Assembly: GCA_964500365.1 (NCBI GenBank)
Contig: CAZCPB010000002.1
Location: forward strand, 1 to 51,569
Length of the DNA stretch: 51,569 nucleotides
Reading direction: 5' to 3'
From: an uncultured Phycisphaeraceae bacterium
GTDB taxonomy: Bacteria > Planctomycetota > Phycisphaerae > Phycisphaerales > UBA1924
The translations under genes and the position numbers were made by a program. The notes under the pieces are model-generated. The model was given only the letters and a program-made list of their open reading frames with translations. It made no database searches and was not told the origin of the DNA. Every line of letters begins with the position of its first letter. Within the stretch, counting starts at the first letter, position 1. Positions 1 to 51,569 of this stretch are shown piece after piece.

Positions 1-426
1 ATCTTCTCGACGCACGCGATGTTCGAGGCCGAGGCGCTCTGCGACCAGATCTTCATGATTCACAAGGGGGACAAGGTCCTCGACGGGACGCTGGCGGACA
101 TCGTCGCCCGGTTCGACCCTCGCTCGGTGCTCTTCGAGACCCTGAACGGCGACGGCACCGAGGCGGTGTCCCGCCTGCCGGGGGTTCGCGAGGTGGTGCA
201 CACGGGCAAGGGCGTGATGGAGGCCAAGCTCGACGAGGAGACCGACCCCGTCGTCGCGATGCGTGCGATCGTGGACGCCGCCCCGGTCCGGCGCGTCGAG
301 GTCAAGCGTGTCTCGTTGGAGGACGTCTTCATCGACCTGGTGCTGGGCGGCTCGACCGGCGCGGGCGCCGACCGCGAGAAACTCCGCCAGCAACTCGCCG
401 CCGTCGGGGCGGAGGAGACCGAATGA
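1..426 (+). CDS. ABC transporter ATP-binding protein, C-terminal part (5' end lies outside the window)
   Basis: Frame 1 is open from nt 1. The translation IFSTHAMFEAEALCDQIFMIHKGDKVLDGTL... matches the region after the H-loop (STH) of ABC ATPases. The stop overlaps the next start (ATGA at 423-426), which suggests translational coupling to the permease. Confidence 0.8.
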   Translation: MFSTHAMFEAEALCDQIFMIHKGDKVLDGTLADIVARFDPRSVLFETLNGDGTEAVSRLPGVREVVHTGKGVMEAKLDEETDPVVAMRAIVDAAPVRRVEVKRVSLEDVFIDLVLGGSTGAGADREKLRQQLAAVGAEETE

Positions 427-1862
427 TCCGCACCCTGCTCGTGGCGTGGCGCGAGTTCGCGTCGGTGGTGTTCACGAAGGGCTTCCTGCTCGGCGTGCTG
501 ATCCCGCCGATCATGATGGTCGTCGCGGGCGGGGCGATTTACCTGATGCGGAACCTGGAGCCGCCCCGCGTGACCGGCCGCTTCGCGGTGCTCGACCGCA
601 CCGGCGTGGTCGGCCCGCTGGTCGAGAAGCGAGTGCCCGAGGACATCGCCGCCCGGCGCAAAGAGTCCAAGGAAATGGCCGCCAAGGCCATGGCGAAGGC
701 CGGCGAGCAATTCAAGGTCGATCCCGAGCAGATGGCCCCGGGCAAGGCGATGGCCGACTCGCAGCTGGACATGATGCTGCCCTCGGCCGAGATCAGTGTC
801 GAGCTGATCCCGGCCGGCACGGACGACGCCGGGATCGAAGCGCTCAAGGACTCGCTGCGGAAGACGACCATCAAGGCCGAGGGCGAAGAGACGGGCCGGG
901 GCCCGCTCCTGGCCGTGGCGGTGGTGGAAAAGAAGGCCCTCGAGCCGGACGCCGAGGGCAAGTTCGGCGCCTTCGATCTGTTCGTCGCTCCCAAGCTGGA
1001 CATCGAGATCCAGGGAAGTCTCGAGCGGAGCGTCGGCGAGTCGATTGTCGATGCCCGCGTCGCGGGCGACGCGCGGGTGGCCGACGCGGGCCTGGACGCC
1101 AAGGCCCTACGGGCCATGCTCGCCCGCCCCAACATCGACCCGGTCACCATGACCAAGACCGGCGAGAGCAAGGCCATGGGCCAGCTCCAGATGCTCGTCC
1201 CCGTCGGCTTCATGGTCCTCATGATGGTCTCGGTGATGACCACGGGGCAGTACCTGATGACGACGGTCGTGGAGGAGAAGTCCAGCCGCGTCATGGAGGT
1301 GCTGCTCTCGGCCGTCTCGCCGATGCAGCTCATGACCGGCAAGATCATCGGGCACATGTCGGTCGGGGTGCTCATCATCGCGATCTACGGGGGCGCGGGG
1401 ATCGCGGGGCTGATCGCCTTCGCGCTCACGCAGCTGGTCTCGCCCATGATGCTCGTGCTGCTGGTCTGCTACTTCGTGGTGGCGGCGGTGAGCATGGCCG
1501 CGATGATGGCGGCGATCGGCGCCGCGGTCAACGAGCTGCGCGAGGCGCAGACGCTCATGACGCCGGTGATCATGCTCACGATCCTGCCGTGGATGATGTG
1601 GTTCCTGATCCAGCGGGCGCCCAACTCGGCGCTGGCCACGTCGCTCAGCTTCGTCCCGCTCGTCGGGCCGTTCGTGATGGTCCTCCGGCTGGGGGGGAGC
1701 GAGCCGGTCCCCTCCTGGCAGCACCCGGTGGCGATCGTGATCGGGATCGTGACCTGCGGCCTTGTCCTGTGGGCCGCGGCCAAGATCTTCAGGATCGGCG
1801 TGCTCATGTACGGCAAGCCGCCGAACTTCAGCACGCTGATCAGGTGGGTGCGGATGGCCTGA
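423..1862 (+). CDS. ABC-2 type transporter permease (NatB-like)
   Basis: 479-aa ORF with an ATG start. It has an N-terminal TM helix, a long soluble loop, then about 5-6 hydrophobic helices (MLVPVGFMVLMMVSVM..., IIGHMSVGVLIIAIYGGAGIAGLIAF..., etc.). It is coupled to the upstream ATPase. Confidence 0.8.
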   Translation: MIRTLLVAWREFASVVFTKGFLLGVLIPPIMMVVAGGAIYLMRNLEPPRVTGRFAVLDRTGVVGPLVEKRVPEDIAARRKESKEMAAKAMAKAGEQFKVDPEQMAPGKAMADSQLDMMLPSAEISVELIPAGTDDAGIEALKDSLRKTTIKAEGEETGRGPLLAVAVVEKKALEPDAEGKFGAFDLFVAPKLDIEIQGSLERSVGESIVDARVAGDARVADAGLDAKALRAMLARPNIDPVTMTKTGESKAMGQLQMLVPVGFMVLMMVSVMTTGQYLMTTVVEEKSSRVMEVLLSAVSPMQLMTGKIIGHMSVGVLIIAIYGGAGIAGLIAFALTQLVSPMMLVLLVCYFVVAAVSMAAMMAAIGAAVNELREAQTLMTPVIMLTILPWMMWFLIQRAPNSALATSLSFVPLVGPFVMVLRLGGSEPVPSWQHPVAIVIGIVTCGLVLWAAAKIFRIGVLMYGKPPNFSTLIRWVRMA

Positions 1863-1936
1863 CCGATCCCCGGCCCCGACGGTGGCGGGCACGGGTGAAG
1901 GGCGAGGCTTGCCATGACCGTGGAGGTCCGCCGAGC

Positions 1937-2728
1937 GTGAATTCACGCCGACCCGCGCACGACCTTGATCGATTCGACCTCTACGAGCTGTGCGTGACCG
2001 ATGCGCCGCGCCTGGCGCGATTCCTACACGCGGTCCACGGGCGCGCTCCCCAAACCATTCGCGAGGACTTCAGCGGCACGGGGGCCCTCGCCCGGGCCTG
2101 GGCGGCCGTGATCCCCGGCGGGAGCGCGACCGCCGTCGATCGCGACCCCGAGCCCCTGGCGCGTTGCCGCGGCGTGCGGGGCGTCCGCGCGATCGTGCGG
2201 GACGCCGCACGCTGCCGCGCCGGGGCCGACGTCATCGCGGCCACCAACTTCCCGATCGGCTACTGGCACGATCGCGCCTCGCTGCTGCGTTACTTCCGGG
2301 CGGTGCGCGCCTCGCTCAACCCCCGCGGCATCTTCGCCTGCGACACCTACGGCGGGCGGGATGCGTTCGAGCGCCTCACCATCACCCGGCGCGTTCGCGG
2401 TCCGGGCGGCGAACGGATCGAGCACGCCTGGGAACAGCGCGACGCCGACCCGGCCGGCGCGATGGTGACCGACGTGCTGCACTTCCGCGTCCGCAATCGG
2501 GGGGCGCGCCGGGACCGCGTGCTCAGGGATGCCTTCGTGTACCGCTGGCGGCTGTGGTCGATCGCGGAGGTCCGCGACGCCCTGTCCGAGGCCGGGTTCA
2601 GCGCGGTCGAGGTGTACGACCGCCTCGGCGATGCGGTGGACCATCGAGGGCGGCTCCACGTCCGACCCCTTCGGCCGGGCGACCCGCTCGATGAAAACTA
2701 CGTGGTCTACGTGGTCGGCCGGCGGTGA
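1937..2728 (+). CDS. class I SAM-dependent methyltransferase
   Basis: In-frame GTG at 1937 within track ORF 263..2728. Downstream translation shows motif I-like 'EDFSGTGALARAW' and motif II-like 'AVDRDPEP'. The upstream part of the ORF is Arg/Pro-rich junk that overlaps the permease in another frame. The start codon is uncertain. Confidence 0.65.
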   Translation: MNSRRPAHDLDRFDLYELCVTDAPRLARFLHAVHGRAPQTIREDFSGTGALARAWAAVIPGGSATAVDRDPEPLARCRGVRGVRAIVRDAARCRAGADVIAATNFPIGYWHDRASLLRYFRAVRASLNPRGIFACDTYGGRDAFERLTITRRVRGPGGERIEHAWEQRDADPAGAMVTDVLHFRVRNRGARRDRVLRDAFVYRWRLWSIAEVRDALSEAGFSAVEVYDRLGDAVDHRGRLHVRPLRPGDPLDENYVVYVVGRR

Positions 2729-2799
2729 GGAAGCGGGGACGCCTGTCCGAGGCTCGGGTACGATGACGGGGTGATCGCGTCCGCACGGAGGATCCGTCG

Positions 2800-3441
2800 A
2801 TGAGCGGGGACCGCTGCGTGCTGTGGCTTGTGCCCGGGCGGACCCCCGACGCCGAGCTTCTGGGCGCGCTGGATCGCAAGGGTCTTCTCGTCGAGACCGC
2901 GGCGGACCCATACGGGGCGCTGGGACGGATCTGCGCGGCCTCCCGCTCGGCTCATTCGCGCGCGTCGGTGCTCCTCTTCTGCGACCCGCGGGACCTCGCA
3001 CACGCGGGCGACGTCGCGCGCCTTGCCGAGCGGTACGCCCCGCGGGCCAAGGCTTGGATCTTCGATTCGACCGCCCGCTCGCTCCGCGCGGCCTCGAGCG
3101 AGGACTTCGCGGCGTGGACTGAACCGAAAGTCCAGGTCCCGTCCGGGGAGGTCGTCGAACCCGGCCCCGGGCGTCCACCCCGCGCGGTCGCGGCGCGGAT
3201 GCCGAGGCCGGCGGCACACCCGGCCGCGGCCCATCGCCCGCGCGCGGCCGGGGGGCTGAAACTGAGTGGGACGGGTTCTCTGCCGCCGCTGCCGGAAATC
3301 GACGAGAGTCAGACGCCCGATAAGACCGCGGGCGCGGCGATGCCTGACGGTGAACCCGGGACCTCCACGCCCGCCGGGCTCCTGAGCGACGAAGAACTCG
3401 CGATGCTCCTTTCCCCGGACGATCCCGCGCGGCAAGATTGA
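2800..3441 (+). CDS. hypothetical protein with a receiver-like N-terminal region and a Pro/Ala-rich tail
   Basis: ATG at 2800, with GGAGGA 8 nt upstream. GC is high at third codon positions. The N-terminus (VLWLVPGRTPDAELLGALDRKGLLVETAADPYGALGRI) resembles that of the GGDEF protein immediately downstream. Confidence 0.55.
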   Translation: MSGDRCVLWLVPGRTPDAELLGALDRKGLLVETAADPYGALGRICAASRSAHSRASVLLFCDPRDLAHAGDVARLAERYAPRAKAWIFDSTARSLRAASSEDFAAWTEPKVQVPSGEVVEPGPGRPPRAVAARMPRPAAHPAAAHRPRAAGGLKLSGTGSLPPLPEIDESQTPDKTAGAAMPDGEPGTSTPAGLLSDEELAMLLSPDDPARQD

Positions 3442-3517
3442 AGAGGAGGGGCGGCTGGGGCCGCACCCGTGCCCTGAGCGTCTCGTAGCAGGGGAGTTCC
3501 CGCTCGCCGGGCTTACC

Positions 3518-4897
3518 GTGGAAGAGCACACCGAACATCCCGATCTCCGCGTGCTCCTGGTGGGCAGGACCGGGCTTGATGCCGCGCTGCGGCTCGACCC
3601 CGGCATCGAGCTCGTCCGGGTACGGACCGCGCTCGAGGCGATCGGTGAACTGTCTGACCCGATCGACGAGACCTCGCCGTCACGGGCCGTGATCATCGTC
3701 GGCCCCGATGCCGACCCGGGCCCGGGGAAGAACGGTCACGCGGGGCGACATGAATTCGTGAGCGCCGCGAGGCTGGTCGACCCGGCGGTTCGAGTGCTGC
3801 GCGCCCTGGACAAGGACGGGACCGCGGGCGGCGAGACCGCGGGCTTCGACGGGACGATCGATCCGCGGGCCGCGGCGCCCGTCGTCACGGCGGTGGTCAG
3901 GGAAAGGTTCTCCACTCCGTCCCCGCCGGCTCCGCACCGCGCGCCGGCGCCGTCGGTGCCGTCCGCGAACGGTCCGGCGCGGCCGCCCGGCGTTTCGGCG
4001 CCAGCGCACACGCCCGCGGCGTCCCCCGCCCCGGTCGAACTGGGCGCGGGGCTGCCCGCCGACCGCCTGACCGACTGTGGCGACGCGGTCCTCGTCCGGG
4101 CGCTGCTGCGCGGCGGCGACCTGCTCGTCCCGGCGCTGGCGATCATTCGCGCGCGCACCACCGACGAGGGGGTGCGGTTCGTGCGGGCCGGCCAGGCCGT
4201 GCCCGAGGCCGCCGTCCCGGTCGCCGTGGAGGCCGAGGGCGCGACGTACGGCGTGCTCTGGTCGGAGCGCACGCTACCCGAGGAGCTTCGCCTCCACGCG
4301 GAGTGGCTGGCCCTATGGCTGCGGCTGGGAGACCAGCAGGCCCAGCTCCGGGACGCGGCGTTCACCGATTCGCTGACGGGCGCGTGGAACCGCCGTTACT
4401 TCGACCGGTACCTGACTGCCGCGATCCAGCGGGCGAGGGCCGCGCGTCAACCGGTGACGGTCATGTGCTTCGACATCGACGACTTCAAGCGTTTCAACGA
4501 CACGTACGGGCACGCGGCGGCGGACGAGATCCTGATCGAGACGGTGCGCCTGCTGCGGAGCGTGATCCGGCCCTCTGACCGCGTGTGCCGCGTGGGCGGC
4601 GACGAGTTCGCGGTGATCTTCCACGAGCCCCACGGGCCGCGGAAGCCCGGGAGCGCGCCCCCGGGGGACGTCTTCGACATCGCCCGGCGCTTCCAGGAAC
4701 AGGTCTGTCAGCAGCGCTTCCCCAAGCTCGGCGTGGACGCGCCCGGGACGCTCACCGTCTCGGGCGGGCTCGCGACGTTTCCCTGGGACGGGAGCACGCC
4801 GGAGGAACTGATCCGGCACGCGGACATGCTGGCGCTCGAGAGCAAACGGGCCGGGAAGAACGCGATCGTTTTCGGGCCCGGGCCCGGGGAGCGCTGA
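3518..4897 (+). CDS. GGDEF-domain diguanylate cyclase with an N-terminal receiver-like region
   Basis: C-terminal motifs: 'LTGAWNRRYF', 'FDIDDFKRFNDTYGHAAADEIL', 'RVGGDEFAVIF'. GTG start at 3518. Confidence 0.85.
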   Translation: MEEHTEHPDLRVLLVGRTGLDAALRLDPGIELVRVRTALEAIGELSDPIDETSPSRAVIIVGPDADPGPGKNGHAGRHEFVSAARLVDPAVRVLRALDKDGTAGGETAGFDGTIDPRAAAPVVTAVVRERFSTPSPPAPHRAPAPSVPSANGPARPPGVSAPAHTPAASPAPVELGAGLPADRLTDCGDAVLVRALLRGGDLLVPALAIIRARTTDEGVRFVRAGQAVPEAAVPVAVEAEGATYGVLWSERTLPEELRLHAEWLALWLRLGDQQAQLRDAAFTDSLTGAWNRRYFDRYLTAAIQRARAARQPVTVMCFDIDDFKRFNDTYGHAAADEILIETVRLLRSVIRPSDRVCRVGGDEFAVIFHEPHGPRKPGSAPPGDVFDIARRFQEQVCQQRFPKLGVDAPGTLTVSGGLATFPWDGSTPEELIRHADMLALESKRAGKNAIVFGPGPGER

Positions 4898-4903
4898 GCG
4901 CGG

Positions 4904-5782
4904 CTATTGACGCCGCTCGAGCTCGCGGACGAACTCGCTCAGCGAGGCGCTGAACTCCTCGGGGCACTCGATCATCGGCGCGTGCCCGCAGCGATCGAGC
5001 CAGACGAGGCGCGAATCGCGGATCGTGCGGTGGAAGATTTCCGCGGCCTCGGGGGGCGTGACGACGTCCTGCCGTCCCCAGATGAGGAGCGTGGGCGCGG
5101 CGATCTCGGCGATGCGCTCGCCGAGGTGGTCGCGGCGCGCCGAGCGGGAGAGCCGGACCATCGCGCGGGCGCCGGCGCGGCGCGACAGCTCGCGGTGCGC
5201 CCGGTCGATGTCGCCTTCGCTCAGCTTGGAGCGGTCGAAGAACAACTCGCCGATCTTCTCGACCAGCCACTCGCGGCTGGGATGGATCTGGATCTCCCGG
5301 ACCATCGATTTCTCGATCAGGCCCGAGGACCCCGCCAGGACCAGGCCGCGGACCAGGTCCGGCCGGTGCAGCGCCAGCCGCAGCGCCACGTGCCCCCCGA
5401 AGGAGTTGCCCACCAGCACCGACGGCTCCCGGAGGTGGTGCTCCAGGAACTGGGCGGTCAGTGACTCGACGCCGTGGATCGAGCAGTCGTCCCCGGTCAG
5501 CTGGAGCAGGGGCAGCTCGAGCATGATGCAGCGGCAGCCGGCCCGGACCCGCCGAACGACGTCCTCCCAGTGGTCGTTCAGCCCGACCAGTCCGTGAAGG
5601 AACACGATGGGGCAGCCGGCCCCGGAGTCGATGACCTTGGCGTGCACCGGGCCGTCACTGCCGCGCAGCACCACCGTGCCGTGGCCGTTCTCCGTCAACG
5701 TCGAGCCCGTCCTGTGGTCGGTTTGTGTCAAGAACGCTCCCGCGTACGCGGCCCGGATCGCCGTCACGGATAGTAACGGCAA
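4904..5782 (-). CDS. alpha/beta hydrolase fold protein
   Basis: 'IVFLHGLVG' oxyanion region, nucleophile elbow 'GNSFGG', and C-terminal 'CGHAPMIE' His region. The track start at 5782 is TTG. An in-frame GTG at 5767 is an alternative start. Confidence 0.8.
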   Translation of the reverse strand: MPLLSVTAIRAAYAGAFLTQTDHRTGSTLTENGHGTVVLRGSDGPVHAKVIDSGAGCPIVFLHGLVGLNDHWEDVVRRVRAGCRCIMLELPLLQLTGDDCSIHGVESLTAQFLEHHLREPSVLVGNSFGGHVALRLALHRPDLVRGLVLAGSSGLIEKSMVREIQIHPSREWLVEKIGELFFDRSKLSEGDIDRAHRELSRRAGARAMVRLSRSARRDHLGERIAEIAAPTLLIWGRQDVVTPPEAAEIFHRTIRDSRLVWLDRCGHAPMIECPEEFSASLSEFVRELERRQ

Positions 5783-5808
5783 TCCGCGTCCGCGTCATTT
5801 GCGTTCGG

Positions 5809-6690
5809 TCAAGTCGCGCCCCGCACTCCGGCCCGGCTCGTTGTTTCAGGGAGCCCCGGCTCGATCGCCGCGGCCGGAACCACGGGACGGGCCGCCGCGA
5901 CCAGCCGTCCGTCCTCGATCTTCACCACGCGGTCGGCACGCCGTGCGGTCTCCGGGTCGTGGGTCACGACGACCAGCGTCTGGCGGTCGCGGTCGTGGAT
6001 TTCCTGCAGGAGGTCGAGGATGGCGTTCCCCGTGGCCCTGTCGAGGTTGCCTGTGGGCTCGTCGGCCAGAAGGAGCTTGGGCTTGTTGACAAGGGCCCGG
6101 GCGATCGCCACCCGCTGGCGCTCTCCACCGGACAGTTCGACGGGGCGGTGCTTCAGGCGGTGGCCGAGACCGACGCGGGCCAGGAGCTCGCGAGCATGGG
6201 CGGTCGCGCCCGACCGGCCGGCCATGTACCCGAGGCCGTGGCGAGCCATCGCGGCGATCAGGACGTTCTCGAGCACGTCGAGCTCGGGGAAGAGGTGGTA
6301 GAGCTGGAAGATGAAGCCGACGGACCCTGCCCGGTAGGCGTTGAGCTCGCGCGACGAGAGCGAAGCGAGCTCCCGGCCTTCGAACTCGATCGACGACTTC
6401 TGCTCGACGCGGGGCGAGGAACCGCCGCACTCGGGGCACTGCTGATTCTTCAAGCCCCTGGTCGAGTACCCGCAGTTCGTGCACTTGAGCACGCCGCGAT
6501 CGGGCCGGTCGAGCGCCCCGAGGAGGTGCAGCAGGGTGGACTTGCCCGAGCCCGAGGCGCCGAGCACGGCGAGGAACTCGCCGCGCCGGACGTCGAGGGA
6601 AACGCCCTTGAGCACCGGGACGGCGACGCGTCCCAGCCGGTAGGTCTTGTGAAGGTCGCGGGCGGAGAGGATGAACTGGTTCCCGTGCAT
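5809..6690 (-). CDS. LolD/MacB-type ABC transporter ATP-binding protein carrying a zinc-ribbon insertion
   Basis: Internal ATG at 6690 (MHGNQFILSARDLHKTY...). Walker A 'GASGSGKST', signature 'LSGGERQR', Walker B 'LLLADEPT', H-loop 'VTHD'. It lies immediately downstream of a LolC/E-type permease gene. The N-terminal 186 codons of track ORF 5809..7251 overlap that permease gene out of frame and were rejected. Confidence 0.85.
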   Translation of the reverse strand: MHGNQFILSARDLHKTYRLGRVAVPVLKGVSLDVRRGEFLAVLGASGSGKSTLLHLLGALDRPDRGVLKCTNCGYSTRGLKNQQCPECGGSSPRVEQKSSIEFEGRELASLSSRELNAYRAGSVGFIFQLYHLFPELDVLENVLIAAMARHGLGYMAGRSGATAHARELLARVGLGHRLKHRPVELSGGERQRVAIARALVNKPKLLLADEPTGNLDRATGNAILDLLQEIHDRDRQTLVVVTHDPETARRADRVVKIEDGRLVAAARPVVPAAAIEPGLPETTSRAGVRGAT

Positions 6691-6764
6691 CAGCTTCGAG
6701 TTCTTCGCCTTATGCCGCGTACTCCCTGCTCGCCGGCGCGTTCCGTCGAGGGGTGTCGGCGGTC

Positions 6765-8372
6765 CTATTCGAACCTCAGCGCCCGGACCGGGTCCATCCA
6801 CGCCGCGCGGACGGCGGGGATGAGCGCCCCCAGCACGCTCGAGAGCAGGCCGCCCGCCAGCACGTAGGCCATCTTCACCGGGTCCACCTTGCTCGGGATC
6901 TCGCTGAAGTAGTAGATCCGCGGGTCCCAGATCATGATGCCCAGAGCCCGCCCCATCCACTCGTGGATCGGGTTGATATTCGTGACGATGGTGTAGGCCA
7001 GCACGCCGCCCAGGATCGACCCCACGAGCCCGATCGCCAGGCCGTAGGAGAGCCACACGCCCGCGACGCCGGACCGGCCCGCCCCGATCGCGCGGAGCGT
7101 GCCGATGTCTTTGGTCTTCTCGCTGACCATCGACCAGAAGATCGCGAGCACCAGGAACACCGCCGTCAGCGAGATGAAGCAGAAGAGGGTCAGCACCAGG
7201 CCGGTTTCCTTCTTCACCGCGGCGATGAACGTGCGGTTCTGGTCCTCCCACGTCGAAACCCGGATGATCGAGGGGTCGGGGACTTCGCCCTTGTGCGCCG
7301 CGGCGAACTGCGCGTAGATATCGCGGCAGCGCTTTGCCACGGCCCGCGCCGCGTCGCCCTCGAGCGTGTCGGCCTTGGCCCGGACGACGACCGTCGTCGC
7401 CCGCGCGGGCTCATCGACGAGTTGCGTCGGCGTGTCGATTTTTTCCTCGCCCGTGTCGGGGTCGATCACGATCTCGATGCCCGGGCCTCCCTCCTTCACG
7501 CGCTTGCCGGCGTTCATCTTCATGAGCGCCTGGAGCGCCTCGAAGTTCACGAGCACCGTGCGGTGATCGACCTCGAAGAGCCCGGAGTGGAACTCGTTGG
7601 CGACCGGGAAGGTGCGGGACTCCATGCCCAGGACCCCGCCGCGCGTGTCCTGCGGGAAGACGCTGAGGGTGATCGCGCCGTTCTGGGGCATGAAGGTGTG
7701 GAGGTAATCGACGCTGCCGTCGGGCGCCCGCTTGGGCGGGCTCATCGGGTCGAAGATGCCCTCGGGCTGGCGGCGGTTGAAGCCGCTCACCTCGATGCCG
7801 AGCACCGCGGCCGGCTTCTCCACCGAGCCCTCTTTCCGGGTCAGCGAGTAGCCGTTTTCGAGCATCTCCGCCCACGACGGCCCCGCCTTGATCGGCGCCG
7901 GGCCGAGCCTGAGGTCACGGCCGGCGGTGTCTTTCTTCACCGGCGACTCCAACGGCCGCCACCACAGGGCCGAGCCGTAGTCGGTGACCCTGGCGAACTT
8001 CTCGCCGTCGATCCCCTTCAGGATCACGCCCTGGACCGTGCCGTCGGGGAGGCGGGCCTGCCCGTAGGTCTCGATCATGGGCATCGCGGCGGCGATCTCG
8101 GGGTCGGCTTCGAGCCGCGTCACCAGATCGTCGTAGTACGGGAACCCGACGGTGGGCCATGTGATGACCACGTCCCCGACCAGCGTGCGGCCCGAGTTCA
8201 CGAGCTTGGCGAGGAACCCCCCCATCACCGACCAGACCACCAGCACCATCGCGGTGCAGAGCACCACCGCGAGGGAGGCGAGCAGGGGCATGACCTTGCT
8301 GGTGAGGTAGCGCCGCGTCAGGAGGGCCTGGTACACGGGGGAGTGTAGGGAGAACCGTGCCGCGCGTTTCAC
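6765..8372 (-). CDS. ABC transporter permease, LolC/E (FtsX/MacB-type) family
   Basis: 535 aa, GTG start. It has an N-terminal TM helix (VMPLLASLAVVLCTAMVLVVWSV), a large periplasmic domain and a C-terminal three-TM FtsX-like module ending in 'AWMDPVRALRFE'. Confidence 0.85.
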   Translation of the reverse strand: MKRAARFSLHSPVYQALLTRRYLTSKVMPLLASLAVVLCTAMVLVVWSVMGGFLAKLVNSGRTLVGDVVITWPTVGFPYYDDLVTRLEADPEIAAAMPMIETYGQARLPDGTVQGVILKGIDGEKFARVTDYGSALWWRPLESPVKKDTAGRDLRLGPAPIKAGPSWAEMLENGYSLTRKEGSVEKPAAVLGIEVSGFNRRQPEGIFDPMSPPKRAPDGSVDYLHTFMPQNGAITLSVFPQDTRGGVLGMESRTFPVANEFHSGLFEVDHRTVLVNFEALQALMKMNAGKRVKEGGPGIEIVIDPDTGEEKIDTPTQLVDEPARATTVVVRAKADTLEGDAARAVAKRCRDIYAQFAAAHKGEVPDPSIIRVSTWEDQNRTFIAAVKKETGLVLTLFCFISLTAVFLVLAIFWSMVSEKTKDIGTLRAIGAGRSGVAGVWLSYGLAIGLVGSILGGVLAYTIVTNINPIHEWMGRALGIMIWDPRIYYFSEIPSKVDPVKMAYVLAGGLLSSVLGALIPAVRAAWMDPVRALRFE

Positions 8373-8531
8373 GGGCGCGGCGAACGAGCGGAAGTTGCGC
8401 CGGCGCCGGGCTCATTCCTCGGAATTGGAGACCATGCCCGACCCGATCTTGAACGCGCTCCCGACCCAGAGCAGGTCCCAGTACCGGCGACACGGCGCTT
8501 CCGGACGGAAAACGCTGCAGTCAGTCTCGCC

Positions 8532-9101
8532 CTACCGCGCGCTCGCGATCTGCCTGGACCTCTCGAGTGAGAGCAGCACATCGTACACGGCGAACGTGAT
8601 CGCCATGGCCAGGGGAAGAGTTGTCAGCAGGGTGGCATCCCGCCGCGCCGCGTCCGTTGACAAGAGCAGGAACGCCAGCACGACCAGGTGAAACACGATC
8701 TGGATTGCGATCGGAGCATGCGGCCAGCCGCGCCTGGCAGCCAGGTACGACCAGAGCGGCCACAGGAGCGCGGGCGCGATGCATAGAGGCACGACGATCG
8801 AGCCTGTACCGCGCACGGCACCATCGAAGGCCGCGATGATGAAGATCGCCAGCGGCGCGGGGGCCGGCTCGCGCACGACCACCACCATCGCGGCACAACT
8901 GAGAAGGAGTGCGGAGAGCCCGGCGGCGCGCCACGGAGCGGTCGTCCAGGGAGCGGGCGGACGCCTCCCTTCGGTTGCTCGCTCGTCGGGCGAACCTGAT
9001 TCGGCGCCCGCGCCAAAGCGCGTGCGCGCCGTGGCGGCGTCTCCGTGGGGTGACTGGCAGACTCCCGTTCCCGCCATGGCGGCAGTGTTACGGCCCGACA
9101 C
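8532..9101 (-). CDS. hypothetical membrane protein
   Basis: The ORF has 4-5 hydrophobic segments (LSALLLSCAAMVVVV, LAIFIIAAF, IVVPLCIAPALLWPLWSYL, IQIVFHLVVLAFLLL, LPLAMAITFAVYDVLL). The start is uncertain: GTG at 9101 or ATG at 9077. Confidence 0.5.
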   Translation of the reverse strand: MSGRNTAAMAGTGVCQSPHGDAATARTRFGAGAESGSPDERATEGRRPPAPWTTAPWRAAGLSALLLSCAAMVVVVREPAPAPLAIFIIAAFDGAVRGTGSIVVPLCIAPALLWPLWSYLAARRGWPHAPIAIQIVFHLVVLAFLLLSTDAARRDATLLTTLPLAMAITFAVYDVLLSLERSRQIASAR

Positions 9102-9180
9102 GCCGGTTGCAAGCGCCTCCGCGGGATGATTGCGGCAGCTTTCTGTTCTCTGATGCCGCGAACCGTTCGTAACATCCCGG

Positions 9181-9777
9181 ATGAACCCGGGCGCGAATCA
9201 CGAACGGCCCGAGCCCTGGGCGGCCCCGATCCTCACGATCGGTTACGGCAACACGCGGAACGCCGCCGGGCTTTGCGAAGTGCTTCAGCGCCACGGCGTC
9301 CGCACGCTGATCGATGTGCGATCGGTGCCGTTCTCGCGCCGCCGTCGCGAGTTCTCGCGCGAATCGCTCGAAGCGACGCTGCGGGCCGCGGGCCTGGCCT
9401 ACCGCTGGATGGGCGACACGCTGGGCGGGAAGCCCGACGACCCCGCGTGCCGCACCGATGGCGAGATCGACTACGGCAAGATCAGTACCCGGCCGTGGTT
9501 CCAGCGCGGGGTCGGGGAACTCGAGGGGGCGCGGCGCGCCGGCGAGCGTCCGGCGATCATGTGCGCGGAACTGGCGCCCGAGCGCTGCCACCGCGCGTGG
9601 CTGGTGGCCGAGGCCCTGATCGCGCGGGGTGTGCCCGTCGAGCACATCGACGCGGACGACTCGTTGGTCTCCCACGAAGCCGTCAAGCACCGGGCGACAC
9701 GGGGCCAGCGCGCGCTGTTCGTGGACCCCGGAGGAACATCCCTTCCGGGAGGCGTGGAGAAGCCTCAAGCCGATTGA
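9181..9777 (+). CDS. DUF488 domain protein
   Basis: 'ILTIGYGNT', 'LIDVRSVPFSRRRREF' and 'MCAELAPERCHR' match my recollection of the DUF488 family pattern. Confidence 0.75.
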   Translation: MNPGANHERPEPWAAPILTIGYGNTRNAAGLCEVLQRHGVRTLIDVRSVPFSRRRREFSRESLEATLRAAGLAYRWMGDTLGGKPDDPACRTDGEIDYGKISTRPWFQRGVGELEGARRAGERPAIMCAELAPERCHRAWLVAEALIARGVPVEHIDADDSLVSHEAVKHRATRGQRALFVDPGGTSLPGGVEKPQAD

Positions 9778-9802
9778 ACCGCCGTCGTGCGGCCGGACAC
9801 CC

Positions 9803-10891
9803 TCACGCGCCCGCGAGCGCGCGTCTCCCGAAGTCGAGCCCCATCGACTTCTTGGCCAGGTGCAGCGTCTCCTCCGCCACCGCGTTCGCGCGCTTCACGC
9901 CGTCCCGGATGACGTCCATCACGATCGCGTCCCCGCGCTCGCCGTCCAACTCGGCCCGACGCGCCCGCATCGGCTCGAGCAGCGCGTTGATCGCCTCCCC
10001 CAGTTCGGCCTTCACGTGCCCGTCCCCGATGTTGTCCCCCGCGCCGTACCGCCGCTTGATCTCCTCGGCGCGCTTGTATCCCTCATCGCCCGCGCCCCCG
10101 ATGAACGCGTCCACGTACTGCATCAGGATGTTGCCCACATCGCCGGGCTCGGTCGGGCTTTGGCGGCCGGTCGTGATCTTGTTGATCTTCTTCTGCACCG
10201 TCTTTGCGTCGTCGTACAGGAAGATCGCGTTGCCGAGGCTCTTGCTCATCTTGTTCTTGCCGTCGAGGCCCACGAGGCGCGCGACCCGCCCGACCTTGGC
10301 CTTCGGGATCGGGAACAGGCCCCCGGCCTTCACGTGCTCCTCGGGCACCACGCGGTTCCCGACCCCGCAGTAGAGCTGGTTGAACTTCAGCGCCACATCG
10401 CGGCACATCTCGATGTGGGCTTCCTGGTCCTCCCCCACCGGCACCAGTTCCGGCCTGAACGTCAGGATGTCCGCGCACTGCCCCACCGCGTACATCGGGA
10501 ACCCGAAGGAGTGGCTCTCGCCCAGGCCCTTGGTCTCGATCTCGGTCTTGAGCGTCGGGTTCCGCATCACCTTGTTGAAGGGCAGGAGCATCGCAAAGAG
10601 GAACGTCAGCTCCGCGATCGCGGGGACCTCGCTCTGGAGCACGAACGTCGAACGCTGCGGGTCGAGCCCGACCGCCAGCCAGTCCTTCACGATCCCGATC
10701 GTGTTCGCGCGGACCTCCTGCGGCTTCTCGGCCAGCGTCGTGAACGCGTGCACGTTGGCGATGAGGAAGTAGCAGTCGTACTGGTCCTGGAGCCGCAGCC
10801 TGTTCTCGAGCGAACCGACGTAGTGGCCGAGGTGAAGGCCCGTGTGCGTGGGCGTGTCGCCGGTCAGGATTCGCGGCTTGGTCGTGCTCAT
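9803..10891 (-). CDS. trpS: tryptophan--tRNA ligase
   Basis: Class I signatures: 'TGLHLGHYVG' (HIGH-like) and 'KMSKSLGN' (KMSKS). The ATG at 10891 (MSTTKPRILTGDTPT) is preferred over the TTG track start at 10900. Confidence 0.9.
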   Translation of the reverse strand: MSTTKPRILTGDTPTHTGLHLGHYVGSLENRLRLQDQYDCYFLIANVHAFTTLAEKPQEVRANTIGIVKDWLAVGLDPQRSTFVLQSEVPAIAELTFLFAMLLPFNKVMRNPTLKTEIETKGLGESHSFGFPMYAVGQCADILTFRPELVPVGEDQEAHIEMCRDVALKFNQLYCGVGNRVVPEEHVKAGGLFPIPKAKVGRVARLVGLDGKNKMSKSLGNAIFLYDDAKTVQKKINKITTGRQSPTEPGDVGNILMQYVDAFIGGAGDEGYKRAEEIKRRYGAGDNIGDGHVKAELGEAINALLEPMRARRAELDGERGDAIVMDVIRDGVKRANAVAEETLHLAKKSMGLDFGRRALAGA

Positions 10892-10948
10892 GGGCACCAA
10901 GCGTAGGGACGCGATCGCGCCCGGCTGCGCGCCGGCGCTCGGGAACGC

Positions 10949-11800
10949 TCAGAGCACGGCCGCGAGCCATACGTTGAGCGCGTTGAACGCGATGTGCATC
11001 ACGATCGGCACCCCCAGGCTTTTCGTCCGCTCGTACGCCACGCCCAGCGCCGCGCCCAGCACGATGAGCGTCGGCATCGCGTACCACTCGACCGCCCCCG
11101 CGTGGCTCAGCCCGAAGACGACCGACGAGCCCGCGATCGCCCACCACGCCCGCCCGGTGGCCTGAAGGATGGCGGTCTGCAGCATGACCCGGTAGAGCAC
11201 CTCTTCGACGATCGGGGCCCCCAGCACCGCCGCGCCGAGCTGAACCCAGACCCAGGGGTCTCCGGGCGCCGCGCGCATCGCCTCCAGCGTTTCGTGGGCC
11301 ACCTCGGGCGGCGTGCGCGACGTTACAAGGCGGTAGAGCACAACGCACGCGACGTTCACAGCCTGCACGAACGGCAACGCCGCGGCAAGGGCGACAAGCC
11401 CGAGCAAGGCATCGCTCGGCCGGGCCCCCAGCCAGCGGGGCGCCCCCTCCCCATGCCTGAACCATTTTCGCATGAACACGACGAGCGCAATCGCGGCCGA
11501 TCCGGCCACCAAGTATGCGCCAAGCGCCGCGATCCCGCGCGTCCGCGCGCTCTCGGGCGCCTCGCCCGGGTCAGGCCCGGCGATACCGGCCATCGCAAGA
11601 GCGGTCGCGGCCCCGAAGATCATCGAACAAAAAATTACCACCCCGCACACGACCCAGAGCAGCCACGGCACCGGCGGCAGTTCCCGCCCGCGCCCTCCCG
11701 CGAAGGCGTCGGCGCGAAGGACACCGCTCCGCCGCAGCAGCCACGCCGACAGCGGCAGCCCGAGCACCGGCAGCCACGTCACCAGGCCGGGAGACAACAT
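10949..11800 (-). CDS. CPBP family intramembrane glutamic endopeptidase
   Basis: 'APIVEEVLYRVML' (EExxxR), 'FGLSH' and 'MHIAFN' motifs, with multiple TM helices. The start is uncertain. ATG at 11800 is used here. A GTG at 11971 would give an extra N-terminal TM helix and an 8-nt divergent overlap with trpC. Confidence 0.7.
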   Translation of the reverse strand: MLSPGLVTWLPVLGLPLSAWLLRRSGVLRADAFAGGRGRELPPVPWLLWVVCGVVIFCSMIFGAATALAMAGIAGPDPGEAPESARTRGIAALGAYLVAGSAAIALVVFMRKWFRHGEGAPRWLGARPSDALLGLVALAAALPFVQAVNVACVVLYRLVTSRTPPEVAHETLEAMRAAPGDPWVWVQLGAAVLGAPIVEEVLYRVMLQTAILQATGRAWWAIAGSSVVFGLSHAGAVEWYAMPTLIVLGAALGVAYERTKSLGVPIVMHIAFNALNVWLAAVL

Positions 11801-11963
11801 TCCCCCTTCGGCGCTTTGTGCCTCAACCTGAGCCCCCGGAACCGGCCCGCCCGGCACGGCCTCCGCGCCGGCGGCCGGAACGGGGCGCTCGACGGGAGCG
11901 CCGCCCGGATTCGCCGTCACCGGCCCCGCGCCGAGCAATGCCCACCCCGCAACAATCACCCCC

Positions 11964-12821
11964 GTGAGCACCGAGATCCCCGCGACCCTCGCCGAGATCC
12001 TCGAGCACAAGCGTGCCGAGGTCGCGCGGGCCAAGTCGACCACGACCTTCGCCGAGCTCGAAGCGATGGTGGCGCAGGAAGAACCGCCCCGGAACTTCTT
12101 CGCGGCCGTGACGCGCCACCCGTACCCGACGCACACGGCGGTGATCGCCGAGGTCAAGCGCCGCAGCCCTTCGGCGGGGCTCATACGGCCCGAGTACGGC
12201 GAGGCGTTCTCCCCGGAGGACATCGCCAGACGGTATCACCAGGCCGGCGCCGCCGCGATTTCCTGCCTCACCGACGAGAAGTTCTTCGGCGGCCACCTGA
12301 CGTTCATCCGGCGGATCAAGGAGGCGGTGCCGCTCCCGGTCCTTCGCAAGGACTTCGTGATCGACCCCTGGCAGCTCTGGGAGAGCCGGGCCCACGGGGC
12401 CGACGCGGTGCTGCTGATCGCCGAGTGCCTCACCGAGGGGCAGCTCCTCGACATGATGATCCTTTCGCAGCAGCTCGGCCTCACGGCCCTGCTCGAAGTG
12501 CACGAGCTCGACAACCTCCTGAAGGTCCGCCCCCACGTCGGGTTCCCCCACCGCAGCTACGGGCTGATCGGGATCAACAACCGCGACCTGTCGAGCATGA
12601 AGACCGATATCAACCACACCCTCCGTCTGGCCGATCTTGTGGAGGACCGCAGCGTACTGGTCAGTGAGTCGGGCATCCGCACGCCCGCCGACCTCGACCG
12701 GCTGCGGGACGTGGGGGTCCGGATCGTGCTCGTCGGAGAGCACCTCATGCGTCATGCCGACCCGGGCGCGGCGTTGGGCGCCCTGCTGGCGCCCGGGAGC
12801 GGTCGCCCCGGCGCGGGATGA
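11964..12821 (+). CDS. trpC: indole-3-glycerol phosphate synthase
   Basis: 'IAEVKRRSPSAG', 'ISCLTDEKFFGG', 'LRKDFVIDPWQ', 'LLEVH', 'IGINNRDL'. GTG start. Confidence 0.9.
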   Translation: MSTEIPATLAEILEHKRAEVARAKSTTTFAELEAMVAQEEPPRNFFAAVTRHPYPTHTAVIAEVKRRSPSAGLIRPEYGEAFSPEDIARRYHQAGAAAISCLTDEKFFGGHLTFIRRIKEAVPLPVLRKDFVIDPWQLWESRAHGADAVLLIAECLTEGQLLDMMILSQQLGLTALLEVHELDNLLKVRPHVGFPHRSYGLIGINNRDLSSMKTDINHTLRLADLVEDRSVLVSESGIRTPADLDRLRDVGVRIVLVGEHLMRHADPGAALGALLAPGSGRPGAG

Positions 12822-12850
12822 CACCCGGGAACGGCACAACGGAGTTCGTG

Positions 12851-14314
12851 ATGCACCGCTACGCACTGCTCAGTCTCGGGATCGCGCTGCTCTCCGCGCA
12901 CGCTCAGCCGCCCGGAGAAGCACCGGCTAAGGACGATCCGCCGGCCGAGACGGCCGACGCGCCGCAGCCCGAGGCGCCGGGCGCCAACCGGCCCGCCGCC
13001 GGCGCGCCGCGCCCGAAAGTCGCAAACGACCCGATGAGCGAACTCGGCGGCTCCGACGAGGCCAAGGCGATCCTGCGCGAGACCCTCGACGCCGTGGCCA
13101 AGGCCAGGACGCTGGTGTTCCACTCGCGCACGACGAACACCGGCTCCCTCGCCGGATACAGCGCCGACACCGTCGCGGTCGTCCGCATGCGCCGCGCCGC
13201 CGACCGGCCCGGCGCGTGGCAGTTGCACGTGACGGGCTCCGGGACGCGCAAGGGCGAGGAAGAGGCGACGAGCATCGACGTCGTGTGGGGGCCGATGGGC
13301 GCGACCTGGCTCGACCACGGCGCCAGGGCGTTGTACGAGCGCCCGACGGCGCAGAGCTCGGTCAAGCTGGTGCAGATGGCGCTGGGCTGCGTGCCCACGC
13401 AGCTGCTCGAGAAGAACAGCTTCTCCCGCGAGACGGGGGCCCTGCACGTGTCGCTCGACGCGACCGAGCGCGTGGACGGGATCGAGTGCCACGTCCTGTC
13501 CTTCAAGGCGCGGAAGGGGAGTTCGACCTCTCGGATCTGGATCGGGGTCTCGGACCGCCTGCCGCGAAAGTTCGAGCGCTCCAACGAGCTCAAGGCGTAC
13601 GCCAACACGACGACGTTCGAGCTCTCCGACCTGCGCGCCAACGAGCCGCTCACCGAGGAGGACTTCCGCGTCGAGCTGCCCGAGGGGTACGAGCGCATCG
13701 CGTCGTGGACCTCGCAGCCCAACGCCCGCAACCCGGCGGCCGTCACGCCGCCGAAGACCACGGCGGCGACCGCCGCGGCCCCGTCGCCCGCGCCGCGGCG
13801 GGCCGAGCCCAGGCCCGCGCCCGCCCCGCTCGCCCCCGACTTCGACCTGCGCACGCCCGACGGAGAGCACTTCACGCTCGCGAAGCTGAGGGGGCGTGTC
13901 GCGGTGCTCTATTTCTGGGGCACGTGGAGCCTTCCTGGGCGGGCCGGGATCGCGGCCCTCCAGGGCATCCTGGAAGAACTGGAGGACCGGAAAGTCCGTA
14001 CGCTCGCGATCGCGGTCCGCGAGCGCGACAAGACCGCCCCCGTCGAGTTCCTCAAGGCCTCGTCCAGCACGGTCACCCCGCTGCTCGACGGCGAGAAGAC
14101 GGCGAGCGCGTACGGTGTGGTCGTCTTCCCCACGTTCGTCGTCCTCGACCGCAACGGGGCCAAGGTCGGCTCCGTCGAGGGCTTCAAGGGCGAGACGACC
14201 GCGGAGGCGGTCCGCGCCCTGATCGACGCGGCCCTGGCGGTCGAGGTGACGGCGGTCGACGTGGAGGTATCCGCCGTCGAAGAAAACCCCGCGATCGCCC
14301 CCGATGGGAACTGA
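12851..14314 (+). CDS. secreted protein with an N-terminal LolA-like/unknown domain and a TlpA-like thioredoxin-fold domain lacking the CXXC motif
   Basis: Signal peptide MHRYALLSLGIALLSAHA, with GGAG 8 nt upstream of the ATG at 12851. The C-terminal region 'FDLRTPDGEHFTLAKLRGRVAVLYFWGTWSLPGR...VFPTFVVLDRNG' aligns with the TlpA/ResA redoxin pattern. An alternative start at 12818 (ATGA) overlaps the trpC stop. Confidence 0.7.
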   Translation: MHRYALLSLGIALLSAHAQPPGEAPAKDDPPAETADAPQPEAPGANRPAAGAPRPKVANDPMSELGGSDEAKAILRETLDAVAKARTLVFHSRTTNTGSLAGYSADTVAVVRMRRAADRPGAWQLHVTGSGTRKGEEEATSIDVVWGPMGATWLDHGARALYERPTAQSSVKLVQMALGCVPTQLLEKNSFSRETGALHVSLDATERVDGIECHVLSFKARKGSSTSRIWIGVSDRLPRKFERSNELKAYANTTTFELSDLRANEPLTEEDFRVELPEGYERIASWTSQPNARNPAAVTPPKTTAATAAAPSPAPRRAEPRPAPAPLAPDFDLRTPDGEHFTLAKLRGRVAVLYFWGTWSLPGRAGIAALQGILEELEDRKVRTLAIAVRERDKTAPVEFLKASSSTVTPLLDGEKTASAYGVVVFPTFVVLDRNGAKVGSVEGFKGETTAEAVRALIDAALAVEVTAVDVEVSAVEENPAIAPDGN

Positions 14315-14394
14315 GCGGTGCCCGCCGCCGCGCCCGGAATGCCCGGTCGTAAACCCGCTTGAGCCCGAAGCACCGCCCGCGTATGCTTTCCCCC

Positions 14395-14451
14395 ATGAAG
14401 CCGGCCTCCTTCACCACGACGACGACCACGACGAACTCTCCCCGCGGGTGA
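14395..14451 (+). CDS. putative Thr-rich leader peptide (MKPASFTTTTTTTNSPRG) upstream of thrS
   Basis: 18-codon ORF with seven consecutive Thr codons (ACC ACG ACG ACG ACC ACG ACG, 14413-14433). It is followed by a GC hairpin and T-run and lies 168 nt upstream of thrS. Confidence 0.5.
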   Translation: MKPASFTTTTTTTNSPRG

Positions 14452-14477
14452 GGCCGGCCCGCACGACGCCCATCATC

Positions 14478-14511
14478 GAACCCGGCCGGCCAGGCCGGGT
14501 TCATCGTTTTT
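14478..14511 (+). terminator. candidate intrinsic terminator/attenuator hairpin in the thrS leader
   Basis: 10-bp stem gaacccggcc (14478-14487) / ggccgggttc (14493-14502), loop ggcca, then atcg and TTTTT (14507-14511). An alternative 8-bp GC pairing exists between ggccggcc at 14452-14459 and at 14484-14491. Confidence 0.5.
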
Positions 14512-14618
14512 GGAGACAGTCGAACCTGCAGCGGGGAAGCGAAACTCTGAGATTCGAGATTGAGACGGAGACTTGACCGACGTTCTCCGTTCAATCACCA
14601 CCCCGCCCCCTATCCGAG

Positions 14619-16919
14619 ATGCCAGACACTGAGACCCCCATGCCCACCATCACCCTTCCCAACGGCGACAAGAAGTCCTTCGACAAGCCCGTGACCGCGC
14701 TCGAGGTCGCGGCGTCGATCGGCGCGGGCCTGGCCAAGGCCGCGATCGGCGCGCGGATCGATCTCGGCGAAGGCCACGGCGCCCAGCTCCGCGACCTCTC
14801 GGCCGTGATCGAGAAGGACGCGGCGCTCGCGATCGTCACTGCGCCCAGGCCGGGGCAGGCGGCGAGCCCGGACGCGCTGTACCTCATGCGCCACTCCGCG
14901 GCGCACGTGATGGCCGAGGCGATCCAGGACGTCATGGGCAAGGACGTGCTGCTGGCGTACGGCCCGCCCACCGAGACCGGCTTCTTCTACGACATGTTCA
15001 TCCCCGAGGGCAAGAAGCTCTCGACCGACCACTTCGAGGCGGTCAACGCACGAATCGCGGAGATCATCGCGGAGAACCGGCCGTTCGTCCGCTACGAGGT
15101 CGTCGCGCGCGACGGCATCGTGAAACTCATGAACGAGGAGAACAAGTACAAGGTCGACAACGCCAACCGCGCGCTGGTGGCCCAGGCCGAGCCGGGCGAG
15201 CGCGAGCGCCTCGCGGCCGAGCTCGACTCGCGCCACAAGATCCGGCGCGAGAACCCGTACGACTCCGCGGGCTGGCTCTCGAAGGAGCCCGCCGTGAACG
15301 GCGCGGTCCTGTCGTTCTACGCGACCGGCCAGCCCGGGAAGAACTGGGAAGACCTCTGCCGCGGCCCGCACGTCCCGAGCACCGGGCGCATCGGGGCGGC
15401 ACGCGTGATGTCGCTGGCCTCGTCCTACTGGCACGGCGACGAGAACTCCGACCGCCTGATCCGCGTCTACGGCACCGCGTTCCCGACCCAGGCCGAGCTC
15501 GACGCCTACCTGCGCCAGCTCGAAGAAGCCAGGGAGCGCGACCACCGCGTCATCGGCAAGCGCCTCAGGCTCTTCCACATCGACGAGGACGTCGGCCAGG
15601 GCCTGATCCTCTGGACCCCGCGCGGCTCGATCATCCGCAAGGAACTCCAGACCTTCATCGGCGCCGAACTCAAGCGCCGGGGCTACACCGAGGTCTTCAC
15701 CCCGCACATCGGCCGGCTCGAGCTCTACAAGACCAGCGGCCACTTCCCCTATTACAAGGACAGCCAGTACCCGCCGATCGTCGAGCGCGACGCGCTCGAA
15801 AAGCTCTGCAAAGAAGGCTCCTCGTGCGCCGAAATGATCAACCGCGTCGAGGGCGTCTCCGCGCGCCTCGCGGCGGGGATCAACGAACGCACCGGCACCC
15901 AGACCATCGCCCCCGAGCGCGTCATGGCCGACGACATGCTCCTGGACGGCTACCTCCTCAGGCCCATGAACTGCCCCCACCACGCCAAGATCTTCGCCAG
16001 CAGCCCCCACTCCTACCGCGACATGCCCGTGCGCCTCGCCGAGTTCGGCACCGTCTACCGCTGGGAGCAGTCGGGCGAACTCAACGGCATGACCCGCGTG
16101 CGCGGCTTCACCCAGGACGATGCGCACCTGTTCTGCACCGAGGAGCAGATCCCCGCCGAGGTCCAGGGCTGCCTCGACATCGTCAAGATCATCTTCGGCA
16201 CCCTGGGCATGAAGGACTACCGCGTCCGCGTCGGCCTCCGCGACCCCGACAGCGCCAAGTACACCGGCGCCAAGGAATCCTGGGACAAGGCCGAGGCCGC
16301 GTGCATCGCCGCCGCCGAATCCCTCGGCGTCTCCTTCTCAAAGGAACCCGGGGAGGCCGCTTTCTACGGGCCCAAGATCGACTTCGTCGTCAAGGACGTC
16401 ATCGGTCGCGAGTGGCAGCTCGGCACCGTGCAGGTCGATTACCAGATGGGCAACCGCTTCGATCTCTCGTACGTCGGGCCCGACAACAAGCCGCACCGCC
16501 CCGTCGTCATCCACCGCGCGCCCTTCGGGAGCATGGAGCGGTTCTGCGGCGTCCTGATCGAGCACTTCGCGGGCGCCTTCCCCACCTGGCTAAGCCCCGA
16601 GCAGGTGCGCGTGCTGCCCATCAGCGAAAAGAGCAACGAGTACGCGGAGCGGGTCGCCGCGGCACTGCGGGCGGCCAACGTGCGCGTGACCACCGACCTG
16701 GGCAACGACCGCGTGCAGGGGAAGATCAAGGTCGCGGCGGACGAGAAGATCCCGTACATGCTCATCGTCGGGCCGCGCGATGCGGAGCAGAACGCGGTGA
16801 GCGTGCGCGTGCGCGGGACCGAGAAGGACCTGGGGTCGATGCCGCTGCACAACTTTGTGGAAGCGATTACTGCGGAAATCAACGATCGGCGCGCGACGTT
16901 GAGTGTGCGACCAGGCTGA
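14619..16919 (+). CDS. thrS: threonine--tRNA ligase
   Basis: N-terminal TGS domain 'ITLPNGDKKSFDKPVTALEVA', editing-domain 'RHSAAHVMAEA', class II core 'RPMNCPHH', 'YRWEQSGELNGMTRVRGFTQDDAHLFC', 'HRAPFGSMERF', and an anticodon-binding tail. The start may instead be the second ATG at 14640 (MPTITLP). Confidence 0.95.
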   Translation: MPDTETPMPTITLPNGDKKSFDKPVTALEVAASIGAGLAKAAIGARIDLGEGHGAQLRDLSAVIEKDAALAIVTAPRPGQAASPDALYLMRHSAAHVMAEAIQDVMGKDVLLAYGPPTETGFFYDMFIPEGKKLSTDHFEAVNARIAEIIAENRPFVRYEVVARDGIVKLMNEENKYKVDNANRALVAQAEPGERERLAAELDSRHKIRRENPYDSAGWLSKEPAVNGAVLSFYATGQPGKNWEDLCRGPHVPSTGRIGAARVMSLASSYWHGDENSDRLIRVYGTAFPTQAELDAYLRQLEEARERDHRVIGKRLRLFHIDEDVGQGLILWTPRGSIIRKELQTFIGAELKRRGYTEVFTPHIGRLELYKTSGHFPYYKDSQYPPIVERDALEKLCKEGSSCAEMINRVEGVSARLAAGINERTGTQTIAPERVMADDMLLDGYLLRPMNCPHHAKIFASSPHSYRDMPVRLAEFGTVYRWEQSGELNGMTRVRGFTQDDAHLFCTEEQIPAEVQGCLDIVKIIFGTLGMKDYRVRVGLRDPDSAKYTGAKESWDKAEAACIAAAESLGVSFSKEPGEAAFYGPKIDFVVKDVIGREWQLGTVQVDYQMGNRFDLSYVGPDNKPHRPVVIHRAPFGSMERFCGVLIEHFAGAFPTWLSPEQVRVLPISEKSNEYAERVAAALRAANVRVTTDLGNDRVQGKIKVAADEKIPYMLIVGPRDAEQNAVSVRVRGTEKDLGSMPLHNFVEAITAEINDRRATLSVRPG

Positions 16920-17487
16920 CCGCTTGGAGACTCTCGGACCGCTCAGTGAGGCGTAGGTTAGAATCCCGCAAACGTAGAACACGTTCGGATCTCGGTGACT
17001 GCGCCGAACCGCGCGGCGCGCACGCGAGTCGCTACGGCTCCGCACGTCAGCGGCCCGTATCATTCCGTCATGGTGGCATGAGGATTAGACTGAGGCTGTC
17101 CTGCAGTTCGTCGGGGTATCGGAGGCTCGCTGCGTTCAGGCTCGGAACCCGCGCAGCGGGTGTCATGCCGGTAGCCTCGGGTGGAGCGAGTCTTCGAGCG
17201 CAACCCGTGGAGCGCGGCCGCCCATCATCTCTCTTGCCTTGTTCGTCCGAGTCCGCGCAGCGGACGACTGCCGCTCGCGGGCGCACCGCGCGACGACGGC
17301 GATCACACGCCGAGCGGGTTCAGAGGATGGACACCGGCGCTCCCCGGGCTTGCTCGCGGACTCGCCGCGCCCGGGGCTAACCGCGGCCCGACCGCTGCGC
17401 GGGCTCAAAGCATCCCGACATTCGAGAGTGCGCTCGCACTCTTGATCTGCCGTCAAGTGCTACCCCGCTTCCGCTACACTCCGCCCC

Positions 17488-20235
17488 ATGCAGCAATCGA
17501 TCGGCCCCTACCGCGTCCAGGGCGAAATCGGGCGCGGCGGCATGGGCGTGGTCTACCGCGCGATTGACTCGCGCCTCGACCGGCCCGTTGCCATCAAGGC
17601 GCTCCCCGAAGAACTCGCCGCCGATCCCGTCCGCCTCGAGCGCTTCGAGCGCGAGGCCCGCACGCTCGCCCAGGTCAGCCACCCCAACATCGCCGGTATC
17701 CACGGCGTCGAGGAGCAGGCCGGCAAGCGCTACCTCGTCCTCGAGTTCGTGGACGGCCAGACCCTCGCCGACAAGATCGACCGCGGCCCCATCGACCTCG
17801 ACGAGGCCGTCGAAATCGCCTGTCAGATCGCCGCGGGCGTCGGCGCCGCGCACGACGCCGGCGTCGTCCATCGCGACCTCAAGCCCGCCAACATCCGCAT
17901 CACGCCCGACGGGGTCGTCAAGGTCCTCGACTTCGGCCTCGCCCGACAGGAGGAAAGCAAGTCCTCGACCGGCGCGGCCGCCGCGCCGCCCGCGTCCGGA
18001 GACGATCCCACCGTCACCACGCCCCTCCACCGCCACTCCCCCACCATCGCCGGCGCCATCCTCGGCACCGCTGCGTACATGAGCCCCGAGCAGGCCCGCG
18101 GCCGTCGCGTGGACAAGCGCACCGACATCTGGTCCTTCGGCGTCATCCTCTACGAAATGCTCACGGGTGCGAGCCCCTTCGTGGGCGAGACCGCCACGGA
18201 CTCGATCGGCGCCGTCCTCCATAAGCCCGCCGACCTCACGCGCGTGCCGCCGAACGTCCGTCACGTGCTCGAACGCTGCCTCGAGCGCGACAAGGAGAAG
18301 CGATTCCGCGACATCAACGACGTCGCGATCGAACTGCGCGACGCGTTCCATGGCGGCGCCGCCGCCCCCGCCGCGAGCGCCACGACCAAGCGCACGGTCG
18401 CCGCCGCCGCACTCCTGGCCGCGCTCGCCGCGGGCGCCGGGGGGCTGGCCGTCGGCTGGTTCGGAAGGCCGGTCGCCCCAGCGCGCCCGCTGCGAGTCTC
18501 GGTCGCGGCACCGGCCGGCCACCGCATGGGCACCCCGTTCGTCACGCCCGACGGCTCGACCGTCACGTTCGGCGCCACGTCGCTCGAGCCCGGCAATCCG
18601 TGGTTCGGCTACGTCCGCAGATTGGATGACTTCGAGGCCGTCCCGATTCCCGCGTCACGGAACGGACGCGCGCCGGCCTTCAGCCCGAGCGGGCAATGGC
18701 ATTCGTTCATGTCTCCGGTCGGACAGGACGGCTCGGAACTACGCCTCGTGAAAATGGCGATCGGCAAGGATTTGCCGCCCGTGCCGATCGCGGTCATTCC
18801 CGACTGGGCCGCGGTCGCGGGGTACAACCACATCTGGATCTCCGAAGACCGGCTCCTCTTCACCGAAGGCCGCACCCAGCAGGTGCGGATCGTGAGCGCC
18901 GCGGACGGGACGATCAGTGAATCCGTGAAGCTCGACCTGGGCGATTACCCGGGCACGTACGAGCTACTCCTGTCGCGCCTGGACGACGGGCACGCGCTGT
19001 GCCGGCTTTTCAAATACGGCAGCACCGGGTACCAGCAGGACATCGGGCTCCTGGACGTGGCGACCGGGAAGGTGTCGTTGCTCCTCGAGAACTCCGCGGT
19101 GGCGCGGGTCGGCCCGGACGGGTCGCTGCTCTTCACGCGGGGCTCGACGCTCTACGGCGCGACCTGCGACCTGGAGCGCTGCAAGGTCGGCACGCCCGTG
19201 CAGCTGGTCGCGGGGCTGCGCTCGATCGGGCCGTACCAGGACGCCGACTTCCAGGTATCGCGCGACGGCACGATCGCGTTCCTTCCGGGCGGCGAGCAGG
19301 GCGCCAAGCGGCGCCTGGAGTTCCGCCTCCCTGACGGCACCTCCAAGCCGCTCCCACTCGAAGCGCGCCCGTACGAGGAAGCGCTCGCCGTGTCGCCCGA
19401 TGAGTCGCGCATGCTCGTCGTCGTGTGCTCTCCCAACAAGCTGTTTGAGATCTGGGGGACCGAGCTCGACTCGCTCCGGCTGCGGCGGCTGCGGGGGCTC
19501 TTGAACTCGGACCTGAACTATCCGCAGTTCGCCAGGGACAACGACACCTTCGTGTACATGCGCAGCGAAGGAGGAAAAGTCGGGATCGAGGCGGCGTCGT
19601 TCGATGGGCACTTCGAGCCCTACTGGGTCGTCGAGCCTGTGGATGGGTTTGTCGCACCGATGGCGGTCGATCCGGTGCGGAGCACCGTGATGTGCGTGTG
19701 GGAACGGCCGGAGGGCTACCGGCTCTACAAGACAGACCTGAAGAAGGGGGGCACGCTCTCGCCCGTGTTCAGCGATTCGGCAAACCGGACCTGGTGCGAC
19801 TTTTCGCCCGACGGTTCCATGCTCGCGTACAACAGCGACGAGACGGGTCGGGGCGAGGTGTATGTCTGCACCATCGGCGATGACGGATCGCTGGGACGGC
19901 CGGTGGCCGTCACGTCAGGCGGCGGCGACGGCGTGCGATGGATGAAGTCGCCCGGCGCCGCCGTCGCCGAGGCCGCGGAAAAAAAGGACTGCCAGCTCGT
20001 GGTCCGTAACAACAGCGGGCCCTCGTCGGTCTCCGTCACGCCCGGCGAGCGACCGCGCGTCGGTGCCGCCGAGGCGCTCGGGTACGACCGGCGCAACATG
20101 ATTGGCAGCGTCGAGCAGCTCTCCGGCGGCCGGCGGCTGGTCATCGCCCGTGGCGAGAACGAAGCCCCGCCGACGCACGCCGAGCTGATCCTGAACTGGT
20201 ACGACACCGCGAGCCGGATGATCCGCGGCAAGTGA
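17488..20235 (+). CDS. Ser/Thr protein kinase with a TM segment and a C-terminal TolB-like beta-propeller region
   Basis: 'GRGGMGVVY', 'VAIKAL', 'HRDLKPANI', 'DFGLA', 'YMSPEQ'. A hydrophobic helix (AAAALLAALAAGAGGLAVGWF) is followed by about 550 aa with repeated 'SPDG/TPDGS' blade-like motifs. Confidence 0.9.
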   Translation: MQQSIGPYRVQGEIGRGGMGVVYRAIDSRLDRPVAIKALPEELAADPVRLERFEREARTLAQVSHPNIAGIHGVEEQAGKRYLVLEFVDGQTLADKIDRGPIDLDEAVEIACQIAAGVGAAHDAGVVHRDLKPANIRITPDGVVKVLDFGLARQEESKSSTGAAAAPPASGDDPTVTTPLHRHSPTIAGAILGTAAYMSPEQARGRRVDKRTDIWSFGVILYEMLTGASPFVGETATDSIGAVLHKPADLTRVPPNVRHVLERCLERDKEKRFRDINDVAIELRDAFHGGAAAPAASATTKRTVAAAALLAALAAGAGGLAVGWFGRPVAPARPLRVSVAAPAGHRMGTPFVTPDGSTVTFGATSLEPGNPWFGYVRRLDDFEAVPIPASRNGRAPAFSPSGQWHSFMSPVGQDGSELRLVKMAIGKDLPPVPIAVIPDWAAVAGYNHIWISEDRLLFTEGRTQQVRIVSAADGTISESVKLDLGDYPGTYELLLSRLDDGHALCRLFKYGSTGYQQDIGLLDVATGKVSLLLENSAVARVGPDGSLLFTRGSTLYGATCDLERCKVGTPVQLVAGLRSIGPYQDADFQVSRDGTIAFLPGGEQGAKRRLEFRLPDGTSKPLPLEARPYEEALAVSPDESRMLVVVCSPNKLFEIWGTELDSLRLRRLRGLLNSDLNYPQFARDNDTFVYMRSEGGKVGIEAASFDGHFEPYWVVEPVDGFVAPMAVDPVRSTVMCVWERPEGYRLYKTDLKKGGTLSPVFSDSANRTWCDFSPDGSMLAYNSDETGRGEVYVCTIGDDGSLGRPVAVTSGGGDGVRWMKSPGAAVAEAAEKKDCQLVVRNNSGPSSVSVTPGERPRVGAAEALGYDRRNMIGSVEQLSGGRRLVIARGENEAPPTHAELILNWYDTASRMIRGK

Positions 20236-20274
20236 GCACCCGCGACGAGCCGATCGGCACGTCGCACGCGCCGG

Positions 20275-21318
20275 TCACTTCAGCGACGCCATGTCGATCA
20301 CGAACCGGTACTTCACGTCGCTCCGCAGCATCCGCTCGTACGCCTCGTTGATCTGGTCCATCCGGATCTTCTCGATCTGGCAGACGATCTCCTTCTTCCC
20401 GCAGAAATCCAGCATCTCCTGCGTCTCGGCGATGCCGCCGATGAGCGAGCCCGCGAGATTCCGGCGTGGCATCACGAGGCTGAAGACGTTCACCGGCAGC
20501 GGCTTGGGGGGCACGCCCACCTGCACGAGCGTCGCGTCGAGCTTGAGCAGCGCCATGTACGCGTTGATGTCGTGCTCGGCCGAGACCGTGTCCAGGATGA
20601 AGTCGAACGAGCCGGCGTGCTTGGCCATCGCGTCGGCGCCTTTCGAGATCACGACTTCCGATGCACCGAGCTTCCGACCGTCCTCGGCCTTGCCCGGCGA
20701 GGTCGTGAAGAGCACGGTGTGCGCGCCCATCGCCTTGGCGAACTTCACGCCCATGTGGCCGAGCCCGCCGAGCCCGACAATGCCCACCTTTTGACCCGCC
20801 CCGACCTTCCAGTGCTTGAGCGGCGAGTAGGTCGTGATCCCGGCACACAGCAGCGGGGCCGCCGCGGCGGGGTCCAGGTTCTCCGGCACCTTCAGCGCGA
20901 ACGCTTCGTCGCACACGATGGCCTGCGAGTACCCGCCGTACGTCATCCCGCCCGAGTGCTTGTCCGGCCCGTTGTACGTGAACGTCGAGCCCTTCAGGCA
21001 GTACTGCTCGAGGCCCTTCCTGCAGCTCGAGCACTCGCGGCAGGAATCGACCATGCACCCCACCGCCGCGAGGTCGCCGACCTTGAACTTCGTCACCTTG
21101 GGCCCGACCTTCGTGACCCGCCCGAGGATCTCGTGCCCCGGCACGATCGGGTACTGCGAGAAGCCCCACTCGTTGCGGGCGAAGTGAATGTCCGTGTGGC
21201 ACACGCCGCAGTACAAGATGTCGATCGCGACGTCCGTCGGCAGGGGTTCGCGCCGGCTGAGCGTGAACGGTCCGAGCGGACTGGTGGCGGACTGCGCGGC
21301 AAAGGCTTTGGTGGGCAT
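20275..21318 (-). CDS. zinc-dependent NAD(P)-alcohol dehydrogenase (cinnamyl-alcohol dehydrogenase/YahK-like)
   Basis: 'CGVCHTDIH', 'PGHEILG' and 'GLGGLGHMGVKFAK'. The ATG at 21318 (MPTKAFAAQ) gives 347 aa, which is typical for this family. Confidence 0.9.
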   Translation of the reverse strand: MPTKAFAAQSATSPLGPFTLSRREPLPTDVAIDILYCGVCHTDIHFARNEWGFSQYPIVPGHEILGRVTKVGPKVTKFKVGDLAAVGCMVDSCRECSSCRKGLEQYCLKGSTFTYNGPDKHSGGMTYGGYSQAIVCDEAFALKVPENLDPAAAAPLLCAGITTYSPLKHWKVGAGQKVGIVGLGGLGHMGVKFAKAMGAHTVLFTTSPGKAEDGRKLGASEVVISKGADAMAKHAGSFDFILDTVSAEHDINAYMALLKLDATLVQVGVPPKPLPVNVFSLVMPRRNLAGSLIGGIAETQEMLDFCGKKEIVCQIEKIRMDQINEAYERMLRSDVKYRFVIDMASLK

Positions 21319-21469
21319 CGATGTGCTCCCTTGTTCTGTCGAAGAGTAGACCATCGACGGTCAGTTTCATGTGCAAGAATCGATCGAGTCACGGTAAGTC
21401 TTCATGACGGGCCGTTTCCACGCGCCAAGCCCTCGCGGGCACGGCACGCCGCGCCCGAGGAGGAGTCTC

Positions 21470-22360
21470 ATGCAGATCGTTCGCGCTATTCCCGCCGCCT
21501 GCGCGCTCGCCGCCATAGTTGGAACCGTGACCCCCGTGTTCGCGTCGCTCACACTGCTCTCCGGGCCGCAGCAGGGCACGCACACCGGCAACCTGGTGAC
21601 CAACGGATCGTTCGAGTTCGGCACAAACCCACCGACCGACGGGAATTCGCCCATCGACCGGCGGTTCTGGGCGACCGGGACCTCCCTCGCGCCGTTTTCG
21701 CTACCCACGGGCTGGTCGTCGTCGGGCGTCCCCGACACGTACGCAAGCTGGGGCAACGACGGTAACGGACCGAATTACACAATCCAGCAGTCCGACGTGC
21801 TCCCCGACGGCCGCCTGGGCATGTACTTTGGGAACGGAACGGGCGTCACGAGCAATCTCCCGCCGACGTTTCATCCCGACGGATCGGTGAGTTTCCCGGG
21901 CTCTCCGACCATCACGTCGCCCAAGGGGGCGCCCGCGGTCCTATGGCAGAGTGTTCCCACCCACACGACTCTCGCACCCTCCTACATCCTGAGCTTCTGG
22001 GCGTCGGGCGAGTTTTCCGGAGACATTTTCGCCGCGGATAACGGCATCTTCGGCCTGCGCGTGACCAACTTGCTGCCCGGGGACCCGATCCAGTTCCTGA
22101 CCGTGCCCGGGCTGGGCTTTGTGTCCAAGCGCTTCGAGTTCTCGTTCACGCCGCTCGTGCCGAGCGCGCCCGTGACCGTCGAGTTCATAAACTGGGGGCA
22201 CTTTGACCTGACGGCGTGGGGCGGTCCCGGATTCACGACCGAACTCGTGCTCGACGACGTGATTGTGAACGCCGCGCCTGCGCCCGGGGCCATGAGCGTT
22301 CTGGTGCTCGGCGCGATCGTGGCCTGCCGACGCGGCACGCGCCGGCCGGCTCGAGCCTGA
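21470..22360 (+). CDS. secreted protein with a PEP-CTERM-like C-terminal sorting tail
   Basis: GGAGGAG lies 6 nt upstream of the ATG at 21470. Signal peptide MQIVRAIPAACALAAIVGTVTPVFA. The 'NGSFE' start is typical of jelly-roll/DUF642-like domains. The C-terminus is 'PAPGAMSVLVLGAIVACRRGTRR'. Confidence 0.7.
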   Translation: MQIVRAIPAACALAAIVGTVTPVFASLTLLSGPQQGTHTGNLVTNGSFEFGTNPPTDGNSPIDRRFWATGTSLAPFSLPTGWSSSGVPDTYASWGNDGNGPNYTIQQSDVLPDGRLGMYFGNGTGVTSNLPPTFHPDGSVSFPGSPTITSPKGAPAVLWQSVPTHTTLAPSYILSFWASGEFSGDIFAADNGIFGLRVTNLLPGDPIQFLTVPGLGFVSKRFEFSFTPLVPSAPVTVEFINWGHFDLTAWGGPGFTTELVLDDVIVNAAPAPGAMSVLVLGAIVACRRGTRRPARA

Positions 22361-22381
22361 ATTCCGCGTCCGGTCATGCCT

Positions 22382-22741
22382 TCAGGATTCGACGAACGAG
22401 CGGAGTCGTCCCAACGCCTCGTCCCACTGCCGCGCGATCACATCCAGGTACCGTCTGGTCTGTTCGATCCCGTCCCCCTCGACCTCCCACACGCGCTCAC
22501 GACCGAGGCGCCGGCCGCGGATCAGGCCCGCGCGCTCCAGCACCGCCAGGTGTTTGGTCACCGCCTGACGCGTCACGCCCGACCGCCTCGTCAGGCGCGT
22601 GGCCGACTGCGGCCCGGATTCGCAGAGCCTGCTCATCAGCGCCAGGCGGGTCGGGTCCCCGAGCGCGGCGAAGACAGTCGCCGGGTCCGTTGTCCTCGTC
22701 ACCGCTCGCGCCGCGAGCGATCGACGCTCACGGGTTGGCAT
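22382..22741 (-). CDS. ArsR/SmtB family transcriptional regulator
   Basis: Winged-helix pattern 'FAALGDPTRLALMSRLCESGPQSATRLTRRSGVTRQAVTKHLAVLERAGLI'. The start at 22741 overlaps the stop of the upstream SRPBCC gene by 14 nt. Confidence 0.85.
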   Translation of the reverse strand: MPTRERRSLAARAVTRTTDPATVFAALGDPTRLALMSRLCESGPQSATRLTRRSGVTRQAVTKHLAVLERAGLIRGRRLGRERVWEVEGDGIEQTRRYLDVIARQWDEALGRLRSFVES

Positions 22742-23195
22742 CGAGCCACTCCGCGATCGCCTTGACCTGGAAGTCCCAGCCACCGGAGTTGGCCTTGAAC
22801 GCTTCGGCGCGCCGGGCCAGCGGGATCTTGTCCAGGCCGCTCTCGACGACCGTCAGCAGCGTGCCGCCGCCCTTGGCGTCCTCGAGCCGGAATTCAACGA
22901 GCGTCGTCGGCTCCTTGGAATAGTCCACCTTCGGATCGACCGCGTTGGGATGCCAGCGGTACGACAGCAGCCGCTCGGGCTCGACTCTTTCGATCCAGAT
23001 TTCAAACCGCAGGTGCTCGTACCCCGGGTAGCGGCTGCGGGCCGGGACCCGCGCGCCCGGCGTGAACACGCCGTCGAAGTCGCACAGGAACCACGCACTG
23101 AACTGCTTCGAGTCGCTGATCGCCCTCCACACCCGCGAACGCGGCGCTTTCAGAGTCACCCGACGCTCGATCCTGTCGGTGGACGACCCGCTCAT
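22728..23195 (-). CDS. SRPBCC superfamily (AHSA1/Aha1-like) protein
   Basis: 'IERRVTLKAPRSRVWRAISDSKQFSAWF' is typical of the AHSA1-domain proteins that are commonly paired with ArsR regulators. ATG at 23195, with GGAAGGAG upstream. Confidence 0.8.
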   Translation of the reverse strand: MSGSSTDRIERRVTLKAPRSRVWRAISDSKQFSAWFLCDFDGVFTPGARVPARSRYPGYEHLRFEIWIERVEPERLLSYRWHPNAVDPKVDYSKEPTTLVEFRLEDAKGGGTLLTVVESGLDKIPLARRAEAFKANSGGWDFQVKAIAEWLDANP

Positions 23196-23220
23196 GGCAT
23201 GCTCCTTCCGTCGGCCGGCG

Positions 23221-23290
23221 GTTGCCAACACGCAACCGATCGGTTGCACTATACCCCGCGCGGAATCAACGTGCAACCATAAAGTTGCAC
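23221..23290. promoter_or_regulatory. cluster of TGCAAC/GTTGCA inverted repeats, a candidate operator for the SRPBCC-ArsR operon
   Basis: Perfect 16-nt palindrome gcaaccgatcggttgc (23232-23247). A second inverted repeat gtgcaac-N6-gttgcac lies at 23271-23290, and gttgc-N6-gcaac at 23221-23236. All sit 26-95 nt upstream of the operon start. Confidence 0.5.
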
Positions 23291-23309
23291 GAATTCTCGA
23301 CCGCCGGAC

Positions 23310-24365
23310 TTACCCCCGAACCCCCGTCGCGTCCTTCCACCCCGGGTCGGTCTTCCCCGCCGGGTGCAGCATCGTCCAGACCCGCTCCATCAACTCGCGC
23401 AGCCCTTTCCCCGCCGCGCCGCTGATCGCGACCACGTCCCGCCCCGGGATCATCTCGAGCGCCGCCGCCACCTTGTTGAGCACCTGCCCGCGCTCGTCCT
23501 CGCCCGGGATCAGGTCCATCTTATTCAGCGCCACGATCTCCGGCTTGTCGGCCAGTTCCTGCGAATACTGCCCCAGTTCGCGCCGCACCACGCGGTAGTT
23601 TTCAGCCGGGTCGCTCCCGTCGATCGGCGCCGCGTCCAGCAGGTGCACGATCACCCGCGTCCGCTCGATGTGCCGCAGAAACTCGTGCCCCAGCCCCACG
23701 CCGCGGCTGGCGCCCTCGATCAATCCCGGAATATCCGCCAGCACGATCCGGCGCGTCGCGTCCAGCTCCGTGATCCCAAGCTGCGGCGACAGCGTCGTGA
23801 ACGGGTAATCCGCAATCTTCGGCGTCGCCCGCGTCAATGCCGCCAGCAGCGTGGACTTTCCCGCGTTGGGCAGCCCCACGAAACCCACGTCCGCGATCAG
23901 CTTCAGCTCGAGCCGCAACTCGAACCGCTCCCCCGGCCCGCCCGGGTCCGCGTTCCGCGGCGTCTGATTCGTCGAGCTCTTGAAATGCTCATTCCCCCAC
24001 CCGCCCCTGCCGCCCTTGGCGATCACGACCCGCTCGCCCGGCAGGAGGTCGTGCATCAGTTCGCCGGTTTTGTTGTTGTACACCAGCGTCCCCGGGGGGA
24101 GCTTGATGACCAGTTCGGGCGCCGCCGCGCCGCTGCACTGCTTGCCCGTGCCCGGGTCTCCGTTCTTCGCGTCCCAGTTCGGATTGCCGCGGAAGTCGTA
24201 GAGCGTGCTCATGCCCCCTTCGGCCTGGAGCACAACCGAGCCGCCGTCGCCGCCATTGCCGCCGTCCGGCCCGCCCTTGGGCTCGTACTTTTCGCGCCGG
24301 AACGAAACGCACCCCGGGCCACCGTCCCCCGCCTTCACCGTAATGACCGCGCGATCGACGAACAT
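23310..24365 (-). CDS. obg: GTPase Obg/CgtA
   Basis: 'MFVDRAVITVKAGDGGPGCVSFRREKY', Gly-rich Obg fold, G1 'GLPNAGKST', 'DIPGLIEGA', 'NKMD'. Confidence 0.95.
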   Translation of the reverse strand: MFVDRAVITVKAGDGGPGCVSFRREKYEPKGGPDGGNGGDGGSVVLQAEGGMSTLYDFRGNPNWDAKNGDPGTGKQCSGAAAPELVIKLPPGTLVYNNKTGELMHDLLPGERVVIAKGGRGGWGNEHFKSSTNQTPRNADPGGPGERFELRLELKLIADVGFVGLPNAGKSTLLAALTRATPKIADYPFTTLSPQLGITELDATRRIVLADIPGLIEGASRGVGLGHEFLRHIERTRVIVHLLDAAPIDGSDPAENYRVVRRELGQYSQELADKPEIVALNKMDLIPGEDERGQVLNKVAAALEMIPGRDVVAISGAAGKGLRELMERVWTMLHPAGKTDPGWKDATGVRG

Positions 24366-24392
24366 GGCCGGAGCGTAGGGGCGGGCCAATGC

Positions 24393-24426
24393 AAAAACCC
24401 CCGGCCCGATCCCCGGCCCGGGGGTT
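24393..24426 (-). terminator. intrinsic terminator downstream of the PilZ gene
   Basis: Minus-strand read: cccccgggcc...ggccggggg (9 bp with one bulge, 8-nt loop), followed by UUUUU (complement of 24393-24397). Confidence 0.6.
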
Positions 24427-24449
24427 CAGCAAGGAGTCGTTCTCTGCCC

Positions 24450-24830
24450 TCAGGCGGCTCGCTTCACGAGCCCGCGCGCCAACGCCCCGTGCAGCCGACA
24501 CCGGTCGCCATCGTCGATGAACCGCGTGAACTCCGCGGCCATGCGCGTCGGGCCCGGCTCGGTCTCGTCCGTCCACACGATCTCGGCCTCGACGCCCACG
24601 ACCCGGTCGATGGTTTCGCGAGAACCGCTCAGGGGCGCGGGGAGTTCGATCTCGATCAGGACGTGCGTCCCGGGCGGCATCGGCCGGTCAAGCTCGAACT
24701 GCACGCCGCTCTCGCTGATGTCGTAGGTGTGCCCGTCCAAGCTTTCTGACTCGGTCCGCACCCGGACGGGCGTGAAGCCCGGCACGACGTGGAATCGCTC
24801 GTGACGCCGGCGGTTTGTCTGGAATTGCAC
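24450..24830 (-). CDS. PilZ domain protein
   Basis: The C-terminal 126 codons of track ORF 24450..25751 carry 'RRRHERF' (RxxxR) and 'DISESGVQF' (D-x-S-x-x-G). GTG at 24830, with AGGAG 7 nt upstream. The rest of the ORF is antisense to the isomerase gene. Confidence 0.7.
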   Translation of the reverse strand: MQFQTNRRRHERFHVVPGFTPVRVRTESESLDGHTYDISESGVQFELDRPMPPGTHVLIEIELPAPLSGSRETIDRVVGVEAEIVWTDETEPGPTRMAAEFTRFIDDGDRCRLHGALARGLVKRAA

Positions 24831-24995
24831 GGCAGGCTCCTGTACCCGGGTGTTCACGGCGGCTATCGGCCCGAACCGCCGCCCGGTTGAGCCCCCCGCG
24901 CTGCCCGCGCGCGGAAACTCTGAGTTTCCTTCAACCCCGCCGTTGGGACGCCCCGGCGCGGTACACTCGCCGCGCTCCTCTACCAGGAACTCGCC

Positions 24996-25922
24996 ATGTC
25001 CACCCCCACCCCGACCCCCGCCACCCCCCACCAGTTCGACCGGCGCGGCGCCCTGGGCGTCATCGCCGGCGCGGCAGGAGCCCTGGCCGTGCCCACCACG
25101 TCGCTCGCCCACGCGCAAGGCCAGCCCACGGCCCAGCCCGCCTCGGCCGGAAAGGTCGTAACGAGGGGCCGCCTCAAGCAGTCCGTGTGCCGCTGGTGCT
25201 TTGGAAGCGTGCCCCTCGACGCCCTCTGCAAGGCCGCCGCCGAGATGGGCCTGGTCTCCGTCGAACTGCTCAACCCCGACGAGTGGCCCGTCACCGCCGC
25301 CCACGGACTGACCTGCGCCGTCGCCAACTCGGTAAAGTCCAACCCCATCCCCAGGGGCTTCAACCGCGTCGAGCACCACGACCAGATCGTCAAGGAGCTC
25401 GAAGAGCGCCTCCCCCTGGTCAAGGCCGCGGGCATCCCCAACCAGATCTGCTTCAGCGGCAACCGCGCCGGGATGGACGACGCCGAGGGCCTGAAGAACT
25501 GCGCCAAGGGCCTGAAGCGCATCACGCCCCTGGCCGAGCGCTTCGGCGTCACGATCGTGATGGAACTGCTCAACAGCAAGCGCGACCACAAGGACTACAT
25601 GTTCGATCACGTCCGCTGGGGCGCGGACCTCGTCGCCGAGGTCGGCTCGCCGCGCTTCAAGATCCTCTACGACATCTACCACGCCCAGATCATGGAGGGC
25701 GACGTCATCCAGAGCATCTTCGACCACTGGGACGCCATGGGCCACTTCCACACCGCCGGCGTCCCCGGCCGGCGCGACCTCGACGATGCGCAGGAGCTCA
25801 ACTACCGCGGCATCTGCGAGGCCCTGGTCGCGAAGAAGTACGACGGCTACTTCGGCCAGGAGTTCATGCCCAAGGACGGCCTGAATTCGCTGCGCGCCGC
25901 CGCCGCGCTGTGTGACGTGTGA
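24996..25922 (+). CDS. Tat-signal xylose isomerase-like TIM-barrel protein (hydroxypyruvate isomerase family)
   Basis: Twin-arginine signal 'FDRRGALGVIAGAAGALAVP...AHA'. The body 'RLKQSVCRWCF...VELL...VMELLNSKRDHKDYMFD...DIYHAQIMEGD...GHFHTAG' matches the Hyi-like family pattern. Confidence 0.85.
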   Translation: MSTPTPTPATPHQFDRRGALGVIAGAAGALAVPTTSLAHAQGQPTAQPASAGKVVTRGRLKQSVCRWCFGSVPLDALCKAAAEMGLVSVELLNPDEWPVTAAHGLTCAVANSVKSNPIPRGFNRVEHHDQIVKELEERLPLVKAAGIPNQICFSGNRAGMDDAEGLKNCAKGLKRITPLAERFGVTIVMELLNSKRDHKDYMFDHVRWGADLVAEVGSPRFKILYDIYHAQIMEGDVIQSIFDHWDAMGHFHTAGVPGRRDLDDAQELNYRGICEALVAKKYDGYFGQEFMPKDGLNSLRAAAALCDV

Positions 25923-26668
25923 CGATGGCCCGCCGGACCCTCTCGCTCATCGGTTTCGGTGCCTTCGCGCGCTTCGCCGCGCCGCACCTGGCGCCGCACT
26001 TCGAAGTCCTCGCGCACGATGCCCGCGGCATCGACGCCGAGATCGCCGGACTCGGCCTGCGCCCGGTCCCCCTCGCCGAGGCGGCGGCCGCAGCAATCGT
26101 CGTCCTCGCCGTCCCCGCGCAGAATCTCGACGTCGTGCTCGCCGCCGCCGCGCCGCACGTCCGGCCCGATGCCCTCGTCCTCGACGTCTGCTCCGTCAAG
26201 ATGATCCCGCTGCGGCTCATGCTCGAGCGCCTGCCGGAGACCGCGTCCATCATCGGCACCCACCCTCTCTTCGGCCCGCAGAGCGGAAGGGACGGCATCG
26301 CCGGGCTCCCCATCGCTCTCTGTCCCGCCCGCGCTGATGCCGCGGCCGTCTCGTGCGTCCGCGACTTCCTCGCGAGCACCCTCCGCCTCCGCATCATCGA
26401 CACGACGCCCGAGGAGCACGACCGGCACATGGCGTACGTGCAGGGCCTGACCCACTACATCAGCCGCGCGATCGGGGCGCTCGAACTCCCCGATACCCGC
26501 ATGTCCACGCGGGCCTACGCGCGCCTCCTCGACATGAAGCGCGACATCGAGAACGATTCGTTCGAGTTGTTCTTGACGATCGAGCGGATGAACCCCTTTG
26601 CAGCAACCGCCCGCGTAGCGATGCGACAGCAGCTTGAGGCGCTGGAGCGATCAATATCCAAGCCTTGA
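25919..26668 (+). CDS. prephenate dehydrogenase family protein
   Basis: 'LSLIGFGAFA' Rossmann start, 'VLAVPAQ', 'DVCSVK', 'GTHPLFGP', 'EEHDRHMAYVQGLTH'. The GTG at 25919 overlaps the upstream stop (GTGA). The ATG at 25925 is an alternative start. Confidence 0.75.
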   Translation: MTMARRTLSLIGFGAFARFAAPHLAPHFEVLAHDARGIDAEIAGLGLRPVPLAEAAAAAIVVLAVPAQNLDVVLAAAAPHVRPDALVLDVCSVKMIPLRLMLERLPETASIIGTHPLFGPQSGRDGIAGLPIALCPARADAAAVSCVRDFLASTLRLRIIDTTPEEHDRHMAYVQGLTHYISRAIGALELPDTRMSTRAYARLLDMKRDIENDSFELFLTIERMNPFAATARVAMRQQLEALERSISKP

Positions 26669-26768
26669 CGTAATTCATGGATATACAAGTACTTGACGAG
26701 ATTCCGGACCTTTGGTGGCAGCTTGCTGCATACGATGTATCGCAATATCCTAATGGAGGGGAAACTCC

Positions 26769-28634
26769 ATGCACACGCGCCGGCGAATTCACGATCCATC
26801 GCGTTCGAACGGCGTCGCGGGATGGGCAGAGCGCCTGGAGCCGCGTCTACTGCTCTCGTTCGCCACAACAGATTACTACTACACGCCCTTTGGAGAGCAC
26901 ACGTGGAAGTACTCCGGGACGGAAAACGGAGTCGTGGCCACCGCGACCACCACCTCGACGGCCTGGATACCAGAGAGCGGCGTATACACCACGCGATACG
27001 ACACACAAGTTGTCAGCACTCCTTCACTTTCGCGCACGAACTCGATCTATGAGACGGTGACGTCGTTCGGGGTTCAAAGGTACCGCGCCGACACGACGCT
27101 TCAGGGAACAACGGCGGTCCTTCGTTTCGCTACTGGCGGAGTGCTCTTGCTGCCGTCGTTGCTGGACACTGGGCAGGTTCACACGTTCAGTTCGGCCTAC
27201 ACGGTTGGCGTGGAGGGGCAGCTTGGAACTGGACAAATCAGCAGTTCGATCACTGTTGGCGGAATAGAGACTGTGGTCACACCCGCTGGGGTTTACTCGG
27301 CGCTCAAGCTCACACAAGTAACCAGTGATACCGGACAGATCGACGGTGCCACTTTCACGGGGACGGCAACGCTATCGATTTGGCTCGCCAAGAATGTTGG
27401 CCCGGTGCGCATCGACTTGAGCCAGACCGCCAACTACTCCGATGGCAGCTCACTCGCGATCGTTTCAGATTTGAACTTGACTTCTTTCTCGAACGCCGCC
27501 CCAACGCTCGGTGCATTGAAGGCTTCTGCCGCGTCGATTGTCCGAGGCGAAGCACTAACTCTCACCGCCGAGAACGCCGCGGACAGCGACGGCTTGGTGT
27601 CGATGGCGGTTTTCTATCTCGATTCGAATCTCAACGGAGTAGCGGATGAGGATGAATTGCTCGGCGTGGACGCTGAACCGAACGACGGGCTCCAGCTTCA
27701 ATTGTCCGAGTCTCAGTCGCAGGCTCTTTCTGCGGGGACACTTCGCTTCCTTGCCGTCGTCATAGACAACAACGGCTCCGTGTCCAACCCGCGTCCGAGA
27801 TTCGTGACTGTCAAATCGCTTTCGCCGGCCGAGTTTCTGCAGGAGTACCTGGAGGCTCCAAAGTCTGCTTCCGGGCTGGTGGACGGTGACTGGATCGAAG
27901 GACGCTTACTCGCAAACCTGACCAACGTCGTCACCTCCGACGCGTACTGGGGGGCTCGCAATCATTGGTTCCAGGTCGAGAACGGCGACCTCTGGGCACT
28001 CTGGAACGGCGGCTACGAGCACGACAGCAAGACGCTCCCCGGTCAGCACGAGTGGGTCCTGACCAACCTCACCGACGCGGCCGGCTTGTCGGGAACCATG
28101 CAGCTTGAGCCAGGATCGCTTTCGGGAATCACCACCGGCTGGAATGCCTTCAGCGTCCAAGGGATACAGGACGGTGTGCTCCAGGCCCTCTGGTGGTCAC
28201 CCGAAGGCAGCGGAGGCACATACCTCGACATCGACGGCAAACTCAGGCAGGGCAAGGCCTGGGGACTTCGCGGCAACGGCTGGATTCTGACCAGCCTGGC
28301 CGGATCACTCACCAACATCGGCGGCGCGGCCTCAACTCCTCCCGCCGCGTTCCTTCCGTTCACCGAAAGCCAAGGCAACGGCCGCACCGAGTTTGATCCC
28401 AGGCCAACCGCCTTCGTCTCAAACTACGGCATGTCTGTAGTCGTCGTTGACGTGAACCATCGGGTCTACCTCGTCACCTTCAGCATCTCCCAGCGCGCCA
28501 TCGCCGGGGCTCGCCCGGACCTCAACCAGCTCTGGGTCTTGGAACCACTGCGCGAGGGACCTTCGCTTCTTGACTTCGGGCTGACCAATCAGCTCGACAG
28601 CATGGAAGCCCAGTACATCGACGCAGCGACGTGA
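26769..28634 (+). CDS. hypothetical secreted repeat protein with an N-terminal 'LEPRLLLS' motif
   Basis: 621-aa ORF in a visibly lower-GC stretch. N-terminus 'RRRIHDPSRSNGVAGWAERLEPRLLLSF'. A dockerin/EF-hand-like loop 'DSNLNGVADEDE' sits in the middle. The C-terminal half has recurring W-[IV]-L-[TA]-[NS]-L motifs. Confidence 0.65.
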   Translation: MHTRRRIHDPSRSNGVAGWAERLEPRLLLSFATTDYYYTPFGEHTWKYSGTENGVVATATTTSTAWIPESGVYTTRYDTQVVSTPSLSRTNSIYETVTSFGVQRYRADTTLQGTTAVLRFATGGVLLLPSLLDTGQVHTFSSAYTVGVEGQLGTGQISSSITVGGIETVVTPAGVYSALKLTQVTSDTGQIDGATFTGTATLSIWLAKNVGPVRIDLSQTANYSDGSSLAIVSDLNLTSFSNAAPTLGALKASAASIVRGEALTLTAENAADSDGLVSMAVFYLDSNLNGVADEDELLGVDAEPNDGLQLQLSESQSQALSAGTLRFLAVVIDNNGSVSNPRPRFVTVKSLSPAEFLQEYLEAPKSASGLVDGDWIEGRLLANLTNVVTSDAYWGARNHWFQVENGDLWALWNGGYEHDSKTLPGQHEWVLTNLTDAAGLSGTMQLEPGSLSGITTGWNAFSVQGIQDGVLQALWWSPEGSGGTYLDIDGKLRQGKAWGLRGNGWILTSLAGSLTNIGGAASTPPAAFLPFTESQGNGRTEFDPRPTAFVSNYGMSVVVVDVNHRVYLVTFSISQRAIAGARPDLNQLWVLEPLREGPSLLDFGLTNQLDSMEAQYIDAAT

Positions 28635-28656
28635 CGGACAAGCTTCAACGGGCCAA

Positions 28657-29013
28657 TCACGGCCCCCGGATCGAATCAATCGGGAACGCCGGACGCGCAA
28701 TCGGCCGCAGCGCCAGCCCCAGGAGCGCCAGCTCGTGGTCGTCCCCCGCGATGCGGTTCGTGCGTAGCACCCCGCACCCCGAGCAGCGGTGGATGATCGC
28801 CCACTCCCCATCGCGGCGGACCTCGATCCCGATCGGTTCCATCGCGCCGCGGCAGGCGCACGCCCGGTCCCCCGGCTCCTCGTCCAGGTGACGCGACCAC
28901 AGGCACCGCGGGCAGTGGTTGCGGTGGCTGGTCCCCCACGACACGCCGTTGACCGCCGACTTGCAGCGGATGCACGTGAATGCCCCGTCGTCGGGGCGTG
29001 ATTTGTGAGACAT
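28657..29013 (-). CDS. RNHCP domain protein (Cys-rich, probable zinc-binding)
   Basis: 'FTCIRCKS...SHRNHCPRCLWSRHLD...CACRG...HRCSGCG'. The ATG at 29013 (MSHKSRPDDG) is preferred over the longer track ORF. Confidence 0.7.
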   Translation of the reverse strand: MSHKSRPDDGAFTCIRCKSAVNGVSWGTSHRNHCPRCLWSRHLDEEPGDRACACRGAMEPIGIEVRRDGEWAIIHRCSGCGVLRTNRIAGDDHELALLGLALRPIARPAFPIDSIRGP

Positions 29014-29316
29014 TGGAAAGCGGATCTCGCGGCCCGCGCCGCGGCACATCGCCGGCCGAGCGGGCAGGTCTCGGAAGCGTTCGAAGACGTTGAAGTCAGA
29101 AGCAAGGGAGCGGCGAGATCGGACGACCACACCCCCGGCGCTTCCCGGCGCCGGGTATCGGCCTCGTCAGTTCACGCGCGATCGCGCGTACGGGGCCGCG
29201 GGTCGTCCTGTCAGACAGTGGCTGCCATAAGACACGCTCCGGTCAGAGCATAGGCTGGCAATCCCCGCGGGCTCCATTCCAACACCGCGTCGGTCGCTTC
29301 GGACGGAGCCCCGTCC

Positions 29317-29769
29317 CTACCCGGCTCTCCCGACGATCGCCTCGACCCGCATCATCGTCCCCTGCATCACGAGCACGGGCTTCCAGGCCCCGCCGTTCTC
29401 GGCGACGACCTCGGCGCGCGTCACCACGAGCGTCCGCCCTGCCCTCACCACGCTCCCGGTCGCGACAAACCGCTCCCCCACCGCCGGCGCCAGCAGGTTC
29501 ACCTTGAACTCGACGCTCAGCACCGCCGCGCCCTCCGGCATCGTCGTCAGCGCCGCGTACCCGCTCGCGCTGTCGGCGATCGCGGTGACCGCCGCGGCGT
29601 GCAGAAAGCCGTGCTGCTGCGTCAGGTCCTCGCGAAAGGGGAGTTCGATCTCGACGTGCCCCGCCCGGACGGCCGTCAGCCGCGCCCCGAGCAGGCTCAT
29701 CAGCCGCTGGCGATCGAAGCTCGCCGCGACCCGAGCGAACGCTCCCGAAGTTCCTGCCGGATCACGCAT
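29317..29769 (-). CDS. PaaI-family hotdog-fold thioesterase
   Basis: The C-terminal 150 codons of the 1050-aa track ORF read 'LLGARLTAVRAGHVEIELPFREDLTQQHGFLHAAAVTAIADSASGYAA...VEFKVNLLAPA...GRTLVVTRAEV'. ATG at 29769. Confidence 0.8.
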   Translation of the reverse strand: MRDPAGTSGAFARVAASFDRQRLMSLLGARLTAVRAGHVEIELPFREDLTQQHGFLHAAAVTAIADSASGYAALTTMPEGAAVLSVEFKVNLLAPAVGERFVATGSVVRAGRTLVVTRAEVVAENGGAWKPVLVMQGTMMRVEAIVGRAG

Positions 29770-29955
29770 CGTCTTCACAGCGTACCCGCGATTCTTCCGG
29801 TGCTCGGCGGCCCGCCCCGGACCCGCCTGACCAGGGGCGGGCGTAGAGCCTCGCACGATCTTCAAGAACGGCGCGAACGGAACACGCGTCGCGCTGAACT
29901 TCGCCCACGCTCCGCCACTCGCATTGCCCCTGGATTTCAAGTACACTCCGCCCTC

Positions 29956-30534
29956 ATGCAGGGGGATCCTGACAAAGATCCGGGCACGATCACGTCCCTC
30001 CTCCGCCTCATCGACGCCGGCAGCCGCGAGGCCCTGGAACAGCTGTTCGTCCTCATCGAGCCCGACCTCCGCCGCTACGCGCAGCGCATCCTCTGCGGGC
30101 GCGCCTCGCGCGATACCTCCGGCACCGAGCTCGTCAGCCAGGCGTTCGTTCGCCTGCTCGACGGCCGCGAACTGAACGCCCAGAACCGGGGGCACCTCTT
30201 CTTCAAGTTCGGTCGCGCCATGCGCGATTCCCTCGTCGATGAGGCGAGGCGCAACGGCGCGGCCAAGCGCGGCGGAAACGTGCCGCACGAGACAATCGTC
30301 GACTTCACGGTCGACGACCGCACCATGCAGTTCAACGTCCTCGCGCTCCGCGAGGCCCTCGCGGCCCTCGAAAAGGTCGATCCCGCGGGGGCCGAGGTCG
30401 TCCAGCTCCGCTTCTTTCTCGACCTGACGCTCGAAGAGACCGCCAAGGCCCTGCAGGTCAGCGTCGGCAAGGTCCGCGACGACTGGAACTACGCCTCGGC
30501 CTGGCTCAAGGACTATCTGCAAAGACACCACTGA
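29956..30534 (+). CDS. ECF-type RNA polymerase sigma factor (kinase-associated ECF group)
   Basis: 'ITSLLRLIDAGSREALEQLFVLIEPDLRRYAQRIL' (region 2) and 'VVQLRFFLDLTLEETAKALQVSVGKVRDDWNYASAWL' (region 4 HTH). A Ser/Thr kinase gene lies directly downstream. Confidence 0.85.
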   Translation: MQGDPDKDPGTITSLLRLIDAGSREALEQLFVLIEPDLRRYAQRILCGRASRDTSGTELVSQAFVRLLDGRELNAQNRGHLFFKFGRAMRDSLVDEARRNGAAKRGGNVPHETIVDFTVDDRTMQFNVLALREALAALEKVDPAGAEVVQLRFFLDLTLEETAKALQVSVGKVRDDWNYASAWLKDYLQRHH

Positions 30535-30618
30535 GTTTTCGCGCCGGCGGCAGGATTCGGCGCACTTGGAAGCACGCTTTGCGGCTTTTGATGAGGGGAG
30601 ACCGGGGAGCACCCGATC

Positions 30619-32856
30619 GTGGCGGGGGAATGGAACGAAAAGCAAGTCTTCCTTCAAGCGCTCGCCCTGCCTGAGGGCGAGCGTCCCGCCTTTTTGGACC
30701 GGACCTGCCCCGACGAGGAGTCGCGCGGGCGCATCGAGGCGCTCCTTCGCCATCACGCCGAAACCACGGCCGCATCCACGGGCGGAACGCGGTCGGACAT
30801 CGGCAGCAAGCCCCCCATCCCGGATCGGATTGACGAGTTCAAGATTCTCCGTGTCCTCGGCGAAGGTGGCATGGGTGTGGTGTACCTCGCCGAGGACACC
30901 GTTCTCGGCCGCAAGGTGGCCCTGAAGGTCCTCGCCCGCCACCTGCTCGGCTCCGAAGCCGCCATCGGCCGCTTCCGCGACGAGGCCCGCGCCGCCGCCG
31001 CGCTCAAACACCCCGGCGTTGTCCCCGTCTACACCTTCCGCCAGGACGGCCAGGACCGCTACCTCATCTGCGAGTACGTGGACGGCCCGACGCTCCGCGA
31101 GTTCATCGCCCAGGAGAAGTCGCGCCGCGCCGGCGACCCCGGCACGCGCAACGCCCGCGAGTGGCACCGACAATGCGCCGAGATCGTCGCCTCGGTCGCC
31201 GAAGCGCTTGAAGCCTGCCACCGCGCCAACCTCGTCCACCGCGACGTCAAGCCCTCGAACATCCTCCTCGACCCGCAGTCCGGCCCGCGCCTCACCGACT
31301 TCGGCATCGCCAAGCACCTCGCACCCGGCGCCAACACCTACCACACCTCGCTCATCGGCAGCTACCACTACATGAGCCCCGAGCAGGCCGCGGCGTCCAA
31401 GGCCGGAGTCGATCACCGCAGCGACATCTTTTCGCTCGGCGTCATCCTCTACGAGATGCTGACGACCCAGCGCCCCTTCGACGGGCCGGACCTGCAGCGC
31501 GTGCTGCACGCCGTGACCAGCGAGGAGCCGCGGAGGCTCGGCGCGATCGAGCCGCGCATTTCCGCCGACCTCGAGACCGTCTGCCACAAGGCCCTCGAAA
31601 AAGACCCGGCCCACCGCTACCAGTCCGCCGCCGTGTTTGCCGCCGAGCTCCGCAACGTGATCGCCGGCCGCCCCATCCTGGCCAGGCCCCCGGGCCTCGC
31701 ACGCAAGGCGCGCCGCTGGGCCGGCGCGCACCGCGCCGCGGTGCTGGCTGCCACCGTCGTCATCCTGGGCGCGACGGTGCTCGGGCTCGGCGGGCTCACC
31801 GTGTCGATGCGGAACGCCCGCCTCGCGTGGTTCTCCGTCGAGTCCGACGAGCCGGGATGCACCGTCCTCATCCAGCCGATCGACGCCGCGACGCTCGAGG
31901 TGAGCCCCACGCCCACGCGCCTCGGCACGGCGCCCCTGCACCACGAGGGCGTCGAGCCGGGCGTCTACCGCGTCACCGTCGTCGCGAGTGATCCGGACGT
32001 CTTCGCCGAGTTCAACGCCGTCCTTCTGCGGCCCGGTCGTGAGAGAGCGACCGTGCTGCGCACCTCTCGCGCGCCGAAGTGGACCGGGGTCGGAGGGGGC
32101 CCCGCCCACTTCGGGCGCCTGATGCCGACCAGCCAGGCCACCGCGGACGGGATGGTGCTGGTCGAGGCGGGGGATTACGACGTGCGCCGCACGGGCGAGG
32201 CCAAGCGCCCGCCGGGGCTGCCCAAATTGACGCTGCCCGCGTTCTACATCGACAAGACCGAGGTCTCCAACCGCCGGTACAAGGAATTCGTGGACGCGAC
32301 GGGGCATCGGGCGCCGCCTCTGTGGGAGGACGGGCTGGACGACGAGATCCTGGACCGGCCCGTGGTGGGCGTGTCGCTGGAGGACGCCGAGGCGTACGCG
32401 CGCTGGCGCGGCAAGCGACTCCCGACATCCTTGGAATGGGAAGCCGCTGCGCGCGGCAAGGAAGGACATGTGTACCCATGGGGAAATGAGCCGCCCGAAG
32501 GCCGCATCGAGTACGACGCGACACCCAAGGACATCGAAGACGCGGTCTCGGTCGTCGATGCCCTGCGCAGCCGCGCGGCATACCGCCGCCGGATGAAGGA
32601 CGTCGCGGAACCTCCATCATCCCGCTCCGCGCTCGGGCTCTCAAATACGTTCGGCAACGCCGGCGAACTGACAGGCAGCATTCTTCGTGCCCCCGGATCG
32701 GGCGAATACGCGCTCATGATGAAGGGGAGAGACTGGTCGTTTCCGCCGGGCTCCTGCACGTTGCGGACGGATTTCACCCTCGCACTTTACTCCCTGCACG
32801 AGGACCGTGTTGGCTTCCGATGCGCGCGATCGGTTCGCGCGATCGACTCTGACTGA
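30619..32856 (+). CDS. Ser/Thr protein kinase with a C-terminal FGE-sulfatase (SUMF1-like) domain
   Basis: 'GEGGMGVVY', 'VALKVL', 'HRDVKPSNI', 'DFGIA', 'YMSPEQ', and a TM helix ([21 protein letters not shown]). The C-terminal '[22 protein letters not shown]...[33 protein letters not shown]' matches the FGE-domain pattern. GTG start. Confidence 0.9.
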
Positions 32857-32887
32857 TCTGAAACACGTCGACGAAGGAGATCTGCTG

Positions 32888-33490
32888 ATGCCCGCCCTCA
32901 CTGCAAAGTGTCTCGGAATGCTCACAGCCGGGGGACTGATCGCCTCCGCACTCGTCGCCGCTCCGCTCGCTGTTCCCGCGGCACACGCTTTCACGTCTCA
33001 GGCACAGCGCGCAGACGCCCGGGGTGTGTACAGGCTCATCTCAGTCGACTTCGCGGCGATGCCGGTCACTTCGGGCGTCCCCTCGAGCTTTCCCACGCCC
33101 GACGAGTTCGAGCGTGGCATCAATGACCACATGAACGGCATCGGCGGGGTTTCGACCTGGATCGCCTCCGCGATGAACTCCCCGTACGAACCCGGCACCA
33201 GCGCCAAGGCTGCCGGGGATCAGATTTGGACGAGATTGACCGACGCATCCGCCGGCCTCATGAAATCGCTCTCTGACGAACGAGGCTCTCCCGTGATCTC
33301 GCCGAAGGCCGCGTACGCGATCAATGAGATCACCGGCCAGCACATCAAGGTGGGTTGGCTGATGGTTGCCGCGGAGAGCGCCCCGGCCCCGTACAAAGTC
33401 ACGCTCATGTTGAAGAATGAGCACGGCGCGCCGTACTGGAGCGGCGAGGTGTATGTGTCGGTTTCGGTCCGGGTCGGCTCGTCGAAATGA
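32888..33490 (+). CDS. hypothetical secreted protein
   Basis: AAGGAG upstream of the ATG at 32888. Sec-type signal MPALTAKCLGMLTAGGLIASALVAAPLAVPAAHA. I recognise no family. Confidence 0.6.
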   Translation: MPALTAKCLGMLTAGGLIASALVAAPLAVPAAHAFTSQAQRADARGVYRLISVDFAAMPVTSGVPSSFPTPDEFERGINDHMNGIGGVSTWIASAMNSPYEPGTSAKAAGDQIWTRLTDASAGLMKSLSDERGSPVISPKAAYAINEITGQHIKVGWLMVAAESAPAPYKVTLMLKNEHGAPYWSGEVYVSVSVRVGSSK

Positions 33491-33517
33491 GTTCCACGCG
33501 ATCGCCGGAGGTGCAAG

Positions 33518-35092
33518 GTGAACACCCGCACTACACGCAGGGGCGCGCTGAAGGCCGCGGCCGGCGCCGGCACGGCGGCGTTGCTCCTGGGGCTGTCGGA
33601 ACGACCTTCTCCGTCCAGCGCCGGTCGAGGTTGGCCCGCCCGTGTTCGCTTCGACGTCGATTCACCGCCGGGCGGTGAAATGCTCGACATTCTCGAGTTC
33701 GCCGTCATGACCATGAAGAACGCCGCTCCGGCGCCCCACCTGGAATGGGAATTCTGGGCGCGAATGCACGGGAGCGACCATCAGAACACCCTTCCCTTCG
33801 GGCAGTGCATCCACGAAAGCTGGTGGTTCCTCCCCTGGCATCGCGCGTTCCTCGTGTACTTTGAAAGAGCGGTCCGGCAAGTCTCGGGCAAGCCCGAATT
33901 CACGCTCCCATATTGGCGCTGGGACTCGGACAGCGCCGGCCAGCTGCCCGCCCGATTCTGTCAACAGGGCAGCGGCTTGAGAATCGATCGCAACGTGGGT
34001 GGCATCGACCTGAATTCGGGTGATTTTCAGATCCCTTCCTTTGCCATTGATGTCCGGCGCATCCTGGACGACGTGCGTGATTTCTCCGCCTCAGAAACGA
34101 CGGAGGGCTTCGGCGGCAGACCGCACCCCGTGCGAAGCGCAGGCCGGCTCGAAGGAGGCCCGCACGACGGAATCCACGGTTGCGTGCTCGGTCCGATGCA
34201 GGCGACTCTGACCGCGGCGGAGGATCCGATCTTCTGGCTGCACCATTGCAACATTGATCGCCTCTGGGATGAATGGCTGCTCGCCGGAAACGACAACCCC
34301 CCCGACGATTCGCCATGGATGCAGAGTCTTCGAGTCGACCACCTGGGCAATCCCGGACTGGGAAAGTTCCCGAACGGCAACGGAGACCTCGAGGACGTGA
34401 CGACAGCGCAGGTCGTCACGCCGGGCGACCACTACGACTACACCTACGACTCGATCCCCGATTCCGGCGTGGCCTTGCTGTTCGACCGGACCACCTCCGA
34501 CGCCGCAAGAATGGCCAGGGTCGAACGCCCGCCGCGGCGGGAACCTGAACTCATCCGCGCAACCCGCTCCGCGCTGTTCGCCAACGGCAAGGTCCTGACG
34601 TTGGGAGTAGCTCCCGTAGCAAACCTGAGAATCGACGCCGGCCCCGTCCGCGTCCCCCTCCGCCCGCCTCCCGGAACCAAGCCGTCCGCCCTCGATCAGG
34701 CCGTCGAGGTCGTGAGCAAAGGCGGAGGTGTGCCCACGGCGATACAGATCATCGTGAACGACGTGTCCGTCAGCACGCCGCCCGGCGTTGTACTCCGTGT
34801 CTTCCTGAACCAGCCCGACGCGAGCGCCTCGACAGACCCCGGTGCATCGAACTACATCGGGTTCATCCCTGTCTTCCTTCGTTCACCGCATCACCACGAC
34901 GAAGACAACGCGGCCAAGCGAGCCGGGGCGCACCGCTTCGACGTCACGAGGACCGTTCAGCGGCTCGCTCAGTCGGGGAGGCTGAACATCGAGCAGATGG
35001 AGCTTTCGATCGTGCCCGTCGGCCCCGGCAGGACGAAGCCGGACGTGCCGATTCAACTCGGATCGATCGAAATGCGGATCGTCCAGCAATAA
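33518..35092 (+). CDS. Tat-exported tyrosinase/polyphenol oxidase (type-3 copper) with a C-terminal extension
   Basis: Tat signal 'TRRGALKAAAGAGTAALLLG'. CuA region 'HGSDH...GQCIHESWWFLPWHRAFLVYFE...LPYWRWD'. CuB region 'HDGIHG...DPIFWLHHCNIDRLWDEW'. About 230 further residues follow the core. GGAGG lies 6 nt upstream of the GTG start. Confidence 0.85.
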   Translation: MNTRTTRRGALKAAAGAGTAALLLGLSERPSPSSAGRGWPARVRFDVDSPPGGEMLDILEFAVMTMKNAAPAPHLEWEFWARMHGSDHQNTLPFGQCIHESWWFLPWHRAFLVYFERAVRQVSGKPEFTLPYWRWDSDSAGQLPARFCQQGSGLRIDRNVGGIDLNSGDFQIPSFAIDVRRILDDVRDFSASETTEGFGGRPHPVRSAGRLEGGPHDGIHGCVLGPMQATLTAAEDPIFWLHHCNIDRLWDEWLLAGNDNPPDDSPWMQSLRVDHLGNPGLGKFPNGNGDLEDVTTAQVVTPGDHYDYTYDSIPDSGVALLFDRTTSDAARMARVERPPRREPELIRATRSALFANGKVLTLGVAPVANLRIDAGPVRVPLRPPPGTKPSALDQAVEVVSKGGGVPTAIQIIVNDVSVSTPPGVVLRVFLNQPDASASTDPGASNYIGFIPVFLRSPHHHDEDNAAKRAGAHRFDVTRTVQRLAQSGRLNIEQMELSIVPVGPGRTKPDVPIQLGSIEMRIVQQ

Positions 35093-35099
35093 CCAGGCG

Positions 35100-36365
35100 T
35101 CATCCCACCGCCGCGACAATCTTCCTCGCCGCGTCCGTCAGGTCCGTCGCCGCCTGCATCGTCGGGATGTCCTTGCGCGCCTCGCTCAGGAGCTTCCGCC
35201 CCGCGTCCACGTTCGTCCCCTCCAGGCGCACCACCAGCGGCACCTTGAACCCCGTGCTCCCGTCCTTGTTCTTGAACCCCCGCGCGGCGTTCACAATGCC
35301 CTGCGCGATCACGTCGCACCGCATGATCCCGCCGAAGATGTTCACCAGCACGCCCTTCACCTTCGGGTCAGAGAGGATGATGTCGAACGCCGCCGTCACC
35401 GCCTCCTCGCTCGCCCCGCCCCCGACGTCGAGGAAGTTCGCCGGCTCGATCCCCTTCTCCTGCCCGTGAAGCTTCACGATGTCCATCGTGGACATCGCCA
35501 GGCCCGCCCCGTTCACCAGGCACCCGATCGAGCCGTCCAGCGCGATGTACGACAGCCCGTACTTCTGCGCCCGCAGCTCCGCCGGGTTCTCCTCCGCCGG
35601 GTCGGCCATCGCGCCGATGTCCGCGTGACGGAACAGCCCGTTGTCGTCGAAGTTGAACTTGGCATCGATCGCCAGCAGCGTCCCGCTCGTGAACTTCCTC
35701 GCGTCCCCGGGCTGTGCCGAGTCACCCTCGGCCCCCGACGCGGGCGTCAGCACCAGCGGGTTGATCTCGGCGAGCGAGCAGTCCTTCTCGACGAACACCC
35801 TCGCCAGCCCCTGCATGATCGCCACCGCCTGGTTCACCAGCTTGCCGCTGAACCCCAGCGCGAACGCCACCTTGCGCGCCTGGAACCCCTGCAGGCCCAG
35901 CAACGGGTGCAGAGGTTCCTTGATGATCGCGCCCGGGTTCTTCTTCGCGACCTCCTCGATCTCGACCCCGCCCTCGGCGCTGGCGATCAGCACGTTCCGC
36001 CCGCTCTTGCGGTCCACCGTGATCGCCATGTAAAACTCGTGGGAGATGTCCACCGCCGCCGCCACCAGCAGCTTGCGCACCTCGAGCCCCTCCGGCGGCG
36101 TCTGCGGCGACTTCATCCGAGTCGTCAGCATGAACCGCGCCGCGCTCGTCGCGTCCTCGGCGTTCGACACCAGCTTCACGAACCCCGCCTTGCCGCGCCC
36201 GCCCGCGTGCACCTGCGCCTTGATGACCGCCTGCGCCGCCCCGCCCGCCGTCACCGCCTTGAACGCCGGTGCCGCCTGCTCGATCGAATCGATCGTCTGA
36301 GAAGGCGGCACGGGAAGTCCGTACTGACGGAGCAGTTCACGCGCCTGGTACTCGTGGATCTTCAT
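35100..36365 (-). CDS. sucC: succinate--CoA ligase (ADP-forming) subunit beta
   Basis: 'MKIHEYQARELLRQYGLPVP', 'VIKAQVHAGGRGKAG', 'INPL', 'GSIGCLVNGAGLAMSTMD', 'NFLDVGGGA', 'VNIFGGIMRCD'. Confidence 0.95.
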   Translation of the reverse strand: MKIHEYQARELLRQYGLPVPPSQTIDSIEQAAPAFKAVTAGGAAQAVIKAQVHAGGRGKAGFVKLVSNAEDATSAARFMLTTRMKSPQTPPEGLEVRKLLVAAAVDISHEFYMAITVDRKSGRNVLIASAEGGVEIEEVAKKNPGAIIKEPLHPLLGLQGFQARKVAFALGFSGKLVNQAVAIMQGLARVFVEKDCSLAEINPLVLTPASGAEGDSAQPGDARKFTSGTLLAIDAKFNFDDNGLFRHADIGAMADPAEENPAELRAQKYGLSYIALDGSIGCLVNGAGLAMSTMDIVKLHGQEKGIEPANFLDVGGGASEEAVTAAFDIILSDPKVKGVLVNIFGGIMRCDVIAQGIVNAARGFKNKDGSTGFKVPLVVRLEGTNVDAGRKLLSEARKDIPTMQAATDLTDAARKIVAAVG

Positions 36366-36536
36366 GCCGGAGCGTAGGAAGTTCCGGGCACAGGAGGGCA
36401 GGACCGAAGAAACCCAAAGCCCGTACCCCCGCCCCCTAGGAACGCAAGAACGGGAGAACGCGGCAATCGCTCAAAACACGGTTCCGGGCAGGCAGGTCAT
36501 CCGTACTTCCAACCAACCAGCTACGCAGAACGCCCG

Positions 36537-38291
36537 TCACAGCCCCGTCGTGGTGTGCCATGCCTGCAGCAGCGCCGACTCAAACCGGCGCGTGAAAGCC
36601 TTGGCGTCGCACAGGGGCGAACCGAAAAGGTCGGCCCGCAGCGCCGGCCGAAGCCGCGCCAGACCCGCGCGGTCCGATGCCAGTTCCTTTGCGATGCGGA
36701 TGTAGGCGTCCTCCGTCCCCGCGATCAGTTCCGGGTGCCCGATCGTCGAGAGCAGCGACACTCCCACCCGGCCCGCGTGGGTCTGCCCCTCGAGCGTCAC
36801 CACCGGCACGCCCATCAGCGCCGCCTCGATCGTCGTCGTCGTGCCGTTGTAGGGCGTGGGGTCGAGCCCGATGTCGATCAGGTCGTACGCGCGCAGCGGC
36901 CCGTCCGACGCCGCGATCCAGTTGATCAGGTCGATGCGCGCCGGGTCCAGCCCGGCCTCGCCGAACCTCGCCCGGATGTCGGCCTGCACCTCGGGCTCCG
37001 CCTGCGAGTTGTTCTTGAGCAGGAGCCGCGACCCCGGCACCGCGTTCACCACCCGCGACCACAGCCCGACCGTCCGGTCGCTCAGCTTGTGCAGCGCGTT
37101 GAACGAGCCGAAGACGATCGGCGCCGCCGGGTCCTTCGAACTCGGCGGCGCCCCGAGATCGGGCACGCCCTTGATCGGGCTGAAGCACAGGAAGCACGGG
37201 TCGAGCCGGATGAGTTTCTCCGTGCACCGCTCGTCGTACCCCGCCGGGTCGGTCTTCGCATCGACGATGCGGTAATCCACCGTGCTCAGGCCGGTGGTGT
37301 TCGGGTAGCCGCAGTAGGTCACCTGCACCGGCGCGGGCTTGAGTTTCAGAACCTCGACGCGATTCCCGCGCGTCAGGCCCGCGAGGTCGAGCACCAGGTC
37401 GACCTTCCGTTCACGGACCAGCGCATCGTGCTCGGGGTGGTCCATCCGGCCCGTGCGGTGCCACTCCGTGGCGAGCCCCGAAAGATGCGCTGAGTACTCG
37501 TCCTCGCGGTCGGCATCCGAGAAGCACACGAACTCGAACCGCTCGCGGTCGAACTCACGCAGGATCGGCTCGGCGAAGTGCGCGACCGAGTGGCTCCGCA
37601 GGTCCGGCGAGAAGACCCCGACCCGGAAGCGCCGGCCCTCGAGCGGCACCGCCGGCGGCGGCGCGGGTGTCCCCGCCGCGAGCCCGTCGAGCCCGCGCTG
37701 CGCCGCCGCGGTCTCTTCCGGCCGCGTGTCGATGTAGTTCATCGTGTTGGCGACCAGGAGCGACGCCAGCAGCTCGCGCGGGTGCAGCGCGGCGCACTCT
37801 TTCAGCAGCGCCAGCGCCGGCTCGCTCCGCCCGCAATCGCGCATCGCCAGCGCGCGGACTTTCATGAACTTCGAGTCGCCGGGGACCCGCTCAACGCCCA
37901 CGCGCGCGACCTCCGACGCCTCCCACGCGCGGTGCCGCATCATGAGCAGCGTGCAGAACGCCGCCCGCGCCGCGCGCCGGGAGGGCTCCGCCGCGACCAC
38001 CCGCCGGTACAGCGGGATCGCCTCCTCCGGCCGGTCCACCAGCATCAGGACGTTCGCGAGGTTGGTGAGCATGTTGACGTCGTTGGGCGCCGCCCTGACC
38101 GCCCGCTCGGCGTGCGGGAGCGCCTCGGCGTGCCGGCCCTGCGCGGTAAGCAGGCGGCACAGCGACGCGTTCACGTTGGGATTGTCCCGGTTCTTGGGCA
38201 GGATCCGCGCCAGCAGCGCGTGCGCCTCGGTGTACGCGCCGGCGGACATCAGGTCGCTCGCCCGGCGCAGAGTTGCCGACACGTCCGCCAT
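36537..38291 (-). CDS. TPR-repeat O-GlcNAc transferase-like glycosyltransferase (SPINDLY/GT41 family)
   Basis: The N-terminal ~200 aa are TPR-like helices. The C-terminal 'RVGVFSPDLRSHSV', 'TYCGYPNTTG', 'FGSFNALHKLS', 'LDPTPYNGTTTTIEAALMGVPVVTL' matches the bacterial SPY-like GT41 pattern. Confidence 0.85.
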   Translation of the reverse strand: MADVSATLRRASDLMSAGAYTEAHALLARILPKNRDNPNVNASLCRLLTAQGRHAEALPHAERAVRAAPNDVNMLTNLANVLMLVDRPEEAIPLYRRVVAAEPSRRAARAAFCTLLMMRHRAWEASEVARVGVERVPGDSKFMKVRALAMRDCGRSEPALALLKECAALHPRELLASLLVANTMNYIDTRPEETAAAQRGLDGLAAGTPAPPPAVPLEGRRFRVGVFSPDLRSHSVAHFAEPILREFDRERFEFVCFSDADREDEYSAHLSGLATEWHRTGRMDHPEHDALVRERKVDLVLDLAGLTRGNRVEVLKLKPAPVQVTYCGYPNTTGLSTVDYRIVDAKTDPAGYDERCTEKLIRLDPCFLCFSPIKGVPDLGAPPSSKDPAAPIVFGSFNALHKLSDRTVGLWSRVVNAVPGSRLLLKNNSQAEPEVQADIRARFGEAGLDPARIDLINWIAASDGPLRAYDLIDIGLDPTPYNGTTTTIEAALMGVPVVTLEGQTHAGRVGVSLLSTIGHPELIAGTEDAYIRIAKELASDRAGLARLRPALRADLFGSPLCDAKAFTRRFESALLQAWHTTTGL

Positions 38292-38316
38292 GGGGGCGAT
38301 GATACGCGCCGGCCGC

Positions 38317-38670
38317 TCACGCCCCGGGCGCGCCGGCCGGCGCGGGCGTGCCGGCCCCGCGCTCGCGCGTCCGCTTCGCCAGCGCGTCCTCGACCGCCCG
38401 CGCGATCTCGACCAGTTCGCCCGTCACACGCCGGACCTCGTCGGGGTAGCGTGAGACAGCGCGGTCGGCGGTGGCCATGATCGCGTGGACATCACGCCAC
38501 CCCGGCGTGTCGTCGATGAGCCGGCCCGCGACCGTGATCTCGCCGGAGGGGTTCTCGAAGGGGTACTTCACGCCGCCCGTCGTCGAGCGGACCGTCGAGA
38601 GGTCGTCGCGGATCGTGTCCAGCAGCGGGCGGAATGTGCTGAGGGCGTCCGCGGCAGCGGACTCATCCAC
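38317..38670 (-). CDS. hypothetical protein
   Basis: 117-aa ORF with a GTG start, 22 nt downstream of the preceding gene. The composition is globular and non-repetitive, with high GC at third positions. No family recognised. Confidence 0.5.
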   Translation of the reverse strand: MDESAAADALSTFRPLLDTIRDDLSTVRSTTGGVKYPFENPSGEITVAGRLIDDTPGWRDVHAIMATADRAVSRYPDEVRRVTGELVEIARAVEDALAKRTRERGAGTPAPAGAPGA

Positions 38671-38692
38671 CGTGGAAGCTCGGATCCGAATC

Positions 38693-39136
38693 TCAGCCCT
38701 GCGGCGTGAACGTCGCGCCGTCCAGCACGTCGGCGCTCACGAGGTCGCCCGGCTGAAACTTCGCCGCGCTCTGCCGCGCGTCCGTCAACTCGCAGTGGAT
38801 CGGCACCCCCGCGTTCACCAGCACCGTGTTCGTGCCCGCGTCGGTCGAAACCACCGTCCCCTGCACCCGCCGCGGCCGGCCCATCACCGGCTCCACGTAC
38901 CGACCGCCCGTCTGCACGATGTCGAGCCGCCGCGACTTCACGCGGATCGTCCCCACCAGCCGCTTCCCCGGCGCGCTCGCGACCGGCGCCGCGGGCAGCA
39001 GGTGAATCTGGTAGCTCGTGTCCGGAACGGCGAGCACGATCCGGGCCGGACGCGTCGCCGTTTCGGCGATCGAGCGCTCCAGCACGCCGCGGGCCAGGTG
39101 CGGCCCGATCTTCGAAGTCGGTGACGGGGCGATCAT
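38693..39136 (-). CDS. hypothetical protein
   Basis: 147-aa ORF with an ATG start and a beta-rich composition (TIRVKSRRLDIVQTGGRYVEPV...VQGTVVSTDAGTNTVLVNAGVPIHCEL). No family recognised. Confidence 0.55.
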   Translation of the reverse strand: MIAPSPTSKIGPHLARGVLERSIAETATRPARIVLAVPDTSYQIHLLPAAPVASAPGKRLVGTIRVKSRRLDIVQTGGRYVEPVMGRPRRVQGTVVSTDAGTNTVLVNAGVPIHCELTDARQSAAKFQPGDLVSADVLDGATFTPQG

Positions 39137-39182
39137 GCCGGGAAGATAGGCGGACCGCTCGTGCCCCGCGCACGACCCGCCT

Positions 39183-39848
39183 TCACCGCCGCGCCGGGGC
39201 GCTCTCGAGGAAGTTCTTGAGCAGGCGCGGCCCCTCTTCGGTCAGGAAGCTCTCGGGATGGAACTGAACCCCCTCGACGGGGAACCGCCCCGGCTCTCCG
39301 AACACGCGCCGCAGCCCCATGACCACCCGCTGCCTCCGCCCCCCGACCTCGTCCTCAGTCCACGCCGACACGACCCAGCCCCCCGCGCCTTCGGCCGGCG
39401 GCTCAGGGATCGTCTCCGGGCGAACGATCAGCGAGTGATAGCGCGTCGCGACGAACGGGTTCGACAGCCCCGCAAACACGCCCCGCCCGTCGTGGTGGAT
39501 CGGGCTGGTCTTTCCGTGCATCTGCACCGCGTGCCGCTCCACCGTCATCGAATTCGACGCCGCCAGGCACTGGTGCCCGAGGCACACCCCCAGCACAGGC
39601 ACCCGCCCCCCGAAGTGCTCGATCATCGCCGAAGACACGCCCGCCTCGTTCGGTGAGCACGGCCCCGGGGAGATCACCACGTGGCTCGGACCGCGCCCGC
39701 CGTCGAGCCGGTCGGCCTCCCCGGGAGTTATCTGGTCGTTGCGGACGACAAGCATGCCCTTGCCGGGCTCCAAGCCCGGGTCGATCTCGCCGAACCGCTG
39801 CACCAGGTTCCAGGTGAAGCTGTCGTAGTTATCGATCAGAAGAATCAT
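39183..39848 (-). CDS. glutamine amidotransferase, anthranilate synthase component II / aminodeoxychorismate synthase component II (TrpG/PabA)
   Basis: 'MILLIDNYDSFTWNLVQ', catalytic 'GVCLGHQC', 'GVQFHPES'. The ATG at 39848 is preferred. Confidence 0.9.
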   Translation of the reverse strand: MILLIDNYDSFTWNLVQRFGEIDPGLEPGKGMLVVRNDQITPGEADRLDGGRGPSHVVISPGPCSPNEAGVSSAMIEHFGGRVPVLGVCLGHQCLAASNSMTVERHAVQMHGKTSPIHHDGRGVFAGLSNPFVATRYHSLIVRPETIPEPPAEGAGGWVVSAWTEDEVGGRRQRVVMGLRRVFGEPGRFPVEGVQFHPESFLTEEGPRLLKNFLESAPARR

Positions 39849-40082
39849 CGCCCGGCAAGCGTAGAGCACCCCGACCGGCCCCGGTTCTCCCCCTCAGACC
39901 CAGGAATTTCGTGGGGGGCCCACCTCTTTTTATTGGCCTCACCCGCGTTCTTGAGGCAGATTTCAGACGCGGAAGAGCGCGGGGGGCGTTTGCGCCGGGT
40001 GTGTGGTCCGGCAGTCCCGCGATGGATGAGCACGCGCCGCGGGCCCCTTCCAGGCCCCGGCCGGAATCCGGAGAGAGGATCC

Positions 40083-41381
40083 ATGAACACGAGGATTTGC
40101 GTCGTCGCTCTGCTGGCAGGGGCCGCGATCGGCACCGCGTCGGCGGACGTGGTGACCGAGTGGAATGAGCACATGCTCCAGGCCGCCAAGGCCGCCGCCA
40201 TCCCACCGCCCCGCACGTCGCGCGCGTACGCGATCGTCTCGGCCGCCGTGTACGACGCGGTCAACAGCATCAGCCGCACCCACTACCAGTACAAGTACAT
40301 GGACGCGGCACCGCTCGGCGCCTCGAAAGAAGCCGCCGCCGCCGCCGCCGCGCACCGCGCGCTGGTCAACATGTTCCCGTCGCAGCAGGCCTCGCTCGAC
40401 ACCAAGCTGGCCACGACCCTCGCCAACCTCCCCGGCAGCGCGCAGTCCAAGGCCGACGGGCAGGCCTTCGGCTCGTCGATCGGACAGAAGATGTTCGACT
40501 CGCGCGCCAACGACAACTCCAACGCCGTGCAGTCGTACACGCCCAAGAACGGCCCGGGTTTCTGGCGGCCCTTCGACGGCGTGAGCCCCGCCGTCCTCCC
40601 CCAGTGGGGCAACGTCACCCCCTTCACCATGACCTCGGCGACCCAGTTCCGCGGCACGGCCGTGCCCCCGGCGCTCAACTCGCCCGAGTACGCCGCCGCC
40701 GTGAACGAAGTGAAAGAAATCGGCGCGCTCAACAGCGCAACCCGCACGCCCGACCAGACCCACATCGCCCACTTCTGGGCTGACGGTGGCGGCACCGTCA
40801 CCCCGCCCGGGCACTGGAACCGCATCGCGCAGACCGTCGGGGCCCAGGAGGGCAACTCCGTCGAGGAGAACGCCCGCATGTTCGCCCTGATGAACTTCGG
40901 CATGGCCGACGCCGCGATCAACTGCTGGAACATCAAGTACGAGACCGAGTTCTGGCGTCCGTGGGCCGCGATCCGTGAGGCCGACAGCGCCGGCAACGCC
41001 GCCATCGTCCAGGACCCGACCTGGCTGCCCCTGATCACCACCCCGAACTTCCCGACCTTCACCTCGGGCCACAGCACCTTCAGCGGTGCCGCGGCGACGA
41101 TCCTCGCCGGGATCTTCGGCGACAACATCTCCTTCACCGACACCTCCGAGGGCGTCGCGGGGTCGCGCAACTTCACGAGCTTCAGCCAGGCCGCGGGCGA
41201 GGCCGCCGACAGCCGGCTCTACGGCGGGATCCACTACTGGTTCGACAATGTCGAAGGGCTCAATTGCGGCACCGACATCGGCGAGTACGTCGGCGACAAC
41301 TTCCTGCAGACCATCCCCGCGCCGGGCTCGCTCGCGGTGCTGGGCGCCGGGCTGCTGGCCGGGATGCGGCGCCGCCGTTGA
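40083..41381 (+). CDS. vanadium-dependent haloperoxidase / PAP2-superfamily protein with a PEP-CTERM-like tail
   Basis: Signal peptide MNTRICVVALLAGAAIGTASA. PAP2/haloperoxidase motifs 'KYETEFWRP', 'TSGHSTF', 'SRLYGGIHYWFD'. C-terminus 'IPAPGSLAVLGAGLLAGMRRRR'. Confidence 0.85.
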   Translation: MNTRICVVALLAGAAIGTASADVVTEWNEHMLQAAKAAAIPPPRTSRAYAIVSAAVYDAVNSISRTHYQYKYMDAAPLGASKEAAAAAAAHRALVNMFPSQQASLDTKLATTLANLPGSAQSKADGQAFGSSIGQKMFDSRANDNSNAVQSYTPKNGPGFWRPFDGVSPAVLPQWGNVTPFTMTSATQFRGTAVPPALNSPEYAAAVNEVKEIGALNSATRTPDQTHIAHFWADGGGTVTPPGHWNRIAQTVGAQEGNSVEENARMFALMNFGMADAAINCWNIKYETEFWRPWAAIREADSAGNAAIVQDPTWLPLITTPNFPTFTSGHSTFSGAAATILAGIFGDNISFTDTSEGVAGSRNFTSFSQAAGEAADSRLYGGIHYWFDNVEGLNCGTDIGEYVGDNFLQTIPAPGSLAVLGAGLLAGMRRRR

Positions 41382-41423
41382 CGCGTTGGGAATGATCGAC
41401 CACGGGCGTTCGGGCCCGACACG

Positions 41424-41461
41424 GGCGGGTCGCGCCGGAGGGAGGGGCGACCCGCCTTTTT
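41424..41461 (+). terminator. intrinsic terminator after the haloperoxidase-like gene
   Basis: 10-bp GC stem ggcgggtcgc (41424-41433) / gcgacccgcc (41447-41456), followed directly by TTTTT (41457-41461). Confidence 0.75.
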
Positions 41462-41480
41462 CATTTCCCGATCGACCGGT

Positions 41481-42290
41481 TCACGCCGCTTCGTCGCGGC
41501 GCTCGACGAGCGTCCCCGCCACACCGTCGCGCGTCACGTAGAAAAACTCCGGCGTGATCGGGTAGGGGAGACGCTTGTAGTCCTCCTCGACCCGCTCGTG
41601 CAGCCGCCGGAGGAACGGGGTCGGCCCGCTGGAGAGCGCCACGAACATGTCTCGCGCCGGAGTCGCCACGTAGAAATCGCCCCCGAGCTGCGGCGCCAGG
41701 CGGTCGAAGAGCCCCGACAGGAGCAGCCTCGCCGCGTCGTAGCCGTCGTGCTCGGAAACGATCGCCGCTTTCCCGCCCTCCTTGCTCTCGACCACCTGGA
41801 TCTCGAGCTCGGGGACGTACTGGTCAAGGTTGCCGCGGGCGATCTCGTCCAGGTCCTCGACCGTCAGGCCCCACCGCACGATCTGCTCGGTGGTGATGCT
41901 CACCGTCATGTGCGGCAGGTCGGTCACGAAGACGACGACCGTGCCGTTGACGTAGGGGACGTGGGCGACCATCTCCCGGTCCAGGTGCTCAAAGATCGTG
42001 TCCGGCTGGATGCGCGGCATGATCCGCGGGCGGGCGAAGTCCAGCGACATCGACAGCATGTTGAGCGCGTCGCCCGAGAAGAGCTGGTCGAGGTAATGCT
42101 TCACGATGTCGTCGGCCCTGCCGGGCTCGTGCCGGACCATGCGGAAGAGATTCTCGAGGTCCAGGCGGCGGCCGTTCACCAGCAGCTCGCGCGGGCCCAC
42201 GAGGTCGATCGCGTACTCGGGGTGCAGCGTCTTGAGCTGCGTGGCGACGTGCTCGGCGAACGCTTCGGGCTCGTGGGGGATGCCGGCCAT
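41481..42290 (-). CDS. DUF1444 (UPF0354, YtpQ-like) family protein
   Basis: About 269 aa. The overall pattern, including 'GGDFYVATPARDMFVALS', resembles YtpQ-like proteins. ATG at 42290, with GGAGAG upstream. Confidence 0.65.
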   Translation of the reverse strand: MAGIPHEPEAFAEHVATQLKTLHPEYAIDLVGPRELLVNGRRLDLENLFRMVRHEPGRADDIVKHYLDQLFSGDALNMLSMSLDFARPRIMPRIQPDTIFEHLDREMVAHVPYVNGTVVVFVTDLPHMTVSITTEQIVRWGLTVEDLDEIARGNLDQYVPELEIQVVESKEGGKAAIVSEHDGYDAARLLLSGLFDRLAPQLGGDFYVATPARDMFVALSSGPTPFLRRLHERVEEDYKRLPYPITPEFFYVTRDGVAGTLVERRDEAA

Positions 42291-42636
42291 GGCCACTCTC
42301 TCCGTGTCGGTGTCTGACGCGGGGGACGGCCGCCGGGCACGTCACGCGCCTGGACGCGCCGGACGATCGGCCGCGCCCGGGACGAGCTATCGTGAAGCCG
42401 CGAGGGCCGTCCAACGATCGGTTCGGATTAGACGCCGCCGCGGATGCCGGGGCGACGGTTGTGCCGCCGGGTTCGTCGGCGCGGGCAGGTCCGGCAACCC
42501 CGCGCGTCCGATCACGGCCTCCCACCCGCGGCCGGAACGGGACGGGTGGGGCCTTCACCCCCTGCCGTGGTTTGTACACACTCGCCGGCCGGAGATTCGA
42601 TCGACCTACGGTTGGGCCGGCGGTCGGGCCCGCGAC

Positions 42637-42664
42637 TTGGCAGACGGACGCTTCGGTGTATAAT
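42637..42664 (+). promoter_or_regulatory. sigma-70-like promoter upstream of acpP (TTGGCA-16 nt-TATAAT)
   Basis: ttggca at 42637-42642 and tataat at 42659-42664. A consensus AT-rich -10 hexamer stands out in this GC-rich DNA. It lies about 80 nt upstream of the acpP start. Confidence 0.5.
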
Positions 42665-42742
42665 GCAGACCGCCCGGCGGGCTGAATTGACCGCTGGCGT
42701 TCGAGAGTGGTTCGGAATCGAGACTCTCCTGGAGGGCTCACT

Positions 42743-42991
42743 GTGACCGAGCAGGAAATCGAAGCCAAGGTGATCGAGATCGTGGCGGAGCAGATGGGCG
42801 CGGACAAGGCGAAGATCTCGCGGACCACCAGCTTTGTCGACGACCTGAACGCCGACAGCCTCGACACCGTCGAACTGGTCATGGAGTTCGAGGACGAGTT
42901 CGAAACCTCGATCCCCGACGAGCAGGCCGAGAAGATCAAGACGGTCGGAGAGGCCATCGACTTCATCAAGCAGGCCCACGGGGTCGAGTGA
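42743..42991 (+). CDS. acpP: acyl carrier protein
   Basis: '[23 protein letters not shown]', with the DSL phosphopantetheine serine. GTG at 42743, with GGAGGG upstream. Confidence 0.95.
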
Positions 42992-43100
42992 CCGGGCTAT
43001 CGGTCCTATCGTGGGGTGCCGCGCAGAACGCTCGCGGGGCGCCGCGGCGGCCCGCCGGGCGCCGCGGACGCGCGTCCATCTGCCATCCGGGGCGTAGCCA

Positions 43101-44390
43101 GTGAGCACCCACCCACACAGCCCCGCGCGACTCGTGATCACCGGCTTCGGCGCGATCACCAACCTGGGACACGACGCCCGAACCACATGGTCGGGCATGC
43201 GCGAGGGCCGCAGCGGCATCGGCCCCCTGGAAGGCGAAGAGTTCAACCGCCACACCGGGCACTGGTCCACCACCATCGCCGGCCAAATACGCGGCTGGGA
43301 TCCCTCGGTCTCCGGCCTCGATACCCGCGAACTCAAGCGCGTCGACCGGTTCACCGTCCTCGGCCTCGCCGCCGCCGAAGAGGCCGTCCGCCACTCGGGG
43401 ATCGACTTCTCACGGGAGGATACCGAGCGCTGCGGCGTGGTCATCGGATCGGGCATCGGCGGCATCCGCACCATCGAAGAGGGGATGTGGAACCTGCTCG
43501 AGCGCGGCCCCGACCGCATCAGCCCCTTCTGCGTCCCACGCCTCATGGCCAACGCCGCCGCCGGCAACATCTCGATCAAGTACGGCCTGCGGGGCCCGGC
43601 CTCGACCCACGCGACGGCCTGCGCCTCCTCCGGCCACGCGATCGGCGACGCGATGCACGCCATGCGCCGTGACGAGGCCAACGTCATGATCGTCGGGGGC
43701 GCCGAGGCGGCCGTCAGCCCCCTCTGCATCGGCGCCTTCTCGAGCATGAAGGCGCTCTCGACACGCAACGCCGACCCGACCCACGCCAGCCGCCCCTTCG
43801 ACCAGAACCGCGACGGCTTCGTACTGAGCGAGGGCGCGGCCATGTTCGTCGTCGAGACCGAGGACCACGCCCGCGCCCGCAACGCCACGATCTACGCCGA
43901 ACTCGTCGGCACCGGCAACAGCTGCGACGCCACCCACATCACCGCCCCGGACGCCGAGGGCGCGGGCGCCGCACGCTCCATGCGCTGGGCCCTCCGCGAC
44001 GCCCGCCTCAACCCCGGCGACATCGAGTACGTCAACGCCCACGGCACCTCCACCCCCCTGGGCGACAAGGCCGAGGTCGCGGCAGTCATGGCGATCTTCG
44101 GCGACCACGCCCGCAAGAGCGCCGGCGGCCGCCTCATCATGAGCTCGACCAAGAGCATGCACGGCCACTGCCTCGGCGCCTCGGGCGCGATCGAGCTCAT
44201 CGCCTGCATCCACGCCGTCCGCGACGGGGTCATCCCCCCCACCATCAACCTCGAACGCCCCGACGAGGGCTTCGACATCGACCTCGTCCCCCACCACGCC
44301 CGCGAGCGCCGCACGAAGTACGCGATGAACAACACGTTCGGCTTCGGCGGCCACAACGTGACGCTGATCGTCGGGCGGTACGAGGGGTAG
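43101..44390 (+). CDS. fabF: beta-ketoacyl-ACP synthase II
   Basis: 'VITGFGAITNLG', active-site 'ATACASSGHAIGDA', 'VNAHGTSTPLGD', 'KSMHGHCLGASG', 'NTFGFGGHN'. Confidence 0.95.
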   Translation: MSTHPHSPARLVITGFGAITNLGHDARTTWSGMREGRSGIGPLEGEEFNRHTGHWSTTIAGQIRGWDPSVSGLDTRELKRVDRFTVLGLAAAEEAVRHSGIDFSREDTERCGVVIGSGIGGIRTIEEGMWNLLERGPDRISPFCVPRLMANAAAGNISIKYGLRGPASTHATACASSGHAIGDAMHAMRRDEANVMIVGGAEAAVSPLCIGAFSSMKALSTRNADPTHASRPFDQNRDGFVLSEGAAMFVVETEDHARARNATIYAELVGTGNSCDATHITAPDAEGAGAARSMRWALRDARLNPGDIEYVNAHGTSTPLGDKAEVAAVMAIFGDHARKSAGGRLIMSSTKSMHGHCLGASGAIELIACIHAVRDGVIPPTINLERPDEGFDIDLVPHHARERRTKYAMNNTFGFGGHNVTLIVGRYEG

Positions 44391-44448
44391 GCGATCCCGC
44401 CCGAAGCGCCGCCAAAGGTCGTCACCAGCCCACGACGTACAGTCAGAC

Positions 44449-45528
44449 GTGGCCCGCGACCGCTACCACCGCCAGACCTTGCTCGCCGGAGTCGGCACCG
44501 AAGGCCAGGACCGGCTCGCCCGCGCCCACGCCCTCATCGTCGGCTGCGGTGCCCTGGGCTGCGCCTCCGCCGACCTGCTCGCCCGCGCCGGCGTCGGCAC
44601 CCTCACGCTCGTTGACCGCGACCTCGTCGAACCGACCAACCTCCAGCGCCAGTGTCTCTTCGACGAGCGCGACGCCGCCGAGCGCGCGCCCAAGGCCGAG
44701 GCCGCCCGCCGGCGCCTCGCCGCGATCAACTCCGAGATCGCCGTGCGCGCCGCAGTCGCCGACTTCACGCACCGCAACGCCGCGGAACTCGCGCGCGGCG
44801 CGGGCGTCATCCTCGACGGCACCGACAACTTCCAGACCCGTTACCTGCTCAACGACCTCGCCGTCAAGCTCGGCGTCCCCTACTGCTACGCCGGCGTCGT
44901 CGGGACCCGCGCCATGCAGATGACGGTGCTGCCCGGCAGGGGCGCGTGCCTCCGCTGCCTCTTCCCCGAGCCCCCGGCGCCCGGCGCATCGGAAACCTGC
45001 GACACCGCGGGCGTGCTCGGCCCGGCCGTGCAGATCGCCGCGGCGTTCCAAGCCGCCGACGCGATGAAGTTCCTGCTCGGGCGCGAGGACCTGGTCGCGC
45101 CCGCCCTCCTCGAGTTCGACCTGTGGAACACCGAACGACGGAAGATCGACCTCTCGTCGTTCCGCGATCCCGTCGCGCGCCGGGACTGCCCCTGCTGCGG
45201 CCGTCGCGACTTCGCTTACCTCGACGGCCGGCTCAGCGCCGGCACCGCGGCCCTCTGCGGGCAGGACGCGGTGCAGATCGCCGCGGGCAGCGTGCGACCG
45301 GACGACGGGCGGCCGCCGCGCACCGATCTCGATGCGCTCGCCCTCCGCCTGCGGCCGCACGGCAGCGTCGAAGTCACCCGGTTCCTGCTGCGGGCGACGC
45401 TCGAGCACGAACGCGGCGAACGCGGCCCGCTCGAACTGACCGTGTTCACCGACGGCCGCGCGATCGTGCGCGGCACAACCAGGCCGGACCTCGCGCGCTC
45501 GGTCGTCAGCCGCTACGTCGGCAACTGA
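44449..45528 (+). CDS. ThiF/MoeB/HesA-family adenylyltransferase (E1-like)
   Basis: 'RYHRQTLLAGVGTEGQDRL', 'VGCGALGCASADLLARAGVG', 'LVDRDLVEPTNLQRQ', 'DGTDNFQTRYLLND', and Cys pairs 'CLRC' and 'CPCC'. An extra ~100-aa C-terminal region follows. Confidence 0.85.
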   Translation: MARDRYHRQTLLAGVGTEGQDRLARAHALIVGCGALGCASADLLARAGVGTLTLVDRDLVEPTNLQRQCLFDERDAAERAPKAEAARRRLAAINSEIAVRAAVADFTHRNAAELARGAGVILDGTDNFQTRYLLNDLAVKLGVPYCYAGVVGTRAMQMTVLPGRGACLRCLFPEPPAPGASETCDTAGVLGPAVQIAAAFQAADAMKFLLGREDLVAPALLEFDLWNTERRKIDLSSFRDPVARRDCPCCGRRDFAYLDGRLSAGTAALCGQDAVQIAAGSVRPDDGRPPRTDLDALALRLRPHGSVEVTRFLLRATLEHERGERGPLELTVFTDGRAIVRGTTRPDLARSVVSRYVGN

Positions 45529-45536
45529 AAAGCCGC

Positions 45537-46424
45537 TCAGTCCTTGCCGGGGTTGTTGATCCAGCCCCACTTGTGGCCGTTGTTGTAGATCGCCCACCAA
45601 TCGTCGTCGCGGTAGGTAGCCGAGACGTAGATGTCGTTGGAACAGAAGTTCCGGTCGTCGCGGTTGTTCGTGGTGTCCGGCGAACGCACCGGCGGCTTGA
45701 AGATCTCGGCGTCGCCCGAGAGATACGCGATCGTGCCACCCTTGTCATGGCGCTGCGTCACCTGATCCCAGTTCCCCCACAGGCCGTCAAGCACGTTATC
45801 GTTGTACCACCACGTGCTCTCCTCGACGAAGAAGGGAACGGAGCGGAACATCGTCAGCGTCGCGGCCTTGACGGGTCCGATCTTCGGCGGCGGATCTCCG
45901 GGCCCGGGCGGAACGTACGCGGCCTTCGTCACCAGGCCCAGCTTGGCACCGCCCGTGAAGCTCACCATGCAGTAGTCGAAGTCCAGCGCCCCGACGTTGT
46001 TGTAGAGGTCGTTGTCCGCCTTGGTGCGGACCGTGCGGTTGTTGATGCCCTTGCGTTTGTTCTTCGGACACTCCATCGCCTTGTGCCCATCTTCCAGGTA
46101 CTTGAAGACTACTCCAGGTTCCTTCAGCTTGTCGTTCTTGTGATCTGGATAGGTGATGCACCAAGTATCACGGAGGTTCCAGCCGGGGGGCAGCGGGTTG
46201 CGCCGGTCCCAGTCGTACCAGATCACGTCCTTGTTGTCGTTCGCGTACGCCGTGCACGCGAAGCTGATCCCCTTCATGTTCGCAAGGCACCCCAGCGCCT
46301 GCGCCGTGTCCCGCGCCTTGCCCAGCGCGGGCAGCAGCATGCTCACCAGGATCGCCACGATCGCGATCACCAGCAGCAATTCGATCAGCGTGAACGCGCG
46401 GCGCCCGGGCTTCCGGCTCTGCAT
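45537..46424 (-). CDS. DUF1559-type protein with a prepilin N-terminal cleavage/methylation domain
   Basis: 'RRAFTLIELLLVIAIVAILVSMLLPALGKAR', followed by an aromatic/Asn-rich body. This is typical of the expanded planctomycetal DUF1559 family. Confidence 0.85.
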   Translation of the reverse strand: MQSRKPGRRAFTLIELLLVIAIVAILVSMLLPALGKARDTAQALGCLANMKGISFACTAYANDNKDVIWYDWDRRNPLPPGWNLRDTWCITYPDHKNDKLKEPGVVFKYLEDGHKAMECPKNKRKGINNRTVRTKADNDLYNNVGALDFDYCMVSFTGGAKLGLVTKAAYVPPGPGDPPPKIGPVKAATLTMFRSVPFFVEESTWWYNDNVLDGLWGNWDQVTQRHDKGGTIAYLSGDAEIFKPPVRSPDTTNNRDDRNFCSNDIYVSATYRDDDWWAIYNNGHKWGWINNPGKD

Positions 46425-46634
46425 GCGTCACCTCTCTGGCCCACGAGACTCGGGCCGACGCGGCAGAACACCGCGCCACAACAAACCAGTCTACCACATC
46501 CTACCGGCCCCGCCATAGGGCGGTTTCCGCTTCAAGCCGACCCGCAGGCCCCGAAGTCCAACCTCCGGCGAAACACCCGCTTTCGGCCGCCCCCGGAGCC
46601 GCCCCGTAGAATTGCCCTGCGACCACCGGATTTC

Positions 46635-47861
46635 ATGCATATTCAAAGCGACCATCCCCCGGAGCACCCCCTCACCCAGCCGCCCGACCCGCTCGGCCTG
46701 ACCCTCGCCGCCTTCACCGCCGCGGCAAGGGCCCGGCTCAAGATGACCATCCCCGCGGCCACCGACGCCTACCACGGCGTCTTCCGGGATGGGATCACGG
46801 ACCACCCCCTGACCCCGGCCCGCGTCGGCCCCGTCGCGACGGTGCTCCGCGAGGAAAGCCCCGAAGGCGTGGTCGTGAAGTTCACGCAGCGCGTGCCGGC
46901 GGGTTCGAGCGCCGCCGGAACGACCGGGCCCGGCTCCCCTCACCCGGCGACGCCCGGCGAGGCCCTGCGTCTGGCACGCTTCGATGAACTTCAGACCGAG
47001 AGCGTGCTCATCCCCATGATCGGCCGCAAAGCCCAGCGCAGCTACACGCTCTGCGTCTCCAGCCAGGTCGGCTGCGCCATGAACTGCGGCTTCTGCGAGA
47101 CCGCCCAGATGGGGCTGATCCGGCATCTCACCCCCGGCGAGATCGTCGGCCAATGGTTCGCCGCGACCCACGTTCTGAAGCACGAGGTGAAGAACATCGT
47201 CTTCATGGGCATGGGCGAGCCGCTCGACAACTACGACAACGTCATCGCCGCGATCGGTGTCCTGATCGATCACCACGGCCCGGCCTTGCCGGCGAGCAAG
47301 ATCTCGATCTCCACCGTGGGCCGGCTCGACGGCCTGGCCCGCCTGCGCGAGCAGATCCACCGGCACGGCTGGCACCGGCTCAACCTCGCCGTCTCCCTCA
47401 ACGCGCCCAACGACGAGATCCGCTCGCGGATCATGCCCGTGAACCGCGCGATGCCGATGGCCGACCTGCGCGCGATGCTCGCGGACTGGCCGATCTACGG
47501 CGGCGGGAAGCTGTGCCTGGAGTACGTGCTCATCCCGGGCGTGAACGACGCCCGCGAGCACGCGGCGGAACTGGCCGACTTCGTCGGGCCGATCGACCGC
47601 GCGTACATGGCCAGGACCGGCAACGACAGCCCCCGGGTGATGCTCAACGTGATCCCCTACAACCCCAGGCGCAACTCGCCGTGGCCCGCGCCGAGCGAGG
47701 AGGCCGTCGGGGCCTTCCTCTCGTGGGTCGGGCACGCCGGGATCTACGCCAAGCGCCGCCGCACCAAGGGCCGCGACATGATGGGCGCGTGCGGGCAGTT
47801 GGGCTCGGCGGCGATCCGGGGGCGCAGGCCGGTCGCGGCGGGCACGGGCGGAGAGGCCTGA
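46635..47861 (+). CDS. rlmN: radical SAM 23S rRNA/tRNA adenine-C2 methyltransferase (RlmN/Cfr family)
   Basis: 'CVSSQVGCAMNCGFCETAQMG' (CxxxCxxC), 'FMGMGEPLDN', 'ISTVG', 'LAVSLNAP', 'IPYNP', and C-terminal 'GACGQL'. The ATG at 46635 lies inside the 1069-aa track ORF. The N-terminal extension is unusually long. Confidence 0.8.
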   Translation: MHIQSDHPPEHPLTQPPDPLGLTLAAFTAAARARLKMTIPAATDAYHGVFRDGITDHPLTPARVGPVATVLREESPEGVVVKFTQRVPAGSSAAGTTGPGSPHPATPGEALRLARFDELQTESVLIPMIGRKAQRSYTLCVSSQVGCAMNCGFCETAQMGLIRHLTPGEIVGQWFAATHVLKHEVKNIVFMGMGEPLDNYDNVIAAIGVLIDHHGPALPASKISISTVGRLDGLARLREQIHRHGWHRLNLAVSLNAPNDEIRSRIMPVNRAMPMADLRAMLADWPIYGGGKLCLEYVLIPGVNDAREHAAELADFVGPIDRAYMARTGNDSPRVMLNVIPYNPRRNSPWPAPSEEAVGAFLSWVGHAGIYAKRRRTKGRDMMGACGQLGSAAIRGRRPVAAGTGGEA

Positions 47862-47871
47862 GCAAATTCAC

Positions 47872-50709
47872 GTGCGGCGACCCGACCAGCACGAACTGAT
47901 CGCCGAAGCCCGCGCCCTGCTGCGCTGGACGCGCCGGCGGTGGTGGCTCGTATGGCTCGTCGCGGCCGCCCTCTCCATTTTCGTGCAGAGCGCGATGAAC
48001 TCGCCGCGCCCGCACCAGCAGGCATCCGACATTGACCCCCGCTCCGGCACGTGGCAGGTAATCAAGCCGGTCGCCGCGATGAATCCAGACCATCCGCAGA
48101 CCCTCCCCGTCCGGCTATCGGCGCTGGTCTGGCCCGAACGCTCGTCCGGACCTCAAGTGATCGTCGGACATGGCCTTCCACAGCCAGGCAAGCACGGCCG
48201 CGAGCCTGTCGTGCTGCTGCACGGCTCGCCCGGACAGGCGTCCGACCTTCGGCTCGTCGCTCGTGAAGTACTGAAGGGCGACAGACGGGTGTTCGCGATC
48301 GACCTGCCCGGGTTCGGCGACTCCGCGCCGAGCCCCACCGGTTACTCCATCCGCGCGCACGCCTCGTACGTGATCCCATTCCTCGACAAGCTGGGCGTCC
48401 GGCGCTTCCACCTCGTCGGCTGGTCCATGGGCGGCGGCGTCGCTCTCAACGTCATCGACCTTCTCGGTGAGCAGGCCGGGAGCCGCGTCGCCAGCCTCAC
48501 CCTCATGGCCTCGATCGGCGTGCAGGAGGGCGAGGGCTCCGGCAGCTACCACTTCGAGCACTTCAAGTACGCCGCGGGTTTCGCCGGCCTCGTCGCCCTC
48601 CCGGAGCTCATCCCCCACTTCGGACTCCTCGGCGACCGCCACGCCCGCTACGCGTTCATCCGCAACTTCTGGGACACCGACCAGCGCCCGCTCCGCGCGA
48701 TCATGCAGCACACCCGCGTCCCGACGCTCATCCTCCACGGCCGGCACGATTCCCTCATCCCCGCGTGGGTCGCCGAGGAGAGCCACCGCCTGATCCCGGC
48801 CTCGCGACTGGTCATGATCGACGCGAACCATTTCCTGCCGTTCCTTCAGGCCGGCGAGACGGCACGGATCTTGGAAGAGCACTTCGCACGTCACGACCCG
48901 CCGGGCGGAGAACCCCGGACCGACGCGATCGACCTCGCGCCCGCCGAACCAGCCCGCACGCCGGTCACCCGCGCCCTCGCGTGGAGCGAGCCCCTGCTCC
49001 GCGCCGCGCCCTGGTGGGCCGAACTCGCGGCGATCGCGCTGCTCGCCCTGCTCTGCCCGGTCGCCGCGTGCGTCGCGGGCACGATCCTCGCCGCGCACCA
49101 GCAACTCGACCTGTTCCTCGTCGGGACCGGCATCGCCCTGGGCTGGACAGCACAGGTCGTCGGCCCGTGGATTCTCGGATTCTGGCGCGGCACGCGCGCG
49201 CACGACCTCCCGCTCTTCGGCCCCCGTCTGCCCCGCATCTCGCCGGAAGACTGGCGCCGGCGGCTCGATTCGCGCCCGTTCCGCGCCGGCTGGCAGGATC
49301 ATTTCGTGCCCTCGCGCCGCGTCCGGGCGTTCTTCGCCGCCGGCGTGCTGCGCCGCGCCCCCGCGCCGCTCGTCGCCGGGAGGGCCCTCGCGATCATCGC
49401 GTGCGCGCTCGTCGCGACGCTGATCCCCTTCATCCTCTTCACGCTGGCATCGCGCGCCGCCGCCGACCGCCCGCCTCTCGGAACGAACGGGTGGATCGAG
49501 TTCGCGATCATCGCCGCGGTCGCCGTTGCCGCGTGGGTGCTCACGCGCGCCCTCTCGCGCCCGGGGCGGCAGAACGCCCTCGCCGCGCTCACGCGCCTCG
49601 CCCGCGCCGAGTTCTGGCCGGTGTGGTTCTTCTACGCGCCCCTCTACGCCTACCTCGTGCCCCTGTCGGTCCGCCACCGCGGGCTCATGACGCCCAGTTG
49701 CTGCAACCCCGGCATCGAGGCCGGCGGCGGCGTGGTCGGTGAGTCCAAGCACGCCATCACCCGCGCCCTGCTCGACGGCGCGCCCGCGCAGGCCCGGGAC
49801 TTCGTCCTCCCCGCGCGCCTCGTCGAGGCGGGCGCCGACCCCGCACTGCGCGCCCACCGCGTCGAGCAACTCGTCGCCGAGCACGCCCTCGCGTACCCGC
49901 TCATCCTCAAGCCCGATGAGGGCCAGCGCGGCCACGCCGTCCGCCTCATCCGCTCGGCGAACGATGCCCGTGCGTACTTCCAAGACATGCACCGCGACGC
50001 CGTGCTCCAGCCCTACCACCCGGGCCCTTGCGAGTGCGGCATTCTCTGGGCACGCCTGCCGCGCCGGGAAACCAACGCCATCCCGTGGGTCCCACCATCA
50101 CGCGGACGTGCCGGCTTCATCTTCTCGATCACCCGCAAGGAGTTCCCCGTCATCACCGGCGACGGCCGGCGCACGCTGGAAGAACTGATCGACGCCCACC
50201 CCCGCTTCCGCTGCCAGAGCGCGGTCCACCTCGAGCGCTTCGCGGACACCGCCTCGCGCGTCCTTGCCGAAGGTGAGCCGCTCCGACTGGCCGTCTCGGG
50301 CAACCACTGCCAGGGCACCCTCTTCCGCGACGGCGCCGATCTCATCACGCCGGAACTCGAGGACGCGATCGACCGGCTCGCCGCGGCGTTCCCCGGCCCC
50401 GACGGCCAGCCCGGGGGCCTCGACTTCGGCCGCTTCGACGCCCGGTACACGAGCGATGACGACCTGCGCGCGGGGCGCGGCTTCGCCGTCGTCGAGTTGA
50501 ACGGAACGTTCAGCGAATCGACCAACCTCTACGACCCGTCGAAGTCGCTCGTCTGGTCGTACTCGGTCCTCTTCCGGCAGTGGAAGCTGATGTACGTGCT
50601 CGGCGAGGAGCGGTTGCGTGAAGGCGCCCGCCCCATGACGATCCGCCAGGTGCTGAGCGCCGCCCGCGACCACTTCGCGGCCCGCGACGGGTCGGCCGTT
50701 GCAGATTGA
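47872..50709 (+). CDS. fusion protein: alpha/beta hydrolase, polytopic membrane region and ATP-grasp-like ligase domain
   Basis: N-terminal 'VVLLHGSPG', elbow 'HLVGWSMGGGVAL', 'LILHGRHDSLIP', 'DANHF'. About 5-6 hydrophobic helices lie at aa ~375-620. The C-terminal 'YPLILKPDEGQRGHAVRLI...VLQPY...GLDFGRFDARY...FAVVELNGTFSEST' is ATP-grasp-like. The GTG start is 10 nt after the rlmN stop. Confidence 0.75.
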   Translation: MRRPDQHELIAEARALLRWTRRRWWLVWLVAAALSIFVQSAMNSPRPHQQASDIDPRSGTWQVIKPVAAMNPDHPQTLPVRLSALVWPERSSGPQVIVGHGLPQPGKHGREPVVLLHGSPGQASDLRLVAREVLKGDRRVFAIDLPGFGDSAPSPTGYSIRAHASYVIPFLDKLGVRRFHLVGWSMGGGVALNVIDLLGEQAGSRVASLTLMASIGVQEGEGSGSYHFEHFKYAAGFAGLVALPELIPHFGLLGDRHARYAFIRNFWDTDQRPLRAIMQHTRVPTLILHGRHDSLIPAWVAEESHRLIPASRLVMIDANHFLPFLQAGETARILEEHFARHDPPGGEPRTDAIDLAPAEPARTPVTRALAWSEPLLRAAPWWAELAAIALLALLCPVAACVAGTILAAHQQLDLFLVGTGIALGWTAQVVGPWILGFWRGTRAHDLPLFGPRLPRISPEDWRRRLDSRPFRAGWQDHFVPSRRVRAFFAAGVLRRAPAPLVAGRALAIIACALVATLIPFILFTLASRAAADRPPLGTNGWIEFAIIAAVAVAAWVLTRALSRPGRQNALAALTRLARAEFWPVWFFYAPLYAYLVPLSVRHRGLMTPSCCNPGIEAGGGVVGESKHAITRALLDGAPAQARDFVLPARLVEAGADPALRAHRVEQLVAEHALAYPLILKPDEGQRGHAVRLIRSANDARAYFQDMHRDAVLQPYHPGPCECGILWARLPRRETNAIPWVPPSRGRAGFIFSITRKEFPVITGDGRRTLEELIDAHPRFRCQSAVHLERFADTASRVLAEGEPLRLAVSGNHCQGTLFRDGADLITPELEDAIDRLAAAFPGPDGQPGGLDFGRFDARYTSDDDLRAGRGFAVVELNGTFSESTNLYDPSKSLVWSYSVLFRQWKLMYVLGEERLREGARPMTIRQVLSAARDHFAARDGSAVAD

Positions 50710-50753
50710 CACGACCTCCACGGCCGTCCTTCGCGGTCGCCCGATCCCGCGAA

Positions 50754-51245
50754 TCACATGACCGATGGCAGCCCCAGCGCCCGGCGCAGCGAGCTGACCT
50801 GCCCCGCGTGCCACCCCTCGTGCCACGCGGCACGGTCGGCGATCTCGTGGAAGTCCTTCGCGAACCCGCCCGAGTCGCCCGCGCAGACCTTCGCGAGGTC
50901 ATCGTCGCCGTGCTTCTCGATCGACTCGATCAGGGCCTCGAACTGTGCCGCGTCATGCCGCTTGAGTTCCGCCAGGGGCGGGTACAGCCCGGCGTCGGCC
51001 TTGGGCGTGGATTTGTACCCGAAGAGAGCCTCGTAGCCCTCGGGCAGGTCCGCCTTCTTCCCCGTGGCCAGGCCGACGAACCACGCGTTGGTCATCGCCA
51101 TGTGCCCCAGCGTCCACGCCAGGTGGTTATCCGTCGGCGATGCCTGAAAAGTCGCCTTCGTCTCGGGGAAGTCCTTGATCAGCTTGTTCGTGATCTCGCG
51201 GACGAACCGAAGATTCGCGATCGCGCGCTGCTTGGCCGTGGGCAT
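50754..51245 (-). CDS. DinB family protein
   Basis: 'NHLAWTLGHMAMTNAWF' and 'AWHEGWHAGQV' fit the DinB four-helix His pattern. ATG at 51245. Confidence 0.8.
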   Translation of the reverse strand: MPTAKQRAIANLRFVREITNKLIKDFPETKATFQASPTDNHLAWTLGHMAMTNAWFVGLATGKKADLPEGYEALFGYKSTPKADAGLYPPLAELKRHDAAQFEALIESIEKHGDDDLAKVCAGDSGGFAKDFHEIADRAAWHEGWHAGQVSSLRRALGLPSVM

Positions 51246-51401
51246 TGTGCGTCCTTTCGCCGGGGTGCTCAAGCCAAGCGTACCCGCCGCCGATGTGCCG
51301 GTAACCCGTCCGCCGCGCGAATTCTTGGGCGCGAACCGGGCCCGAAGTTCACGCGGGCGCGATCACGCCTCTACGCTTGCCCTCCCCTTCCCGGAGTCCC
51401 C

Positions 51402-51569
51402 ATGTCCCTCCGCATCGCGCTGGCCAAAGGCGACGGCATCGGCCCCGAAATCATGGACGCGACCCTCGAACTCTTCCGCGCCGCGGGGGTCATGGACCAC
51501 GCCGCCTTCGTCGAGGTCGAGATGGGCGCGTCCGTCTTCGCCCGCGGCAACACCCGCGGCATGACCGAC
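51402..51569 (+). CDS. isocitrate/isopropylmalate dehydrogenase family protein, N-terminal fragment (continues beyond the window)
   Basis: Hand translation from the ATG at 51402 gives MSLRIALAKGDGIGPEIMDATLELFRAAG... The 'GDGIGPEI' signature is present. The frame stays open to the window end and is not in the ORF track. Confidence 0.7.
   Translation, partial: MSLRIALAKGDGIGPEIMDATLELFRAAGVMDHAAFVEVEMGASVFARGNTRGMTD

Follow-up and report, generated by a model that had tools for sequence, protein, structure and literature searches.

Attenuation of aminoacyl-tRNA synthetase genes

The synthetase operon pheST of E. coli is under attenuation by the pheM leader peptide, which is rich in Phe codons, and the enterobacterial thrL, which also contains Ile codons, controls the biosynthetic operon thrABC. 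In E. coli, thrS carries a translational operator bound by its product, threonyl-tRNA synthetase (ThrRS), and in Firmicutes a T-box on thrS senses uncharged tRNA directly. As for Planctomycetota, we know of almost no characterised RNA regulation.

Attenuation of aminoacyl-tRNA synthetase (aaRS) genes by leader peptides has several described precedents, among them that of pheST and those of the Streptomyces genes trpS and leuS (PMC1262725). In Streptomyces lividans TK24, a leaderless thrL of 18 amino acids upstream of thrS was proposed to be a Thr-dependent attenuator, and leaders of alaS, trpS and leuS are listed for the same strain (PMC8079986). Leaderless leader peptides of aaRS and amino acid genes have also been described in Deinococcus deserti (PMC4007540). 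The literature that we searched contained no earlier account of an attenuator for thrS in Phycisphaerae; a prior description is possible in Lopatovskaya et al. (2010), who dealt with the attenuation of aaRS operons.

Here, we describe an element upstream of thrS in a Phycisphaerae genome (the window, that is, the whole stretch of 51,569 nt that was analysed) and in its relatives. From sequence comparison, we consider it highly likely to be a transcription attenuator of the ribosome-mediated (leader-peptide) type, through which thrS expression follows the supply of charged tRNA-Thr. A sequence-only reading of the locus had called such a leader peptide on a synthetase gene unusual, which is too strong because leader-peptide attenuators on aaRS genes are already known (pheST, Streptomyces, Deinococcus). 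In the literature searched, the element before thrS is new for this lineage, while its mechanism is classical and has precedents on other synthetase genes.

The thrS leader region

The features of the locus and the basis on which each was assigned are as follows.

14359–14364, + strand: predicted −35 box TTGAGC, 17 nt 5′ of the −10 box (read from sequence; inferred)
14382–14387, + strand: predicted −10 box TATGCT, its end 7 nt 5′ of the leader ATG (hexamer conservation)
14395–14451, + strand: leader ORF (thrL-like), MKPASFTTTTTTTNSPRG followed by a TGA stop (read from sequence)
14400–14421, + strand: region 1, made up of the leader ORF's 5′ part with GCCGGCC and Thr codons 1–3 (MFE fold)
14413–14433, + strand: putative regulatory codons, seven consecutive Thr (ACC/ACG; read from sequence)
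14443–14462, + strand: region 2, comprising the final leader codons with the stop, the GGCCGGCC core (14452–14459) and CGC (conservation, covariation)
14444–14449 paired with 14457–14462: local hairpin P1 within region 2, −11.5 kcal/mol in the window
14478–14502, + strand: predicted terminator hairpin, with region 3 as its 5′ arm (14478–14487), a loop (14488–14492) and region 4 as its 3′ arm (14493–14502) (terminator scan, folding)
14484–14491, + strand: predicted antiterminator partner of region 2, in the terminator 5′ arm and loop (folding, covariation)
14503–14511, + strand: predicted interrupted U-tract ATCGTTTTT (read from sequence)
14640–16919, + strand: thrS, threonyl-tRNA synthetase, the putative regulated gene (homology; alternative in-frame ATG at 14619)

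The 18-codon ORF with its seven Thr codons, the 8-mer GGCCGGCC directly 3′ of its stop codon and again at 14484–14491, and the 10-bp GC hairpin had all been pointed out in the sequence-only reading. The ORF and both copies of the 8-mer are in the sequence as described, and the hairpin is recovered by the terminator scan and by folding. The leader is the sole short ATG ORF on either strand of the 51.6-kb window that combines a run of at least four identical residues with a correctly spaced −10 box, and no further amino-acid-run leaders were found in the window or in the flanks scanned. The thrS product contains the Pfam domains TGS, tRNA_SAD, tRNA-synt_2b and HGTP_anticodon. Homology with relatives places its conserved N-terminus, MPTITLPNGD, at ATG 14640, and the gap before thrS, in which the leader lies, is 325 nt instead of the 304 nt given earlier on the basis of a start at 14619.

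An Rfam scan returned no relevant match, either at E values up to 10 at positions 13800–15200 or at the gathering score in the whole window; this holds for the threonine leader family Thr_leader (RF00506) as well as for the T-box riboswitch.

A conserved −10 box and a predicted leaderless start

A TANNNT hexamer ends 6–12 nt 5′ of the leader ATG in 58/62 loci, compared with about 8 matches at all other upstream positions together, and several relatives have TTG-containing hexamers at a distance similar to that of the −35 box. Because the −10 box is conserved at this spacing, the leader mRNA is probably leaderless, with transcription predicted to start at or near ATG 14395. The generic sigma-70 scan of the window did not call the leader promoter, its −35 box falling below threshold, because each hexamer matches only four of six positions. 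Downstream of the terminator and up to thrS, the promoter scan of the window gave no promoter-like site. No Shine–Dalgarno (SD) sequence precedes ATG 14395, as the earlier reading had observed; its absence would be explained by the leaderless mRNA that the −10 box predicts. The in-frame ATG at 14383 falls within the predicted −10 box and is therefore unlikely to serve as a start codon.

Alternative folds of the leader RNA

The terminator hairpin has 10 bp, 8 of them GC pairs, and a 5-nt loop, is followed by ATCGTTTTT and folds at −21.1 kcal/mol. When its 3′ arm is absent, 14452–14459 pairs with 14484–14491 at −19.4 kcal/mol in the folding analysis. The two were earlier put forward as competing structures. 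The MFE structure of the leader pairs 14400–14421 with 14443–14458 at −24.1 kcal/mol, a 1:2 (anti-antiterminator) pairing that includes three Thr codons. Together, the predicted energies of the 1:2 pairing, the antiterminator and the terminator fit a switch. The attenuator features found at this locus are a cognate-codon ORF, a predicted intrinsic terminator, a mutually exclusive antiterminator and the 1:2 pairing.

Conservation across Phycisphaerae

We collected 80 thrS loci from different Phycisphaerae species, of which 72 had at least 1 kb of upstream sequence and 78 were usable for a looser count. By a strict criterion (an ATG ORF of at most 25 aa with at least four consecutive Thr, upstream of thrS), 48/72 loci contained a Thr-run ORF. 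The same criterion gave 0/72 in each of four control regions (the reverse strand, the thrS coding sequence on both strands and far-upstream DNA), and runs of each of the other 19 amino acids upstream of thrS likewise occurred in 0/72 loci. Counting looser variants of the leader, the element is present in about 68 of the 78 usable genome loci. A second set, from metagenomes, yielded it in 41/75 loci, and an exact 40-mer search of metagenomes gave no match. In total, about 100 related genomes or loci contain the element, with differing codon choices. The recurrence in relatives on which the earlier reading had made its case depend is therefore found: the Thr-run ORF, the terminator and the complement at the stop codon recur in most Phycisphaerae relatives. 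One example is the locus labelled Phycisphaera mikurensis (L036), with the leader MHPARTSTTNDH and a terminator. The element is missing from about 10 of the 78 genome loci and from nearly all loci with a ThrS identity of 65% or less.

Leader ORFs range from 10 to 21 aa; their Thr runs reach 8 in relatives, and the run is separated from the stop by 5 codons (median). Conservation of the peptide is limited to the Thr run and the C-terminal codons. The repeat reads Thr from the ATG in every case, and the other frames of an ACG repeat, which would give Arg or Asp leaders, were found in 0/72 loci; a frame-agnostic repeat is not borne out. An unbiased composite scan of 636 kb on both strands, combining a −10 box, an ATG 5–9 nt downstream, an ORF of 6–32 aa and a terminator within 100 nt, gave 43 matches, and 43/43 were thrS leaders.

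The element shares the strand of thrS in every case and immediately precedes thrS or DUF6487–thrS, and its own upstream neighbours differ; the AhpC-like gene upstream of it in the window is syntenic in one other locus only (L002). In roughly a third of species, a zinc-ribbon gene of the DUF6487 family is inserted between the element and thrS, and the element stays at the head of the operon. A search of the interval from terminator to thrS in the window turned up no DUF6487 remnant. Across loci, the distance from the hairpins to the thrS start is 79 to >800 nt, and in some of them another gene intervenes.

Covariation of terminator and antiterminator

In nearly all leader loci, a hairpin with the GC-rich core CCCGGCC..GGCCGGG and a T-rich tail lies 22–47 nt 3′ of the leader stop. 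Its stem has 7–14 bp, and its loop of 3–9 nt varies in sequence and length. The terminator is 90.9% paired across loci, and 5/10 pairs have changed on both sides. The tail has the consensus TTT(n)TTT and contains 5 T per 9 nt (median); the U-tract of the window is the weakest of the family and the sole one with A at the first tail position, and the closest relative (L081) has the tail ATCGCTTTTG. The 4-nt spacer between stem and T-run that had been counted as a weakness exists, but it belongs to the interrupted T-tract that the family consensus describes.

A copy of 5–8 nt of the terminator 3′ arm begins close to the stop codon, at −2 to +3 nt relative to the base that follows it, in 48/62 loci. 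CCAGC in the terminator is matched by GCTGG at the stop, and CCGGC by GCCGG (counts 8/1/1/47; Fisher 5e-8, shared ancestry ignored). The corresponding antiterminator pair, 30–76, is CG in 41 cases and UA in 5, and the covariation rests on this one variable position; the remaining four core pairs never vary and so carry no information. On these comparative grounds, the copy at the stop codon is the putative antiterminator strand, and the pairing between the 8-mer after the stop and the terminator 5′ arm, suggested from the window by itself, is backed by positional conservation and covariation. Its overlap with only part of the stem had also been seen as a weak point; the partial overlap is real, but it is conserved throughout the family.

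The anti-antiterminator is present in the window as a predicted fold and is heterogeneous across the family. The core of the terminator 5′ arm is copied in the 5′ part of the ORF in 21/62 loci, compared with 5% of control windows. Folding predicts the long-range 1:2 pairing for 20/61 loci, the closest relatives included, and places the antiterminator core in unpaired or loop sequence in 29/61. Most loci without the long-range pairing have instead a co-varying local hairpin that spans the stop codon (P1), and GCCGG, which is complementary to the terminator arm, is the sole loop motif conserved. RNAalifold gave no consensus for P1 in the stop-codon region of the MAFFT alignment, and P1 was therefore scored on a structure specified by hand, in 30 loci chosen for having a stem; with this choice, 7/8 pairs have changed on both sides, and the covariation score is 0.306, versus 0.114 ± 0.02 for shuffled and at most 0.103 for slid controls.

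MFE folding of 62 loci with the ribosome footprint masked sequestered the terminator 5′ arm in 49/62 for a stalled ribosome versus 37/62 for a ribosome at the stop, a weak separation that we do not count as support. GC-rich RNA finds alternative partners easily.

Proposed mode of action

The Thr-run leader ORF, the terminator, its co-varying competitor, the hairpin spanning the stop and the −10 spacing all emerge from the comparison of loci. On this basis, we infer where transcription starts, where the ribosome stands, that termination in vivo is intrinsic and that the system responds to threonine, as in the following model. The promoter (−35 at 14359–64, −10 at 14382–87) would start the transcript at or beside ATG 14395, and the 18-codon leader would be translated from leaderless mRNA. 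When Thr-tRNA is ample, the ribosome would translate all seven Thr codons, reach the UGA at 14449 and cover the adjoining GGCCGGCC (14452–59), which after ribosome release would be recaptured by 14400–21 or by P1. The terminator at 14478–14502 with its U-tract could then form, and transcription would end before thrS. When Thr-tRNA is scarce, the ribosome would stall on the Thr run and mask region 1, leaving GGCCGGCC free to pair with 14484–91 before the 3′ arm is transcribed; with the antiterminator formed, there would be no terminator, and RNA polymerase would enter thrS. The geometry, with the antiterminator core starting 0–3 nt after the stop and a median of 5 codons from the Thr run to the stop, fits a switch set by ribosome position.

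Alternative explanations

Stalling on the Thr codons might be sensed with a different output, either Rho-dependent polarity or an effect on translation or mRNA stability, as proposed for mycobacterial leaderless Cys uORFs. The U-tract of the window, interrupted and beginning with A, and the weak discrimination in the thermodynamic simulation of terminator and antiterminator would be in keeping with this, as would leaderless uORF attenuators elsewhere (bioRxiv 10.1101/834739) and S. lividans thrL, which has no clear U-tract (PMC8079986). It is nevertheless improbable, given that a GC-rich stem of 7–14 bp with a T-rich tail stands at a fixed distance in nearly every locus and that its 3′ arm has a conserved copy at the stop, which together are the specific signature of intrinsic terminator/antiterminator switching. 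We regard it as very improbable that the unit is a small gene in its own right, for a Thr-rich micropeptide or for a small RNA, complete with terminator, and that thrS is transcribed from a separate downstream promoter and unregulated by the element. The unit does have its own predicted promoter and terminator, and freed attenuator RNAs and leader peptides act in trans elsewhere, for example rnTrpL and peTrpL (PMC6614838, PMC7298713). However, the peptide is conserved only in the Thr run and in C-terminal codons constrained by the RNA, the unit keeps its place on the thrS strand before thrS or DUF6487–thrS despite varying upstream neighbours, the scan of the window gave no promoter-like site from the terminator to thrS, and a co-varying competitor of the terminator arm would serve no role in a plain gene terminator.

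That the hairpins are an operator for ThrRS, with an incidental Thr ORF, would have a model in E. coli ThrRS, which represses its own mRNA via tRNA-Thr-like hairpins (PMC2965389). Features of the E. coli type are absent here: the terminator loop is conserved in neither sequence nor length (3–9 nt), the conserved loop motif is GCCGG rather than an NGU anticodon-like triplet, and the element cannot occlude the thrS ribosome-binding site because it lies 79 to >800 nt from the thrS start, sometimes with a gene between. Protein-mediated autoregulation would also leave the Thr-specific ORF (48/72 loci versus 0/72 controls) unexplained, and we consider it highly implausible. This GC-rich genome readily yields ACG/ACC repeats and GC hairpins, and the hairpin is 164 nt 3′ of the stop codon of the upstream AhpC-like gene, so that a chance microsatellite beside that gene's terminator might be suspected. 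We have practically dismissed this explanation, which is refuted by the Thr-only frame (from the ATG always, never Arg or Asp), by the absent upstream synteny and by the composite scan; the element is also conserved over about 100 loci with differing codon choice. The hairpin was rejected as a terminator of the AhpC-like gene because the upstream gene is not conserved and the element is, and the CCCGGC..GCCGGG hairpin was rejected as a generic terminator of these genomes, as it is not generic in flanking DNA.

Relationship to known systems

The putative thrS attenuator resembles E. coli pheST (pheM) in having a cognate-codon leader ORF on an aaRS operon and alternative antiterminator and terminator hairpins. 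It differs in that the codons are Thr instead of Phe and that pheM is SD-led whereas the leader here is predicted to be leaderless; pheST is from a gammaproteobacterium and has no sequence relationship to it. With the enterobacterial thrL (RF00506), it shares a Thr-codon run as the likely sensor and the 1:2, 2:3 and 3:4 hairpin logic, but the thrABC target and the Ile codons of thrL set the two apart, as does the lack of an Rfam match here; the resemblance is one of analogy, not homology. S. lividans thrL is also a leaderless ORF of 18 aa before thrS, but it has only two Thr and a hairpin without a U-rich tract (PMC8079986), whereas the element described here has a run of seven Thr, a canonical terminator and a co-varying antiterminator, and belongs to another phylum. 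The leaders of D. deserti and those of Streptomyces trpS and leuS are likewise short ORFs at the 5′ end of transcripts, enriched in cognate codons, before aaRS genes and with predicted attenuation (PMC4007540, PMC1262725); lineages and sequences differ, and the main texts of these reports describe no thrS element of this type. The T-box and the E. coli operator would share with the attenuator an outcome in which ThrRS is raised when charging of tRNA-Thr falls or ThrRS is limiting. They differ from it in the sensor, and the locus has neither an Rfam match nor a conserved anticodon-like loop.

Implications for Phycisphaerae

The conceptual advance is modest because the mechanism is a textbook one. 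The element is nevertheless well supported, by comparison, as a cis-regulatory RNA of Planctomycetota that would serve an essential gene of translation, and about 100 diverse examples with a consensus and covariation would support a new family model. A leader peptide here, alongside protein autoregulation in E. coli and T-boxes in Firmicutes, would be a third strategy of sensing for thrS. For annotators, it gives a reason to leave the short Thr-rich ORF uncalled or to call it correctly.

The uncharacterised DUF6487 family is now linked to the thrS operon. ThrRS is a zinc enzyme, and if the DUF6487 zinc-ribbon gene is truly co-regulated by tRNA-Thr charging, its product may be an uncharacterised partner of ThrRS or of threonine or tRNA-Thr metabolism. 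A bolder and rather unlikely reading, which we offer tentatively, is that the elements constitute a Phycisphaerae-specific class of leaderless attenuators, most of which present the antiterminator strand in the loop of a hairpin with the leader's stop codon in its stem, and which in about a third of species also govern DUF6487. The attenuator predicts leaderless translation and a tight coupling of transcription and translation in Phycisphaerae; if the reading as a lineage-specific class were true, the element would be direct genetic evidence of obligatory transcription–translation coupling in Planctomycetota.

A probable threonine leader peptide and terminator upstream of thrS

The sequence-only reading had placed a short ORF with a Thr run, a repeated 8-mer and a hairpin ahead of thrS, and each was found in the window where it had been placed. 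The features, all on the forward strand, are as follows.

14359-14364, +, promoter-like TTGAGC, with a 17-nt spacer to TATGCT
14382-14387, +, predicted -10 box TATGCT, followed by 7 nt and then ATG
14395-14451, +, leader ORF MKPASFTTTTTTTNSPRG, ATG to TGA (sequence read and translation)
14413-14433, +, seven Thr codons of the leader (sequence read)
14452-14459, +, 8-mer GGCCGGCC directly after the stop codon, with a second copy at 14484-14491 (sequence read)
14478-14502, +, terminator hairpin of 10 bp with 8 GC pairs and a 5-nt loop (terminator scan)
Directly 3' of hairpin 14478-14502, +, T-rich tail ATCGTTTTT (sequence read)
14640-16919, +, thrS, encoding threonyl-tRNA synthetase (domains: TGS, SAD, class II core, anticodon-binding)

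The leader is the sole short ATG ORF on either strand of the window with at least four identical residues in a row and a correctly spaced -10 box. Rfam gave no match for the element, either at the site or in the whole window. Domain content upheld the downstream gene as thrS, but its start shifts from the ATG at 14619, implied by the 304-nt gap given earlier, to the ATG at 14640, as indicated by the N-terminus conserved in relatives. The resulting ThrS has 759 aa, and about 170 residues between TGS (10-74 of the 766-aa ORF) and SAD (242-284) have no Pfam match. This long form is common to all relatives retrieved; the E. coli enzyme has about 640 aa.

Conservation in Phycisphaerae

Scanning one genome per species yielded 80 thrS loci, every one from a Phycisphaerae MAG or genome; their ThrS shares 68-80% identity with that of the window. 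The comparison of thrS-upstream regions that the earlier reading had called for showed the Thr-run ORF and hairpin to be conserved: an ATG ORF of at most 25 aa with at least four consecutive Thr occurs on the thrS strand in 48 of 72 loci whose upstream sequence spans 1 kb or more, versus 0/72 each in the reverse strand, in the thrS coding region (both strands) and in DNA 1.5-2.5 kb upstream. Equivalent runs of any of the other 19 amino acids were found in 0/72 loci each. This control excludes a frame-agnostic ACG microsatellite, since such a repeat would at times be read as Arg or Asp.

Under a looser rule (at least four Thr within eight residues) and manual inspection, a leader is present in about 68 of 78 usable genome loci. 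The 61 tabulated leaders are 10-21 aa long (median 16), contain 4-11 Thr and have a median of five codons between the Thr run and the stop codon. Aside from the Thr run and the final two codons, no peptide conservation was found among them, a pattern typical of regulatory leaders and not of functional peptides. In an independent replication with 80 metagenome loci, whose ThrS is 63-82% identical, the element recurs in 41 of 75 usable loci and is missing from nearly all those with ThrS identity of 65% or less; the family boundary therefore lies inside the class.

Of 62 loci, 58 have a TANNNT hexamer ending 6-12 nt, and mostly 7-10 nt, upstream of the leader ATG; all other upstream positions combined hold about eight. 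This spacing predicts that the leader transcript begins at or next to the AUG. The lack of a Shine-Dalgarno sequence, once listed as a weak point, is real but would be explained by such a leaderless start, which would also place the in-frame ATG at 14383 within the promoter. Both strands of every locus and of the window were scanned for the combination of a -10 box, an ATG, an ORF of 6-32 aa and a terminator within 100 nt; the 43 matches were thrS leaders without exception.

Terminator

In nearly every leader locus, a hairpin whose core reads CCCGGC(C)..(G)GCCGGG begins 22-47 nt past the leader stop, with a stem of 7-14 bp, a loop of 3-9 nt and a T-rich tail of consensus TTT(n)TTT. The 'atcg' spacer before the T-run, listed earlier as a weak point, matches the interrupted stretch of this family tail. 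An A at the first tail position occurs in the window alone among the loci; in L081, its closest relative, the tail is ATCGCTTTTG. When 51 loci were aligned with MAFFT, the stem proved 90.9% paired, with changes on both sides in five of ten pairs, a result that none of 500 shuffles and no slid register equalled.

The hairpin might instead terminate the upstream gene (12818-14314), whose 498-aa product carries a DUF2092 region and, at its C-terminus, an AhpC/TSA-redoxin domain. We rejected this reading, given that L002, the closest genome relative, is the sole one in which this gene is syntenic with thrS, and the element is always found with thrS. A generic terminator was likewise rejected, the CCCGGC..GCCGGG hairpin not being so used in the flanking 636 kb. 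The terminator regex also returned, as a false positive, a conserved inverted repeat CCCAGCGCNCGCTCGGCGTTGT within the thrS coding sequence of about 14 loci (minus strand, about 520-545 nt from the start, e.g. L001:3539 and L003:3533), which is probably a reflection of conserved coding sequence.

Alternative structures and proposed mechanism

Competition between the post-stop 8-mer and the terminator 5' arm had been proposed, and both positional conservation and covariation with the terminator support it. The longest match to the terminator 3' arm between the stop codon and the terminator is 5-8 nt and starts -2 to +3 nt from the first post-stop base in 48 of 62 loci; matches in shuffled sequences and in upstream controls were shorter. 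Loci with the 5' arm CCGGC (48) have GCCGG at the stop codon in 47 cases, and those with CCAGC (9) have GCTGG in 8 (Fisher 5e-8, phylogeny ignored). The five antiterminator core pairs are 85-96% paired in the alignment, the variable one being CG (41 loci), UA (5) or UG (1). This covariation is thus that of one position, but it takes in both terminator arms as well as the post-stop element. The energy comparison suggested earlier gave -21.1 kcal/mol for the window terminator versus -19.4 kcal/mol for the antiterminator with the 3' arm absent.

In roughly two of every three loci, sequence just past the GCCGG core pairs with the final two sense codons and a portion of the stop, so that the core forms the loop of a stop-spanning hairpin (GCGGATG/CATCCGC, CACGGGTG/CACCTGTG and TCGCCTG/CAGGCGA are examples). 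Such stems reach at least 6 bp in 41/62 loci versus 25% of shuffles. In 30 loci selected for having such a stem, both-side changes occur in seven of eight pairs, and the covariation score is 0.306 versus 0.114 for shuffles and at most 0.103 for slid registers. The window version, P1 (14444-14449 paired with 14457-14462), folds at -11.5 kcal/mol; the MFE structure of the window, like that of its nearest relatives, pairs 14400-14421 with 14443-14458 instead (-24.1 kcal/mol). The segment 14400-14421 holds GCCGGCC and three Thr codons, and a copy of the terminator-arm core lies within the 5' ORF in 21/62 loci versus 5% of control windows.

The endings RG*, SG* and TA* are conserved among the 61 leaders because their codons pair in, and are constrained by, the stop-codon hairpin. 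At the leader end (14443-14451 and equivalents), the C-terminal residue is Gly in 31/61 and Ala in 16/61, mostly as RG, SG or TA, and the stop is UGA in 41/61. Speculatively, the ending might also affect termination speed at the stop codon.

This is the anatomy of a classical attenuator. When Thr-tRNA is scarce, a ribosome halted on the Thr run would mask region 1 (14400-14421), leaving the GCCGG core free to capture the terminator 5' arm ahead of 3'-arm synthesis; the terminator would be blocked and transcription would continue into thrS. When it is ample, the ribosome would reach the stop codon and cover the core 0-3 nt downstream; after its release, the core would be retaken by region 1 or P1 and the terminator would form. 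We infer these ribosome positions, and a crude footprint-masked MFE simulation separated them only weakly (terminator 5' arm sequestered in 49 of 62 loci with the ribosome stalled, versus 37 with it at the stop codon).

Relation to known systems and implications

E. coli pheST is an aminoacyl-tRNA synthetase operon with established leader-peptide attenuation. It is cited as such in PMC1262725, where leader-peptide attenuation is also predicted for Streptomyces trpS and leuS; the same is predicted for Bacillus hisS paralogues (PMC2965389). In Deinococcus deserti, 14 leaderless leader peptides are predicted for aminoacyl-tRNA synthetase genes as well as amino-acid genes (PMC4007540). A leaderless 18-aa thrL, containing just two Thr and lacking a clear terminator, has been proposed upstream of thrS in S. 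lividans (PMC8079986). The literature searched, which did not extend to the full text of Lopatovskaya et al. 2010, described no such element in Planctomycetota or Phycisphaerae. The enterobacterial Thr_leader model gave no match around the site, so the element resembles the thr-operon thrL by analogy and not by homology.

The terminator is separated from the thrS start by 128 nt (14512-14639), and the MFE fold contains a second predicted stem-loop at about 14563-14599 (GAGAUUGAGACGGAGA...UCUCCGUUCAAUC). The closest relatives have a DUF6487 gene in this place; tblastn found no copy in the window. Small (about 80 aa) and carrying CxxC...CxxC motifs (Pfam DUF6487, E = 8.7e-08), this gene adjoins thrS upstream on the same strand in 30/80 genome loci (e.g. 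L014:2686-2916, L001:2672-2929 and L012:2657-2908), and a second ORF follows it in L038 and L040. In 24 of the 30 it sits between the attenuator and thrS and would therefore be co-regulated with thrS.

In a clade of relatives with ThrS identity of 65% or less (L141-L154 and other metagenome loci), many of them from lake metagenomes (contigs Ga0315xxx and Ga0209xxx), neither a Thr leader nor a terminator could be detected in the 1.15 kb ahead of thrS, so the attenuator is confined to part of the class or was lost in that clade. On comparative grounds, the element is well supported and mechanistically conventional, and the Thr attenuator is worth a family model.
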